A stretch of DNA of 63,613 nucleotides, counting the filler, from Candidatus Woesearchaeota archaeon (GTDB taxonomy: Archaea > Nanobdellota > Nanobdellia > Woesearchaeales > CAZJJJ01): NCBI GenBank assembly GCA_046538795.1. It is 5 parts of 5 records of this genome, joined end to end, with 100 filler letters (N's around TTAATTAATTAA, not from the genome) between each part and the next. Parts side by side here need not be neighbours in the genome. Positions count along the whole stretch, not along the records: positions 1 to 13,854 come from JBKHIF010000037.1; 4 more parts are not named here. One strand, given 5' to 3'. The stretch's first letter is position 1; the number at the start of each line of letters is the position of its first letter. This document shows, in pieces, positions 1 through 63,613 of this stretch. The notes beneath the pieces are model-generated. The model saw nothing but the letters and a program-made list of their open reading frames with translations, ran no database searches and was not told the origin of the DNA. The translations under genes were made by a program, and so were the position numbers.

Positions 1-41
1 ATGATGTTCAAATTCCAGAATCAAGCCATTTTTGAAGAAAA

Positions 42-169
42 TGGCGCCGAGGCTGGGATTTGAACCCAGGTGCCCTTGCGGACAGTAGATCTTTGTGTAC
101 CATGCGTAGTGATCTAAGCACAAATGTACTTAGCAATCTACCGCAATGGCCAGGCTATGCGACCTCGGC
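42..169 (-). tRNA. tRNA-Ser(GCT) with 40-nt canonical (37/38) intron at 91..130; CCA encoded
   Basis: Reverse complement folds as GCCGAGG/CCTCGGC acceptor stem, GTAGA/TCTAC anticodon stem with TT-GCT-A loop, long variable arm TGTCC-GCAA-GGGCA, GGTTCAAATCC T-arm, G73 and CCA. Confidence 0.93.
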
Positions 170-226
170 ATATTTAGAAAAAAGAAAAACAACTTCTTTA
201 AAAACTTAACTGATGAGCAAATTAGA

Positions 227-371
227 ATAACTCAAACCGATGGCTATTCCCCGACCTGCTCGAAGAGTACCCTTGCAGGGCAAACCCCACAAAAACGAAA
301 AGAAATTTTTTAAATTTCTGCGCACATTGAAACAAGGTTTCAATCGTGTTTCATGCGAAATGTTCAATAAA
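227..371. repeat. Dispersed structured repeat R1, copy 1 (full length, 145 bp)
   Basis: 8 mismatches over 145 ungapped bp to 45797..45941; first 61 bp also match 32936..32996. Confidence 0.95.
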
Positions 372-414
372 CTTAACATAAACTATTTAAAGCATCTAAA
401 AGATTGAATTTCAT

Positions 415-2403
415 ATGAAAAAATTTATGCTTATCATCGCATTGATTCTGATATCTTCATCAGTAATTGGCGCAGACAACCTTGATGATATAATAAATGC
501 AGAATCAGCACTCATGCGCATCCAGATATCATCTGAATTTGAAATAATACCAAAGTCATCAGGATACTCAATATCACAGCTGGAAGCAAAAACATCATTC
601 TATCCTCAAACATCTGACAGACAAACCCTCCATTCTATAAATATTGTTCCCGGAGATTATACGCTTAAAGATAATGTTTTAGAATTCCTGTGGGAATTTC
701 CTAAAGAAAGAAAATATTATTATATGGTCGACGCAGAGATTGTCACATCAGGAGAACCTGTAAAGGTTAAAAAAAAGATTCCCTTCCCCAGAAAAGATAA
801 CCTTTATCCTGATTTTGCTTCTGCGTCTGAACATATTGATTCTGATGATGAAGACATCATAGAACTTGCCAGATCATTAAGTTTAGGGAAAGACGACTAT
901 TATGAAGTTGTCCTGGATATCGCAAAATGGGTCAATCATAACATAGACTATAATCTAAGCACGCTTACTGCTGATGTAAGCCAGCCTGCGTCCTGGGTAC
1001 TTGAAAACAGGAAAGGAGTCTGTGATGAGATGACATCGTTATTCATCGCCCTGCTACGGGCAGTCAATATACCAGCGAAATATGTATCTGGGGTCTCATA
1101 TACCAACTCACCGCTTTTTGACTATGATTTTGGAGCGCACGGCTGGGCTGAGGTATATTTTCCTGACTACGGCTGGATTCCATTTGATGTAACTTACGGA
1201 GAATATGGATATATAGATGCGTCACATGTAGCTCTTAAAAAAAGCATTGATTCAGGAGAATCATCAACCTTCTATGGATGGAGGGGACGAAACGTAGATG
1301 TCACATCCTCAAAACTGAACATAGAAACAGAAGCCTTGTCGATCAGGCAGCCTCTTCCTGAAACATTTGATATATCTGTGATGCCCCTGAAAAAGAATGT
1401 GGGTTTCGGATCATACAACATTGTGGAAGCGACAATAAAAAACAATAAGAACTATTACATACCTGTTGCAATAAGACTTTCCAAAGTCCAAAATATGGAA
1501 ATACTAACAGATAATCCACATTTCCTGCTTTTCAGGCCTGATGAGATCAAAAAGATATACTGGATTGTTAAAGTTTCTGAAGATCTTAGTTCAAGATATA
1601 CATATACGTTCCCGCTAAGCGCTGAAAGGACAAGACGAAATGAATCAGGAACAAGTGAATTTAAGGTAACGTCAGACTATCCTTATTACTCAAGAAATGA
1701 ACTGGAAGAACTAAAAGAACAAAAAAAAGACGAATTTCAGAAAAGCTACAGTGAAAAAATATTGTTCTACTGTGAATCTGAAAAAGATATATTTTATGAA
1801 GATGAAATTCCTGAATTGATGTGCACTCTTGATAATCTTGGAAAAGACTATCTTAATGACATAGAGATTTGCATAGATTCTGAATGCCAAACAAAAAGCC
1901 TTCCTGGAAACAGTTCAGAAGAGATTACATTCCTGCTTAAGAATATTGATTTTGGAACAAAACAACACACAATCATTGCTTCCAACCAGGAAATCTCAAA
2001 ATCAGACAGCGTAGAAATTTCCTATCTTAAATACCCTAAAGTCAATATCCTCAATTTCACATATCCTAAATCAATAGAATATGATAAGGATTTTAATATA
2101 AGATTTATAATATCAGGACATAATGAGCCAAAAAATATTGTCGTAAATCTCAATGTAAATTCATTGAGCAAGACATGGAACCTTGACAGTCTTCCTATAG
2201 ATAGGGAATTCATAATAAAGATGAACAGCAAAGATCTTTATCCCAGCGAGAACAAAATTAACCTTAAAGTGGTCTATTATGATTATGAGGAAGAACCATA
2301 TGTTGTCGAAGAAGACTATTCGATGAATCTTGAAAACTTAGATTTTTTCAGAAAAATAGTTCTTCAGATAAAAAGGATCATTGACAGGTGGGCTATAGCC
2401 TGA
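415..2403 (+). CDS. Secreted transglutaminase-like domain protein
   Basis: N-terminal signal peptide; GVCDE...HGWAEVY...FDVT Cys-His-Asp triad motifs. Confidence 0.85.
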   Translation: MKKFMLIIALILISSSVIGADNLDDIINAESALMRIQISSEFEIIPKSSGYSISQLEAKTSFYPQTSDRQTLHSINIVPGDYTLKDNVLEFLWEFPKERKYYYMVDAEIVTSGEPVKVKKKIPFPRKDNLYPDFASASEHIDSDDEDIIELARSLSLGKDDYYEVVLDIAKWVNHNIDYNLSTLTADVSQPASWVLENRKGVCDEMTSLFIALLRAVNIPAKYVSGVSYTNSPLFDYDFGAHGWAEVYFPDYGWIPFDVTYGEYGYIDASHVALKKSIDSGESSTFYGWRGRNVDVTSSKLNIETEALSIRQPLPETFDISVMPLKKNVGFGSYNIVEATIKNNKNYYIPVAIRLSKVQNMEILTDNPHFLLFRPDEIKKIYWIVKVSEDLSSRYTYTFPLSAERTRRNESGTSEFKVTSDYPYYSRNELEELKEQKKDEFQKSYSEKILFYCESEKDIFYEDEIPELMCTLDNLGKDYLNDIEICIDSECQTKSLPGNSSEEITFLLKNIDFGTKQHTIIASNQEISKSDSVEISYLKYPKVNILNFTYPKSIEYDKDFNIRFIISGHNEPKNIVVNLNVNSLSKTWNLDSLPIDREFIIKMNSKDLYPSENKINLKVVYYDYEEEPYVVEEDYSMNLENLDFFRKIVLQIKRIIDRWAIA

Positions 2404-3483
2404 TCATGATTTCTTTTTTAGATTAACAGCACCCACAGGACAGGCTTCAAGACACCTGTAACATTGTATGCACTTCTGATAATCTATTTTCATCTTGTTG
2501 CCATTCATAAATATGGCCTCCACAGGACAATTCTCAAGGCATGCTGCGCATCTTATGCACTTATCATTAATTTCTGGATACGAAAACGATTTTTCTTTGT
2601 TTTTTGCTCCCATATTAATTATGTAATTCTTGTGCTTTTGGAATTTTACTCTCGTTGGCTTATCGCCCAGAATCTCAATTTCAGGGATTTTTGCAGTTCC
2701 AAGCCTTTTTTTATGCGCCCAAAGAAGCAAAGGGATGCAGCTTATCTTGTGACCTGTCATTTTGGATGCAAGAGCATCTATCGAAACAGGATCGGTTCCT
2801 GAAATTACATATCCCATATTGACCGGATCACCAAATGCAGGACCTTCATCTCCATCCATCGCTACAACTGCATCCATGATAGTTAAATCAAACCTCATAG
2901 CAGAATATGTATCAACAACAGCTTTTGAAAAGTCTTCTCCAGGATAATTCTTGTGTATCTCTCCCCTTTGTTCCGGACGTATGCAGCCAAAACAATTCTT
3001 TATGGCGCCTGTTATGTATGTCCCTCCATGACTCTTGAATTTAGGGAGATTGATTATCAGATCAAATTTTTTCATCTTCTCAGCAACATCGACTGTCTTG
3101 AGAACCAACGGATTTTTTATCCTTGTAGTTATGAATTTTCCAGTCTGGAAATCTATCAGCTTTACTCCTGTTTCTTTTGCCATATCTATGATTCCCAAAT
3201 TCTTGAATGCCCTTTTATTAATTCCTGGTTGGTCTGAAGCAACAAGCTCACCTATATATGGCTTTCCTCCTGCTTCAGATACAATCTCAATCACAGCTCT
3301 CAAGAAGATCTTATCTGTCATTGCATGAGGAAGAGCATCAACTGCGAAAAGGTTAGGCTTAAGCAGAACCCGTTTCCCGGGAACTATGAATCTTTTTATG
3401 CCTCCTAGAAGCTCAAGAGATTTTTTTATATCATTCTTAATATCAGAATAATCATCTGTTTTTACAAGAGATATCTGTGACAT
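2404..3483 (-). CDS. DUF362 domain protein with C-terminal 2x[4Fe-4S] ferredoxin
   Basis: VLLKPN, INLPKFKSH, TGAIKN motifs; two CxxCxxCxxxCP motifs. Confidence 0.88.
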   Translation of the reverse strand: MSQISLVKTDDYSDIKNDIKKSLELLGGIKRFIVPGKRVLLKPNLFAVDALPHAMTDKIFLRAVIEIVSEAGGKPYIGELVASDQPGINKRAFKNLGIIDMAKETGVKLIDFQTGKFITTRIKNPLVLKTVDVAEKMKKFDLIINLPKFKSHGGTYITGAIKNCFGCIRPEQRGEIHKNYPGEDFSKAVVDTYSAMRFDLTIMDAVVAMDGDEGPAFGDPVNMGYVISGTDPVSIDALASKMTGHKISCIPLLLWAHKKRLGTAKIPEIEILGDKPTRVKFQKHKNYIINMGAKNKEKSFSYPEINDKCIRCAACLENCPVEAIFMNGNKMKIDYQKCIQCYRCLEACPVGAVNLKKKS

Positions 3484-3521
3484 TAAAGAAAGAAACTAAC
3501 TGAGAATTAAAATATTTTCTA

Positions 3522-3842
3522 TCATATAAGAAAATCTACAAGAGTACCTGGTTCATCAATATCATCAGATGGCTTTCCTGAGGAATCATACCCTATAACA
3601 GGACCTTCTTCATGCAAATCCACTTTTCTTGGACCTATAATAGCAACCCTGGAAACAGGATTAACCTTCTGACTAAGTTCAAGTGTTCTTTTAGCTATAA
3701 CTTCATCTATCTTACTGGCCTCTTCTCGCTGGTTTATCCGATTTGGATAAAGTTCATGACCATGAAAAATTGATGAATATACAGATCTAACCTTAAGAAG
3801 GTAATGTGAATTCTCCATCCGTTGAAAATTAATTCCAGTCAT
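3522..3842 (-). CDS. Hypothetical protein
   Basis: 106-aa ORF with upstream GGT and TATA-like box; no recognised motif. Confidence 0.55.
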   Translation of the reverse strand: MTGINFQRMENSHYLLKVRSVYSSIFHGHELYPNRINQREEASKIDEVIAKRTLELSQKVNPVSRVAIIGPRKVDLHEEGPVIGYDSSGKPSDDIDEPGTLVDFLI

Positions 3843-3929
3843 CTTACCACTACTAAGTAAACAATACTTTATAAAGTTAACTGATTTTTATTCTCGCAGA
3901 AATGTCAATTAAAAAATATAAACTGATAT

Positions 3930-4379
3930 TTAATTATAGTTCCATATTTCATCAGAAGGCCTGTGTATGTTTTTTACAACCTTTCCTGAATCTGCTTTCT
4001 CCATGTCTTGTGAAGATAAAAGCGCAATCCCAATCACAAAAGGCATCTTGTTTTTTTCATCGACAATAGCTATCGGATCGCCTTTTTCTATCCCCAAATC
4101 TATATCTCTTATTCCTGGTTTCATAAGATCAGAACCTGAGCTAAGTGGTTTTACTGCCCCCATGTCAACAGTCACTTTCTTAAGGTTCATCAGATATTCT
4201 TGTCTTGAATTCAGCCGCGGGATTATCATATCTTCATACAAAAAGAAATCCGGCTTTCCATTCACCAAAAGGATATTGCCATCTAACTTAAGATCATCTT
4301 TTTTTCCCACAATGCAACCATATTTCTCAAGCTTAGGGGAGATATCTTTGATCTCTGATTTTCTTAACTGTTTGTGCAT
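3930..4379 (-). CDS. PUA-domain RNA-binding protein (DUF1947/Tma20-like)
   Basis: VTVDMGAV..LSSGSDLMKPGI and SGKVVKNIH...DEIW motifs. Confidence 0.88.
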   Translation of the reverse strand: MHKQLRKSEIKDISPKLEKYGCIVGKKDDLKLDGNILLVNGKPDFFLYEDMIIPRLNSRQEYLMNLKKVTVDMGAVKPLSSGSDLMKPGIRDIDLGIEKGDPIAIVDEKNKMPFVIGIALLSSQDMEKADSGKVVKNIHRPSDEIWNYN

Positions 4380-4431
4380 ATGATAAAAAAAATCAAAAAA
4401 CTATATAAATGTCTTGGTCTGAAATAAGCCT

Positions 4432-5055
4432 ATGGCTCAAAAAAAGGAAAAATACTGCATATACCTATTCAGGCATTCTCAGACATTCTACAACAAAAAA
4501 AAGATTTTTACAGGCTGGAAGGATTCAAAGCTTACACCTTTTGGTAAAAAACAGGCGCAGATGGTCTCAAAAAAACTCAAGGATGTTGATTTTAGAGTTG
4601 CATATCATTCAGGCCTGACCAGATCAAAAGATACCTTAAAGGCAGTCTTAAGATACCACCCTGAGTGCAAGACTATAATAAAAGACAGAAGAATAATCGA
4701 AAGAAGCTACGGAGATTTTGCAGGACACACCCACAAATGGGCTTACGAAAAGTTCGGCGAAAAAGAGTTTGAAAAATATCATAGGGGTTATGATTACCCT
4801 CCTCCAAAAGGAGAAAGCCTGAAAATGGTAAAAGCCCGCGTCGATGATTTCTTAAAAGATCTTTTCAAAAAGATTAAAGACGAAAAGATAAATGTTGCAA
4901 TCTCTGCTCATGGAAACTCAATGAGACCTATGAGAAAATATTTTGAAAAACTAAGCCAAAAAGAGATGATAAGCCTTGAAAATCCATGGGATGATTATTT
5001 TTCATATGAAATAATATTTGAAAAAGGAAAACCAAAAATAAAACGAACTCATTGA
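4432..5055 (+). CDS. gpmA: Histidine phosphatase superfamily, 2,3-BPG-dependent phosphoglycerate mutase-like
   Basis: LFRHSQT..N...FTGW.D..LT, ERSYG, PPKGESL, SAHGNSMR motifs. Confidence 0.75.
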   Translation: MAQKKEKYCIYLFRHSQTFYNKKKIFTGWKDSKLTPFGKKQAQMVSKKLKDVDFRVAYHSGLTRSKDTLKAVLRYHPECKTIIKDRRIIERSYGDFAGHTHKWAYEKFGEKEFEKYHRGYDYPPPKGESLKMVKARVDDFLKDLFKKIKDEKINVAISAHGNSMRPMRKYFEKLSQKEMISLENPWDDYFSYEIIFEKGKPKIKRTH

Positions 5056-5071
5056 TTGATAAATCTTAATC

Positions 5072-5488
5072 TTATGAAGCAACTGCACATCCGGTTATAT
5101 CAGACAGCTCCTGTATAGATTTCACACCTACATATTTTTCTCCCTGATATATCCATGTCGGAAAATATTGTATCTCTGCATTAGTACATGCAGCCCTGTT
5201 TTCATAGCAGTCGATATAATTTACATATTGAAAAGATGAACCAAAAAGATTTTTTTGAGAATTACACGCACCGCATGTCTCTGAGCCATACATTATCATG
5301 CCTGATTCAGAAAGGCATTTGGCAAAAGAATCATAATCTCCCGGCAAATCTGAATAATTATCATCACCTGAATCTCGTGATAAAAGAAAACCAACTGCAA
5401 AAACAAGTACAATAAAAACAGCTGCAAGTATGATATTTTCTTTTCGCTTAGATTCTTTATCTCTTCTATGCAATTTCTTTCGTTCCAT
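5072..5488 (-). CDS. Membrane-anchored thioredoxin-fold protein (CGAC)
   Basis: TM helix, YGSETCGAC, FPTW motif. Confidence 0.8.
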   Translation of the reverse strand: MERKKLHRRDKESKRKENIILAAVFIVLVFAVGFLLSRDSGDDNYSDLPGDYDSFAKCLSESGMIMYGSETCGACNSQKNLFGSSFQYVNYIDCYENRAACTNAEIQYFPTWIYQGEKYVGVKSIQELSDITGCAVAS

Positions 5489-6766
5489 CTATATCAACCC
5501 CAAAATTATCGCAAGCCCAAGACCTAAAAATACAAGTCCTGAAACAAGCTTCATCATCTTCTTGTTTGAATTTCTCCAGCGCTCCAGCGCTCCAGTTTTT
5601 TTTCCCGCATATATTATTATAAACAGGAAAACAAGCGGCAGTATAAACATTATGTTATAAAGTATGATATAAGGCATTGCCTGTCCAAGAAGCGCAGTCT
5701 TGTTCCTAAGCATCTCAAGTATTGCATAATAAATAGATGCTGAGCAGGGTGCTTCAAGTATTGCAAGTATTACTCCAAGGACGATAGCTGCAGGTATGCT
5801 CGCGTAATTGATCCATTTCTGTATTATCTTTTTTGTGCCTTTAGGTATTTGAAGAGAAAATCCTTTACCATAAGCAAAATAATCCTTTATATTGATAATA
5901 CCGGCAACAATAGCTATGCCTGCTGCAAATTTTAGAGGAATACTGCTACCTTTGAATACAAGGTCAGAAAACCAATATACGATGACTCCCAAAGTGATGT
6001 TTGCAAGGACAAATGCGATTATGTAACTAAGCCCGATCTTGAATACGCGTTTTTTTGAACCTGATATCTCAAGCAGTATTGTCATCATAAATATAAGTAC
6101 TGCAAAAGCGCAAGGGTTAACACCGTCGACAAGACCTGAAACTACTATTGCAGGAACAGTTTTATACCAAACAAGCTCCCCTTCATCGCCTATGCCTGGA
6201 ACATACGGCTGGGAATCATTAAGATCAGAATGGCAAGACATGACTCCTGCAAGAGGACAGACACGCTCATCAGAATCAAGCATCTGATCAATCTTTGCTT
6301 CCAGATTATTCTTAATATCAGTCTCTCCTACAAAGTAATTGTTTCCTATTGCTACCAGAGGAATCTCTTTTCCTTTGTATTGCCGTTCCTGGCAAAAATA
6401 ATTATATATCTCAAAATTTGTCATCTCATCTATGTTTAGTTTTGTAAGAGCTACTTCAGGATATTTTTCTTCAATATTATCTATGAAAGGCTTAAGTGAC
6501 TGGCAATGAGAGCAATATTCAGAATAAAAATATATCACGCAGATCTGGCCTTCCTCATGCTGCTCCCACATCTCATCCACAATATCTTCAGCATCTGAGG
6601 CAGAAAAAAGAATAATGTTATCATCCTCAGATTTTGTTTCACATGACTCGTCATCAACAGAGCAAGTTTCTTCTGCTGTTATTCCTGTAGAAAAAAATGA
6701 TGTAAAAAACATCAAAACCAAAAAGAGTATTGTTACGTCTCTGAAATTCATCCTGATTACATGCAT
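5489..6766 (-). CDS. Thioredoxin (CSHC) + CcdA/DsbD-type membrane electron transporter
   Basis: CSHC; TM region with DGVNPCAF and LEAPCS cysteines; start estimated. Confidence 0.82.
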   Translation of the reverse strand: MHVIRMNFRDVTILFLVLMFFTSFFSTGITAEETCSVDDESCETKSEDDNIILFSASDAEDIVDEMWEQHEEGQICVIYFYSEYCSHCQSLKPFIDNIEEKYPEVALTKLNIDEMTNFEIYNYFCQERQYKGKEIPLVAIGNNYFVGETDIKNNLEAKIDQMLDSDERVCPLAGVMSCHSDLNDSQPYVPGIGDEGELVWYKTVPAIVVSGLVDGVNPCAFAVLIFMMTILLEISGSKKRVFKIGLSYIIAFVLANITLGVIVYWFSDLVFKGSSIPLKFAAGIAIVAGIINIKDYFAYGKGFSLQIPKGTKKIIQKWINYASIPAAIVLGVILAILEAPCSASIYYAILEMLRNKTALLGQAMPYIILYNIMFILPLVFLFIIIYAGKKTGALERWRNSNKKMMKLVSGLVFLGLGLAIILGLI

Positions 6767-6865
6767 CACCAAATTGTATTTAAATATATTGATTAGTTGG
6801 GGCAAAAAACTAAACAAAAAGAAAAGATGATTAAGAAAAAAGAAAAAAAGAAAAAAGAAAAAATT

Positions 6866-8602
6866 TTAACACTGTCCTGCGGCTGCGGTCTGCGTGTCAT
6901 CAAGTTCAACATCGCATGCATCAGGTTTCTCATCAAGATACTCACAGACAGCTGAAAGCATAGCAGCAGGATTTCTTGAACCCATGTATGCTTCCCCATC
7001 TATATATATTGCTGGAGAACCTGTCGCTTTAAAGAGTTCAGAAAGCCTCATATCTTCGGCAGCATATTCTTCAGCATCTTCTTCTTCGCAAGCGCTTATT
7101 GTGTCTACATCATAGCCAAGGCCTTCTGCAACATCCTGCCAGCAGGAATCTGCATTTGAATATGTGCATTCTGAATTCATCTCGATTGCAAAATCAAACC
7201 ATGCATCCATACCATATTCATCCATTACACAAAGTTCTCTTATGTTCTGGTTTGCTTCCTGAACCCCATGCATCGAGCAATAAGTGCTGTCTTCATCAAT
7301 GCAGTAACTGTCTCCACCACCCTGATAATTCTCATAATAAATATATCTTGGGTTGAAATCAACATGGTCTTTCATCACATCATAAACCTCTTTTATGATT
7401 TCTTCTGCCTGGTTGCCGTATGGACAATAGCTCATGACAAAGAAATCCATCTGAGGCCTTCCGTCATCCAGAGTTATGCCCATAGCTTCAAGAGTCTCAA
7501 GACGTTTTTCTTCACTCACGTAATAGCTTGCGCCTGTCTGCGAGTCAATTATCTTATAATAGCCATCGCCAAGGTCTTCAAATGCATTTGCCAATGCAGG
7601 ATTCTCTTCCATGCTTTCTGCATCCATAAAAGAATCTCCTTCAAAGATATACGAAGGGACAATATCTATTCCTAAATCCTCAACAAGAGTTTTTCCCTCT
7701 TCGTCATTCACATCTACAAACTTAAATTCTGCTCCAGGGAAAAGCCTCTTTATAGCAGACTCAAGACTTGCTGTAGGACATGACTTGCACTCTTTATCGT
7801 TTAAGATAATAACATCTACTGCAACAGGTTCCGGGATCTCATCGCACGCTTCAGGTTTTTCTCCTTCAAAAGCATTGCACAAAGCTCTCATGAAATCCAT
7901 TTCAGCACGTCCGCCGGAATATGACTCTCCGTTTAGAAATATGGTCGGAGAACCGGTTGCCTGTCTTTCTTGCGCTCTTGCAAAACTCTCTCTCAGAAGA
8001 TCATCTCCTTCTTCACTTTCATAGCATGATCTGATAGATTCAACATCAAGTCCGGAATCTTCTGCACAGGATTCCCAGTTATCAGGTATCTGTGCAGCAT
8101 TCTGGTTCATGCATTTTATCATATCCATGTACTTGTCCGGGTTATATTCTATAGCGCAAAGCTGGACCTTGTTTCCAAGAACTTCAGGTTCGCCATGAAG
8201 ACTCTGGAAATTTCCATCACCAAGATCGGTACCTATGAAATCAAGCTTAAAATCAACGCCTTCACCCATCTTTTCAAGGACAGGCGCAATAGAATTCTCT
8301 ACCTGTACACCATATGGACACTGGCTCATGACATAAAATTCAAGCTCAACTTTCTCTCCTGAAAAAGATGACTCTTTTGCTTCATTACCGCCACCTTCAA
8401 AATCAGACCTTGAAGGCAACATGTTTGCAATAAAATTACCTGTCAAACCCACATTGAATCCGCCTGTGAAAACAGACACTACAAGGAGTATCCCAAGCAC
8501 TGCCAATACAAGCTTCAATGTTTTAGAATCGCCAGAAGATTTATTGAAATATTGATCTGCCGAAGTATGCGTTTTGCTCATCTCACTTCTCTTTAGGCTC
8601 AT
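6866..8602 (-). CDS. Exported multi-domain DsbA/GILT-like thioredoxin-fold protein
   Basis: TM anchor; two MSxCPYG...SxHG..E...GSP repeats plus a central CKSC domain. Confidence 0.78.
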   Translation of the reverse strand: MSLKRSEMSKTHTSADQYFNKSSGDSKTLKLVLAVLGILLVVSVFTGGFNVGLTGNFIANMLPSRSDFEGGGNEAKESSFSGEKVELEFYVMSQCPYGVQVENSIAPVLEKMGEGVDFKLDFIGTDLGDGNFQSLHGEPEVLGNKVQLCAIEYNPDKYMDMIKCMNQNAAQIPDNWESCAEDSGLDVESIRSCYESEEGDDLLRESFARAQERQATGSPTIFLNGESYSGGRAEMDFMRALCNAFEGEKPEACDEIPEPVAVDVIILNDKECKSCPTASLESAIKRLFPGAEFKFVDVNDEEGKTLVEDLGIDIVPSYIFEGDSFMDAESMEENPALANAFEDLGDGYYKIIDSQTGASYYVSEEKRLETLEAMGITLDDGRPQMDFFVMSYCPYGNQAEEIIKEVYDVMKDHVDFNPRYIYYENYQGGGDSYCIDEDSTYCSMHGVQEANQNIRELCVMDEYGMDAWFDFAIEMNSECTYSNADSCWQDVAEGLGYDVDTISACEEEDAEEYAAEDMRLSELFKATGSPAIYIDGEAYMGSRNPAAMLSAVCEYLDEKPDACDVELDDTQTAAAGQC

Positions 8603-8830
8603 TTTTTCACCTCAGTTTTGCTGTATAACTGCAATATAATGGAAACCATGATATCATGCTTACAATAAATCGCATCTAACTAACAGCAAAATCAAATAAA
8701 TACTAAAAAGGTGAAACCAGAAGCATTTATAAAAGTTTTGTGTAATCCGTATAAAGATCAGTTTGATTTATTTTGATTTAGAAATATCTTTTTTTAGAAA
8801 ACTTTATAATGATCGAACCCATAAAAATGA

Positions 8831-9526
8831 TTGATGAAATGTTCATATACTAATCAGGTTATCAAAAGCAATTCTTATGTCAGGCGCTTCAGGAACAGGT
8901 TTTTAGGTAAAGATGGTTATCCAAAGTATCTTAATTTCATCCTGAAAAAAGATGCTGAGCGGAAAAAGGAACTCGATAAGATCAAAGATGTAGAATTTCA
9001 AAGCCTGCTTTCTGTCTGTGTAAAAAACATGAGGCTTATCTTTGGGATGTTCAGAAATGATTTTGATGAGAATCTTGCAGACGCCCTTATCCAAAGAAAA
9101 GACGACAATGGCTATTTTTTTGAAAGAATCTGCATATATCTGGAAAAAGAAGATATATCGGACATGATGTTTGATATAAGAAATATGCTTTCGCTGGAAT
9201 ATGATCTTATAAGCATAATACAAAACATAAACAAGAAAGATTATTCAGAATACAAGCAAGAGCTAAAGGGCCAGGTAAACTCAGAACTTCTGGGAATATT
9301 TGAAAAGCTTATAAAATTCATGGAAAACATAAACATACTTTACGATGATTATCTTGAGACATTTGCAGATGAAACATTTGCGATAAGAGATGAAATACTC
9401 ATGCTTATGGATGATTATGTAAAAAAGATAAACCCTGCTTCTATCATGATGATACTACGAAAGATAACATCACACTGCTATGAGATGCTTTATTTTATTG
9501 ATAAGATTTATGAGTTTGAAAATTAA
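8831..9526 (+). CDS. Hypothetical protein
   Basis: 231-aa ORF, no recognised motif. Confidence 0.6.
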   Translation: MMKCSYTNQVIKSNSYVRRFRNRFLGKDGYPKYLNFILKKDAERKKELDKIKDVEFQSLLSVCVKNMRLIFGMFRNDFDENLADALIQRKDDNGYFFERICIYLEKEDISDMMFDIRNMLSLEYDLISIIQNINKKDYSEYKQELKGQVNSELLGIFEKLIKFMENINILYDDYLETFADETFAIRDEILMLMDDYVKKINPASIMMILRKITSHCYEMLYFIDKIYEFEN

Positions 9527-9614
9527 TTTATTTCGTGAAGTTTTTTTTTATTAATAAATAAGTAATGCTTATAAATTTACTAAAGTTCCTTTTTCTGTAA
9601 CTTAAAGCCAAGAG

Positions 9615-10421
9615 ATGAAAAACATGAATTATGATCCTACTGAAATATTTGAAAATAAATACAAAAGAGAGCCAACATCGCAAGAGATGGAATTAATAAA
9701 AAATGAGCTTATTGAAACTCTGGCAAACAAAAACAGATTTTCTGATTATATTGAATCTGCAGCAGAAGTAAACGGTCTTGAAACAATTTCTAAAGAAGAG
9801 TTTAACAGATTCCTTGCAAAAAAGGATATCAACACAATATCGCAATTAGAGTCTGCTTGCAATACATATCTTGAAAAAAATGATGCCCGCGACATCATTA
9901 CAGTTTTTAGAAAACAAGGTTTTATTTCGTTACCGATGATATTTCCTAGTGAAATGAAAATCAACAATGGTGTTGTTACATACATATTTCCACAGGGTCT
10001 AAACAAGACTAGCAATAATGAAGGAACATATGTCTTTAAAATGGATTATTCAAAAAGTAAATCCTTCATTGAGTCTCTTTACAAAGGAATTGCTGAAGAC
10101 AAAGATTTAATCAAATATGTTGCAGGATTTGGCGGCGGACTCCTTGGTGAACTTTTCGGCGGAATGATTCTTAAAAACACAAATCCAGAATATCTAGATG
10201 GCATGGAAGGGGTCTTTACTGTTCTTGGTTTTGCAATCGTTACAGGTATTGCAACTTATTTTGCTGCAAAAAAACCTATCAAAAAGATGATCGACAAGAA
10301 ACGTGAAGAACGTTTTAATAAATTCTCTGAAAAATATATTGAAGGACCAAATAGTCTGTTAGTCGATAAAAGCGAGCAATCTTATGATTTTGATGTCATA
10401 AAAAGAGCGATGGAATTATAA
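9615..10421 (+). CDS. Hypothetical membrane protein
   Basis: 268-aa ORF with two C-terminal Gly-rich hydrophobic segments. Confidence 0.6.
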   Translation: MKNMNYDPTEIFENKYKREPTSQEMELIKNELIETLANKNRFSDYIESAAEVNGLETISKEEFNRFLAKKDINTISQLESACNTYLEKNDARDIITVFRKQGFISLPMIFPSEMKINNGVVTYIFPQGLNKTSNNEGTYVFKMDYSKSKSFIESLYKGIAEDKDLIKYVAGFGGGLLGELFGGMILKNTNPEYLDGMEGVFTVLGFAIVTGIATYFAAKKPIKKMIDKKREERFNKFSEKYIEGPNSLLVDKSEQSYDFDVIKRAMEL

Positions 10422-10458
10422 GAAAAAATAGAAAAGTAAAAAAATTAAAAAAATTAAT

Positions 10459-10695
10459 CTACATGCTTTCAATTGCTTTTTGTAAGATAGGAAGAACCTT
10501 TTCTGCTTCCTCTTTTGTCATTCTTCCAAGCTTTGAAAATGTCCAGTCACCTGTATTTTGGTTCCTGTTAACCCTTGATATCTGAAGCTTAGGAGTTCCA
10601 TCATTATATGAATGTACACTTACTGTTATTTTGGTCATCTCAAACTCAACATCTTCTGAAAACAATACTTTATCAAGACTTTTGTCAAATGGCAT
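10459..10695 (-). CDS. Small conserved-looking protein, possibly PC4-like ssDNA-binding fold
   Basis: GGTGA RBS; VSVHSYNDGTPKLQISR...FSKLGRMT beta-rich pattern followed by a C-terminal helix. Confidence 0.6.
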   Translation of the reverse strand: MPFDKSLDKVLFSEDVEFEMTKITVSVHSYNDGTPKLQISRVNRNQNTGDWTFSKLGRMTKEEAEKVLPILQKAIESM

Positions 10696-10810
10696 TTTTT
10701 AATCACCCGCTTGCTTTGAGGTTCAGGTTCTTTTTTAAATGTTTCGCATAGCTCATTTGCATGCCTTAAAAATAAAAAATTTTATTAAGTTTAAAAATAA
10801 AAAAACTATT

Positions 10811-11755
10811 ATGTTTGTTGATGTCGTCCAAGTATTAGTGAAACTTCTTGCATCGTTTTTTCTAGCAATCTCAGGATTTCTTATGTATTCTGACTGGAAA
10901 GAAAAAAAAAGACACACTCTTTTCTACTGGAGCATAGGCCTTATAATCTGGGCGATTGTTTGTTTGTTAGACATCTTTGCATTTGCAGAATTATCACCAG
11001 AAAACTCGCTTTTTATCCTCATAAGGAATATAATAATGGCAGTATCTTTTATCCTATTTTTTCTTCATGGAACACTTATTTTGCTTCTTCCAGAAAAACA
11101 GGCAAAGCCACTCATACTCGTATATTTCGGACTTGTTGTTTATCTTGAGATTTTTTTCACTCAAAACGTCCCTAATATATACATGAAGCAAGCAATGAAT
11201 AATGTCTACATGATAAATCCATTAAGCATAGTGTTCTTTTTCTATTTCATGAATTATTATGTCAAGCTAAAAGATAAGAAGATACTGAAAATCGCAATAA
11301 ACTGGGGAGTTATATTCATACTAAATCTTCTTTTTATAGCGCTTGTAAGCTCCAAAGTTATTCCTCTTGTTGATCTCACAATAATCCTCATCTACTCATC
11401 AATTTTGTTTATAGCATTCAGCTTCTACAACGTAAAGAACACATCAGAGGAGGTATGGGACGCAATTACCACGCCAAAGCATTATGTTGTAGATAAAAAC
11501 ATAGAATATTTCCTCTCAAACTACCTTGGAGATAAGGCTCATAATGCTATTGTTGATGGGCTAAAAGATGTTGGAGCAACAAGATTCAGCGACATGAAAG
11601 ATTTTCAGAAAGGCCAGTTCATAGACCACATACTTGACAAAAACTTTGCAGATCTCTCGGCGCAGAGAGGTGCTCTTATAAAAACAAAACTCATACATCT
11701 CCTGGGAATGTCAAGTCCTGGAACATACTGGAGGGCGGCAGACACAGAATTCTGA
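10811..11755 (+). CDS. Polytopic membrane protein (~7 TM) with soluble C-terminal domain
   Basis: Repeated hydrophobic helices; start moved to ATG 10811. Confidence 0.7.
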   Translation: MFVDVVQVLVKLLASFFLAISGFLMYSDWKEKKRHTLFYWSIGLIIWAIVCLLDIFAFAELSPENSLFILIRNIIMAVSFILFFLHGTLILLLPEKQAKPLILVYFGLVVYLEIFFTQNVPNIYMKQAMNNVYMINPLSIVFFFYFMNYYVKLKDKKILKIAINWGVIFILNLLFIALVSSKVIPLVDLTIILIYSSILFIAFSFYNVKNTSEEVWDAITTPKHYVVDKNIEYFLSNYLGDKAHNAIVDGLKDVGATRFSDMKDFQKGQFIDHILDKNFADLSAQRGALIKTKLIHLLGMSSPGTYWRAADTEF

Positions 11756-11791
11756 AAAACAATAAAACATAAGGACTCAAGGGTGAATCAT

Positions 11792-12469
11792 ATGAACTAT
11801 AAGATAAGAGGAACAACACTTCAGATTGCAGATATACAGCTTTCTGCAAACGAATCTATCTATACTGAACGTGGTGGGATGTCCTGGATGAGCGATAATA
11901 TAAAGATGGAGACTAACATGAAAGGAGGGCTTGGAAAAGGCATAATGAGAGCGTTCTCCGGAGAATCAATGTTTCTTACCACATATACGTGTGAGTCAGG
12001 CCAGGGCCTAATATCCTTTGCAAACGAGTTTCCCGGAAAGATAGTTCCCATGAAACTTGGAGAGACACATAGCATAATATGCCAGAAAGACTCATTCATG
12101 GTTGCAGAAAACACAGTTAAGCTTGACATTCATTTTCAGAAAAAATTTGGAGCAGGTCTTTTCGGAGGAGAAGGCTTCATAATGCAGAAAATATCAGGAA
12201 CAGGCACAGCATTTTTGGAAGTTGCAGGAGAAATAACAGAATATGTTCTTAATCCAGGCCAGATTTTAAAAGTTGATCCAGGACATATTGCTTTCATGCA
12301 GGCATCTGTAGAATATGATATTGTAAGCGTAAAGGGATTCAAAAACGTCTTTTTCGGAGGAGAAGGATTATTTCTTGCAGAACTAAAAGGACCGGGAAAG
12401 GTTTGGCTTCAGAGCATGCCTATCTCAAACCTTGCGATGAAACTTGCAAAATACATGCCGCACAAATGA
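11792..12469 (+). CDS. AIM24/TIGR00266 family protein
   Basis: GESMF, FGGEGFIMQK, FGGEGLF..L.GPGKVWLQSMP repeats. Confidence 0.92.
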   Translation: MNYKIRGTTLQIADIQLSANESIYTERGGMSWMSDNIKMETNMKGGLGKGIMRAFSGESMFLTTYTCESGQGLISFANEFPGKIVPMKLGETHSIICQKDSFMVAENTVKLDIHFQKKFGAGLFGGEGFIMQKISGTGTAFLEVAGEITEYVLNPGQILKVDPGHIAFMQASVEYDIVSVKGFKNVFFGGEGLFLAELKGPGKVWLQSMPISNLAMKLAKYMPHK

Positions 12470-12636
12470 TAAAGATGGAACTAAAAGAAATCATTGTAAT
12501 TGCTGTCTTTGGATTCTTTTTTCTTGCAGGAATAATAATCCCAATAATATTCTATATTATAAAAAGAAAAAACAAAAAGACTGATTCTGTTAACAGCAAT
12601 TTTTCAATTGAACAGGGAAAAGAGATCGAAAAATAG
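12466..12636 (+). CDS. Small single-pass membrane protein
   Basis: ATGA overlap with upstream stop; 25-aa hydrophobic stretch followed by a basic tail. Confidence 0.55.
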   Translation: MIKMELKEIIVIAVFGFFFLAGIIIPIIFYIIKRKNKKTDSVNSNFSIEQGKEIEK

Positions 12637-12951
12637 CTATTCAGTCAAAAGACCCCTTTCTTTTACAAACTTAGGATCATAAAACCCCTCATTGTATAAA
12701 TAGATGAAAAAATCAAGAACATCAAGAGCCTGTGTCTGATAATTATCTCCTGAAACAAGTTTGCCTGAAAGCACATTTAAGCATTCCTCAAGACTCCACA
12801 ATTTCCCATTTCGTGGAGAGATAATATAATCATCAAATATATTTTCTGAAAGATAACTGGTTTCTAATTCTCTCCATCCACGTCTGAAATAATCTTCTCT
12901 TAAAAACTCAACTTCATCTATATCCATTAAATAGAAACTAATCTCATTCAT
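12637..12951 (-). CDS. Hypothetical protein
   Basis: 104-aa ORF. Confidence 0.5.
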   Translation of the reverse strand: MNEISFYLMDIDEVEFLREDYFRRGWRELETSYLSENIFDDYIISPRNGKLWSLEECLNVLSGKLVSGDNYQTQALDVLDFFIYLYNEGFYDPKFVKERGLLTE

Positions 12952-13030
12952 GTGAAAAAAGAAAATTATAATTGTTTTTAATTGTTATGAAAAAGCCAGA
13001 TTTATATAATATCAAACCATAAAGAAATAT

Positions 13031-13674
13031 ATGAAAATCAGAAAATATAACAAATCTGATAAAAAAAGCGTTGAAAAGATACATTTTGAAACAGGATTCA
13101 TCGGAAAATCCATGTCAAAACTTCTTTCTGATAACCGATTGTGGAACAAAAATATAACTCACTATCTTGAGAAGTAACCTGAAAACATAATTGTCCTTGA
13201 AGACAAAGGAAAAATTAGAGGGTATATTCTTGGAAGTTTAGACGACAAATCTGAATCAAAAATAAAACAATTAATCAATCTTTTAAGCAGTTTCATAAAA
13301 AGCAGGTTTCTGGCAAAAAAAGACAGGATTTTTTGGAATGAGCAGATTCTTCTTGTAGTAAAAGCATTAACGGGATTTTCAGAAGAAGCAAAATTTAGTA
13401 CTCCAAAAAATTCAGGACACATCCATATAAATCTTCTCCCAGAAGTAAGAGGCAAAGGATATGGGAGCAAACTTTTGAAAAAATTTGAAGAACGAGCAAA
13501 AAAAACAATGTAAAAAAAATCTATGCTGCAAGCTATGAAACAAGAATTAATCCAAACAAAAAATTCTGGATTAAAAATAGATTCAAAGAATATTCACGAA
13601 TAAATACAACTGTCTGGAAAAGATGGTACCCTGAGGAAAAAATCGATATTGTATGCTATGTTAAAAAAATATAA
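13031..13674 (+). pseudogene. GNAT-family acetyltransferase pseudogene
   Basis: MKIRKY...; in-frame TAA at 13175; HIHINLLPEVRGKGYGSKLL motif A; frameshift in A8 run 13498-13505; continues to TAA 13674. Confidence 0.85.
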
Positions 13675-13717
13675 CTCAACCAAATATTTTTATACCTGAT
13701 GAAACAAGAAATAAGCA

Positions 13718-13854
13718 ATGTCTAAAAAAAATACTAATAATAATACTGCAATTATTTCCATAATAATTCTTTCTGTAATCATCTTGACAGTATCATTTCT
13801 TTATTACCAAAACATAGAACTTGCAAACGAACTAAAAGAAACAAACCAAAACCT
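13718..13854 (+). CDS. Partial hypothetical membrane-anchored protein (3' truncated by gap)
   Basis: ATG, hydrophobic helix, then coiled-coil running into Ns. Confidence 0.55.
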
Positions 13855-13954
13855 NNNNNNNNNNNNNNNNNNNNNNNNNNNNNNNNNNNNNNNNNNNNTT
13901 AATTAATTAANNNNNNNNNNNNNNNNNNNNNNNNNNNNNNNNNNNNNNNNNNNN
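13855..13954. other. Artificial contig linker
   Basis: 100 bp of N with central TTAATTAATTAA (stops in six frames). Confidence 0.98.
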
Positions 13955-14253
13955 ATGATGTTTTAGCGCAACTTGAAAATCTAGAAAAACAGCTTAAGAA
14001 ATATGAGAAATTAAAACATCTTGGAAAAGAAACAGAACATCTTGCTGAAAAGGTAAAACACACTCTTAAAAGAAAAGGACAAAAGGTAATTGATGAAATT
14101 AAAAAGCTTAATCTCAATAAAACACCTTCTGAGATCCAGAAACAGATTACAGATAGGTTAATGCATATAATTGAAGCAATAGAAGAATTCTATAAAAAAT
14201 GTGAAAAATACTACAAGACTGCAGAAGAAATCCAAAAGAAGATTGCTATCTGA
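13955..14253 (+). CDS. Partial hypothetical coiled-coil protein (5' truncated)
   Basis: Open frame DVLAQLENLEKQLKKY...KIAI* from the contig edge. Confidence 0.55.
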
Positions 14254-14261
14254 TCACCAAA

Positions 14262-14816
14262 ATGTCTAAAGATGATTTTCTCACAGAAAAAGAAGCAATA
14301 GATCTTCTGAAAAAACATTCTAAAGGAGATGAAAAAGCCTTCACTCTTGTCTATGAGCACTCAAGGGCTGTAAAAGAACTTGCATTAAAGACCTGCAAAA
14401 ACCTTAAGCCTGAAATCAAGATAGATATCCACCTAATAGAGATAGGCTCTATTTTGCACGACATAGGGCGTTTTGATTGTCCACCAGGAAAAGAGAGCAT
14501 AAAACACGGCATAACAGGATCTAAGATTCTTCTTAAAGAGAACCTGCCAAAATGCGCAAACATAGCAGAAAGACACACAGGCATAGGAATAACAAAACAA
14601 GACATAATATTGCAAAAGCTCCCTCTTCCTGTCAAGGATTATGTTCCTGAAACAAACGAAGAAAAGATAATCTGCTATGCAGACAACAGGATAAAAGGAA
14701 CAGAGGTCATGGATGAAAATTATGTTGTTGAGCGTTTTTCAGAAGAAATAGGACCTGAATATGGGGAAAGAACAAAAAACTTCCATGAAGAGATAAGAAA
14801 AATGATGAAACAATAA
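14262..14816 (+). CDS. HD-domain phosphohydrolase
   Basis: H...LHDIGR...HG...ERH...YAD motifs. Confidence 0.9.
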   Translation: MSKDDFLTEKEAIDLLKKHSKGDEKAFTLVYEHSRAVKELALKTCKNLKPEIKIDIHLIEIGSILHDIGRFDCPPGKESIKHGITGSKILLKENLPKCANIAERHTGIGITKQDIILQKLPLPVKDYVPETNEEKIICYADNRIKGTEVMDENYVVERFSEEIGPEYGERTKNFHEEIRKMMKQ

Positions 14817-14844
14817 TAAAAATAATAATAATAATAACTTATTT

Positions 14845-15078
14845 TTACTCCACAGCCTGGACTTCTTTCACCTGAGGAACTTCTTCCACAATAGCATGCT
14901 CAACGCCCAATTTAAGCGTGTATATTGCATGAGGACAATGACCACATGCCCCGGTAAGACGAACCTTTACGATACCATCGTCAAAACCAACATATTCAAT
15001 GTCTCCGCCGTCAGCCTGAAGAGCAGGCCTTATCTTTTCAATAACTGATTTAATCTTATCTTCCATATTATCAACCAT
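14845..15078 (-). CDS. NifU/NfuA C-terminal domain Fe-S carrier
   Basis: IRPALQADGGDIE...LTGACGHCP; GAGGT RBS before ATG 15078. Confidence 0.92.
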   Translation of the reverse strand: MVDNMEDKIKSVIEKIRPALQADGGDIEYVGFDDGIVKVRLTGACGHCPHAIYTLKLGVEHAIVEEVPQVKEVQAVE

Positions 15079-15128
15079 TTTTTTATACCTCAAACCCATT
15101 CAGCCTGATTTAAAAAACATATCTTTAA

Positions 15129-15590
15129 CTATCTTTTCTTGCTCAATAATTTAGTCAATTCTTCACTGAATGACTTAAGATCTGTAAACTCTCTATAGAC
15201 TGACGCAAACCGTATATATGCAATCTTATCAGTCTCTTCAAGCTTTTTCATTACGATTTCACCAACTACAGAACTTGGAATCTCTGAAGAATTCCTGCCT
15301 CTTAATTCAGATTCGATCTCAGCCATCATCTTTTCGATATCTTCTGTTGATACCGGACGTTTTTCACAGGCTCTCTTGATTCCAGAAAGAAGTTTGTTAC
15401 GGTCAAACGACTCTCTTCGTCCGTCTTTTTTTACGATCATTATGTTCGTATCTTCAACAGTTTCATATGTAGTGAAGCGTCTGTTGCATTTTAGGCATTC
15501 ACGCCGTCTTCTTGTAATTTCCTGATTCTCTCCAGTCTCTCTCTTATCGATAACCTTTGATTCTTCATAAGCGCAGTATGGGCATCTCAT
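15129..15590 (-). CDS. nrdR: Transcriptional repressor NrdR
   Basis: MRCPYC...RRRRECLKC..RFTTYE zinc ribbon, VKKDGRRE.F ATP-cone, AYIRFASVYREF. Confidence 0.96.
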   Translation of the reverse strand: MRCPYCAYEESKVIDKRETGENQEITRRRRECLKCNRRFTTYETVEDTNIMIVKKDGRRESFDRNKLLSGIKRACEKRPVSTEDIEKMMAEIESELRGRNSSEIPSSVVGEIVMKKLEETDKIAYIRFASVYREFTDLKSFSEELTKLLSKKR

Positions 15591-15616
15591 AAAATAATGT
15601 ACATTTCGAGAATTAT

Positions 15617-16510
15617 TTAAAGGTTTTGAATGGTCTTTGAAAATCTAAAGGTAAAAACAGCAATAATGCGTGAAAATAATGATTTTTTGAAAAGGTTTCC
15701 TCTAAGCCCATCATTTATGTTTTTGAAATGCGTGTGAACAAGAAAATTGCTTGCTTTCTGGCTGAGTCTTATATTATGGCTTATCTTTCTTATGAAATTA
15801 TCTGAATAACCAAACCTTCCCAGAGAAGATAAAACCTGCTTAATAGTAAAGCCTGAAGCAGAGATTATCCTGATTTTCTTTATGATTGTATATATATTTG
15901 AATTTGGGTAAATCAGGAAAGACTCGCGTATCATGTTATCAAGCTCATTTTCAATCTCCCTGAAAGAAGAATTCACCATATGGAAATCCCATCCATGATC
16001 AAGAAGCACCTGTTTTATCTTGAGATCAGAATAATCATAATAAGCGATTATAGAGAATAATTTTTTAAGATTATGTATAAGAAAATCAATATTTTTGTGC
16101 GGAGTATCAAGCCCGATGTCGTCCATATAATATTGTATGCTTTTTTTCATGCTCTCTTCTGAAAACAATAAGGGAAGCGAAAAATATGAACATTCTCTTA
16201 TCTTTGATATGGTTTTTCGTCCACGCATGAGTCCTGTATAGCTCAGGATGCTGTCATAACCTTTTAGTCTTATATAAAGTGGTTTTTCATCTATCCTTGT
16301 TTCTCTGAAAACACTGAACATTTCTTTTTCATTTCTGGAATAAAATGATGCATAGATATTTGCAAAGATTGCAAAAACACCCAATAAAATTGCTGCAAGG
16401 ATTATATGAAGACTGTAATCCCATTGCATGATAACCCCATATGCATAGCTTAAACTATTAAAAAAATTATTGAAATATATTTCCATGTTTGAAAAAGATG
16501 ATTGAAACAT
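15617..16510 (-). CDS. Hypothetical membrane-anchored protein
   Basis: 297-aa ORF with one N-terminal TM; GGAG RBS. Confidence 0.6.
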   Translation of the reverse strand: MFQSSFSNMEIYFNNFFNSLSYAYGVIMQWDYSLHIILAAILLGVFAIFANIYASFYSRNEKEMFSVFRETRIDEKPLYIRLKGYDSILSYTGLMRGRKTISKIRECSYFSLPLLFSEESMKKSIQYYMDDIGLDTPHKNIDFLIHNLKKLFSIIAYYDYSDLKIKQVLLDHGWDFHMVNSSFREIENELDNMIRESFLIYPNSNIYTIIKKIRIISASGFTIKQVLSSLGRFGYSDNFIRKISHNIRLSQKASNFLVHTHFKNINDGLRGNLFKKSLFSRIIAVFTFRFSKTIQNL

Positions 16511-16558
16511 ATTTGACTCCTGTTTTTCAAAGTAAAACCTAAAACAGGATCACCTGCC

Positions 16559-17509
16559 TCAGGAGAACATGTAAACTCTTTTTTGGTTCACAAGGTCAGG
16601 AACAACTATTGAGATTGTCCTTGGAGTTCCTGATTTAGGAACAAGACGCACATCCATCTCTTCATCTTCATGTATTGCATGCGGAGCGACAAGCGCAAGC
16701 TTTACCACATCTCCTCTCTGAAGATATCCTTCAAGATACTTGCTTGATTTCATAAGGTAATCAACAGAATATGCACCCTGCTCAAAAGCAGTACCCTCAC
16801 CTACTATCATAAGAGTGTTAGTATCAAGTCTTCCTGCTGTAGTACTGTATCCGACCAGACTTAATGTTCCATAAGCTACTCCATCACCATCTTCTATCCT
16901 TGAATTAAATGTCCTGAAATGTACTGGGGATGATTCTGACGCAGATGATATATTCTGGTTTGATCCAGAATCAAAAGATAGACGTACAAATGAAAGGAAG
17001 GAATTTGATGAATTAGATATATTGAATCCAATGTGGGTCTCATTGACAAAAGCATAATAATCAACCTGATCATCACCTGAGAAGTCAACAATATAATTGT
17101 CCAACGCAAACCAGGTCGTATTATCTATATTAGTTGGATCACCATCTATAGCAAGGTCATGTATCCTTTCTCCATATACAGAGTCTATTGAAGTTGTAGC
17201 AGTATCTATCTCTAAAAGCAGATCCTTGAATTTAAGGGCATCAGATCCTGGCGCAAGCTTCATCTTCATATAGAATGACTCAAGCGTCTTATCTGATCCG
17301 TCTTCTCCATAGACAAGAATTGTTGAAATGCCTGTACCAATCTCCTGTTTTGCCTTTTCTCCTGTGAGAAGAGCCTTGTTTTGAAGAGCAGTCGCAGTCT
17401 GAATGATTACTCCTGCAGCAATAGCTGCAACAACTATCATTGCGATAAAGACTATCAGTGTTCCAATTGCCATGTCAGCTTTCTTGTTTTTCATTTTTTT
17501 CATAAGCAT
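16559..17509 (-). CDS. flaB: Archaellin (archaeal flagellin) 2
   Basis: KKA|DMAIGTLIVFIAMIVVAAIAAGVIIQTA..LQNKA..TG class III leader and archaellin helix; KLAPGSD motif. Confidence 0.9.
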   Translation of the reverse strand: MLMKKMKNKKADMAIGTLIVFIAMIVVAAIAAGVIIQTATALQNKALLTGEKAKQEIGTGISTILVYGEDGSDKTLESFYMKMKLAPGSDALKFKDLLLEIDTATTSIDSVYGERIHDLAIDGDPTNIDNTTWFALDNYIVDFSGDDQVDYYAFVNETHIGFNISNSSNSFLSFVRLSFDSGSNQNISSASESSPVHFRTFNSRIEDGDGVAYGTLSLVGYSTTAGRLDTNTLMIVGEGTAFEQGAYSVDYLMKSSKYLEGYLQRGDVVKLALVAPHAIHEDEEMDVRLVPKSGTPRTISIVVPDLVNQKRVYMFS

Positions 17510-17544
17510 AAAACATCACCGTAAAAATCATTAGTATCATCTAA

Positions 17545-18441
17545 CTATGAAAACATATATACTCTTTTTTGATTGACAAGATCAGGAACAACAATTGAAA
17601 CTGTTCTTGGAGTTCCTGATTTAGGGACAAGACGCACATCAATTTCTTCATCTTCATGTATTGCATGCGGAGCGATAAGCGCAAGCTTTACTACATCTCC
17701 TCTCTGGAAATATCCTTCAAGATACTTGCTTGATTTCATAAGGTAATCAACAGAATATGCACCCTGCTCATAGGACGTTCCTTCGCCTATGATAACTAAA
17801 ACCTCATCGTCAAGGACACCTGCTGTGCTTGTTTTTCCTACAACACTTGCAGTTCCGTACTTGGTTGTTCCATTTGTTATGTATGAATTGAACGTGCTAA
17901 TCTCAACAGGATTTGCAGTACTTGCTGATGAAATATCTCCTGAAACCGACAATGCAAGCGAAGCCATGATTCTTGAAGAGACAGATCCGTTTGAGATGTT
18001 GAAAAGCAAGGAGTTTCCATTTAATCTTACATAATCAACAAAATCATCATTATTAAGGTCAACTATATAATTGTCAAGAGCAACATAATCAGAATCAAGA
18101 TTTCTTAGTCTTTCTCCATATATAGCATCAACCGATGAAGTTGGAGTATCAACTTCAAGGAGTAGATCCTTGAATTTCAGCGCATCTGAACCCGGAGCAA
18201 GCTTCATCTTTATATAGAATGACTCAAGCGTCTTATCAGAACCATCTTCTCCATAGACAAGAATTGTTGAAATGCCTGTACCGATTTGCTGTTTTGCCTT
18301 CTCGCCCGTAAGAAGAGCCTTGTTTTGAAGAGCTGTCGCAGTCTGGATGATTACTCCTGCAGCAATAGCAGCTACAACAATCATCGCGATAAATATTATC
18401 AATGTTCCTATAGCCATGTCAGCTTTTTTGTTGTCCATCAT
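17545..18441 (-). CDS. flaB: Archaellin (archaeal flagellin) 1
   Basis: Same N-terminal signature; paralogue of the adjacent gene. Confidence 0.9.
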   Translation of the reverse strand: MMDNKKADMAIGTLIIFIAMIVVAAIAAGVIIQTATALQNKALLTGEKAKQQIGTGISTILVYGEDGSDKTLESFYIKMKLAPGSDALKFKDLLLEVDTPTSSVDAIYGERLRNLDSDYVALDNYIVDLNNDDFVDYVRLNGNSLLFNISNGSVSSRIMASLALSVSGDISSASTANPVEISTFNSYITNGTTKYGTASVVGKTSTAGVLDDEVLVIIGEGTSYEQGAYSVDYLMKSSKYLEGYFQRGDVVKLALIAPHAIHEDEEIDVRLVPKSGTPRTVSIVVPDLVNQKRVYMFS

Positions 18442-18725
18442 GATTCTCTCCTCGAGATTGCAATATATTAGTATACTTTTTAGTATATTAGGGTATCACA
18501 CATATATAAAGGTATCGTTTGATTTTATAAACAAACCAAAATACATATGTTTTTTCATCGAGAAATAAAGAATACAACTGCTATCTAATCTTAAAAAAGG
18601 AGTGTTTGCTTGTTGAATTTTCTAATTGAAAACTATCAACCTAAATGTCGAAGTATTGCCTAAAAAGGGTACTCTTTTAGCAAAACCTCTTTGCTAGTTC
18701 TCAATAAGAACAAGACAAAGCAAAA

Positions 18726-20444
18726 TCACATCTTTTCAGGAACTTCTATTCCAAGAAGAGCAAGTCCATTAAGGATGACTTGTCTTACAGAATTTATCAG
18801 ATAAAGACGAGCATTAATTATTTGTTTATCCTTTTCCTTCAATATTGGATACTTATGATAATAGGTATTGAAACTCTGAGAAAGCTCAACCAGATAATTG
18901 CATATCAAAGAAGGTCTGAATGAATCAGAAGATTCTCTTATCACTTCAGTAAAGGCCGATAGTTTCTGGGCGATCTGCTGTTCATTTTCATTATACAACG
19001 AAAAATCAGGACTTGTTATCTTTATGCCTTTGTCTTTTTTATCAAGGATGCTTTTTATTCTTACTGCAGCATATTGCACATAAGGACCTGTTTCACCTTC
19101 AAAAGATATAGATTCTTTAGGATCATATGTCATATCTTTCTGAGGATCTATTCTTAGCATGAAGAATTTTAGTGCTGCAACAGCAATTTTATGAGATCTA
19201 TTCTTAAGTTCTTTAGAGCCTATGTTGGGATCTCTTTTTGTTATTTCTTCAGAAGCCAGGTTTTCCATCTCAAGTATTAAATCATCGGCATCTACAACTT
19301 TTCCCTCCCTTGATTTCATCTTGCCTTCAGGGAGATATACCATGCCATAGCTCAGATGGTGGCATTTTCCTGCCTTGTTTTCTCCAATAAGATCAAGTAT
19401 TGCAAAAAGCTGCTTAAAATGAAGTATCTGCTCTGAACCAACAACATATACAGATTCATCAAGATCATAGTCGCTGAATTTCTTAAGGGCAAGAAATATA
19501 TCCTGAGTCATATATACAGATGTGCCATCAGATCTAAGAAGAACCTTATCAGGAATTTTATACTTCTCTTCCAATGGAGCATATATTGCACCGTCTTTCT
19601 CATATAGCTTTCCTTTTTTAAGCGCAGTCCTTACAATATCCTTGCCATTTTTATATATGTCAGATTCATAATAATATTTATCAAAGCTTATGCCTATGTT
19701 TTCATAGGTTTTTTCAAATCCAGAGAGAACCCAGGAATTCATCTTTTTCCATAATTTCACAGTTTCATTGTCTCCGTCTTCCCACTTTTTAAGCATATCC
19801 TGAGCTTCTTTGTTCAAATCGTCAGTTTCATTTTTTGCAAAAAGAACATACATTTCTCCCACAAAATGATCGCCTTTCTGACCCTTCTTTTCGGGGTTTT
19901 CGCCTTTTTTCTCAGCCCATTTTCTATATGCGAGCATTGATTTGCATATATGTATTCCCCGATCGTTTACAAGACACGACTTGATCACCTTGTTTCCCAT
20001 TGCCTGCTTTATCTTAGATACTGAATCTCCTAAAAAGCAATTTCTAAGATGTCCTAGGTGAAGAGGCTTATTTGTGTTTGGTGAAGAAAACTCTATCATC
20101 ATCTTATGAGGTGTCTTTTTCTTAATCATCCCAAAAGAATCTTTTTCAGAAATTATGCTTTCAAGAACCTCTTTTGCAAGTATCTCCTTATTGATAAAAA
20201 AATTAAGATAAGGGCCTGTTGCTTTCACTGAAGAAATATATTTTCCAGGTTTGATTTTTTCAGAGATTTCATTAGCAATTACCTGAGGTGATTTTCTAAG
20301 TTCTTTTGCAAATATGAAACAGGGAAGGGCAAAGTCTCCTAAAGAATCATCTTTTGGCTTTTCAAGCATGTCTTTATCGACATTTATGTCAGGAATATCC
20401 CGTCTGAAAATATCAAGTATCTTTTTTTTAAAATCAGTAGGCAT
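18726..20444 (-). CDS. argS: Arginine--tRNA ligase
   Basis: EFSSPNTNKPLHLGH, KMKSREG, GETGPYVQYA, VPEKM terminus. Confidence 0.97.
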   Translation of the reverse strand: MPTDFKKKILDIFRRDIPDINVDKDMLEKPKDDSLGDFALPCFIFAKELRKSPQVIANEISEKIKPGKYISSVKATGPYLNFFINKEILAKEVLESIISEKDSFGMIKKKTPHKMMIEFSSPNTNKPLHLGHLRNCFLGDSVSKIKQAMGNKVIKSCLVNDRGIHICKSMLAYRKWAEKKGENPEKKGQKGDHFVGEMYVLFAKNETDDLNKEAQDMLKKWEDGDNETVKLWKKMNSWVLSGFEKTYENIGISFDKYYYESDIYKNGKDIVRTALKKGKLYEKDGAIYAPLEEKYKIPDKVLLRSDGTSVYMTQDIFLALKKFSDYDLDESVYVVGSEQILHFKQLFAILDLIGENKAGKCHHLSYGMVYLPEGKMKSREGKVVDADDLILEMENLASEEITKRDPNIGSKELKNRSHKIAVAALKFFMLRIDPQKDMTYDPKESISFEGETGPYVQYAAVRIKSILDKKDKGIKITSPDFSLYNENEQQIAQKLSAFTEVIRESSDSFRPSLICNYLVELSQSFNTYYHKYPILKEKDKQIINARLYLINSVRQVILNGLALLGIEVPEKM

Positions 20445-20517
20445 TTTATGTTCACTTCAAGATCATTTGGGAAATTATTTATAAATATTTTGAAAAGCAA
20501 GCCTTAGCAAAGAATAA

Positions 20518-21564
20518 TTATTCATCAACCTTGTACTTTAAAAGGCTGAAACTTGGATAAGGCAGATTATCATGAAGGTTTACAAGATCTATTAGAAAAG
20601 CGATCTCATGAATATTTCCCCCAAGATGCTCTACAAGTGAAGCAGCTGCTCTTATAGTTCCCCCTGTTGCGATAAGATCATCTACCAGAAGGATAGTTTG
20701 CCCTTGTGTTATCGAATCCTTATGAATTTCAATTGCATCAGTTCCATATTCAAGGGTGTATTCCGCCCTTACTGTTTTTGAAGGAAGTTTTCCGGGTTTT
20801 CTTGCAGGCACAAAACCGCAACCGATTTCATATGCAAGAGCAGAACCTATTATAAAACCCCTGCTTTCAACACCCACTATGACATCGATTCCTCTTCCCT
20901 TATATCTTTGTGCCAAAAGCCTTATAGATTGCCTGAATGCAACAGTATCTTTCATAAGAGTCGTAACATCATAAAACAGTATTCCTTTCTTGGGAAAGTC
21001 AGGAACACGCCTAATGTAAGAATCAAGGTTCAAATCAGGAATATTTTCTTTTAGATCTGTAGTTACATAATCTGCAGGAGTTGTATTTATTTGAGACTGA
21101 TTATTTTGCACAGATGCTTGGTTTGGATTTTGGTTGTCCTTAACAGTTTGAATCTGGGACGAAGCGTCTGGATCTGGATATTGATTATCAGAACTACTGC
21201 GGGCTGTAAAATAATTTCCAAGATCAACCATGCCGGATGGATCTTTTTCAGGTGAGATCACATTATTATTAGAAGATGCATTTACAGAACCAGTATCATC
21301 TCCTGAAATTGCATGATCTTGCTTAATATAAGGTTCATAAGGATTGCCTGCATTACTCTGTACAGATTCAGGCATTTCCTTCCCGGATATATTATTCGCA
21401 TTATTTTTTGCAGAAAGCGCCTCCTTCATCTCACGATCCATCTCATCCTGGATTTCTCTTTGTTTTTGAAGTTCCAGCTCTTTTTGCTTTTTCTCTTTGA
21501 TCTTGCGCTCTCTTTCCTTCACTGCTTCAATTATGTTTTTCACATAATCATTCAAAAAAATCAC
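20518..21564 (-). CDS. apt: Adenine phosphoribosyltransferase with long N-terminal extension
   Basis: PDFPKKGILFYD, ESRGF, RKPGKLP, Y.LEYG, VDDLIATGGT; exact start uncertain. Confidence 0.9.
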   Translation of the reverse strand: MIFLNDYVKNIIEAVKERERKIKEKKQKELELQKQREIQDEMDREMKEALSAKNNANNISGKEMPESVQSNAGNPYEPYIKQDHAISGDDTGSVNASSNNNVISPEKDPSGMVDLGNYFTARSSSDNQYPDPDASSQIQTVKDNQNPNQASVQNNQSQINTTPADYVTTDLKENIPDLNLDSYIRRVPDFPKKGILFYDVTTLMKDTVAFRQSIRLLAQRYKGRGIDVIVGVESRGFIIGSALAYEIGCGFVPARKPGKLPSKTVRAEYTLEYGTDAIEIHKDSITQGQTILLVDDLIATGGTIRAAASLVEHLGGNIHEIAFLIDLVNLHDNLPYPSFSLLKYKVDE

Positions 21565-21647
21565 CTGCTAATACTTGTAAAGCTAAAAACCACAACAAAC
21601 ACATAATATAATAAATACAAACAGACAAAGCAAAATAGTTCTTAGAT

Positions 21648-22217
21648 CTATAATTTCTGTTTCACTGCTTTTTCACTTATTATTGCTGAATTTCCTGTAG
21701 GATCTTCAATAGTTATCTTTATGGATTCACGCCCCCACATGACATTCTGGATCTTTTTAAGCATGTTTTTTGCTTTTTTGCGTTCACTCTTGTCTTCTGA
21801 TTCATCTCTTAAATGCTCGATAATCGTTTTCACTCTGTTGAGAAGACCCTCGACATTTGTCACATATCCGTTTGATGCAGGACCTGAAGTTATAGTTGTG
21901 ATTCTTGGTATCTTGACTGTTGCAGAAGCGCTTTTTACAATGCGTACATTCATGTCTTCCTCGCCTGAAACATCCATAGAATATTTTGCAGAATCTCTCT
22001 GTTCAGCAGGCTCGACGTCTGATTTATGATATCCGCAGTTTGAACAGCTCATCGAAAAAACAAATACTTTTCCAAAAAAGGGTATGTCTCGTGAGAATTC
22101 TCTCAAGGTAAGCTCATTTTTAGAACACATAGGACAGGGCTGTTTATCGATCTCTGCAAAATCATCTGGCGCAGAATTATCTGCTTTTTCATCCGTGGTT
22201 TTGTTTTCTTCAACCAT
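21648..22217 (-). CDS. ZPR1 zinc-finger protein
   Basis: CPMC...IPFFG...CSNCGY..SDV, TNVEGLL, IEDPTGNSAI. Confidence 0.93.
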   Translation of the reverse strand: MVEENKTTDEKADNSAPDDFAEIDKQPCPMCSKNELTLREFSRDIPFFGKVFVFSMSCSNCGYHKSDVEPAEQRDSAKYSMDVSGEEDMNVRIVKSASATVKIPRITTITSGPASNGYVTNVEGLLNRVKTIIEHLRDESEDKSERKKAKNMLKKIQNVMWGRESIKITIEDPTGNSAIISEKAVKQKL

Positions 22218-22411
22218 CTAAAAAACAAAATCTATATTCTATTTAAATCTTACGAAACGATTTTTCTGCATAGAGATGAAGAGATGCAATATTCAAATAA
22301 GAGGCCAAAATTTAGAAAATGGCACAGTTTGCTAAAAAATCATATGGTTTACTTTTGTCAACTATTAATAATCAGAAAAATATATAAGCATAGGATCCTT
22401 TAAAAAAAAAG

Positions 22412-23017
22412 ATGGGTAAAAATAATACTTCAAAAAATAAAAAATCAGTTAATTCAAGTAGTTCTGCTGTTAAAAAAAACAAAACTTCCAAGTCAAGGCA
22501 ATATTCAAAAAAAAATAACAGCAAAACAAATTCTATTGATAAGGCCAAAAAAAACCAAAATTATAAAAACAAAAAGGATAAAGAAATTAATAAGATGAAA
22601 GCACAGGTTTTTTCTCTGGATACAATAATAGGAGTTGTTATATTTCTTGTAGTATTCACTATATTTTTTGCAATACTTACGAAAAACACTCAGCAGGATA
22701 CAACCGAGCAGCTTAATCAGGAAGCACAGGTTCTTTTGAACAAGCTAACCACAACAGACGACTCATCTCTTTCTCCTGGCCAGGATCTTGCCATAGTCAA
22801 GGGAGGGCGGGTTGTTGAAGAAAGAATACCTGAATTACTTGGTAAAGATTACGAAGAGTTAAAGGCATCTTTAGGCATAAAGGGTGATTTCTGCATCTTT
22901 TTCGAAGACAGAGATGGCAACATCATAAATATATCTGATATTACCGGAAGAGATGATATTATAGGTCTTGGAAACCAGAAGATCAACATTTCAGGAGTTC
23001 CTTGTTCTATGGGATGA
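22412..23017 (+). CDS. Pilin-like protein with class III signal peptide
   Basis: KMKA|QVFSLD followed by a hydrophobic helix; alternative start ATG 22595. Confidence 0.65.
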   Translation: MGKNNTSKNKKSVNSSSSAVKKNKTSKSRQYSKKNNSKTNSIDKAKKNQNYKNKKDKEINKMKAQVFSLDTIIGVVIFLVVFTIFFAILTKNTQQDTTEQLNQEAQVLLNKLTTTDDSSLSPGQDLAIVKGGRVVEERIPELLGKDYEELKASLGIKGDFCIFFEDRDGNIINISDITGRDDIIGLGNQKINISGVPCSMG

Positions 23018-23064
23018 ATCCAAATGGGTTAACTTTTTAAATAGACTCTTATTTCTTAAGCTAG

Positions 23065-24330
23065 ATGGCAGCTAAAAAGACAAAAGAGAACACATCAGAC
23101 ATTCTTAAATCACAGCCAGAGCTTAATATAGGTCTTGTTGGACATGTTGACCACGGAAAAACAACTCTAACAGAAGCACTATCAGGAAAATGGACAGATA
23201 CTCATTCTGAAGAGATGAAAAGAGGAATAACAATAAGGTTAGGATATGCAGATTGCATAATACGAAAATGCAAGAAATGTTCTGACCCTGAATGTTTCAC
23301 GACTCTTGAAAAATGCCCTAATGACAAATCAGAAACAGAAGTTGTAAGAAAGATAAGTTTTGTTGACGCACCAGGTCATGAAAGCCTTATGGCAACAATG
23401 CTTTCTGGTGCAACAATCATGGATGGAGCAATACTTTTGGTTGCTGCCAATGAAGAATGTCCTCAGCCGCAGACCAGAGAACACCTCATGGCTCTTGAGA
23501 TCTCCGGAATAGATAAACTCATAATTGTTCAAAACAAGATAGACATTGTATCAAAAGATCAGGCGTTGAGAAATTATAAACAGATAAACGAATTTATTAA
23601 AGATACAAAATTCAAGGATTCACCAATCATACCTATATCTGCACAGCACAGGGTAAACATCGACATACTTCTTAAAAACATCAACGATATTTTCGAGGTT
23701 CCTGAAAGAGATGCAAGCCTTGATCCATTATTATATGTTGCAAGATCATTTGATATAAATAAGCCTGGAGCAAAGCCTTCAGATATACAAGGCGGAATCA
23801 TAGGCGGAACAATCAAGCAAGGCACACTTAAGATAGGAGACGAGATCGAGCTTCTTCCTGGAGTCCAGATTGTTGAGCATAACAAATCAACATTCAGGCC
23901 TGTAAAGACAAAGATCAAAAGCATAAATACAGGCGGAAATTCTGTTAAAGAAGCTCACCCAGGCGGATCTATTGGCGTTCTCACTTTTCTTGATCCAAGC
24001 ATAGTCAAATCAGACAGTCTTTCAGGCTGCATTGCAGGATATCCTGGAAAGCTTCCACCTGTAAGAAATGATCTGATTCTTGAGACATATCTTCTTGAAA
24101 GGGTTGTAGGAACCAAAGAAGATCTTAAGGTTGAACCTATCAAGCCAAATGAAGTACTCATGCTTAATGTGAACTCTTCTGCTACTGTCGGAATAGTCAC
24201 AAAAATCGAAAAGAACAAGTTTTCTGCTGAACTAAAGATCCCTGTCTGCGCATCAGAAGGCGCAAGAGTCACGATTTCAAGAAGGATAGGGACAAGATAC
24301 AGGCTCATCGGCTATGGAATACTTAAGTAA
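23065..24330 (+). CDS. eif2g: Translation initiation factor 2 subunit gamma
   Basis: GHVDHGKTT, RGITIRLGYA, DAPGHE, QNKID, RLIGYG. Confidence 0.97.
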   Translation: MAAKKTKENTSDILKSQPELNIGLVGHVDHGKTTLTEALSGKWTDTHSEEMKRGITIRLGYADCIIRKCKKCSDPECFTTLEKCPNDKSETEVVRKISFVDAPGHESLMATMLSGATIMDGAILLVAANEECPQPQTREHLMALEISGIDKLIIVQNKIDIVSKDQALRNYKQINEFIKDTKFKDSPIIPISAQHRVNIDILLKNINDIFEVPERDASLDPLLYVARSFDINKPGAKPSDIQGGIIGGTIKQGTLKIGDEIELLPGVQIVEHNKSTFRPVKTKIKSINTGGNSVKEAHPGGSIGVLTFLDPSIVKSDSLSGCIAGYPGKLPPVRNDLILETYLLERVVGTKEDLKVEPIKPNEVLMLNVNSSATVGIVTKIEKNKFSAELKIPVCASEGARVTISRRIGTRYRLIGYGILK

Positions 24331-24340
24331 ACAAATTTCT

Positions 24341-25753
24341 CTATATCTTTTTGCATTTAGTCCCTTCAGGAGTATCTATAAGTTCATATCCTCTTGCCTT
24401 AAGCTCGTCTCTTATCTGATCAGCTTTAGCCCAGTCCTTGTTCTTTCTTGCAAGATTTCTTTCTTCGACAAGCTTTTCAAGTTCAGCATCCAATGAAACC
24501 TTTTCTTCTTCAAAAGAATCTATATTAAATCCCAAAACAGAATCAAACTTAAGAAGAGCATCATATTTTGCTTTTTGATTCACTGAATTATCATTAAGAA
24601 GCTCTTGTACAACTGAAAGAGCAACAGGCATGTTCATGTCATCATTTATGGCCGAATCAAATTTATTTAAGTAAGGATCAATCAGATTGCTTCCATTTTC
24701 TGAATCAAGCTCTTTTTTTAGCTGTATTATCCTTTTTTTCAATCTCTCAAATCCTGCTTTTGCAGAATCCAGAGATTCCCATGTGAATTTCAGTTCAGAC
24801 CTGTAGTGGGCGCCAAGGCAGAAAAACCGGTATGCCAAAGGATCATAACCTTTGTCTTCAAGAAGCTTAAGGGTAAGGAAATTCTCTCCTGATTTTGCCA
24901 TCTTTCCCTTTTCCACAACAAGGAAATTTCCATGAAGCCAGTATTTTACCCAAGGGTGGACACTAAAAGCAGCTTCAGCCTGCGCAATTTCGTTTGTGTG
25001 ATGCACAGGAATATGATCAATTCCTCCGGTATGGATATCAAACTGAGTTCCCAAATATTTAGATGACATTGCACAGCATTCAATGTGCCATCCTGGATAA
25101 CCGACTCCCCATGGAGAATCCCATTTCATTGAATGAGATTCGCCGAACTTTGAGCCTTCAAGTGTAAACCAAAGCACAAAATCTGTCGGATTTTTCTTGT
25201 TTGGATCCTTATCTGCTCTTGCTCCTTCATTCAGCTGTTCAAGGTTGAGTTTTGCCAGTTCACCATAAGTTTTGAATTTGCTTGTATCAAAATAAAGATT
25301 CCCGTTTTCTCCTTTATAGGCATAGCCATTCTCTTCAATTTTCGTGTTTATATCAATCATTTCCTGTACATGATCAGTAGCTTTAGGCCAGACATCAGGT
25401 TCAAGTATGTTTAGTTTGTTGATATCATCCTTGAAAGCTTGTGTATAGTACTCTGCAATATCCCATACAGTCTTTCCTTCGCGCTTTGCGCCTTTTTCCA
25501 TCTTATCTTCGCCAGAGTCTGCGTCATCAGTAAGATGACCCACATCAGTTATGTTCATGACATGTTTTACGTCAAAATTATTATATTTCAGGATTCTTTT
25601 CAGAACATCATTGAACACATAGGTTCTTAGATTTCCAATATGCGCATAATTATAAACAGTAGGACCACAGCTGTAGAAACCCACATGATTTCCATCCATT
25701 GGTGTGAATTCCTCTTTTTTGCGTGTTAATGTGTTGTAGAGTTTAAGTTTCAT
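24341..25753 (-). CDS. cysS: Cysteine--tRNA ligase
   Basis: CGPTVY..AHIGN, PGWHIEC, HHTNE, KMAKS. Confidence 0.97.
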   Translation of the reverse strand: MKLKLYNTLTRKKEEFTPMDGNHVGFYSCGPTVYNYAHIGNLRTYVFNDVLKRILKYNNFDVKHVMNITDVGHLTDDADSGEDKMEKGAKREGKTVWDIAEYYTQAFKDDINKLNILEPDVWPKATDHVQEMIDINTKIEENGYAYKGENGNLYFDTSKFKTYGELAKLNLEQLNEGARADKDPNKKNPTDFVLWFTLEGSKFGESHSMKWDSPWGVGYPGWHIECCAMSSKYLGTQFDIHTGGIDHIPVHHTNEIAQAEAAFSVHPWVKYWLHGNFLVVEKGKMAKSGENFLTLKLLEDKGYDPLAYRFFCLGAHYRSELKFTWESLDSAKAGFERLKKRIIQLKKELDSENGSNLIDPYLNKFDSAINDDMNMPVALSVVQELLNDNSVNQKAKYDALLKFDSVLGFNIDSFEEEKVSLDAELEKLVEERNLARKNKDWAKADQIRDELKARGYELIDTPEGTKCKKI

Positions 25754-25815
25754 AGATAAAAGAAAAAGAAGTTTTATTTAAAATAGTTTCGAAGAAAATA
25801 ATATTATTCGATTTG

Positions 25816-26145
25816 CACCAGTCTGGATTCAACAAAATCTATGATTTTGTGCACAAGAATTCTGAAAGAATTTTTAGTGTGAACCAAACGGTTCAAAGCC
25901 GGATGCTTTTTTTGAAGAAAAAAACACCAGTCTGGATTCGCTAGCGAAACGAAGTGAAGCGCGTGCCAAAATTTCAAAGAAATTTTGAGCATGAACCGAA
26001 CGGTTCAAAGCCGGATGCTTTTTTTGAAGAAAAAAACACCAGTCTGGATTCAACAAAATCTATGATTTTGTGCACAAAAATTCTGAAAGAATTTTTAGTG
26101 TGAACCAAACGGTTCAAAGCCGGATGCTTTTTTTGAAGAAAAAAG
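25816..26145. repeat. tRNA-Cys-linked tandem array, 3 units (109/112/109 bp) with variable internal hairpin modules
   Basis: Units start at 25816, 25925 and 26037 (CACCAGTCTGGATTC...); units 1 and 3 differ at 1 nt; unit 2 has a different 52-nt core. Confidence 0.95.
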
Positions 26146-26216
26146 CACCAGCCCGGATTTGAACCGGGGATCTCCGCTCTGCAGGCGGACGCCTTGGGCC
26201 ACTTAGCTACTGGTGC
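26144..26216 (-). tRNA. tRNA-Cys(GCA), no intron, CCA not encoded
   Basis: GCACCAG/CTGGTGC acceptor stem, CCGC-CT-GCA-GA-GCGG anticodon arm, GGTTCAAATCC, U73 discriminator. Confidence 0.95.
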
Positions 26217-26268
26217 GATATATAAGATGATTTTTGACCTTATTTATAAAGGTTTTGCAAGCATAATA

Positions 26269-26799
26269 TCAATCAATCAGATTTCCATATCTATCCAAAA
26301 GCAAATCATATATTCTTTGGTTTTCATTGTTTCCCGGACCACAGTACTTGATAAAAGATTTCATCCCATCCAGCTGAGGCGCAATCTGAGAAAAGATAAG
26401 AGCTAACTGTTCATCAAGGCTAAACTGTCTTTCACCCCAATAATCCAGATTCCCATCTATCATATTTTCCTGATGATCATCTTCCATATATACCTGTCCA
26501 TATTCAGGAACACCCAAAAAATTTGTTTTCATAAGCACAAAACCAAGACGTTTTGCAGGAATATCACTTTCAGAATAAAATACATAGACAAGATCATACC
26601 TGTTGCCATCAATAACTTGATTTTCAAAAAGTTTAGTATGAGTTACAGTGCTTTCTTCCTCATCGTGAGTTTCAGTATAAGGCAATTCTCTCATGTCAGA
26701 AACTAAACCAGAAATACTTGCATCAGTCATATCAGACGCATAAAGCGGCGACAAAGAAACAATACCAGCCAAACCCAGTGTCAAAAGTTTTTTGTTCAT
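26269..26799 (-). CDS. Hypothetical secreted protein
   Basis: Sec-type signal peptide MNKKLLTLGLAGIVSLSPLYA. Confidence 0.65.
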   Translation of the reverse strand: MNKKLLTLGLAGIVSLSPLYASDMTDASISGLVSDMRELPYTETHDEEESTVTHTKLFENQVIDGNRYDLVYVFYSESDIPAKRLGFVLMKTNFLGVPEYGQVYMEDDHQENMIDGNLDYWGERQFSLDEQLALIFSQIAPQLDGMKSFIKYCGPGNNENQRIYDLLLDRYGNLID

Positions 26800-26879
26800 A
26801 ATTCGAAAAACAAATTAGAACTAAAATAAAAAAGTAACGATTTAAAGAAATTAAAAAAGAAGTTAATTAAACTGAAAAA

Positions 26880-27314
26880 TCATTCTTTTTTCTCTTCGGA
26901 TTTTGAAGCTTCTTCAGATTTAGGTTCAGTTGAGTCATCTCCTTTAGAAGGCTCTTCAAAAAGAGGTTTTGAACCTTCCTTTACAACCTTCATGTTTACC
27001 TGAGCGCTTTTTTCAAAGATAGTGTTCCCTGCAACAAGCTTTCTCTGTCTCTGACCATGCTCGCCTTTTTTGAAACCTACACCAGAAACTGCAAGAATTC
27101 TTTTCCTGACAGGGCCTTCAAGATCCTTTCTCATAGGTTTTCCTGCTTCATCGCTTCCACCGGTTATCTCAAATTCATAGCCTGTAAGGTCAAAAAGCTC
27201 GCCATTTATCTTGTCGCCTATCTTTTTTCCCAAAAGATTCTGAGCAACATCATCTTTAGCTTCAATCTGCTTTGCTTTTCCTTTATGTGATAAAACAATC
27301 TTTAGTTCTGCCAT
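26880..27314 (-). CDS. rps6e: 30S ribosomal protein eS6
   Basis: GKKIGD...GYEFEITGGSD.AG.PMR.D...RQRK.V.GN. Confidence 0.95.
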   Translation of the reverse strand: MAELKIVLSHKGKAKQIEAKDDVAQNLLGKKIGDKINGELFDLTGYEFEITGGSDEAGKPMRKDLEGPVRKRILAVSGVGFKKGEHGQRQRKLVAGNTIFEKSAQVNMKVVKEGSKPLFEEPSKGDDSTEPKSEEASKSEEKKE

Positions 27315-27361
27315 GTTAATCTAAGAGTTTTGATTTTATTTAAAAACCTTTCTCTTTGAGA

Positions 27362-27461
27362 NNNNNNNNNNNNNNNNNNNNNNNNNNNNNNNNNNNNNNN
27401 NNNNNTTAATTAATTAANNNNNNNNNNNNNNNNNNNNNNNNNNNNNNNNNNNNNNNNNNNN
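27362..27461. other. Artificial contig linker
   Basis: N run with TTAATTAATTAA. Confidence 0.98.
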
Positions 27462-28595
27462 GGTGCTTTCGATTATAAGTGTCTCAAGCCTTGGGAAACT
27501 TGTTATTGCACCATCTAAAAGAGCGCTTCTTGTAAACTTCATATCACCTGTATAAAGAAGATTATGAAGACCATTTCCTATGTGAAGATGGATCATGCTG
27601 CTTCCAAGGATATGTCCTGAATTGTACATGGTTATCCTGACATCAGGAGTTACATCAGTAACCTCTTCATAATCAAGGGTTATTGTCTGCTTGACCATCT
27701 CTTTCACGTCATCGCTTTTGTAAAGAGGATCTTTTCCCTCGGAAACCATTATCTTTATCAGATCAAGCTGCAGAAGAGCCATCACATCTCTTGTAGGTGT
27801 CGTGCAGTATATCGGTCCCTTATAGCCGAACTTGATAAGATATGGTATAAGTCCACAATGGTCAAGGTGAGCGTGGGATACTATAACTGCATCAAGCTCA
27901 TCTATCTTGAACTCTGGTGCTTCCAGATATGGATATGCGCTTGAATCATTTGCTGCGACATCAATACCACAGTCAAGCATTATTCTTGATTCAGGAGTCT
28001 GCAAAAGAAGACATGATCTTCCTACCTGTCTTGCTCCGCCAAGGAAAGATATTCTAACCCATTCATTCTTTTTCCCTCTTATCCAGCCGTCATATACCCT
28101 ATGGCCAGTCTGGTTTAAGAACTTCTTCCTGTAATCATTATTCTGATAAAGAACGCTTCTTATATCTTCTATAAGCTGAGAACGTATGGCTGGAGTCCTC
28201 TTTATCACAGGAACCCACATGGTCTTTTCTTTGATATCTCTTAGGTTCTGACCCTGCTTTCCTATCGCAAGTCCGGGCTTTTCTGCCTCTATTATTACTA
28301 TGGATCTTTGAGGATCAAATATGATATTGTCTGCTGCCGCCTCTTCAGGAAGCATATTTTTTATTATATCTTCAGCATGCTGCATTCCCATGCATAAAGT
28401 TGGATCAGGCCTTAACTCAACACGCTTCTTGAACTCGTGGACCGCCTTTTTTATTAGGCCTCGGTCTTCAAGAAAAAAATCCTTATCCTTTGTATAAAGA
28501 ACGATGTTTGCACCTTCAAAACCGGCCTCACTTATCTTGTCTTCCGGAACTATCTTCATGATTTCTTTTAATATATTACTTGTCATACTTACCAT
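27462..28595 (-). CDS. fttA: Beta-CASP ribonuclease aCPSF1/FttA (3' truncated)
   Basis: N-terminal KH domains (EKPGLAIGK), LGG.RQVGRS, SHAHLDH, GHILGS; adjacent to psmB as usual in archaea. Confidence 0.93.
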
Positions 28596-28790
28596 TTTCA
28601 GACAAACCTCTTTAAAAAATTAAAATTCATTAAAATCAGCTTAATATAATCTAAAACAATCACCAAATAATATAAAAATATTATAAAAATGATCAAAGAT
28701 AAAAAAACAGCATCTTTACGATGCGTTAGCTTAAATAACATATAGAAATTATTTTTTCTTTTATTGTTATTTCGACCTCTTCTTTTTTGT

Positions 28791-29447
28791 CTATTCTTTC
28801 AAGGAAAGTTCCTGTGAATGGACTTTTCTTACTCCGGATTTATCGACAACAAAAATGTCAAATCCGTCTCCTGATGCAGAGTCTCTGCTTATCGAAGCCT
28901 TAAAAGATTTCTTTGCAAGCTCAATTCCTTCTGAAACAACCAAATCTTTCTTGTACTGAGATTCAAGCACTCCATAGACAAATACTGAACCAGAACCATC
29001 TGCACAGAAATCATCGCGCTCAAAGATACTTCCATCAACACCAATCTCATAGAGATGAGACCCATCAGAATCATTTGCTGCCAAAAGGAAACCAACAATG
29101 CTTGGAACCATGGACATCCTTCTTATGTTCTCATAAGTCATACCTGCAAGAAGATTTGCAGCTTCTTTTGCAGTTACAGTATGTTTTGCCCTGATAGCCT
29201 TAAGCTTAAGCTCTGCCCTGAATACTTTTGACAAAAGCTGAGCATCTGAAACAAGACCTGCAATGGTTATGGCAACATTATCTGCGACAGGAAAAACCTT
29301 CTGTGTTTTTTTATTAGATATAAAATGACCTGCAGTGGCTCTTCTGTCTGCTGCAATCACAACACCATCACGGCACACGATGCCAAGGGTTGTCGTGCCT
29401 GTCTTTATCGCTTCATGATTGTTATACGTTTGTTCCTGTATCACCAT
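28791..29447 (-). CDS. psmB: Proteasome subunit beta
   Basis: KTG|TTT propeptide cleavage site, AADRRAT, GSGS, RDSASG; start moved to 29447. Confidence 0.95.
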   Translation of the reverse strand: MVIQEQTYNNHEAIKTGTTTLGIVCRDGVVIAADRRATAGHFISNKKTQKVFPVADNVAITIAGLVSDAQLLSKVFRAELKLKAIRAKHTVTAKEAANLLAGMTYENIRRMSMVPSIVGFLLAANDSDGSHLYEIGVDGSIFERDDFCADGSGSVFVYGVLESQYKKDLVVSEGIELAKKSFKASISRDSASGDGFDIFVVDKSGVRKVHSQELSLKE

Positions 29448-29559
29448 TTTTATAACACCTTCCCTAGAATCAATCTTAAATTTCAACAAGAATTATCTGT
29501 TTTCTTTAAACTTGTTGAAAAAGCAGTTAATATTTAAATGTTTCGTTGAAACGCAGGCA

Positions 29560-30477
29560 TTATTTTGCCTTTTTCTTTTTTTTGGCCTTTGCATTTGATG
29601 CTTCTTTAGTAGCTTTTTTTATCTTCTTTCCTTCTTCATAAGATCTGAATATAAATACATGTTCCCAGGTGGTTACAAGTATCTCTAAGGCAAGCATGAC
29701 AAGTGTTATGATGGTTATCAGGTGAGCACTTCTTATACTTGCCGAAAATATATCGATCTGGTCCTTAAGAAAAACCCAGCCAATAACAACTGCAAGAAAA
29801 ATGAGTATAGAAAGAAAAGTATGCCCAAGGTGAGTTTTTACATAATGAAAATCATCATCAAATACCTTGAACACAGACTCCCGCTCAAATGTCATAACAG
29901 GATATATATAGAAAATTCTCACAAACATAAGAAGACTATAGACAAACCAGACAAGTATGAAAATTCCAAGTATGAGATAGCTGAAATTTATAGAGGGAAC
30001 ATTATACTTTATGAAAAGGGTATAAAGTCCTAAAAGTATAAACAAAGGCCCATATATCAAAAGATATGACATTATATGAACTCCCCAATATCTCAGGTAG
30101 TTTTTATCTGCAAATTCCATTCCTGACTTGAAACTTGTCCTTCCATGAAGTATTACATCTTTTATCATGCCGTATTTCATGACAACAAAATATGCTCCAA
30201 GAAGAATCTCTGCTATAAACCATATTATCGTAGATGTTGCAAATCTGGGAGTCATGAACAATCGTGCCAATTCTTCTCCAAACACAATCTTATCATCAAG
30301 TATGAACGGTTTTAGTGTAAGAAGCTCCTGTAGTCCGCTTACGTTATAGAGTATCCAAAGCAAGAAGACAGATATAAGAACCATAAGAATATTTGGCAAA
30401 AATATTATCTTGTTTTTTTTCAAAGTCTCAAGAGAAGACTCCATTATCTTAGAATATTTGATATCTTTATACACCAT
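29560..30477 (-). CDS. Hypothetical polytopic membrane protein
   Basis: About 6 hydrophobic helices. Confidence 0.7.
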   Translation of the reverse strand: MVYKDIKYSKIMESSLETLKKNKIIFLPNILMVLISVFLLWILYNVSGLQELLTLKPFILDDKIVFGEELARLFMTPRFATSTIIWFIAEILLGAYFVVMKYGMIKDVILHGRTSFKSGMEFADKNYLRYWGVHIMSYLLIYGPLFILLGLYTLFIKYNVPSINFSYLILGIFILVWFVYSLLMFVRIFYIYPVMTFERESVFKVFDDDFHYVKTHLGHTFLSILIFLAVVIGWVFLKDQIDIFSASIRSAHLITIITLVMLALEILVTTWEHVFIFRSYEEGKKIKKATKEASNAKAKKKKKAK

Positions 30478-30545
30478 TATGTATTTTTAAAGAACTTTAT
30501 TTTAAATTATTTTGTTACTATTTTCCAAACACAACAAAAAATAGT

Positions 30546-31682
30546 CTAGATCAACCGGTCAAGCCCTTTTTTTGGACCAAAAGGACATGGTTCAGGACAA
30601 TTTATATCAGGAAAGGTGCACTTAGGGCCGTTTATATAACCTGAAAGAAGACTATAAAGTTCTGGATTTGAGTCTTTTGTTTTTTCTGCGTATAGTTCCA
30701 TGGTCTTTCTTGTCTGATCCATTATCTCCCACTGTGCATGTCCGCACATCCTTTCTGCTGCCTTTGACAAAAAATCTTCATAGTTTCCGAACTCATGCAC
30801 CTTTATGAGAGTTCCCTGCGGAAAATCATAAGCAACTTTTTCAAGATCAGACAGCCACTCGCCTGAAAGTTCGGTTTTATCTTTTATTATTGGGGGAACA
30901 AAAAATTCCTGTGTATTGTTATCAACAATCTCATAATTAAGAGTCCTGTGTCTGTGCGCCTGTGCAAGCCCTGCATATGAAATCTTATATGTTGTCGAGT
31001 AATTTTCACCAAACTCTTCAGGATGATCTTTTCTTGCTGAAAATATCCTTAAGCGTCTTTTTTTCATGACAGGATCTATCCTTTCTTCATAGAATGGTTG
31101 AAGAAGTGTGTTGAATTCTTTCATGAAAGATTTCACACGATTATTAAATCCATTGTCTGGTGCAGAGCTTACAAAATCATCAAACCAATGCATCAGATGA
31201 TTCAACTGCCTGAATGAAAGAGTGTGAAGCATCTTTGTCGGAGTAAATACAGAAGTCAGATAACGTGCATTTTCCTGAGCAAGCTTTTTTACTTTAACTT
31301 CATCGAGAAAATCATATGTCCTCTTAATTTCTGTCTCAAAAATATCTGACCATTTATCATATAATTCTTTCTGAAGACCATCAAGCTGCATCTTTGTGTA
31401 TCTTGCAGATTTTTCTGAAGTAACATAAGGTCTTTCATTATTAAGTATCATAGCTCCGAATTTGGGGATACTCTCAAAATAAAAGGTCAGATGAGGGTGT
31501 TCATATGGACTGTGATGACCTGCCTTAAGAGTTGTTCCTATAAGATCACGCTTGTCTTCTTCTCCCAATAAAGAATCAAAATCAAATTTTGAATAACATA
31601 CTCTTGCAGCTGCTCTTCCAAATTCAAGAGCATCCTTTTTTGCAGAAACACCGCCAGTAGATGATTTTAGTATTATGTCCAT
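30546..31682 (-). CDS. thyX: FAD-dependent thymidylate synthase (long, two-domain type)
   Basis: AARVCY, GHHSPYEH, EKSARY, AQAHRHRT, AQWEI. Confidence 0.85.
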   Translation of the reverse strand: MDIILKSSTGGVSAKKDALEFGRAAARVCYSKFDFDSLLGEEDKRDLIGTTLKAGHHSPYEHPHLTFYFESIPKFGAMILNNERPYVTSEKSARYTKMQLDGLQKELYDKWSDIFETEIKRTYDFLDEVKVKKLAQENARYLTSVFTPTKMLHTLSFRQLNHLMHWFDDFVSSAPDNGFNNRVKSFMKEFNTLLQPFYEERIDPVMKKRRLRIFSARKDHPEEFGENYSTTYKISYAGLAQAHRHRTLNYEIVDNNTQEFFVPPIIKDKTELSGEWLSDLEKVAYDFPQGTLIKVHEFGNYEDFLSKAAERMCGHAQWEIMDQTRKTMELYAEKTKDSNPELYSLLSGYINGPKCTFPDINCPEPCPFGPKKGLDRLI

Positions 31683-31752
31683 TAATAATTACCCCAAAAG
31701 ATAAAGTGAAAGAGATCATTTATATTGATTTCGCTAACACAAAATATAGAAT

Positions 31753-32892
31753 TCAGATATCTTTTTTTATTCTTGATTTTTCTTTGATCGTCTTCCCTGA
31801 AGATATCTTTACACCAGGAAAGATTATAGCACCTGATTTTATATTGACATTATCGCCAACAGCACATCCGAAGGTTTCCCTTGAGATATCCACCTTTTTT
31901 CCTTTAACAAAAGAAAATATTTTTCCGCGCTTGTTTTCAGAAATCATCTTTACGTTTTCAGAAACAACACAGTTTTCTGCGATTATTGAAGATTTTATTT
32001 CTGAATCAGATCCTATTTTTGTTCCATCCATTATTATTGAATCAGTTATTTTTGAACCTCTTCCGATAACACATCCCTTTCCTATTGAAACATTACCTGA
32101 GATAAAAACTCCATCTTCTATGATTGATTCAGTTCCAAGAACAAGCCGTCCTTTGATTTTTGCTTTTTTTGAGATTGTTCCCTTGATCTCGTCCTTTTTC
32201 TTTTGTTTCATGAACCTGTCGTGAGCAATCAAAAGATCCCATGGATAAGCTAAAGGTATCCAGTAATCCTTAACCTCTTTAAGAATAAATTTTTCTTTTT
32301 TCATGAGAGAAAAAACAGCATCAGTAAGTTCAATCTCTCCACGAGGAGATTTTTTGACATCTTTCAGATAATCGAAAATATCCTTTGTAAATTTGTAAAC
32401 ACCAATATTTGCAAGATCTGATATGAATTTTTTTGGTTTTTCCACCAAGTCTTTTGCGACCATTTTTTCCTGGACAAAAACACCGAACCTGGAAGGATCA
32501 TCTACTTTTTTTACCAATGCTCCGTTCTTTATCTTTACAAGTTTCTTTATGTCTTTTATAGAGTACAGGTCATCTCCGTACATGCAGATGAATTCATCGT
32601 CTTTTATGAAATTCTCGCACAAGGCCAATGCGTGTCCTGTTCCTTTTTGTTCATTTTGGAAAACATAAGATATCTTTAGGCCGTTAAAATCAAGGGCGAA
32701 ATGATCCATTATCTCATCTTTCATATGACCTACAATTATCACAACAGAATTTATCTCAGGCAGAGTCTTAAGATTATTCAGAGTTGACTCAAGAAGAGGA
32801 ATATTCATAAGAGGTAAAAGAGCCTTATGTCTATTTTCTGTCAACGGATATGTTCTTGTACTTTTACCTGCTGCAATTATTACTGCCTGCAT
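31753..32892 (-). CDS. Bifunctional sugar-1-phosphate nucleotidyltransferase/acetyltransferase (GlmU-like)
   Basis: IIAAGKSTRTYPLT, EQKGTGHA, VEKP, RGEIELTD, hexapeptide repeats. Confidence 0.88.
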   Translation of the reverse strand: MQAVIIAAGKSTRTYPLTENRHKALLPLMNIPLLESTLNNLKTLPEINSVVIIVGHMKDEIMDHFALDFNGLKISYVFQNEQKGTGHALALCENFIKDDEFICMYGDDLYSIKDIKKLVKIKNGALVKKVDDPSRFGVFVQEKMVAKDLVEKPKKFISDLANIGVYKFTKDIFDYLKDVKKSPRGEIELTDAVFSLMKKEKFILKEVKDYWIPLAYPWDLLIAHDRFMKQKKKDEIKGTISKKAKIKGRLVLGTESIIEDGVFISGNVSIGKGCVIGRGSKITDSIIMDGTKIGSDSEIKSSIIAENCVVSENVKMISENKRGKIFSFVKGKKVDISRETFGCAVGDNVNIKSGAIIFPGVKISSGKTIKEKSRIKKDI

Positions 32893-32935
32893 ACTGGTTC
32901 TAGAAAAAGAGAAGATATAAAAATCTATTCCAAAA

Positions 32936-32996
32936 ATAACTCAAACTGATGGCTATTCCCCGACCTGCTCAAGGAGTACCCTTCTAGGGTAAACCC
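32936..32996. repeat. Dispersed repeat R1, short copy (61-bp core only)
   Basis: 6 mismatches over 61 bp to 227..287. Confidence 0.92.
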
Positions 32997-33020
32997 AAAA
33001 TTTAGAAATAACACTATAAA

Positions 33021-35228
33021 TCAATACTCTTTGTCAAAATAAACAGAATAAACGCACTCATCACGTCCAGGATAAAGGTGGCTTGGAAGTGTAGCTTCCA
33101 TTTTCATCCCGCATTTCTCGTAGAATTTTCTTGCACGAGTATTATCTGCATGCACAAGAAGATACAATTTCCTTAAATTTTGTCCGTACTTTTTGTATGT
33201 CTTACACGCATCCTCTATCAAGGCTTCAAAAAGATGTTTTCCAATACTCTTATCCTTATGCATTATCCCTCTGAACTCAGGAAGAATTCCTATCCTGTCA
33301 AGTTCAGCCAGTTCATGCTTTGGTTCGTGATGCATCTTCCAGGAAACAAAACCTGCAATCTTTCCTTCTGACTCTGCAACAATATAATTTGACGAATCAG
33401 ATTCATCTAAAAAGATCTTTTTTCCTTCTTCTATTGAATCTATGTTGAAGCTCACATTAAGGACTGTTCCTATCTCGTTTGCATCATCTTTTTTTGCTTT
33501 CCTGAGTTTAAGATCAGAAACTTGGTTCTTTATTATGTCTGAATTGAATATCTTGATTATCTCTTTTGCAATCTTGTCTGAATCATGCCTTAGAAGCTCA
33601 CGCTTTGCATAAAGAATCCTTTTTTCCTTGATCTCCTCAATAATGTCAGCTTCGACAGGCTTTACTCCAAGAGTATCAATCTCTGAAGAATCATCTTTTA
33701 CGATAAATGAATGATCTTCTTCATATTTTTTAAGCAAGGATTTATCAGGAACTTTTGTATTTACCAAAGCATAGTCGAGCTTTCCTTCAAGATACTTAAG
33801 AACTTCTTTAACGTGGCTTGATGCAGTAAAATCATCTGTCTGGAAAGGCTGTGTTACTATATTACAGACATATATCTTCTTTGCATTCCTGTTTTGGTTT
33901 ATCGCGTCTCTTATGTCCTTATGCAGGAAATTATTAAGGACACTTACATAAAGGCTTCCAGGACCTATTATTATGCAGTCTGCATTTCTAATGGAATCCA
34001 CTGCCTTTGGATTGACTTTTGTTTCTTCTTTCAAAAATATTCTTTTTATAGGATTATCACACTTGCCTTTTACAAATCTCTCTGTAATCTTATCTTCGCT
34101 TTCATAGATAGTTCCATCTTTTCTTTCTGCACAAAGATGAGTGTCTTCAAGCGAAACAGGAACAACATCTCCTTCTATATTAAGGATCTTGCTCACTTCA
34201 TTAATGGCTTTTTCAAAGTTTCCAGTAACTTCAGAAAGACCTGCAATAAGAAGATTCCCCAGAGAATGGCCTTCTAGCAAACCATTAGTAAACCTATACT
34301 GAAAAAGGTCATTTAGGAGTTTTTCTGATCCTGACAATGCTATAAGGCAGTTTCTTATGTCTCCTGGAGGGGGTATTCCCATGTCTTTTCTTAGCATACC
34401 TGAACTTCTTCCAGAATCAGTAACACCAACAACTGCTGTCAGGTTCTTTGTATATTTCTTAAGCCCTTCAAGAACTGTTGGCATGCCTGTGCCGCCTCCG
34501 ATGCAAACTATGTTAAGATCAGAAAGGCTCTTTTCTTTTGATCTTATTGAATCAATGATAGATATTGCCTGGCTAATCTTTGTTATCCTGTAATCTGGCT
34601 CTTCAAGGTCTGATTTGGGAGTTACGTTCTTATGTCTCCCATGAAGCATCTGGATGGTTATCATGCCAAGACGGTTTCCTGCTTTTATCTCTGATGCAAC
34701 ACGATCACCTATAGAAACCACTTCTTTTGCCTTCAAAGAAAATCTATCCAAAAAATCATTGAAATAATCTGTCTTTGTCTTGCCTTCTTCAGAATCTATA
34801 AAAATGACATCAAAATAGTCCTCAAGCTTAAGGAGCTCTACCTTTTTTTTCTGCCTTGAGTATGCACCTGATGTTATAAGAGCAAGCTTAAAGTCTTTTT
34901 TAAGCGCTTTCAGAGTGGGGATTGCATCATCAAAAAGCTTTATCTCAGTATCTATAGTATCAGAATTATAAGCTGCAACAGCAGAAGTTACAATATCATC
35001 TGTCTTTCTCTCGTCAAGCTCTTTATCCCTGCACATAAAGCCAAATACATCAGCCTTTGCTCCCATCTCAGAAGAAAGCCTGTTGATCTCACCATATATC
35101 TTGTCAGATGATAAGGGAAAACCGGCCTTTTCCATAGCTTTTGCTGCTCTTTTTCTCGCAGCATCAACTAATGTTCCTGTACAGTCGAATAAAGTATCAT
35201 CCAAATCAAAGATTATTCCCTTTATCAT
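33021..35228 (-). CDS. Fusion: HAD hydrolase + YvcK/GlmR (UPF0052/CofD family) + GNAT acetyltransferase
   Basis: FDLDDTL/IGDR (HAD); GGGTG, DSGRSSG, PPGDIRNC, GPGSLY, RHDSDK (YvcK); ILPEFRG, N.RARKFYEKCG (GNAT). Confidence 0.9.
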   Translation of the reverse strand: MIKGIIFDLDDTLFDCTGTLVDAARKRAAKAMEKAGFPLSSDKIYGEINRLSSEMGAKADVFGFMCRDKELDERKTDDIVTSAVAAYNSDTIDTEIKLFDDAIPTLKALKKDFKLALITSGAYSRQKKKVELLKLEDYFDVIFIDSEEGKTKTDYFNDFLDRFSLKAKEVVSIGDRVASEIKAGNRLGMITIQMLHGRHKNVTPKSDLEEPDYRITKISQAISIIDSIRSKEKSLSDLNIVCIGGGTGMPTVLEGLKKYTKNLTAVVGVTDSGRSSGMLRKDMGIPPPGDIRNCLIALSGSEKLLNDLFQYRFTNGLLEGHSLGNLLIAGLSEVTGNFEKAINEVSKILNIEGDVVPVSLEDTHLCAERKDGTIYESEDKITERFVKGKCDNPIKRIFLKEETKVNPKAVDSIRNADCIIIGPGSLYVSVLNNFLHKDIRDAINQNRNAKKIYVCNIVTQPFQTDDFTASSHVKEVLKYLEGKLDYALVNTKVPDKSLLKKYEEDHSFIVKDDSSEIDTLGVKPVEADIIEEIKEKRILYAKRELLRHDSDKIAKEIIKIFNSDIIKNQVSDLKLRKAKKDDANEIGTVLNVSFNIDSIEEGKKIFLDESDSSNYIVAESEGKIAGFVSWKMHHEPKHELAELDRIGILPEFRGIMHKDKSIGKHLFEALIEDACKTYKKYGQNLRKLYLLVHADNTRARKFYEKCGMKMEATLPSHLYPGRDECVYSVYFDKEY

Positions 35229-35248
35229 GATCTGAAAAGAAATGTGGT

Positions 35249-35758
35249 TTATTTATAAGTTTTGTGTAGAATTCCCATAAATTTCACTATTTCAGAGAGG
35301 TGACTTCTATCAATATTGTTTGTGGTATCTATCTGAATAAACTTATGTTTTTTTTCGATGGTTTCGTTAAGACAGATTTCAAATATTTCTGAATCCAGAT
35401 TTTCTCTTACTTTTTCTTTTGAGTATTTTCTTTTTTCAAGTCTTTTTTTGAGAACCTTGAGATTGGTTCTGGCAACTATCACAAGATCCACAATGTTTTT
35501 CGGGAGAATATGGGACATATGCGAATCGATAACAATATCTCTTATATCATTTTCCTTGATAAACCGCTTTATATCTTTAGTAAGCTTATTCACATCTATT
35601 ATCTTTGAATCTCGATTGTAATCAAACCCGGATATTGCTGATTTATTCTCATCCAGAAATTTATTAACATCAAAAAGCTTATATCCTAATCGTTTTGCAA
35701 GCTTTTTTGCAAGCGTCGTCTTTCCTGTTCCCGGAGTTCCTGTGACTGCGATTATCAT
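35249..35758 (-). CDS. Atypical adenylate kinase (AK6/Fap7 family)
   Basis: TGTPGTGKTT, IDSH, RL.KR.Y...KVREN. Confidence 0.9.
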   Translation of the reverse strand: MIIAVTGTPGTGKTTLAKKLAKRLGYKLFDVNKFLDENKSAISGFDYNRDSKIIDVNKLTKDIKRFIKENDIRDIVIDSHMSHILPKNIVDLVIVARTNLKVLKKRLEKRKYSKEKVRENLDSEIFEICLNETIEKKHKFIQIDTTNNIDRSHLSEIVKFMGILHKTYK

Positions 35759-35934
35759 ATAGTGATTAAATCATAAATAGTATAAAATATTAATGAAAAA
35801 TCGCTTTGTATGAAAAGTACAAAATAAAGAGCTCTTTCCTGAAAACCTAAAAGAATATTAAACACATATTGCATCAGAAGAACTCAAGTTCACATATTTT
35901 CCTGAAGGCATAGAAGAAATAATAAAGAAAGGCT

Positions 35935-38307
35935 CTAGATATATTTCTTAAGTATCTTAAGCATCTGCTTTCTATCCTGAACCTTTTCGATCTTATCTGC
36001 AATCTCATCTACCTTAAGAACATTCTTTATCCAAAGGTAGAAATCATTCTTGTCTTTTCCGACATGATAGTTGAAAGTATCATCATCCATGGAATCAAGC
36101 ATATCAACAAGATCTTTGTAGCTTTTCACTATATTTCCTGAGCTAAGAACAAAATACTGGTGGGGCTCAAGTTTTGCCAACAGAGGATTTGTTTCTCCTT
36201 TCTTTCCTGTGATCCTGCTTATTATATCTTTTACTTTTTTTCCGTTTTTGTCTGCGTCATCATTTTTTTCAGACTTTGACTTTTTGGATTTTTTAGATTT
36301 TGATTTGCCTTTATCCTCTTCGTTGAATTCTTCTTGCTCAAATTCTTTAATCTGATCCTTAAGAAGCTTGGGCTCTTCAAAGACATGGGTTGTCTTCTTG
36401 AAAAGATTCCTGAAAAATCCTGTATTTTCGTCAGGAGACTCCATATTATCAGGATCATCTGTCTGATCATCTATTGGCTTTACCTTTTCGCTCTTATCTT
36501 TTCCATCTTCGCCTGAGTCAGCTAAAGCTCCTTTGTTCTTTATCTCTTCAAGCTTTTCTTTATCTATAGTTGAATACTTCTTGTGCTTGAAAAAATGCAC
36601 TCCTGTAAGGAAGACCATCTTTCCTAATTTCTGCACAAGGACAAGTATTAGGAAAAGAACAACGATCATCAATACGAGAGTAAAGATATCATCCATGAGA
36701 TAGACTATTTCTGTATTGAAAAGAAGAACCTGCCTCAACAGATATTCTGAAATATTGAAAGGATTGTAATTGGCAAGCTTAAGAAGATAATCAGGCATCT
36801 TCTCTATAGGGAATATAACATTTGACATAAGAAGGAAAAGGCTTCCCACTGATATTCCGCCAAGGCTTACCATTTCCTGCGTAGTAAACAAATGTCCTAT
36901 TATCATACCTATTATAGTATATATTGCAATCGAAAGCACGACAACTATAGAGATTGCGACAATATTATTCATGATAGAAGCTCCGAAAACGCCCATTGAT
37001 GCAGAAAGCACAAGGAACATCTGAAGACCAACTACAATAAGGTTTGTGAAAAAGATTCCATAAAGAAAAGTCACATCGACAGTTGGAGTTACAAAATTCC
37101 TGAAATAAGCGCTTGATGTCTTTTCCATAATAACCATGGTTCCTGCAAGCATCATGCTGATAAACATTATTACAAGGACAACCAATGAAGGTAGCATATA
37201 ATGAAGAGGTGCTTTTTCTGCAACAACAGGTTTCACAACAACTTTTATCGGAGCGACAATTCCTTGTGCATTCTTTACTTCTACATTATCAACGTTTCCG
37301 CCCATTGTATTGATCTGATCCTGAAGCGATGCAAGTTCTGTCCCGAATGAAACAAGATCATTTTTCACCTTAGAAAGATCATCTCTTATGCCATATTTGG
37401 TCGCATCTGCACTGTTGAAGCGCGTATTCATGTCATTAACTGAAGAGGAAAGATTTGCAAGCTTTGCAAGAACATCATTTATCTTGTCGTTAGCTGTGCT
37501 GTAGCTGGTATTTATGTTTGACTTAAGGTCAGAAAGGTCATCTTCTGCGCTGTCAAGAAGAGACTCTATATCTGCAGAATGATCAAGAGCCCTTATATCA
37601 TCAATAAGGTCTTCCCCCAGGTCAACTGCGCTGTCTGCTCTTGTATTCAATGTACGAATATTTGTCCGTGCATCTTCAGCAGAATCATCAAGGTTACCAA
37701 TTTGAAGAGAATCCTTGTCAAAATTAAGATCAAGATCATTAACATCTGTCTGGATGCTGTCGATTTCGCCTTTTACTCTTGAGCTTTCATCTATAAGATC
37801 AGTTACAACACGAGTCTGCTCTTTTGCGCTTTCTTTAACATCATCTATTTTTTGCAATATCCCGGCAGTAAGATCTTCTGAAAGTTCCTGCATTCTTGAC
37901 TGAACCTGTTTTGTCACAGCCTCTTTGACCATAGAAACAATATTTACATTAGTCTCATCAACATAAAACTCTATAGTGCTTGATTTATTTCCACCAATGT
38001 CAAAATCGTCAGGAAAGAAGATGCATGTGTGTATAGTTCCTTTCTTGATCTCATTAATACAGATATCTTCCAAAGGATATTTCACCACCTTAAAACTTTG
38101 GTTTTCAAGTTTTGAAATAAACGAATCAGTAAGATCATTATATTCAGTCGAATAAACACCTACGTTGATATTATATGAAGAAATATTTCCAAAAGCAAGC
38201 CCCACAAGAAATATTATGACAAGAGGTCCTATAAGCGTTGTAATTATCGAACCCTTTGACCTCATCAGGAGTTTCAGGTTTTTCTGTATTATTTTTGCTA
38301 TCTTCAT
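35935..38307 (-). CDS. ABC-2 type permease with long extracytoplasmic coiled coil and DUF5752-like C-terminal domain
   Basis: TM, heptad region, 5 further TMs, charged linker, then F..HV...KNDF..WI..VL. Confidence 0.8.
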   Translation of the reverse strand: MKIAKIIQKNLKLLMRSKGSIITTLIGPLVIIFLVGLAFGNISSYNINVGVYSTEYNDLTDSFISKLENQSFKVVKYPLEDICINEIKKGTIHTCIFFPDDFDIGGNKSSTIEFYVDETNVNIVSMVKEAVTKQVQSRMQELSEDLTAGILQKIDDVKESAKEQTRVVTDLIDESSRVKGEIDSIQTDVNDLDLNFDKDSLQIGNLDDSAEDARTNIRTLNTRADSAVDLGEDLIDDIRALDHSADIESLLDSAEDDLSDLKSNINTSYSTANDKINDVLAKLANLSSSVNDMNTRFNSADATKYGIRDDLSKVKNDLVSFGTELASLQDQINTMGGNVDNVEVKNAQGIVAPIKVVVKPVVAEKAPLHYMLPSLVVLVIMFISMMLAGTMVIMEKTSSAYFRNFVTPTVDVTFLYGIFFTNLIVVGLQMFLVLSASMGVFGASIMNNIVAISIVVVLSIAIYTIIGMIIGHLFTTQEMVSLGGISVGSLFLLMSNVIFPIEKMPDYLLKLANYNPFNISEYLLRQVLLFNTEIVYLMDDIFTLVLMIVVLFLILVLVQKLGKMVFLTGVHFFKHKKYSTIDKEKLEEIKNKGALADSGEDGKDKSEKVKPIDDQTDDPDNMESPDENTGFFRNLFKKTTHVFEEPKLLKDQIKEFEQEEFNEEDKGKSKSKKSKKSKSEKNDDADKNGKKVKDIISRITGKKGETNPLLAKLEPHQYFVLSSGNIVKSYKDLVDMLDSMDDDTFNYHVGKDKNDFYLWIKNVLKVDEIADKIEKVQDRKQMLKILKKYI

Positions 38308-38320
38308 TTTATGATCTCAT

Positions 38321-39298
38321 CTATCGTTTCTTGTAATACTCTTCAAATACTTCTCCTAAACTTGGCTTCATAACATTAACTTCTACAAGGGTCTCTTTTG
38401 AATGTTCTATAACATGAAGTATCCTGTGAAGAACCTCTTCTGCGCGTTCTGTATATATTATTATACGCTGTCCTTCATTAATGATCTTGTCAATTTTAAG
38501 GCTCCTGCTCTTCAGATGCTTGATCAGGTAAGGATAATTGCCGGGATAAGTCTGCAAGTGAATCTCTTCATTTCTTGTGATATCTCCTTTAAGCTCATCA
38601 GCAGTTCCTGCATGGATAATCTCTCCGCGCCTTATTACTGCAATCCTGTCACAGAAGGATTCAACCTCTCCCAGAAAGTGAGATGCCATGATTATCGTCG
38701 TGCCTTTTTCGTTGATCTTTTTTATTATTGTCCACATCTGTTTTCGCAATACCGGGTCAAGATCAGCAGTTGGCTCGTCAAGGATAAGAATCTTTGGATC
38801 ATGGATAAGCGCGCAGGCTATGTCTAGTCTTTTCTGCATACCTCCTGAAAGGTTCTTTGCCTTGACCTCACGTGAACCATATATACCTATAAGGTTAAGA
38901 AGTATCTTTGTGTTTGTTCTCCTTATGTCTTTTGAAAGGCCATATAATGCGCCGAAATAATCAAGGTTTTCCTCTACAGTAAGTTCTGAATAAAAGCTGG
39001 GATTCTGAGATGCAAAGCCAAAAATCTTTTTTGCTTCATCCTGGCATCTGTATACGCTTCTGAACTGGTCTGTTGCGCTTTCATACTCAAGAAGATGTTC
39101 AAGCTTAAATTCAACATCACCAGTCTCAGGCCTTATAAATCCGATTATGCTATTCAGAAGAGTTGTCTTACCATGTCCACTCATGCCTATTACGCCAAGT
39201 ATCTCTCCTGAATTGATTTCCAGATTGATTCCCCTAAGAACAAGCTTATCGATATATCTCTTCGAAAGGTTAGTTACACGAACTACAGTATTATCCAT
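38321..39298 (-). CDS. ABC transporter ATP-binding protein
   Basis: GMSGHGKT, LSGGMQ, ILDEPT, SH. Confidence 0.95.
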   Translation of the reverse strand: MDNTVVRVTNLSKRYIDKLVLRGINLEINSGEILGVIGMSGHGKTTLLNSIIGFIRPETGDVEFKLEHLLEYESATDQFRSVYRCQDEAKKIFGFASQNPSFYSELTVEENLDYFGALYGLSKDIRRTNTKILLNLIGIYGSREVKAKNLSGGMQKRLDIACALIHDPKILILDEPTADLDPVLRKQMWTIIKKINEKGTTIIMASHFLGEVESFCDRIAVIRRGEIIHAGTADELKGDITRNEEIHLQTYPGNYPYLIKHLKSRSLKIDKIINEGQRIIIYTERAEEVLHRILHVIEHSKETLVEVNVMKPSLGEVFEEYYKKR

Positions 39299-39434
39299 AT
39301 GGTTTTCTTAAAAGCACATTTGTTTTTTAACTTTATTGACTACTTTAAAGTAGTTTTAAGATTCAGGAAAGTTATTCATGGCAACATTTATATAATCATC
39401 AGAACTACAGTTATAACCTGCAAAGGGGAAAAAC

Positions 39435-39908
39435 ATGCAATGTGATCTATGTGGAAAAGAGATTGTAAAGGCATCTTATGTATCTATAGAAGGAGTGCCT
39501 ATGGAAGTCTGTTCTTCCTGTGCAAGATATGGAAAAGCAATTCCAAAACCAAAAAAACAACCAAAAAGAAGCGCAGATGACAATAAAAAGCTATTTGAGA
39601 AGATAGTTAACAAGAGAGAACTTTTACTTCTAATCTCACCTGATTATGCAAAAAAGATAAAAGAAGCAAGAGAAGCAAGAGGATTTCGGCAGATCGAGGT
39701 TGCAAAAAAGCTTTCTGAGAGAGAATCTCTTATCCAAAATGTGGAAAATGGAAATATAGAACCGCCTTTAGAGCTTGCAAGAAAACTTGAGAGACTTCTT
39801 TCAATCAAGCTTGTTGAAGAACACGTAGAGGAGCATAAGAAAAAATACCGAGCAACAAAAGGAGATTCATTCACACTGGGAGATTTCATAAAGATCAGGA
39901 AAAGATAG
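39435..39908 (+). CDS. Archaeal multiprotein bridging factor aMBF1
   Basis: CDLCG...VCSSC.RYG zinc ribbon + HTH + TLGDFIKI. Confidence 0.92.
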   Translation: MQCDLCGKEIVKASYVSIEGVPMEVCSSCARYGKAIPKPKKQPKRSADDNKKLFEKIVNKRELLLLISPDYAKKIKEAREARGFRQIEVAKKLSERESLIQNVENGNIEPPLELARKLERLLSIKLVEEHVEEHKKKYRATKGDSFTLGDFIKIRKR

Positions 39909-39981
39909 ATTTAGATTTTTTTAACAATACTTCAATTGGACTGGTAAATATTTTAACACCATGCAAAAGGAGGGATCAATC

Positions 39982-40416
39982 ATGGAAGACTGTATTTTCT
40001 GCAAGATCGTGAAAGGAGATATACCAAGCACAAAGGTGTATGAAGATGAATACTCTGCTGCATTCATGGATATAATGCCTGCTGTAAAAGGACATACACT
40101 TGTGATACCAAAGAATCATCATGAAACTTATCTTGATATTCCTTATGAGACGCTGGAAAATATGGCGAAAACCATCAAAAAGGTTGCATTTGGCGTAATT
40201 AAAGCAATGTCAGCAACAGGGTATAAGATAGAAATTTTTAATGGTGAGAGTGCAGGCCAGGCAGTAAAGCATGCTCATTTCCATATAGTCCCAAGATATG
40301 AGAATGATGATCTCAAATACAGGGAAGACAAGAACTGGTGGGTTCCAAAAAAAGAATTATATTCTGAAGGAGAGATTGAAGAGATTGCAGATAGTATAAG
40401 GAAAAACATGGCTTAA
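39982..40416 (+). CDS. HIT family hydrolase
   Basis: DCIFCKI, GHTLVIPK.H, GQAV.HAHFHIVPR. Confidence 0.94.
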   Translation: MEDCIFCKIVKGDIPSTKVYEDEYSAAFMDIMPAVKGHTLVIPKNHHETYLDIPYETLENMAKTIKKVAFGVIKAMSATGYKIEIFNGESAGQAVKHAHFHIVPRYENDDLKYREDKNWWVPKKELYSEGEIEEIADSIRKNMA

Positions 40417-40420
40417 TCTA

Positions 40421-40520
40421 NNNNNNNNNNNNNNNNNNNNNNNNNNNNNNNNNNNNNNNNNNNNTTAATTAATTAANNNNNNNNNNNNNNNNNNNNNNNN
40501 NNNNNNNNNNNNNNNNNNNN
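40421..40520. other. Artificial contig linker
   Basis: N run with TTAATTAATTAA. Confidence 0.98.
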
Positions 40521-41785
<1,265 letters not shown>

Positions 41786-42120
41786 TTAATTTTAGGTCGT
41801 AAAGCTGTATTTGTAGAATTTTTTTCTAATTTCAAAGAAATTAGCTAAGGTATTTAGTGTTGGTATGACACATTACTTACATCCACTTATTATATAAATA
41901 ATAAATAGTGCAATATCGCATCATCTCACTTAAGCTGCCTGCATCATACATGAATATAATAGCGATTCACGTACTCACAACAAAAATTTATTATTTCTTT
42001 TTCAAGAAATTTTTAAGGAGATGATATCAGGCAAACCAAATGGAATGTCTGAAAACTCAGTTGTTATATGTGATGTTTGTTTACCAAACATGACAAGTAT
42101 CCATGTGGAAATTGAGGTTC

Positions 42121-42135
42121 TTTAAATATCTTTTG
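42121..42135 (-). promoter_or_regulatory. Candidate proximal 16S promoter (BRE + TATA)
   Basis: Minus strand CAAAAGATATTTAAA about 340 nt upstream of the mature 16S 5' end. Confidence 0.45.
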
Positions 42136-42339
42136 ATTTTTTATTCAGTGGCAAAGATCGAATGTAATTTGTCAGTGAATAAAATTTGGAAGGCAAAAAT
42201 GAAATTTTTGTCTTTCATGATTTAAACAGCCATTTTGAATGCTGCTTTTAAGATTTTATATTCCATCACAAGTGGTGAAATATAATTGATTATTTGATGT
42301 AATTCGGAATAACCCAATTGATTTGATATCTTAATGGAC

Positions 42340-42438
42340 TTAAGCAGCTCTGCGTCTGTTTTCTTTACGCATCTTCTTCTTGATCCATTTCCATCTCATC
42401 TGTCTTGGTTTTTTCCAACGTCTTGAACTTCTTTTCAT
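42340..42438 (-). CDS. rpl41e: Ribosomal protein eL41/eS32 (32 aa)
   Basis: MKRSSRRWKKPRQMRWKWIKKKMRKENRRRAA*, resembles archaeal L41e; GAGGT RBS; TTTATAAA box at 42486-42493. Confidence 0.88.
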   Translation of the reverse strand: MKRSSRRWKKPRQMRWKWIKKKMRKENRRRAA

Positions 42439-42690
42439 TCTATAACCTCAATGATTAACAGTATTTAACTTGGATTTGGAGGTTATTTATAAAGTTAATG
42501 ATTTTGTCGCATAATTTTATCTGCCATATTTCAAGACAATTTCCTTTTCTGATCAAAAAAAGCACGTTTTTGATCAGCCACCCACTATTATATATAGTGC
42601 AATTACTGGTATATAAACCTTTCGGTTAATTGTCACTGGAAAGTGGTGTGAAAACTGTTGCAAGAACCATATTAATCATCTATCTCCATT

Positions 42691-42714
42691 ATCAGTAAAA
42701 AGCAAGGGACGTTT
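42691..42714. repeat. 24-bp direct repeat, left copy
   Basis: ATCAGTAAAAAGCAAGGGACGTTT, identical to 44092..44115. Confidence 0.92.
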
Positions 42715-42785
42715 AGATAATTCAAAGCCAGCTATTAGTTCAGACATATAATTATGGTTTTTGAGATAAGTATCTGCAAAAATTT

Positions 42786-44003
42786 TTACAACATAATCTT
42801 TGTTCTTAAACGCTTCATCCATTTAATCACAGGAATAACTTCTATTATCATTCCATCTTTTTCAAACGAATCTTCTTGGTGATGTGTAATTATTGACCCT
42901 TTCTTGATGCCTGTTTTTTTCATTCCATCTATCAATCCACTTATTTCTCTTTTTTGATTATCAGTATTTAGTTCATAACATACCTGAATTGCGGAAAAAT
43001 TTTTCTTTTTTATTATGAAATCACACTCATTTTTTTCCTTGTAAAAGTAAATTTCAAAACCTTTTCGTTTTAATTCAATAAAAACAAGGTTCTCAAGCAG
43101 CCTTCCAATGTTTTTTGAAAATTGAAATGATGTTTGTGTTATAAATCCATTATCTACGCAATATACCTTTCGCATATTTCGTAATTGCTTTTTTAATGAG
43201 TAATCAAAAATATTGATCGTGAATATGAAATACGCATCTTCAAGTGCATCCATCAAAGAAATAATTGTATTAGGAGATCCAACACCCATCATATCTTTAA
43301 TTTTATTATAAGATATTTCTTTTCCTGTATTTGATAAAATATATGAAACTAAACGTTCTACTATTGCCTCTTCGCGAATTCTGTGACGCACCAGGACATC
43401 TTTATAGATAACGTCTTTAACAAGAGATTCTAAGATTCTTACATCTTTTTGAAATATATATTCGGGCATTCCTCCATCTATAAGATATTCATCTAACATC
43501 TCCATTGATTCTTTTTTATTATTTGCAAGACAATATTCTGAAAAACTAAATGGATATAACTCTTCAGAAATATGTCTCCCAGTTAGCCTAGTTCCTAGCT
43601 CTTTGCTCATCAATGAACTATTTGAACCAGTTACATATACTTCTTTTCCAGAATCAACCAGTGATCGCACATAAATTTCCCACCCATCAACATTTTGCAC
43701 TTCATCAAGAAAATATATGCCCTCCTGCCCTAAAGTGTTTTGAAATACTTCATCTAACTTAGTAAAATCTATTTTTTCAAAGGAAGATAAAAGTAAATCC
43801 TCAAAATGCAAATAATAAATAGGCTTTTTTGTATGAAGAAACTGTCGCAAAAGAGTTGATTTACCACACCTTCTAAGTCCGGTAATTATTAATGCAAACT
43901 TTTTAAGCGGTTTTATTTCTTTTTTTCTGGGAATTCCAACTGGCAATAAAAGATCTTTTTGCTGCCTAATTATAATCTCATTTAGCAAGTCTTTTGATAT
44001 CAT
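42786..44003 (-). CDS. AAA+ ATPase (AAA_14 + DUF4143 type)
   Basis: GLRRCGKS, FLDEVQ, TGSNS, LTGR, GGMPE, KVYCVDNG, ENLV, ECDF...IQVC. Confidence 0.92.
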   Translation of the reverse strand: MISKDLLNEIIIRQQKDLLLPVGIPRKKEIKPLKKFALIITGLRRCGKSTLLRQFLHTKKPIYYLHFEDLLLSSFEKIDFTKLDEVFQNTLGQEGIYFLDEVQNVDGWEIYVRSLVDSGKEVYVTGSNSSLMSKELGTRLTGRHISEELYPFSFSEYCLANNKKESMEMLDEYLIDGGMPEYIFQKDVRILESLVKDVIYKDVLVRHRIREEAIVERLVSYILSNTGKEISYNKIKDMMGVGSPNTIISLMDALEDAYFIFTINIFDYSLKKQLRNMRKVYCVDNGFITQTSFQFSKNIGRLLENLVFIELKRKGFEIYFYKEKNECDFIIKKKNFSAIQVCYELNTDNQKREISGLIDGMKKTGIKKGSIITHHQEDSFEKDGMIIEVIPVIKWMKRLRTKIML

Positions 44004-44091
44004 AGGAATATGTGTTCATTTTAAATATATAAATGTTTTCATTTTAAAAGAACACGTACGAATTATTTAATTATAATTTATCATATCTATC

Positions 44092-44115
44092 ATCAGTAAA
44101 AAGCAAGGGACGTTT
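44092..44115. repeat. 24-bp direct repeat, right copy
   Basis: Identical to 42691..42714. Confidence 0.92.
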
Positions 44116-44135
44116 TGGAGGTTCAATACTGGCTA

Positions 44136-44750
44136 TCAATACTTGCTATCAATACAGCCATCATATGTGATGTTTAAGATAATTCTTTGCTGAAATTTGT
44201 GAAAAATCTGCAAAGAGTTCAGAAACAGATTAGAAAGTGTTCTACGTTTATAATAATGATTTCCGATTGTTCCTTGAAATCTGAAAGTTCTCTTGTCAGG
44301 GTCATATTCAGGCCGAGTTACCTGAAGAGATACACCGATATTCATGACAAATACATCTCGCTCCATCATCTCATAAAGTATGATCGATAATGAAGTTTTC
44401 TTTTTTGCATCTTCCACCAACGGCTGCATATAAGCAAATTCAGGAAGTCTTAGTTTATTTAACAAGGAGTCAAGCGTATCTTTCAATTGATCAATAGGCT
44501 TGACTTGTGTTTCATAATATTTTTCTACTAATTTTGGAAAATAATCTTCAGACAGAAGACCAGATTGACTTACAAAAACCCTTAAAAGAAACTCAAATTT
44601 AGGAATACCATATGCTGCAACATCTTCATAGTCAAGAAAAGATCTCGATGAATCATATATTTCAATAGATTTTTGTAACTGAAACGTGGTTTTAACAACA
44701 GTTAGAATCATTATCTGATTCCCATCTGCTGATTTGAGAATCTGCTTCAA
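44136..44750 (-). CDS. Hypothetical protein (possibly frameshifted continuation of the upstream ORF)
   Basis: 204-aa frame overlapping the upstream ORF by 59 bp. Confidence 0.45.
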   Translation of the reverse strand: MKQILKSADGNQIMILTVVKTTFQLQKSIEIYDSSRSFLDYEDVAAYGIPKFEFLLRVFVSQSGLLSEDYFPKLVEKYYETQVKPIDQLKDTLDSLLNKLRLPEFAYMQPLVEDAKKKTSLSIILYEMMERDVFVMNIGVSLQVTRPEYDPDKRTFRFQGTIGNHYYKRRTLSNLFLNSLQIFHKFQQRIILNITYDGCIDSKY

Positions 44751-45114
44751 GGTCTGCTATAATCCTTTGTATGCCTATAGAATATGATCGATCCTTTTTC
44801 CGGGATTCTGGTATATGATGATATTTTATATCTTTCATATATTCTCTTAACCTTGAAAGAAGAATTCCCCTGTCTTTTACTTCCTGAAGCACATTATTGG
44901 AATATTCAAGGGATTTGTTTCTTAGGTCAAAATTAATTTTTACAGAAGAATATGCCTTGTATTTCTCATTTATAAAAGAATAAAGTTCAGAATAAGCACA
45001 CACTCTTTTGGAAGGATATTTTATATTTTCAATCTCTTCAAGTCTTGCGTCTATTGATTCCAAAGCCTCTATTCCATCTTCAGGAAAGATCTCATTCGCT
45101 TTCATCTTTATCAT
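44692..45114 (-). CDS. Hypothetical protein
   Basis: 140-aa ORF. Confidence 0.5.
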   Translation of the reverse strand: MIKMKANEIFPEDGIEALESIDARLEEIENIKYPSKRVCAYSELYSFINEKYKAYSSVKINFDLRNKSLEYSNNVLQEVKDRGILLSRLREYMKDIKYHHIPESRKKDRSYSIGIQRIIADLEADSQISRWESDNDSNCC

Positions 45115-45640
45115 TCATCTCATTAAGTTCAATCATCTTATCTGCAACTTCCTGTTCAATAGTATCAGGATTTTCATAAGGAGGCTCGACAACCTCATAT
45201 AATTCTCCATTTACAAACCTGTAAATTTTGCCATCATCGTTATCAAGTCCCAAGAATTTTCCAATCATCTCATCCATCAGTTCTCGTCCAAAGATATTAT
45301 CAGCAATATCCTCTAAAAGATCATAAAAGCATCTGAGATTATGTGCAGAATAAGCAAGTTCTCCCCTGACTTCTGCTTCCAAAGAATCAACACCCATATT
45401 ATGAGCAATAGCCATGGTCTTATCAAGCGACTCATAGCTTAGATGATGTTCTTCCATGTAAGAATCGATCTTTATTCCAATAGATGACATCAGACCAAGA
45501 GCAGCCTCTTTTTTTCTATCTTCATCAGAAATCAAAGAGATTTTATGATATATATCTCTGAATGCTTTCAAAGAATTATCTATCGGTTCGTCACAATTCG
45601 CATCAAATTCATCATAATCTGAAAAATCATATTCTGCCAT
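45092..45640 (-). CDS. Hypothetical acidic protein
   Basis: GAGGT RBS before ATG 45640; TATA box upstream. Confidence 0.6.
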   Translation of the reverse strand: MAEYDFSDYDEFDANCDEPIDNSLKAFRDIYHKISLISDEDRKKEAALGLMSSIGIKIDSYMEEHHLSYESLDKTMAIAHNMGVDSLEAEVRGELAYSAHNLRCFYDLLEDIADNIFGRELMDEMIGKFLGLDNDDGKIYRFVNGELYEVVEPPYENPDTIEQEVADKMIELNEMNDKDESE

Positions 45641-45796
45641 TTTAACCTCAAAAACAGAAGAACGAATCAAAATCAATATAAAAACATTTTTGTTATTGTC
45701 ACTTGAAAGTTAAATTGAATATCTGAGAGCAGAAAGTGTATTTTTAAAATATGATGATATATCTTTTTCGTCTTTCAGAACTTTTGCATTATAGTT

Positions 45797-45941
45797 ATAA
45801 CTCAAACCGATGGCTATTCCCCTACCTGCTTGAAGAGTACCCGTTCAGGGCAAACCCCACAAAAACGAAAAGAAATTTTTTAAATTTCTACGCACATTGA
45901 AATAAGGTTTCAATTGTGTTTCATGCGAAATTTTCAATAAA
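45797..45941. repeat. Dispersed structured repeat R1, second full-length copy
   Basis: 137/145 identical to 227..371. Confidence 0.95.
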
Positions 45942-45957
45942 TAATTTTCAGAAAAAA

Positions 45958-47355
45958 TCAGTCAACACAGAAACCAGAATCTTCAATGTCTCCTGATTCA
46001 ACCCATTCCTTGTAAGGACATATTGAATAATCAGAATATTTTCTTAAAGGAACATTGTCTTTCTTGATCTTGTCTATAAGCGAATCAACTATTTTCCAGG
46101 AAAAATTGATAAAGTCATAGTCTGCATAGTGTACTTTAGAGCCCTTTACAGATCCAAGTATTATGTTTTCGTAGGCTTCAGGAGCTGTTATGCCAAAATC
46201 ACGAGAATAGTTGAAAGAAAGTTCGACAGGAACAGAGTCAAATCCAGATCCCAGCTTTTTGGTATTCAGAACAAAATAGATTTCCTCTTTTGGCTGGAAC
46301 TCAAGCCTTAGCCTGTTATTGTAGCCATTGAATTCCCTGAATATTATTTCTATATAAAATCTCTTATCCTCAAGTTTTTTTCCTGTGAGTATCTTAAAAG
46401 GAACGCCGTCCCACCTGTGGTTATCAATATAGAGCGGAAGAGAAACAAAAGTCTCTGTATTGGAATCATGACCTATGTCTTTTTGATATGATGCATACTG
46501 GCCTAAGTAGATCTGATCTTTTTTTGGCAGTCTTATGCTTTTGAGTATCTCAATCTTTTTTTCAGAAACACGATCAAAAAAATGTTCTGTGAAACCATTC
46601 TCTTTAAGTTCTTTCAACGGTATATCTATAGATATGAGAGACAACACCTGAAGAAGATGGTTCTGAACAATATCTTTTATAGCACCAGTCTTGTCATAAA
46701 AAGATGCTCTTTCTTCTGCTCCGCTCTTCTCGCTCATAGCTATCCTTACCTCTTTAACATGCTCTTTTGAAAGAAGCGTCTCTAGAAGATAATTCTGTGA
46801 TCTTAACATAAGGATGTTCTGGACTGCTTCTTTTCCGAGATAATGATCAACTCTGTATATTTCCTCTGGCAAGAAATTTTCTGTTATTGCAGATTCAAGT
46901 TCTGTTGATGATTCTTCATCTGATCCAAAAGGTTTTTCGATAACGATTCTCTTGTTTTTTGGCCTGCAGTTGGTAAAAAAGAAATCCTTAATTATCCTTA
47001 CAACATCATGATAGAATCGGGGAAGGGTCGATAGATAAAAGATATAATTGCCTGTAAGAGGAAAATTGCATACTTCTGCAAATTTTTCAGGATCATCAAA
47101 ATCTGCTTTTACATAAAAGAAACTGTCGATAAGCTTATCGCCTATCTTTTCAGAGTAATCTTTAGCAAACTCATCCTTGAGTCTTTTTTTTAAATGTTTT
47201 TTATATTCACTCTGATCATCATATCTTCTTCCAATAGCAACTGCCTTGAACTTGTCAAGCTTGCCTTTTTTTACAAGACTATACATTGCTGGAAGAAGCT
47301 TGTTTGAAAAAAGGTCTCCAGTTCCTCCAAAGAATACAAATGTCGGTTCCATCAT
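45958..47355 (-). CDS. zwf: Glucose-6-phosphate 1-dehydrogenase (bacterial/eukaryotic type)
   Basis: GGTGDL, IEKPFG, YRVDHYLGKEAVQN, DIVQNHLLQ, RWDGVPF..TGK. Confidence 0.95.
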   Translation of the reverse strand: MMEPTFVFFGGTGDLFSNKLLPAMYSLVKKGKLDKFKAVAIGRRYDDQSEYKKHLKKRLKDEFAKDYSEKIGDKLIDSFFYVKADFDDPEKFAEVCNFPLTGNYIFYLSTLPRFYHDVVRIIKDFFFTNCRPKNKRIVIEKPFGSDEESSTELESAITENFLPEEIYRVDHYLGKEAVQNILMLRSQNYLLETLLSKEHVKEVRIAMSEKSGAEERASFYDKTGAIKDIVQNHLLQVLSLISIDIPLKELKENGFTEHFFDRVSEKKIEILKSIRLPKKDQIYLGQYASYQKDIGHDSNTETFVSLPLYIDNHRWDGVPFKILTGKKLEDKRFYIEIIFREFNGYNNRLRLEFQPKEEIYFVLNTKKLGSGFDSVPVELSFNYSRDFGITAPEAYENIILGSVKGSKVHYADYDFINFSWKIVDSLIDKIKKDNVPLRKYSDYSICPYKEWVESGDIEDSGFCVD

Positions 47356-47391
47356 GATCACCTCAGGATCAGTTATAAAAGAATCTAAAAT

Positions 47392-48099
47392 CTAAAGATC
47401 TGTGACAAGATATGTCTTTGTCGAATTGAGCAATGCTATAGGTGCTTTATGGAGAGAAAGATTCTTTGTAGTAAAATCAAGATATGCCTGCCTTTTTTTC
47501 TTTCCTATGAAAAAAGCAAAAGACACTTTTGACTTGACTATGCTTTCAGGAAGCAAAGTAATTCTCTCTTTAGGGCTTTTTGGGGAATCAGAAACATATG
47601 CATAACCCTTATGCTTAAGGCCTAAAAGATCACTTTCCGGAAACAAAGAACCGATATGCATATCTTCTCCTGAACTTGCGATTATTATGTCAAATGTAAG
47701 GGTAGGTGAATATTTTCTTAATATATCAGTGTAGAACTGTGCGATTTTTTCAGGGTCTTTTTCAGCATATTCTTCAACATCTTCTATATAATGAAAATTC
47801 TCTCGTACAAATTCTGCCAGTCTCGGATGAATCTCTTTTATTATATTTTCCTCAACAACAAAAGAATTTCTCTTTTTCTTATCGATTCTTTCATCAAGCA
47901 TGAAAAAATGCATCCTTTCAAAAGGAAGTTTTTCAATATTTCTCCCAAGCTCCTTGTAAAAACCAGGAACAGATTCTCCTCCGCACAGGGCTACATTTAT
48001 CAATTTGTTTGCAGGAAGGCTTCTGACCTCATTTTCAAACTCTTTGAAAAATTCTCCTGCAAGTTCCTCGACAGTTTCAGTGTTTATTATCTCGACCAT
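47392..48099 (-). CDS. pgl: 6-phosphogluconolactonase
   Basis: ALCGG.S, DER, GEDMHIGSLFP, SPKSPKERITL; adjacent to zwf. Confidence 0.88.
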   Translation of the reverse strand: MVEIINTETVEELAGEFFKEFENEVRSLPANKLINVALCGGESVPGFYKELGRNIEKLPFERMHFFMLDERIDKKKRNSFVVEENIIKEIHPRLAEFVRENFHYIEDVEEYAEKDPEKIAQFYTDILRKYSPTLTFDIIIASSGEDMHIGSLFPESDLLGLKHKGYAYVSDSPKSPKERITLLPESIVKSKVSFAFFIGKKKRQAYLDFTTKNLSLHKAPIALLNSTKTYLVTDL

Positions 48100-48121
48100 A
48101 TATTATCACTTTTGGGAAATA

Positions 48122-49066
48122 TCACTCATCTTTCATGATTTCCTTGTATGCTGTGCTTACAGCAACCGCTCCTTCTGCAGCTGCGGTAATTAGTTGTTTC
48201 ATTGCGTTATTAGTAACATCTCCTGCTGCAAATACACCATTTATATTTGTCTTCTGGTATTTATCTGTTTTGATAAAATTATTCTCAAGCTCAATACCCA
48301 AAGTTTCAGCAAGCTTTGTGTTAGGTATAGATCCTATCTCAACAAAGATTCCGTCAACAGGAAGCTCTTTTTCGTCTCCTTTAGTTTCTATGAGAAGCGA
48401 TTCCACAAGCATGCTTCCTCTTATCTCTTTTAGATTTGTCTCGAAAAGACATTCTATCTTGGGATTTTCTTCAACTGCACTAACCCAGGCAGGCTGTCCT
48501 CTGTAAAACTTATCCCGCCTGTATATTATATAGACCTTTTCTGCAAAATCCGCCAAAAGAAGAGCAGCAGTCAAAGCTGAATCACTCCCGCCTGTAACAG
48601 CAACAACCTTGTCTCTGAAAAAAGCGCCATCACAGGTTGCACAATAGCTTACACCTTTTCCCAGAAATTCTTTTTCTCCTGGAACATTTTGTTTTCTTTT
48701 CTCTGAACCAAGCGCCAGTATGACTTTTTTTGCCTTGTAAGTTTTTGATTGTGTCGATACATTGAATATATTGTCTTCTTTTTTTATATCTGTTACAAAA
48801 TCCACAATAACAGGTACTTTCAAAAATTTAACCTGTTCGACAAGCTTTTGAGTAAAATCCATGCCTGATATCTCGACATATGAAGGAAAATTGCAAACCC
48901 TGTGAGCTTCAGCGATCATGCCGCCCATCTGATTTCCGATTATCACTGTATCCATCCTGTATCTGGCTGCATAAACTGCTGCGCTAAGCCCTCCCGGACC
49001 TGTGCCTACTATAGCAATATCATATACCTTGTCATCAGAAGCATTATTGTTATCTTTGATATCCAT
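48122..49066 (-). CDS. trxB: Thioredoxin-disulfide reductase
   Basis: G.GPGGLSAAVYAAR, GVSYCATCDG, YRR, FAAGD. Confidence 0.94.
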   Translation of the reverse strand: MDIKDNNNASDDKVYDIAIVGTGPGGLSAAVYAARYRMDTVIIGNQMGGMIAEAHRVCNFPSYVEISGMDFTQKLVEQVKFLKVPVIVDFVTDIKKEDNIFNVSTQSKTYKAKKVILALGSEKRKQNVPGEKEFLGKGVSYCATCDGAFFRDKVVAVTGGSDSALTAALLLADFAEKVYIIYRRDKFYRGQPAWVSAVEENPKIECLFETNLKEIRGSMLVESLLIETKGDEKELPVDGIFVEIGSIPNTKLAETLGIELENNFIKTDKYQKTNINGVFAAGDVTNNAMKQLITAAAEGAVAVSTAYKEIMKDE

Positions 49067-49149
49067 AAAAACACCCTTATATTGTTTGCCTAAAATCACC
49101 TATATTATTTAAAGTTTAGTGATGAGAAGTTAAGAAAAACAAACAAAAA

Positions 49150-49192
49150 CAGGAAAAAAGACCCTGAGTGTGAGGACAAGGAAAAGGGTCTT
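49150..49192 (-). terminator. Hairpin + U-tract terminator after trxA
   Basis: AAGACCCT/AGGGTCTT stem (49158-65/49185-92) followed on the minus strand by T-rich tracts. Confidence 0.55.
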
Positions 49193-49210
49193 AGTTTCCT
49201 GAGATTATAA

Positions 49211-49543
49211 TCAAATGTTCTTTTCAATCCAGCCTTCTATCGCTTCTTCAGGCATTACACCTACAAACTCATCAATTATCTTTCCATCCTTGAACATCTT
49301 GACTGAAGGTATGCTCATTATCCCAAACTGATTGCTTATGACAGGGTTATCATCAACATTCAATTTTGCAACCATGATCTTATCCTTATGCTTTTTTGCA
49401 ATAGTATCCATTGCCGGAGAAAGCATCTTGCAAGGCATGCACCAGTCAGCCCAGAAATCCACTACAACAGGGAGCTCTTTGGACTGCGCAACCACTTTCT
49501 CTTCAAAATCTGAATCTGTAACATCTATTGTATTTTCTGACAT
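49211..49543 (-). CDS. trxA: Thioredoxin
   Basis: VVDFWADWCMPCK, IMSIP. Confidence 0.95.
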   Translation of the reverse strand: MSENTIDVTDSDFEEKVVAQSKELPVVVDFWADWCMPCKMLSPAMDTIAKKHKDKIMVAKLNVDDNPVISNQFGIMSIPSVKMFKDGKIIDEFVGVMPEEAIEGWIEKNI

Positions 49544-49659
49544 TTTTACACCCCTTGGTTATCTATTAAAAATATTTTTAACCCTATTTATAAGGAAAGT
49601 ATCTTGCCCCTTATTTAAAAAGGTATTATTTAACATGACAAGAATTCGTTTAATGTGGT

Positions 49660-49693
49660 AAAAAAAAGGGGCTTTTAGTGGGGGTGCCCCTTT
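49660..49693 (-). terminator. GC-rich hairpin + U-tract terminator
   Basis: AAAGGGGC...GCCCCTTT stem running into T8 on the minus strand. Confidence 0.6.
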
Positions 49694-49997
49694 ATAGAAT
49701 GTCAGAAGCAGCGGTGGTGATATAATGTTTGAAAGGTCTTTGACGATCTCTAAGCCAACAGATATTGCATGCCTTTTGACTGATTTTCAGCCTTTATCAT
49801 CAGCTGATTTTTATTTTTCTTTTTGATATTTACTGATAAGGCTTGCTGATAAATATCATTTTTCGATCAGATCAAAATCATCCATCTTATTCATGATATG
49901 ATCTCTTAACGATTTATGATATTTTTATCTATCTCATATGTTATCTGTTATTTGTCTTTTCATTGATCATCAAAGACCTATTTATTATAACACTATG

Positions 49998-50090
49998 CTA
50001 TTTGGGTTCAAGGAATTGTAAACGGATTCTTTCATTCATCCGTATCTTTTCTTGTTCTTTCCTTGAAACCTCTTGTGCTAAGTTTTGCAT
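49998..50090 (-). CDS. Candidate 30-aa small protein MQNLAQEVSRKEQEKIRMNERIRLQFLEPK
   Basis: ATG preceded by GGGGTGGT SD-like motif in an otherwise A-rich context. Confidence 0.35.
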   Translation of the reverse strand: MQNLAQEVSRKEQEKIRMNERIRLQFLEPK

Positions 50091-50483
50091 TTTGCAACCA
50101 CCCCTTTTTTGTTTTTTATTTTTTGTATTTTATTCATCTTTCCTGATAATTAAGTGCAAGCATACTGTATTGCACCCAGGTTTGATGAGTTTTGGTTTTA
50201 CATGTTTTGGTTATCACATGCATATTTTTTATCTCTGAACTATCTGTTTTTTATCTATCGTATCTCAATATTTTTTCAGAGACATAATTTTTGGTTTTTT
50301 GAAATTTGTCATTTCAGGCAAACTTCATTTTGTTTTTTGTAACTTGTTAATGACAAACATCATATTTAAAGCTTTTCATTTTTACAACTTCGCGGTAAAA
50401 ACATTTAAGCGTTGATAAAGCACTTTGCTTGCAAAGTTATTACTTTCCAGTAATTTCATAATCTTTTATAGATCTGAACAAAA

Positions 50484-51680
50484 ATGAATCATATGGAAAT
50501 GCCTGATTACAATGGAAAAAGCATAGTCAACCTCATGAGTTCTATTTCTAAAAGCTACAGTATAAGAAGCAGGTACCATGAACTTGACTCTCTAAAAGCA
50601 AGAGAACTAAAAAAACACGATAATGTAATATTATTTGTCATGGACGGTCTTGGCTACAAAAGCCTGACTGGATTTCCTGATCTGGAGATGAATAAATATG
50701 TAAAAGGAAAGATGACTTCTGTTTTTCCTTCAACAACAGCAGCGTGCCTTACGACATTTGCGTCAGGCCTTCCTCCGCAGCAGTCTGCTGTAACATCCTG
50801 GTTCATGAATATAAAAGAGCTTGGCATGATTGTCAAGATACTTCCATTCTCATCAAGGGCTGAAGATCAGGCATTATCTAAAGAAGGGATTGAGATTGGC
50901 GGCATAATCCCTGTAAGAAGCCTTAGTCCAAAGATAGAAAAAAAAGACACAAAGTGCTATAAGATAGTTCCAAGGCCTCTCGTGATAGGAGATTACAATA
51001 GGCTCATGGGAGGTAAATCTGATATCATCGGCTATAGAAGCTATGCAGGATTATTGAAGAGCCTTAAAAAAATAATAAAAACCAGAGAGAACAAATCATC
51101 TAAAGAAAAAAAGAAAAAGAAGTTCATTTACTGTTATTCGCCTTTGTTTGATTCTGCATGCCACCACTATGGTACAAAAAGCGACGAGGCAAGACTTGAA
51201 GCATTAAAGCTTGATGACCTCTTCAAAAAAATTTCAAAAACTCTTGAAGGTACAAATTCTCTTTTATTATGTACTGCAGATCATGGTCTTATTGATTCAC
51301 CACCTGAAAAAAGGATCAATTTGAATGAACATGAGGAATTTTATGATTGCCTAACAATTCCTATGTGCGGAGAGCCAAGAGCTGCATTCCTCTATGTAAG
51401 AGCTTCCAAAGAAAAAAAATTCCTTGATTATTACAGAAAGAATCTGAAAGACAAGTTTATCCTTAAGACAGGAGAAAAAATGATCAAAGAAAATTATTTC
51501 GGGCTTTTTGAACCAGACAAAAAACTCTTTGAAAGAATAGGGGACTATATATTAATAGCAAGAGATAATTATATGATTAAAGATTTTCTTATCAATGATA
51601 ATTTTGATTTTCATATAGCAAACCATGGCGGACTAAGCAAAGAAGAGATGCTTGTTCCTTTGGTAGCAAGAAAACTGTAG
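50484..51680 (+). CDS. Alkaline phosphatase superfamily / type I phosphodiesterase
   Basis: VMDGLG, SVFPSTT, D..CH.YG, TADHG, HGGLS..EM.VP. Confidence 0.9.
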   Translation: MNHMEMPDYNGKSIVNLMSSISKSYSIRSRYHELDSLKARELKKHDNVILFVMDGLGYKSLTGFPDLEMNKYVKGKMTSVFPSTTAACLTTFASGLPPQQSAVTSWFMNIKELGMIVKILPFSSRAEDQALSKEGIEIGGIIPVRSLSPKIEKKDTKCYKIVPRPLVIGDYNRLMGGKSDIIGYRSYAGLLKSLKKIIKTRENKSSKEKKKKKFIYCYSPLFDSACHHYGTKSDEARLEALKLDDLFKKISKTLEGTNSLLLCTADHGLIDSPPEKRINLNEHEEFYDCLTIPMCGEPRAAFLYVRASKEKKFLDYYRKNLKDKFILKTGEKMIKENYFGLFEPDKKLFERIGDYILIARDNYMIKDFLINDNFDFHIANHGGLSKEEMLVPLVARKL

Positions 51681-51756
51681 GCGTTTAAACATAAGTATTA
51701 TAATTAAACACGCATAATATATTTATCAGAACAGGCAAAAAATTATTTCTAAAAAT

Positions 51757-52674
51757 ATGAGAAAAAGACACAAGACAAAAAAGGATCTGAAACGATCCGG
51801 AATTTTTATCAATTGTATCTTTATAGGCGCATCATTGATTCTTAGCAGTTGTGTTAATACAGACAATACAACTAACAGTTCTGAATCGCTAAACAGAGAA
51901 AACTTGTGGCACATACAGTTGCAGGATGCAGAATACGACAATCTGAAAAATGCAAATATAGGAACTCTGGTGATAGATCAGTATGAGGAGATGCTTTCAA
52001 GAGATGAAATTAACGCACTTTCAGAAAACAGGATGCTCCTTTCTTATCTTTCGATTGGTGCTGCAGAGGATTACAGGGATTACTGGCAGCCGGAATGGAA
52101 AATCGGAAATCCGGATTTTATAGAAGAAGAACTAAGAAACTGGAAAGGAAATTATTATGTAAGATACTGGGACCCAAACTGGCAAGAAATAATCTTTATC
52201 AGGATCCAGGAAATTGCAGAACATGGATATGATGGCGCATATCTTGATATGGTCGATTCATACTATTATTTTGAATCAAATGGCAGAGAAAGCGCAGGCA
52301 AAGAGATGATCGATTTCATAAGATCAATAAGAATTGAAGCAAAAGATATCAATCCTGAGTTTTTGATTGTTCCTCAAAATGCCCCGGAACTTTACGAATA
52401 TAATGAATTCAGGGAAATTATAGATGGTCTTGGAAAAGAAGATACATGGTATTATGGAAATACAAGAAGACCGCAAATAGAAACAGATTATGAGCTAAAA
52501 TATCTTGATCAGATTATAGAAGATGGAAAATTTGTTCTTGCTATAGACTATGTGACAAGTGAAAGAAACATCGAAAAGTTCTATGAAAGTTGCATAGAGC
52601 ATGGTTTTTACCCAACAGTTTCAAGCAGAGAATTAGATAAGGATTTTCAACCAAGCCCAAAAATCAGCCCTTAA
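51757..52674 (+). CDS. Endo-alpha-1,4-polygalactosaminidase-like glycoside hydrolase (GH114/TM1410-like), lipoprotein
   Basis: Lipobox LSSC; YLSIGAAEDYRDYW, GYDGAYLD, IVPQNA, LAIDY. Confidence 0.85.
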   Translation: MRKRHKTKKDLKRSGIFINCIFIGASLILSSCVNTDNTTNSSESLNRENLWHIQLQDAEYDNLKNANIGTLVIDQYEEMLSRDEINALSENRMLLSYLSIGAAEDYRDYWQPEWKIGNPDFIEEELRNWKGNYYVRYWDPNWQEIIFIRIQEIAEHGYDGAYLDMVDSYYYFESNGRESAGKEMIDFIRSIRIEAKDINPEFLIVPQNAPELYEYNEFREIIDGLGKEDTWYYGNTRRPQIETDYELKYLDQIIEDGKFVLAIDYVTSERNIEKFYESCIEHGFYPTVSSRELDKDFQPSPKISP

Positions 52675-52745
52675 AAAAAGGATAATCTAATATACTAAAA
52701 TATCTATTTAATTTTATAAAATAGCAAGAATCAAACCATGCAAAC

Positions 52746-53183
52746 ATGAAAAAACTTGCAATATACTATGGATGGCCTTCTGCAGTCCACAATCTTGAAA
52801 AAGAGTCAGGATCTCTTGAACAGACCATAGATATTTTTTCTGATTTTGATCTCTTTATCCTGGCAGATGGTCTTGAAAATCCAGTACATGACGATCACGA
52901 GAACACAAAAAAAATAATATCCGGATCAAAAAGTAATGGAAAAGAGTTCTTTGGATATATAAATACAGGTAATTGTCCTGAATATCCTATCTTAACTGAG
53001 ATGGAAATATATGAAAAGCTTGAAAAATGGCTTTCCACAGGATTTGATGGTGTGCTCTATGATCTTCTTGATCCACCTTACAAAGCAAGTCCAAAGCGTA
53101 TAGCCAACATTGTGAACCATGCACACGACATGGGACTCAAAGCATTCTATAATATCACATTTGATTCGGTTTCAGAAGGATGG
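52746..53183 (+). CDS. Partial putative TIM-barrel glycoside hydrolase-like protein
   Basis: AIYYGWPS, FGYI..G, W...GFDGVLYD; truncated by gap. Confidence 0.55.
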
Positions 53184-53283
53184 NNNNNNNNNNNNNNNNN
53201 NNNNNNNNNNNNNNNNNNNNNNNNNNNTTAATTAATTAANNNNNNNNNNNNNNNNNNNNNNNNNNNNNNNNNNNNNNNNNNNN
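53184..53283. other. Artificial contig linker
   Basis: N run with TTAATTAATTAA. Confidence 0.98.
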
Positions 53284-53292
53284 TTTCAATAA

Positions 53293-54018
53293 TTATTTAT
53301 TCAGAAATCCAATTATCTCTTTGCACTTGTTCATCATGTCATATATGTATTCAGGAGGAATTTGTCTTGAATGATTGTAAAACGCGGCATATTTTCCATT
53401 AGCTTCAATTACAAAATTTCTTAACTTGATTTCTTTTTTTCCAGAAAAGTTCATTTTCGTAAAATCATTATTTTCAAAATATTTTAATTTTGAATCATTG
53501 AAAAACTTCTTTATTGCACTTTCATCTTTGCCAAAAAGATAATATTTATCTGAAAATATTGGATGATTTTCAAAATCAATATCTTTCCCTGAGAAAACAG
53601 TTCCAACTCTAGTTAAAAAATTTTCATGGGAAATATAAAAATGAGGCAAATTCAAATCATTTTTTCCTACAAGAAAAACTGTCGTGGAAATCTGGCTGCT
53701 GCTTTTTCCTGCACCAACAATATAATAATAATCAAATATTTTCCAGTTCATTTTGCCATATGAACCTTCGATCATACGCCTTACTTTTTTTGAATATCCC
53801 TTGGTGAATAAGTCTAGATTCGCCTCTATTTTTTCTAATGGATATTTTTTAAGAGTCAAGTGAAAACCTTGTCTTATGGATAGTTTTTTGAAAGCCTCAT
53901 CTCTTTTTCTTTCTGATATAACTGCAAAAATTATAATACCAGCAATTATAAATATAAAACTTCCAAGAACAATAGCAGTAATTATAATCTCGTTACTCCA
54001 AGGCACCATATAAATCAT
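53293..54018 (-). CDS. Conserved hypothetical single-pass membrane protein
   Basis: N-terminal TM; DIDFENHP.FS..Y motif. Confidence 0.7.
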   Translation of the reverse strand: MIYMVPWSNEIIITAIVLGSFIFIIAGIIIFAVISERKRDEAFKKLSIRQGFHLTLKKYPLEKIEANLDLFTKGYSKKVRRMIEGSYGKMNWKIFDYYYIVGAGKSSSQISTTVFLVGKNDLNLPHFYISHENFLTRVGTVFSGKDIDFENHPIFSDKYYLFGKDESAIKKFFNDSKLKYFENNDFTKMNFSGKKEIKLRNFVIEANGKYAAFYNHSRQIPPEYIYDMMNKCKEIIGFLNK

Positions 54019-54121
54019 CTTTTAAATTATAAACGATAAATATTATCCTGTTCATATATAAATATATCATAAACCAATACAAAAGCTATATAAATATTAA
54101 GTCTTTAAAATATATATTATT

Positions 54122-55114
54122 ATGGCTAAAAACAATAAAATAGCAATAATTACGCTTATTTTATTATTAGTTTTTCTTAATGGATGTTCTAATGAACCTA
54201 AAAAAGTATATCAAGTAGGAATTCTTTCAGGCCTTGATTTTTTTGAAGCTACAATTGATGGATTCAAAGAAGAGATGGAAAGTCTTGGATATACTGAAGG
54301 AGAAAACATAATATATGATATTGAAAAAAGCAATTTTGACATGCAAGCCTATGAAAGTATAATCCAAAGATTTATTGAAAATGAAGTTGATCTGATTTTT
54401 GTCTTTCCTACAGATGCATCAATTGTCGCTAAAGAAACCTCTGAAGGTGCAGGCATCCCTATTGTGTTTGCAAATGCTTTTACAGAGAACACAGGGTTGG
54501 TAGATAGCATAAGAAAGCCAGGATCAGATATAACAGGAGTTAGATGGAATGGTCCTGCAATCGCTCTTGAAAGGTTTGAAATAATGCTTGAACTTGTTCC
54601 TGATGCAAAAAGGATAATAATTCCGTATCAGAAAGACTATCCTATTGTAAAAAGCCAGATTGAAGCGCTTAAACCAGTAATCAAAGAAAAAAACCTTACT
54701 ATGATAGACGTTCCATCAGAAAACGCAGATGATCTGAAAAACAAGCTTGATGAGATTAACAATCCTGAAATCAACAGTACAGATGTTATACTTTTAATTG
54801 CAGAGCCTTTGTGTGTTACACCTGATAGCTTTCTGGTTCTAGGAGAATATGCTGATCAAAATAATGTTGTTTATGGAGGAGCTTTCATGTCGGTAGAAGG
54901 ACATGAATCTCTTTTTGGAGTTACTCCCAAAAATATACCTCAGGGAAAACAAGCAGCTTTTCTTGCAAACAAGATTCTGAATGGAATTCCTGCAGGATCA
55001 ATTCCTGTTGTCTCTGCAGAAAATTTCTTTTTATTTAATTATAAAAAAGCACAGGAAATGCAGATTTCTGTAAATGAGCATCTTTTGATACGAGCAGACG
55101 AAATAATAGAATGA
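54122..55114 (+). CDS. ABC transporter substrate-binding lipoprotein (ABC_sub_bind type)
   Basis: Lipobox LNGC; GF...M..LGY.EGENI, IPIVF, PG..ITGV, KILNG..AG.IPV. Confidence 0.88.
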   Translation: MAKNNKIAIITLILLLVFLNGCSNEPKKVYQVGILSGLDFFEATIDGFKEEMESLGYTEGENIIYDIEKSNFDMQAYESIIQRFIENEVDLIFVFPTDASIVAKETSEGAGIPIVFANAFTENTGLVDSIRKPGSDITGVRWNGPAIALERFEIMLELVPDAKRIIIPYQKDYPIVKSQIEALKPVIKEKNLTMIDVPSENADDLKNKLDEINNPEINSTDVILLIAEPLCVTPDSFLVLGEYADQNNVVYGGAFMSVEGHESLFGVTPKNIPQGKQAAFLANKILNGIPAGSIPVVSAENFFLFNYKKAQEMQISVNEHLLIRADEIIE

Positions 55115-55561
55115 TTACTGTCTCAATATCCATGTTTCTATAATTATGAAAAATATAGCAACAAAACTCACTAATGCCATCATAGCAAGAAAAATGAAAT
55201 GATTAATGTTAAAAAATGGTATTGCAATAATCCCTGATGCAAGAGCAAAAACACCAATTACCAAAGTAGTTATCCTATTGAAATTCGTATCATCAAGCCT
55301 TACTTTTATCTGCCTGTAAAGTTCCATAGGATTTGCTTCTATTATGAATCCTGCACCCATGATGATAAGCCAAAATGGTCTCATGTAGTTATCTATAGAA
55401 TATCCAAACAGGCTTTCTGAAATTATAGATACAAAACCAAGAATGCTAATCAAAGCCAAAGTATTTACAAATATCTTTGATATCTTTTTTTCTTCTTTTA
55501 TCGATTGTCTTTCTTCAAACTCTTCGATGATATCTTTTTGCGATTTCTTTGTTTTAGGCAT
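55115..55561 (-). CDS. Hypothetical 4-TM membrane protein
   Basis: Four hydrophobic helices. Confidence 0.65.
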   Translation of the reverse strand: MPKTKKSQKDIIEEFEERQSIKEEKKISKIFVNTLALISILGFVSIISESLFGYSIDNYMRPFWLIIMGAGFIIEANPMELYRQIKVRLDDTNFNRITTLVIGVFALASGIIAIPFFNINHFIFLAMMALVSFVAIFFIIIETWILRQ

Positions 55562-55604
55562 TGATTTATTTTAGATATAATCGATATAAAAAGTCTTCGG
55601 AATT

Positions 55605-56690
55605 TTAACTTCTTGATCCGGTCCCATCTGATCCCTGATAATGGCTTCCCAAGCCACAAGAACCATATTCTCTTTCAACAGAAGTGTTATATTTGTAGAA
55701 TAAAGCAAGGGCAAATGGCATTCCTTTTTTTACAACATATGGAAATTTTCTTGCAAAAGGATGAGCTGTGACTCTTCCAGAATATCCAGGATCTATCCAT
55801 TTTGCATTTGCAATCCAGTTTTCATAAAAAAACCAAGCAGGTATTTCTTTTCTGATGTCAACATCAGACTGTTGACTCAGAGGAATACTTTGAAGCATTT
55901 TTAATCCTACATCTGAGCCAAGATCTATCTTTGGATCAAGAGTGAGGATATTTACTTCTCCAGGATAGATTATGTGTTCAGAATTAAGATCATAGATGTC
56001 ATATATTTCTTCATCGCCATATTTTTTTGCAGTATCTATCTGACCAAAATGTTTTTTGAATTTTCTTAGTTTTTCAGCAGCAGAAAAAACAAAATATTCA
56101 TCCAGCATCTCTGGCGTTTCACAAATCATTTCTGCCAAATTTTTAGCTTCATCAGGATTAGTTACAACATAACCATCACCATCTCCATTTCGGGGATGAA
56201 AAAAAAGTTGCGCGAATTTTGAATGCCCATACAAAATAATAGGATTTGGATTATGGTTCCACACAGAAATAAACTTCCTTCCATCTTCTTCTATAAAATA
56301 TTCTTTATCAAGCCTTAATCCAAGACGACCCCTGCTACTCCTAAGATCGACTTTAACATCATATGTATTTTTATCATATTCAGGATCTTCAGTTATTTCC
56401 ACCTCAAACATAGTACTTGGTGGAACCACAAAGGGTTCGTCTTTTTCAGGTTTCAATGTTTCAGCAAGATCACATGGAGGTTCAAAATTAAGTTTTTCTC
56501 TTAAAGAAAGTTTTTCTGTATATTCTCTAAGTCTTTTCTGATATTTGAGATCATATATCTTGACAGAATCAATCGTAACATCTAAAGTTCCAGGCTGTAT
56601 CTGTTCATCGGAAAAAGTTCCTTTCAATTTTATATTGCCTTTTTCAATCTCTTCTCTAATAGTCTTGTCTGTCGAGAGTCTCATGTGCAA
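55605..56690 (-). CDS. dCTP deaminase-like protein (duplicated dUTPase-fold)
   Basis: QIQPGTLDV, RSSRGRLGL, AQLFF, IDPGYSG, YG....SHYQG. Confidence 0.78.
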   Translation of the reverse strand: MHMRLSTDKTIREEIEKGNIKLKGTFSDEQIQPGTLDVTIDSVKIYDLKYQKRLREYTEKLSLREKLNFEPPCDLAETLKPEKDEPFVVPPSTMFEVEITEDPEYDKNTYDVKVDLRSSRGRLGLRLDKEYFIEEDGRKFISVWNHNPNPIILYGHSKFAQLFFHPRNGDGDGYVVTNPDEAKNLAEMICETPEMLDEYFVFSAAEKLRKFKKHFGQIDTAKKYGDEEIYDIYDLNSEHIIYPGEVNILTLDPKIDLGSDVGLKMLQSIPLSQQSDVDIRKEIPAWFFYENWIANAKWIDPGYSGRVTAHPFARKFPYVVKKGMPFALALFYKYNTSVEREYGSCGLGSHYQGSDGTGSRS

Positions 56691-57095
56691 AAGAACGATA
56701 TTATGTTTAAAAATATTCCTTAAAAAGAGCCTTAAAAATAGATATTCTCATGCATGAATGCTTTTATATTCATTTTAAATACTTTTTAATCATGGAAATC
56801 AAATCCTGTCTTGAAACAAAAGGAAGAAGATATCCGGAAGAAAGCGAATCTTTTATCTCAGACAATTTCTTCTTAAATCAAAGATTCCTAATCCTGCAAA
56901 GATAAAACATTTTGGAATATTTGAGATAATGCCTTATATAAAAGGAAAAGATATTGATTATTCAGATCCTGAACTTGATTGGAATAAATATCATTAATAA
57001 TCTAAAAAAACAAATTTTATCTTATCAAATATAACATTTCTTTCTAAACCTTTAAATATTAATTGAATATAAATTTATTAAAAAGAGGTTTGATT

Positions 57096-57584
57096 ATGAA
57101 TAAGCTTGTAAGGGATTTCATGAGTACAGGAGTTGTTTCTATAGATAAGACTAAACCTCTTTCTGATGCTATAAAATTAATGGCTACTAAAAAGATAAGC
57201 TGTCTTGTAGTCACAGACAAGACAAAACCTTTCGGACTTATAACTGAGCGAGACCTCATAAAAAAAATTCTTCTGCCTGGAAAAAACTCTAAAAAGTTGA
57301 AGCTTACTGACGTTATGTCTGACGGGCTTATTACAATTCCTCCCGACCTTGATCTTGGTCGTGTAAGCCATCTTATGAAAATACACCACATAAGACACCT
57401 TCCTGTGGTAGAAAACAATAAGGTTATAGGCATAGTGACTCAAACAGATGTCATAACAGAAACTCATGAAGTGCATAACACAAATCTAGCATTCATGAAA
57501 TATCAGAACATACAAAGCATAGTCATTGTGATTTTGTTCCTCTTTCTTATGATCTATTTTATCTGGTTTAAGTTCTTCAGATGA
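57096..57584 (+). CDS. CBS-pair protein with C-terminal TM helix
   Basis: VRDFMS, GLITERD, IRHLPVVE...GIVTQTD. Confidence 0.9.
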   Translation: MNKLVRDFMSTGVVSIDKTKPLSDAIKLMATKKISCLVVTDKTKPFGLITERDLIKKILLPGKNSKKLKLTDVMSDGLITIPPDLDLGRVSHLMKIHHIRHLPVVENNKVIGIVTQTDVITETHEVHNTNLAFMKYQNIQSIVIVILFLFLMIYFIWFKFFR

Positions 57585-57695
57585 TTATTTCGGAAAATTG
57601 CACAGGACATTCGGAAAATTTTCACGCATAAAAATCACTGGACTGGACATCTGTAAGAATACCATATAAAAACAACAAAATAAAAACCTTATGAA

Positions 57696-58370
57696 ATGCA
57701 GATCAGAATACTTCATGACTATCCAAAAGAAGATCTTCCGCGTGAAAAACTCATAGAAATGGGAGCAGAAGTCCTTACAGACTCAGAACTGCTTGCGATA
57801 ATAATCGGATCAGGATCTAAAGAAAATAATGTACTCAAGCTTTCTAAAGAAATCATAAAAAAGTTTCCAATGCCAAAACTTAATGAGATTACTCTAAAAA
57901 ACTTAACTGAATTCAAAGGCATAAGCGTTGCAAAAGCTTGCAAGGTAATTGCTGCTCTTGAGATTGCCAAGAGATCTTCTGTAAAAAATAAGAATCCGCA
58001 TATAAGAAAGGCATCAGATGTATTTGATTTGGTTTCTTCTCAGGCATCTTCATGGAAACAAGAGCGTTTTATTGTTCTTTTGCTGAACACAAGAAACAAG
58101 CTTATCAGGATGAAGACATTATCTATCGGGACTCTTAATTCAAATGTGATTCATTCCAGAAATATTTTTTTTGAAGCCATAAACGAAAATGCTGCAGGGG
58201 TAATAATATGCCATAATCATCCATCAGGAGATCCTGAACCTAGTAATGATGATATTGATATCACAAAAGAAATTGTTAAAGGAGGAGATTTTTTGGGCAT
58301 ACCGGTGCTTGATCACGTAATAATTGGCAATAATGATTATTTCAGCATGAAAGAAAAGGATATTATCTAG
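57696..58370 (+). CDS. radC: RadC/UPF0758 JAB-domain protein
   Basis: PREKL...G...LTDSELLAII, HNHPSGDPEPS..D, LDHVIIG. Confidence 0.94.
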   Translation: MQIRILHDYPKEDLPREKLIEMGAEVLTDSELLAIIIGSGSKENNVLKLSKEIIKKFPMPKLNEITLKNLTEFKGISVAKACKVIAALEIAKRSSVKNKNPHIRKASDVFDLVSSQASSWKQERFIVLLLNTRNKLIRMKTLSIGTLNSNVIHSRNIFFEAINENAAGVIICHNHPSGDPEPSNDDIDITKEIVKGGDFLGIPVLDHVIIGNNDYFSMKEKDII

Positions 58371-58635
58371 AATCTTTTTTGACAATCTTATCCCGCAGTT
58401 CTTTTCCCTGAGAAGTAAGCTCATATAACCGCCCTGTCTTCTCTTCAGGATTTATGCACCTTGCTATTCCCTTTTTGCTAAATTCATTGAGTACCCTGCT
58501 GGTATGATTAAGAGAGTATCTTGATTTTTTGGCAATCTCAGAAGGAGTCGAAGATTCATCTATGTACCTTATGAGATCGCGTCTTTGCTTTCCTCTTACA
58601 ACCCAGCTGTACAGCGAAATATCAACCATCAGCAT
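58363..58635 (-). CDS. Winged-helix transcriptional regulator
   Basis: TPSEIAK......SRVL.E...KG...C......GRLYELT..G. Confidence 0.85.
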   Translation of the reverse strand: MLMVDISLYSWVVRGKQRRDLIRYIDESSTPSEIAKKSRYSLNHTSRVLNEFSKKGIARCINPEEKTGRLYELTSQGKELRDKIVKKDSR

Positions 58636-58709
58636 TATCTCCACAAACTATAAATAATAGTTTTATCTCACATCTATAACAAATCTATAACAAAAAAGAA
58701 AGAACCAAA

Positions 58710-58871
58710 ATGGATGACTTAAAAAAATATGTAAAAAATAGTACAATGATCTGCATAGAAGGTGCAGAATGCCTGTTCAAGAAAAAGGTATCAAGTTTTG
58801 GAACTGGCGCAAAAATTAACTGTCCTAAAGAATTCATAGGAAAGACTGTGTATGTTGTTGTTCTTGAATGA
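58710..58871 (+). CDS. DUF2080-like small protein (53 aa)
   Basis: KKVSSFGTGAKINCPKEFIGKTVYVVV motif; below the ORF-track length cutoff. Confidence 0.8.
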   Translation: MDDLKKYVKNSTMICIEGAECLFKKKVSSFGTGAKINCPKEFIGKTVYVVVLE

Positions 58872-58916
58872 TTTTGTACAAAACTTATTTAAATAGTTCT
58901 CGACTAAAAAATCAAC

Positions 58917-60233
58917 ATGATTGAAATTTGTGCAGTAGGAGGATACTCTGAGTTCGGCAGAAATATGACTGCTTTAAGAGTAGATGATGAAGTAATAATA
59001 ATAGACATGGGTCTTCATATGGATAATTTCATCAGGGTCCAGGGAGATGAAGATCCTCACAATATGAACAATATACGGCTTAAGAAAGCCAACGCCATCC
59101 CTGATTATACTTTGCTTAAGCATTGGAAGCATATGGTTAAGGCAATAATTCCTACACACGCGCATCTTGATCATGTCGGTGCAGTTCCTTTTATATCGAA
59201 CAAGTTTGATGCAAAAATTATCTGCACTCCTTTTACAGCAGAGGTCTTAAAAGCAATAATCTCTGATGACAAGAGGAATTTGAAAAATCCTATAAAGGTT
59301 ATACATCCTAATTCGTCATACAAGATTTCTGATAATATTGAAACAGAATTCATAAATATAACACACAGCACACCTCAAACTCCACTTCTTGCAATACATA
59401 CTCCTTACGGAACTATTGTCTACAGCAATGATTTCAAGCTTGATTCTTCACCCATGCTTGGATCAAAGCCAAATTTTGAAAGAATACAATCTCTTGATAA
59501 TGTGATTGCTCTTATAACTGATTGCACACGCGCATGGGATGCAAGGAAAACGCCTTCAGAAGCTGTTGCAAAAGAGATGCTTCGCGATGTCATGATGAGC
59601 ACAGATTCTGATGGAAAAGCGATAATTGTAACAACTTTTTCATCTCATCTTGCAAGGCTTAAATCTATAATTGAGTTCGGCAAGGCAAAGAATAGGAAAA
59701 TAGTTTTCCTGGGACGTAGTCTCGCTAAATATGTTGAAGCCGGAAGAAAGGCTGGCATTGTTAATTTCAAGGAAGTTGATATTGTCAAATACAGGCAGGC
59801 CATACAAAAAAAACTTAAGAGGATATCAAAAAGAGCAGAAGATTATCTTATTGTAGTGACCGGCCATCAGGGCGAGCCACAGTCTGTCCTTTCTAGGATG
59901 GCAAAAGGAGAATTTCATTTTGATTTCAAGTATGAAGACCAGGTCATATTTTCATGCACCATAATACCTAATGAGATTAATATAGCAAATAGGGAACGGC
60001 TGGAAGAAAAACTTAAAGAAAAAGGTGTAAGGATATTCAGGGATATACATGTTTCAGGACACGCTGCAAGAGAGGATCTTCGGGATCTTGTAAATATGGT
60101 AAAGCCTAAACACATAATACCCGCCCACGGCGATCGAGATATGATGGATGCTATGAAGGAGCTTGCTCTTGAGATGAGATATTCTGAAGATGAAATACAC
60201 ATGCTTGAGAATGGAGATTTCCTTAAGATTTAG
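58917..60233 (+). CDS. rnj: Archaeal ribonuclease J (beta-CASP)
   Basis: VGGY.E.GRNMT, THAHLDH, TTFSSH.AR, TGHQGEP, HVSGHA, IPAHG. Confidence 0.94.
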   Translation: MIEICAVGGYSEFGRNMTALRVDDEVIIIDMGLHMDNFIRVQGDEDPHNMNNIRLKKANAIPDYTLLKHWKHMVKAIIPTHAHLDHVGAVPFISNKFDAKIICTPFTAEVLKAIISDDKRNLKNPIKVIHPNSSYKISDNIETEFINITHSTPQTPLLAIHTPYGTIVYSNDFKLDSSPMLGSKPNFERIQSLDNVIALITDCTRAWDARKTPSEAVAKEMLRDVMMSTDSDGKAIIVTTFSSHLARLKSIIEFGKAKNRKIVFLGRSLAKYVEAGRKAGIVNFKEVDIVKYRQAIQKKLKRISKRAEDYLIVVTGHQGEPQSVLSRMAKGEFHFDFKYEDQVIFSCTIIPNEINIANRERLEEKLKEKGVRIFRDIHVSGHAAREDLRDLVNMVKPKHIIPAHGDRDMMDAMKELALEMRYSEDEIHMLENGDFLKI

Positions 60234-60294
60234 TTTCAAAAAATATATATATAAGATTCTTTTCCTTATGTGTCATATTAAGGGGGTAGTTTTA

Positions 60295-61038
60295 ATGAGA
60301 TTAACTTTAGCTGAGCCAAAATATCTAAAAGAAAGCTTATCTGTTGTCGCTGAACTTGTAACTGAAGCAAGGATCAAAGTAACCAAAAATTCTCTTGAGA
60401 TAATAGCCATGGATCCTGCAAATGTTGCTATGGTCATATTTAGGCTACTATCAAGCGCATTCACTGAATATTCTATCGATGAAGATGTCGAGATTGGACT
60501 AAATCTTGCAAATCTTAAGCAGATGCTTAGAAGAGTGGGACCAAATGACATGCTTACTCTTGAAATGATGGACAACAAGCTTGACATAAAGATCCAAGGC
60601 CAGTCATCAAGAACATTTTCTGTACCTATACTTGAGATGGAAGAGGGTTCACAAAAGGTTCCTGAGCTTAATTTTCCTATAAAAGTCACCATGAATTCAG
60701 GAATGTTTAATGATGCTATCGAGGATGCTGATATTGTTGCTGAGTCTGTAGCTTTTGCTCTTGATGAGGATAAGTTTGTTGTTTCTGCAGAAGGAGATCT
60801 AAGCAAGGCTAAAATTGAGATCAAGCAGGATGATGATACAACCATTGCAAAGGATGACGTAACAAGCGCAAAAGCAAAATATTCTATTGAATATCTTAAA
60901 AAGATGGTTTCCGGAGGAAAGCTTTCTGATAAGGTAAACATAAATTTCAAGACAGATTACCCATTAAAGCTTGAATATAAGGTTGTTGATAAGATGCTTC
61001 TTGCATTTATCTTAGCTCCGAGAGTTGAGAATGACTAA
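60295..61038 (+). CDS. pcn: DNA polymerase sliding clamp PCNA
   Basis: AMDPANVAM, YSIEYL.KM, DYPL, ILAPRVE; start moved to ATG 60295. Confidence 0.96.
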   Translation: MRLTLAEPKYLKESLSVVAELVTEARIKVTKNSLEIIAMDPANVAMVIFRLLSSAFTEYSIDEDVEIGLNLANLKQMLRRVGPNDMLTLEMMDNKLDIKIQGQSSRTFSVPILEMEEGSQKVPELNFPIKVTMNSGMFNDAIEDADIVAESVAFALDEDKFVVSAEGDLSKAKIEIKQDDDTTIAKDDVTSAKAKYSIEYLKKMVSGGKLSDKVNINFKTDYPLKLEYKVVDKMLLAFILAPRVEND

Positions 61039-61052
61039 ATTTATTTTTTTGA

Positions 61053-61853
61053 TCACTTCTTTTTCTTTATTATGCCGATAACAAAGTTATACAAAGCATA
61101 GTTTGAAAGACCAAAAGGCAAATAACCCAAATATCCAAGTATTGGCATTTCAAATATCTTGAAAAAACCTACAAAAGGAACTGTATAAAACCATTTTGCT
61201 GGTGCCCAGAAATTCCAAAATTCCCAAAAAAAACCGCATATGAGAGTCCCAATCATAAGCGTCCAGAGAAGTGTTCCACTGCCTTTTTTCATACTACCTA
61301 AAATAGAAGGTTGTCTTGTAAGATAATTTATAGGATCAAGAAGCAAAAACATGCTTACCCATACAAGTGCAAAAGTATATTTAGGAATTACAAACGGAAG
61401 TATTAAACAAGTAATGCCAAGCATTACAATTATCAGAAGTTTTCTATCTGTAAGTTTTATTTTTGTTTTTATCTTTTTGAAAAAATCAAATGAAGACAAC
61501 AAATCACTTGTTTCAAGTATCGCAGGAAGCACAGTTGAAAAAGCAATACTAAACATCAGCCACTCAGGTTTTCCAATACCAGCATAATTCCAATTATCTA
61601 TAAAAAAGTTCAGAACTTCATAAAACCACCAGAGAAAAGCAGATATGGGAAAAAGCAAAAAAAATGATTTTGGATTATCTGTTAATCTTGAATGTTTTGT
61701 TCTTAATTTTACAAGCGAATCAACAAACAAAATAAATCCTAACCAGAGAAACGAGAAAAAAGTATAAGTCGTTATCGGTTCAACCGGAAAAAAAATAAGA
61801 AACTCGCCTAAGGCAATAAAAATTAATCCAAGTACACCATACCATGCAAGCAT
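61053..61853 (-). CDS. Conserved hypothetical membrane protein
   Basis: About 8 TM; NWNY, GFFWEFWN, FEMPILGYLGYLPFG. Confidence 0.75.
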   Translation of the reverse strand: MLAWYGVLGLIFIALGEFLIFFPVEPITTYTFFSFLWLGFILFVDSLVKLRTKHSRLTDNPKSFFLLFPISAFLWWFYEVLNFFIDNWNYAGIGKPEWLMFSIAFSTVLPAILETSDLLSSFDFFKKIKTKIKLTDRKLLIIVMLGITCLILPFVIPKYTFALVWVSMFLLLDPINYLTRQPSILGSMKKGSGTLLWTLMIGTLICGFFWEFWNFWAPAKWFYTVPFVGFFKIFEMPILGYLGYLPFGLSNYALYNFVIGIIKKKK

Positions 61854-61913
61854 ATTTTAATTTTGACAAATATGATTTAAATAATTTTCTAAAAATCAAA
61901 TTGATATTTTTAT

Positions 61914-62627
61914 TTATTTTGTTAATAAATCTTTAATTGCTGTTCTATCTTTACTTACTGCATAATCAAAATTTTTATCGAATTTTCTTTCGTCAAAAGA
62001 ATTCATGCATTGTATTCCAATACAATCTTCATCATAAAACCTGATTCGATCTATCATTTCAGCATCTTCACAACTATCTCCTTCAACCAGATAATTATGG
62101 ATTCCGGGATTTATCGTGATCATATTTTGTACAAATTGCGCCTTATTATAGATTTCAGGATAATTAGCATCCATCTCAAGAAAATTCATATATTTACATG
62201 TTATTTCTAAAATATTTCGAGAGACAATACACTTATGACAAGATAGAACTGATAAATATTCTTTAAGACTTGGATAAACTGTTTCAGCAATAAATTCATC
62301 TGTAAAAAGTTCATCAATTTCAGATTTAGATTTGTCTGAAAATAGAAACTTATCTGCATATTTCTGCCATTTTTCAGATTCAGCCTGTTTTCCTGAATAG
62401 AAAAGTGAAATTGCAGTTTCCACACACCAAAAAATATAATCTGGTGAAAAATGATTTGTTCCAATAGCTTTTTTTGATATTATTTTTGCAGGAGATTTTG
62501 CTAAATTATCATCAAGATCAAAAAATCCAATTCTTGCAGCAGACAACCTTGAAACAAGAGTTTCTATTGAAGAATCTTCGTCTTTTGCTGCTACAAAACT
62601 ATGGTTATTTTCTGCAAGCAATTTCAT
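61914..62627 (-). CDS. HAD-like hydrolase
   Basis: FFDLDDNL, VSRN, K, GDS.ED motifs I-IV. Confidence 0.65.
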   Translation of the reverse strand: MKLLAENNHSFVAAKDEDSSIETLVSRLSAARIGFFDLDDNLAKSPAKIISKKAIGTNHFSPDYIFWCVETAISLFYSGKQAESEKWQKYADKFLFSDKSKSEIDELFTDEFIAETVYPSLKEYLSVLSCHKCIVSRNILEITCKYMNFLEMDANYPEIYNKAQFVQNMITINPGIHNYLVEGDSCEDAEMIDRIRFYDEDCIGIQCMNSFDERKFDKNFDYAVSKDRTAIKDLLTK

Positions 62628-62629
62628 TT

Positions 62630-63559
62630 TTACAAAGATAAAAACTCAAGTGTTTTTGCAGGAGTATTATAATTGAGGAAATTGTTGTAATTGCCAGAAG
62701 ATATTGTATTGAAGAGCGCTTCAAGCTGATCTTCTGTTCTTAAGAGTTCTTCTTCATAACTGTTTCTTTGCAAAGAGACTCCACTTATTGCATACATAAA
62801 ATCCTTGTGAGCATCTCCTGATGCAATTATAGGTATCCTGAATTTTTCAGCAATCTTTCTTGATCTTATAATATCAAAAGACATAGGTGGTATCTCAGTC
62901 CCATTTTCTTCTATCCAGTCGGCACCAAGCTCGATTGTTTTTTCAATATTATCTGGATCAGAGTAACCTATTCCACTCCAAAAATGCGCATGATTTATAC
63001 CGACTTTTGCACCATTATCTTTTGCCATTTTTATTGCATCAAAAAGATCATATCCTTGTTCAGGAATTTTTCCTGAATATCCATGAATATTAATTTCCCC
63101 CCTGTCTGTCATAAGTTCAACAGACCGCATCATGATAAGAGGATTTTCATCTTGAGATGAATAGATTGTCATGTATCTTTTTTCAGGATCTTTTATTATC
63201 TCAAATTGTCTTTCTGATTTGTTATTGTTATCAAGGCAGTATTTTCCATACCATATACTATCGAATCCTTTTGTGGAATCATGATCTGTAAGTGACCAGA
63301 ATGAATATCCATTATCAAAAAGGATGTTGAGTGCATCACAAAGGCTTATTGTCGCTGAGGGATCGTCATGTGAAAATCTTGTGTGAGAATGTGTTTCCCA
63401 TTTAAGTCCGCCTTCAGGAATATATATCTTTCCTGAGCAGTTTCTCAAAAAGCGAAGGTTTTCTTTTGCTATCATTAAAGGATGCTTTATTGATTCTGCA
63501 AGATAATTTTTCATCACATAAGGAACTTTCTCATTTTTCAATAGCTCTATTAGTTTCAT
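62630..63559 (-). CDS. PHP-domain phosphoesterase
   Basis: HSHT.FS.D, TDHD, NH, SGDAH. Confidence 0.85.
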   Translation of the reverse strand: MKLIELLKNEKVPYVMKNYLAESIKHPLMIAKENLRFLRNCSGKIYIPEGGLKWETHSHTRFSHDDPSATISLCDALNILFDNGYSFWSLTDHDSTKGFDSIWYGKYCLDNNNKSERQFEIIKDPEKRYMTIYSSQDENPLIMMRSVELMTDRGEINIHGYSGKIPEQGYDLFDAIKMAKDNGAKVGINHAHFWSGIGYSDPDNIEKTIELGADWIEENGTEIPPMSFDIIRSRKIAEKFRIPIIASGDAHKDFMYAISGVSLQRNSYEEELLRTEDQLEALFNTISSGNYNNFLNYNTPAKTLEFLSL

Positions 63560-63613
63560 AACGACGAGAAAATCATATTTATTTAATAAAGCTTGGGTAA
63601 AAAAACCCTATTT

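Follow-up and report, generated by a model that had tools for sequence, protein, structure and literature searches.

A small double-hairpin cassette, conserved in shape and inserted without target duplication, in genomes of the archaeal order Woesearchaeales

An intergenic repeat of about 145 nt, here called R1, raises two questions: does it carry a module that recurs, in other letters but in the same shape, in an array behind a tRNA-Cys gene, and is that module mobile? A sequence-only reading of 63,613 nt of woesearchaeal DNA (the window) had proposed both, placing the module at 301-349 and likening it to the folded substrates of integron integrases and HUH transposases. The window consists of five contigs (C12, C14, C15, C16 and C29) of the source genome (G000), an archaeal draft of 1.34 Mb, 35% GC and 97.6% completeness, joined by N spacers. 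The spacers account for the top "repeat family" of a repeat search of the window, which is an artefact. Coordinates are collected in Table 1. Elsewhere the window holds three adjoining ORFs of about 300 aa (15617-18441) that share 300-nt blocks of 83-85% identity and are recent tandem paralogues, and an incomplete archaeal 16S rRNA gene at the end of a contig (40510-41782, minus strand). Rfam at gathering score returned only tRNA and SSU rRNA in the window, and nothing credible in six element loci.

Table 1. Features of the window, and cassettes behind start codons at loci elsewhere.
Feature	Position	Strand	Basis or score
N spacers joining contigs	13855-13954, 27362-27461, 40421-40520, 53184-53283		
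R1 scaffold repeat; ATAA at each end, unique flanks, no terminal inverted repeat	227..370	+	
Dumbbell cassette within R1	296..348	+	52.5 bits (covariance model), folding, module-less R1 copies
Hairpin 1 of this cassette, base decayed	296-322	+	
Hairpin 2 of this cassette, CAC..bulge C..GTG	323-348	+	
Three-unit array behind tRNA-Cys	25815..26144	-	
Cassette A1, 50 nt	25830..25879	+	50.2 bits
Cassette B, 53 nt, second hairpin of TGC/GCA type	25939..25991	+	weak, 24.9 bits
Cassette A2, 50 nt	26051..26100	+	53.4 bits
tRNA-Cys(GCA), intact	26144..26216	-	
"Short copy": chimera, left part from R1 and right end from R2; lacks the cassette and the R1 right end	32936..33012	+	
R1, second window copy	45797..45940	+	
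Dumbbell cassette within second R1 copy	45866..45918	+	covariance model
Cassettes after toxin-antitoxin-type ATG	L046:1483-1540, L052:1487-1542, L057:1486-1541 and 2564-2619, L071:1502-1557		

On re-reading, the letters quoted for 301-349 and for module A of the tRNA-Cys array proved correct, and the two modules are indeed alike: each folds into a hairpin followed by a bulged hairpin (DNA z-scores of -3.6 and -3.5). The limits were misplaced. The flanking scaffold is kept in 24 R1 copies, and two of them lack the cassette alone, by exactly 53 nt in C49 and to within 1 nt in C22, and these module-less copies set the limits at 296-348; T349 is target DNA. The same two copies bear out the claim that the module is optional in R1, though not on the ground given for it: the "short copy" on which it rested is not R1 minus its module but a chimera, in which the left part of R1 is joined to the right end of R2, another repeat family. 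C49 and C22 differ in the variant of a neighboring hairpin, and both variants also occur in module-bearing copies, which is compatible with two precise losses as well as with an older state.

The standard form of the cassette is 52 nt long and built as a dyad: 3 bp, one bulged base, 8 bp and a loop, then the mirror image. The dyad is best kept in C5, in C76 and in a tRNA-Ser unit on C45 of the source genome; in a common type of 51 nt, 2 bp and an A-G mismatch replace the first bulge. A one-base bulge lies 3 nt from either end, and both bulges are on one strand. The first hairpin had been described as plain. Its 8-bp stem and short loop stand, but it too has a base of 2-3 bp with a bulge, which is what makes the unit dyad-symmetric. 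The second hairpin is bulged as described, on a conserved base stem of CAC/GTG rather than GCAC/GTGT, and in a circular fold the G of "GCAC" pairs with the first base of the cassette itself. In this predicted fold the two hairpins stack end to end, so that the 3' and 5' ends of the cassette meet within a continuous helix of 5-6 bp opposite the hairpin junction, bounded on each side by a bulge or mismatch. In most cassette types the two ends lack mutual complementarity, and there is no terminal inverted repeat. The window copy is a decayed cassette, the decay lying at its 5' end.

The shape of the cassette is conserved while its sequence changes. In 14 hand-picked members hairpin 2 pairs throughout (100%), and 9 of its 11 pairs have changed on both sides. 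A pattern search of metagenomes in which hairpin 2 alone was fixed returned 120 loci, 98 of them scorable for hairpin 1; an abutting hairpin 1 with 7 or 8 of 8 Watson-Crick pairs was present in 71 of the 98, compared with 1-3 of 96-98 at offset positions, and 27 second hairpins had no 7-of-8 first hairpin. The first bases pair with the hairpin junction in 56 of 111 metagenome matches (0-2 of 108-112 at offsets). Strand-specific folding found no significant support in hairpin 1, where a symmetric count gave 7 G-T to 3 A-C mismatches and a count of 12 to 0 came from scoring that favored G-T; a hairpin-1-anchored pattern run on 401 genomes of the class yielded just 6 rows, from 4 genomes, which is not enough to judge wobble in hairpin 2. 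Covarying stems, together with the tRNA-Ser unit of the source genome, which bridges the R1 and tRNA-Cys versions in sequence, uphold the proposal of one shape-defined family in different scaffolds.

A descriptor search against shuffled controls was the check that the sequence-only reading had suggested. With sequence anchors it gave 24 matches in the genome and 0, 0, 0, 0, 1 and 0 in six block shuffles; as 22 of the 24 are copies of R1 and two are module A of the tRNA-Cys array, the matches are not independent and carry little weight alone. By shape only there were 91 rows (some places twice), against 40 and 34 in shuffles. The bare GCAC..GTGT pattern is present in the window at a marginal excess (8 against a mean of 4.1; 4 of 100 shuffles reach 8). 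It could be argued that AT-rich, terminator-like hairpins have arisen by chance or convergence and form no single mobile family, given that the stems are A/T runs, that the shape-only background is 34-40, and that most matches within the genome are one repeat. Set against this are the offset controls, the bacterial control, selection for reading frame and comparisons of empty with filled sites; the three-state series at an IS200 gene described below refutes it, and we give it virtually no credence.

Occurrence in other genomes was determined with a covariance model built from 14 members that were selected by pattern and by eye. The model matches 92 of 150 genomes of the same order at E<=0.01, 25 of them with at least 10 matches (counts per genome are among at most 38 scored matches listed, and both strands can count). 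Three of the 150 are unpublished (G127 and G138, matching; G118, non-matching), and without these the figure is 90 of 147; nothing else claimed here draws on the sequence of the three. Five AT-rich bacterial genomes gave one weak match. In a phylum-level draw, mostly of the same order, 53 of 150 genomes matched at E<=0.001, and two of the 53 belong to other orders. Simpler patterns were less specific: the first order-wide pattern hit 10 non-self places in 9 genomes, comprising 4 cassettes and 6 chance or coding matches, and a GTDB scan found the full cassette at 7 of 33 loci, all labelled archaeal, the other 26 (25 bacterial, 1 archaeal) being dropped. Of five loci matched in viral scans, four had no stem. 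Named records with cassettes of this kind have Woesearchaeota or Nanoarchaeota in their titles; L052 and L057, labelled "uncultured Methanosarcinales", hold typical cassettes in DPANN-like gene contexts, which may reflect a wrong label, a wrong bin or transfer.

Within the source genome, R1 is present as 23 copies with both left and right ends. R2 is a second dispersed family (100-260 nt, 11 complete copies, for example L096 at C87:5548-5777), and the two swap ends: the arrangements comprise 23 L1-R1, 11 L2-R2, 4 L1-R2, 2 L2-R1, one nested and 23 single ends. The 5' base of hairpin 1 is decayed in 20 of 29 R1-borne cassettes, the window copy included, which suggests that they spread as passengers of R1. 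It is likely that the window cassette rides passively in R1 and that most copies in the source genome spread inside it. Full-length R1 and R2 are predicted to repeat the fold on a larger scale, each comprising two domains and an internal linker to which the outer arms of the domains pair; the first domain of R2 and the cassette share a AGAAAATC/GATTTTCT arm. The idea that R1 needs this junction-complementary linker to move is weakened by the fact that its commonest form, of 145 nt, lacks the linker. A sequence search for R1 in 40 relatives returned no full match; a compact R1 without any cassette is present in G145, and R1-like arms surround a different cassette at two metagenome loci. The R1 and R2 scaffolds also contain a CCCC..GGGG palindrome (L147, L150, L166) that resembles the ends of woesearchaeal IS200 elements, while the scaffold termini differ. 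Contigs from sequencing runs contained no empty allele at 227-371 or in the tRNA-Cys array, which proves nothing. No excised circle was seen either.

A second setting is provided by tRNA genes. Each unit of the tRNA-Cys array comprises a trailer hairpin, an inverted T-arm copy, a T-arm copy interrupted by a cassette, and a copy of the tRNA 3' end, the cassettes splitting the T-arm copy between tRNA positions 57 and 58. In cassette B, hairpin 1 is purine-rich and has few standard pairs. A downstream copy of the tRNA 3' end accompanies 13 of 28 T-arm-like sites examined, and in G134 the same layout, with the same CAC..GTG hairpin, stands behind two tRNA-Gln genes. ARAGORN and Rfam missed a gene resembling tRNA-Ser(GCT) that has an intron of some 40 nt (window 42-169, minus strand); window bases 1-41 form the beginning of a tRNA-linked unit lying downstream of it, which carries on at the end of contig C13 of the source genome. 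The source genome has many tRNA introns, and one of these, a 111-nt intron in tRNA-Tyr (G000:C30:35104-35288, minus strand), holds a small dumbbell whose second hairpin matches the right domain of R1.

Evidence for movement comes from other genomes, in which cassettes are found as stand-alone, precise insertions; on this point the sequence-only reading was right. One site in an IS200 tnpA gene is empty in G090 and G148, filled by 51 nt in G145:C42 and by 103 nt in G145:C13, the longer insert being a second cassette in the center of the first. Elsewhere in the same tnpA gene of G145:C13 is a further insert, of 53 nt. Placement at both sites is ambiguous by at most 1 nt, so there is no target duplication. 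A cassette of 54 nt forms an exact 18-residue insert in a TMEM165/GDT1 transporter and is absent from all 13 aligned homologues, picked among 120 matches listed. To these cases can be added a test of reading frame on 93 cassettes with 150-nt flanks: all 12 with an open frame across the joined flanks are 51 or 54 nt long, compared with 38 of the other 81 whose lengths are multiples of three (Fisher p=3e-4), and these lengths confirm the cassette boundaries. Relative to the genes, nine in-frame copies are antisense and three sense. Several further cassettes stand directly after the ATG of toxin-antitoxin genes, where they supply a GGTGA loop and a terminal GTG and may replace the ribosome site and start codon. 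Cassette insertion is precise, free of target duplication, indifferent to gene orientation and capable of nesting into cassette centers.

These data bear on the possibility that the cassette moves as RNA, cut in the manner of an intron by the tRNA splicing endonuclease, circularized and reverse-transcribed into DNA. The cassettes in T-loop copies behind tRNA genes, and the R1-like mini-dumbbell of the tRNA-Tyr intron in a genome rich in such introns, speak for such a route. However, copies lie in genes in both orientations, and those selected for frame are likely to be translated, not spliced. Both one-base bulges are on the same strand, in contrast to the bulge-helix-bulge motif. Furthermore, reverse transcriptase (RT) is without a match in the source genome and shows no co-occurrence with cassettes across the 150 genomes (p 0.53-0.84). 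We regard the RNA route as very unlikely.

The choice of target is loose and AT-rich, with RAWN to the left and TWT to the right (55-56 sites). Flanks pair with each other more strongly than permuted flanks (-6.0 versus -5.2 kcal/mol; 0 of 150 permutations), while a test for short-range inverted repeats gave 1 of 55 against 0.9 expected. Direct repeats of two bases are in excess (22 of 55, 12.1 in permuted flanks), as are those of three (7 versus 3.1); the excess of two-base repeats may reflect the composition of T runs, and leans against the statement that there is never any duplication. Self-pairing flanks are what might be seen if breakage of cruciforms or palindromes is followed by repair through host enzymes (junction resolvase, polymerase, ligase) that copies a cassette into the gap with no dedicated strand transfer. 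The junction resolvase Hjc is encoded by the source genome and by 138 of the 150 genomes, and R1/R2 chimeras attest to active recombination among repeats. Capture by repair would not be expected to yield boundaries that are fixed to the base across families and exact with respect to frame, and we think repair patching quite improbable; for mitochondrial hairpin elements such a route has been proposed.

Searches of the source genome for a mobilizer returned no match for Y1, RAYT, IS110, RT, serine recombinase, IS1595 or TnpB; the genome being a draft, these blanks are no proof of absence. Across the 150 genomes, Y1 genes are present in 56: 39 of the 92 with cassettes and 17 of the 58 without (p=0.12), or 12 of the 25 cassette-rich genomes and 44 of the other 125 (p=0.26). 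GIY-YIG nucleases likewise show no co-occurrence with cassettes in this set, and a 91-aa GIY-YIG gene of the source genome has no cassette in the flanks inspected. All such tests are rough, since kin genomes are not independent. G022, a single contig rated 100% complete, has 25 cassette matches and no match for Y1, GIY-YIG or RT, which points away from a dedicated, linked transposase. Clustering of ORFs near cassettes at 157 loci produced toxin-antitoxin, HTH and housekeeping families only, and no recurring mobilizer; an autonomous form, in which the two hairpins would enclose a gene, was not seen, and no RAYT gene flanked by cassettes was found in the source genome or the loci searched.

Accordingly, the suggested link to HUH transposases finds no support in either the gene content of the source genome or the co-occurrence data. 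One form of it holds that the cassette is a terminal-only PATE, in which the two ends of an IS200/IS605 element have fused, and that a Y1 HUH transposase (TnpA or RAYT) moves it in trans as single-stranded DNA. The parallel is close: in the available parts of the relevant papers, PATEs, including a 52-bp terminal-only form from Haloquadratum, match the cassette in size, in having two hairpins, and in lacking both terminal inverted repeats and target duplications (PMC3119063, PMC7290912). Y1 genes do occur in the order, in the 56 genomes given above, and the R1 and R2 scaffolds contain the palindrome that resembles IS605 ends. Unlike PATEs as described there, the cassette has hairpins that are terminal rather than subterminal; no parent insertion sequence sharing its ends was found, and no fixed target of four or five nucleotides was seen (PMC3119063, PMC7290912). 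At 32 Y1 loci strong matches fell inside tnpA (L142) or about 160 nt past the end of the element (L141), never at its ends. A PATE origin is in our judgment unlikely.

Integron-like recombination was the other suggestion. Under this alternative the cassette is a minimal attC site, and a tyrosine recombinase, either IntI-like or the XerA of the host, recombines its folded bottom strand. Tyrosine recombinases cut at the edge of their overlap; here the opening is midway along the central helix, and 0-1 nt is shared with empty targets. An XerA-like gene is present in the source genome, and two similar 8-bp arms surround a center of 5-6 bp, but the protein scores 173 bits against an integron-integrase cut-off of 265 (TIGR02249), its best match being archaeal XerA (194 bits, cut-off 220). 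Recombinase presence is associated with the presence of any cassette match (84 of 92 versus 46 of 58, p=0.048) at the lowest threshold only (p=0.80 and 0.53 at higher ones), and G007, 91% complete, has at least 38 cassette matches and no tyrosine recombinase match. With tyrosine recombinases in 130 of the 150 genomes, and Hjc in 138, both are too common for co-occurrence to serve as a test of such core enzymes. Like attC in the portion of the source available, the cassette has a folded strand, extrahelical bases and a circle junction inside a duplex; it differs in lacking the RYYYAAC and GTTRRRY boxes and AAC crossover triplet (absent from aligned members), a cargo gene, IntI and, apparently, a fixed orientation, and in its central opening (PMC5027507). 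We consider the attC reading slightly less probable than the RNA route.

Three other Xer-like proteins of the source genome, two with tandem catalytic domains and one with a single domain (G000:C21:5819-6859, C21:10127-10648 and C63:4582-5649), were rejected as movers: catalytic residues are missing by eye and no cassettes flank the genes in the stretches inspected. At least two of the three immediately precede genes that encode very large proteins of secreted type, and the proteins are possibly repurposed DNA-binding regulators.

The attC reading thus founders on the missing R boxes, on the score of the integrase and on an opening that is central, and the PATE reading on ends and target. We therefore favor, with somewhat better than even confidence, a mobile, non-coding cassette of 50-60 nt that is moved as a folded single-stranded DNA dumbbell by an enzyme acting in trans, most likely a housekeeping enzyme of the host. 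The circle, the strand and the enzyme we infer. On this model the two hairpins would stack, bringing the ends together in the helix of 5-6 bp; an enzyme supplied in trans would cut and rejoin the folded single strand, a single strand transfer at the meeting point of the ends releasing a closed dumbbell and rejoining the donor. The reverse step would place the dumbbell in a new site, and replication would copy the second strand. Full-length R1, which has the same ends-meet topology, would carry most copies of the source genome passively.

How does the cassette relate to known repeats? REPINs are doublets of REP sequences, and REPs bear a GTAG tag. The cassette resembles REP and BIME elements as an inverted doublet of a short hairpin that forms mosaics and arrays, and differs from REP/BIME-RAYT systems in having no RAYT in the source genome or flanked by cassettes, no tag of the GTAG type, and halves that differ in sequence. 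Unlike MITEs, it has neither terminal inverted repeats nor target duplications. Further comparisons follow the available parts of the cited papers. The SMR-A and SMR-B elements of Haloquadratum (80-110 bp, with terminal inverted repeats) are likewise archaeal, transposase-free and without target duplication, are found in palindromes or other elements, and have no assigned mobilizer; the cassette is smaller (50-60 nt), lacks the terminal inverted repeat, has at each end a self-contained bulged hairpin and keeps its shape across an order (PMC3119063). Fungal mitochondrial double-hairpin elements and yeast GC clusters are also small, with two hairpins, a constrained structure, and merging or nesting, but they are organellar and GC-rich, and GC clusters have short flanking direct repeats, whereas the cassette is AT-rich, prokaryotic, duplication-free and dyad-symmetric (PMC10085805, PMC4478555). 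By structure, the cassette qualifies as a double-hairpin element, having two adjacent hairpins, conserved structure and mobility. Rickettsia palindromic elements share in-frame insertion in unrelated protein genes; they are about 150 bp and encode a conserved peptide, while the cassette contributes 17-18 codons on either strand and conserves shape (PMC10969869).

The cassettes are thus a variant among transposase-free hairpin repeats, a kind already known. No description of the family was found in the literature searched, as far as the available text goes; supplements, such as those of a Nanobdellota preprint (10.64898/2026.05.13.725050), could bear on its novelty. New here are the symmetric geometry in which the ends meet, the count across the order and its controls, the insertion series with three states, the test of reading frame and the negative outcome of the enzyme profiling. 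Their value is as a small, base-exact substrate for asking how transposase-free hairpin repeats (SMRs, mitochondrial double hairpins, Rickettsia elements) move: the cassettes are 51-54 nt long, their ends and empty sites are known, natural nested intermediates exist, and most of the genomes sampled in one order carry them. A synthetic oligonucleotide of the cassette would allow candidate enzymes to be tested, and an enzyme that inserts DNA without scars under the guidance of shape would serve as a tool.

A bolder conjecture, which we hold tentatively and with more doubt than belief, is that the cassettes are self-contained DNA parasites of about 50 nt without a partner transposon, that a core archaeal enzyme reads their shape only, and that their own centers are the preferred target, so that nesting builds R1, R2, the tRNA arrays, start codons and the inserts in tRNA introns. 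If true, this would add a new mechanistic class of insertion system, one that is programmed by shape and free of duplication. The cassettes reshape the genes of their hosts, through inserts of 17-18 residues, start codons that they may replace, and copies behind tRNA genes.
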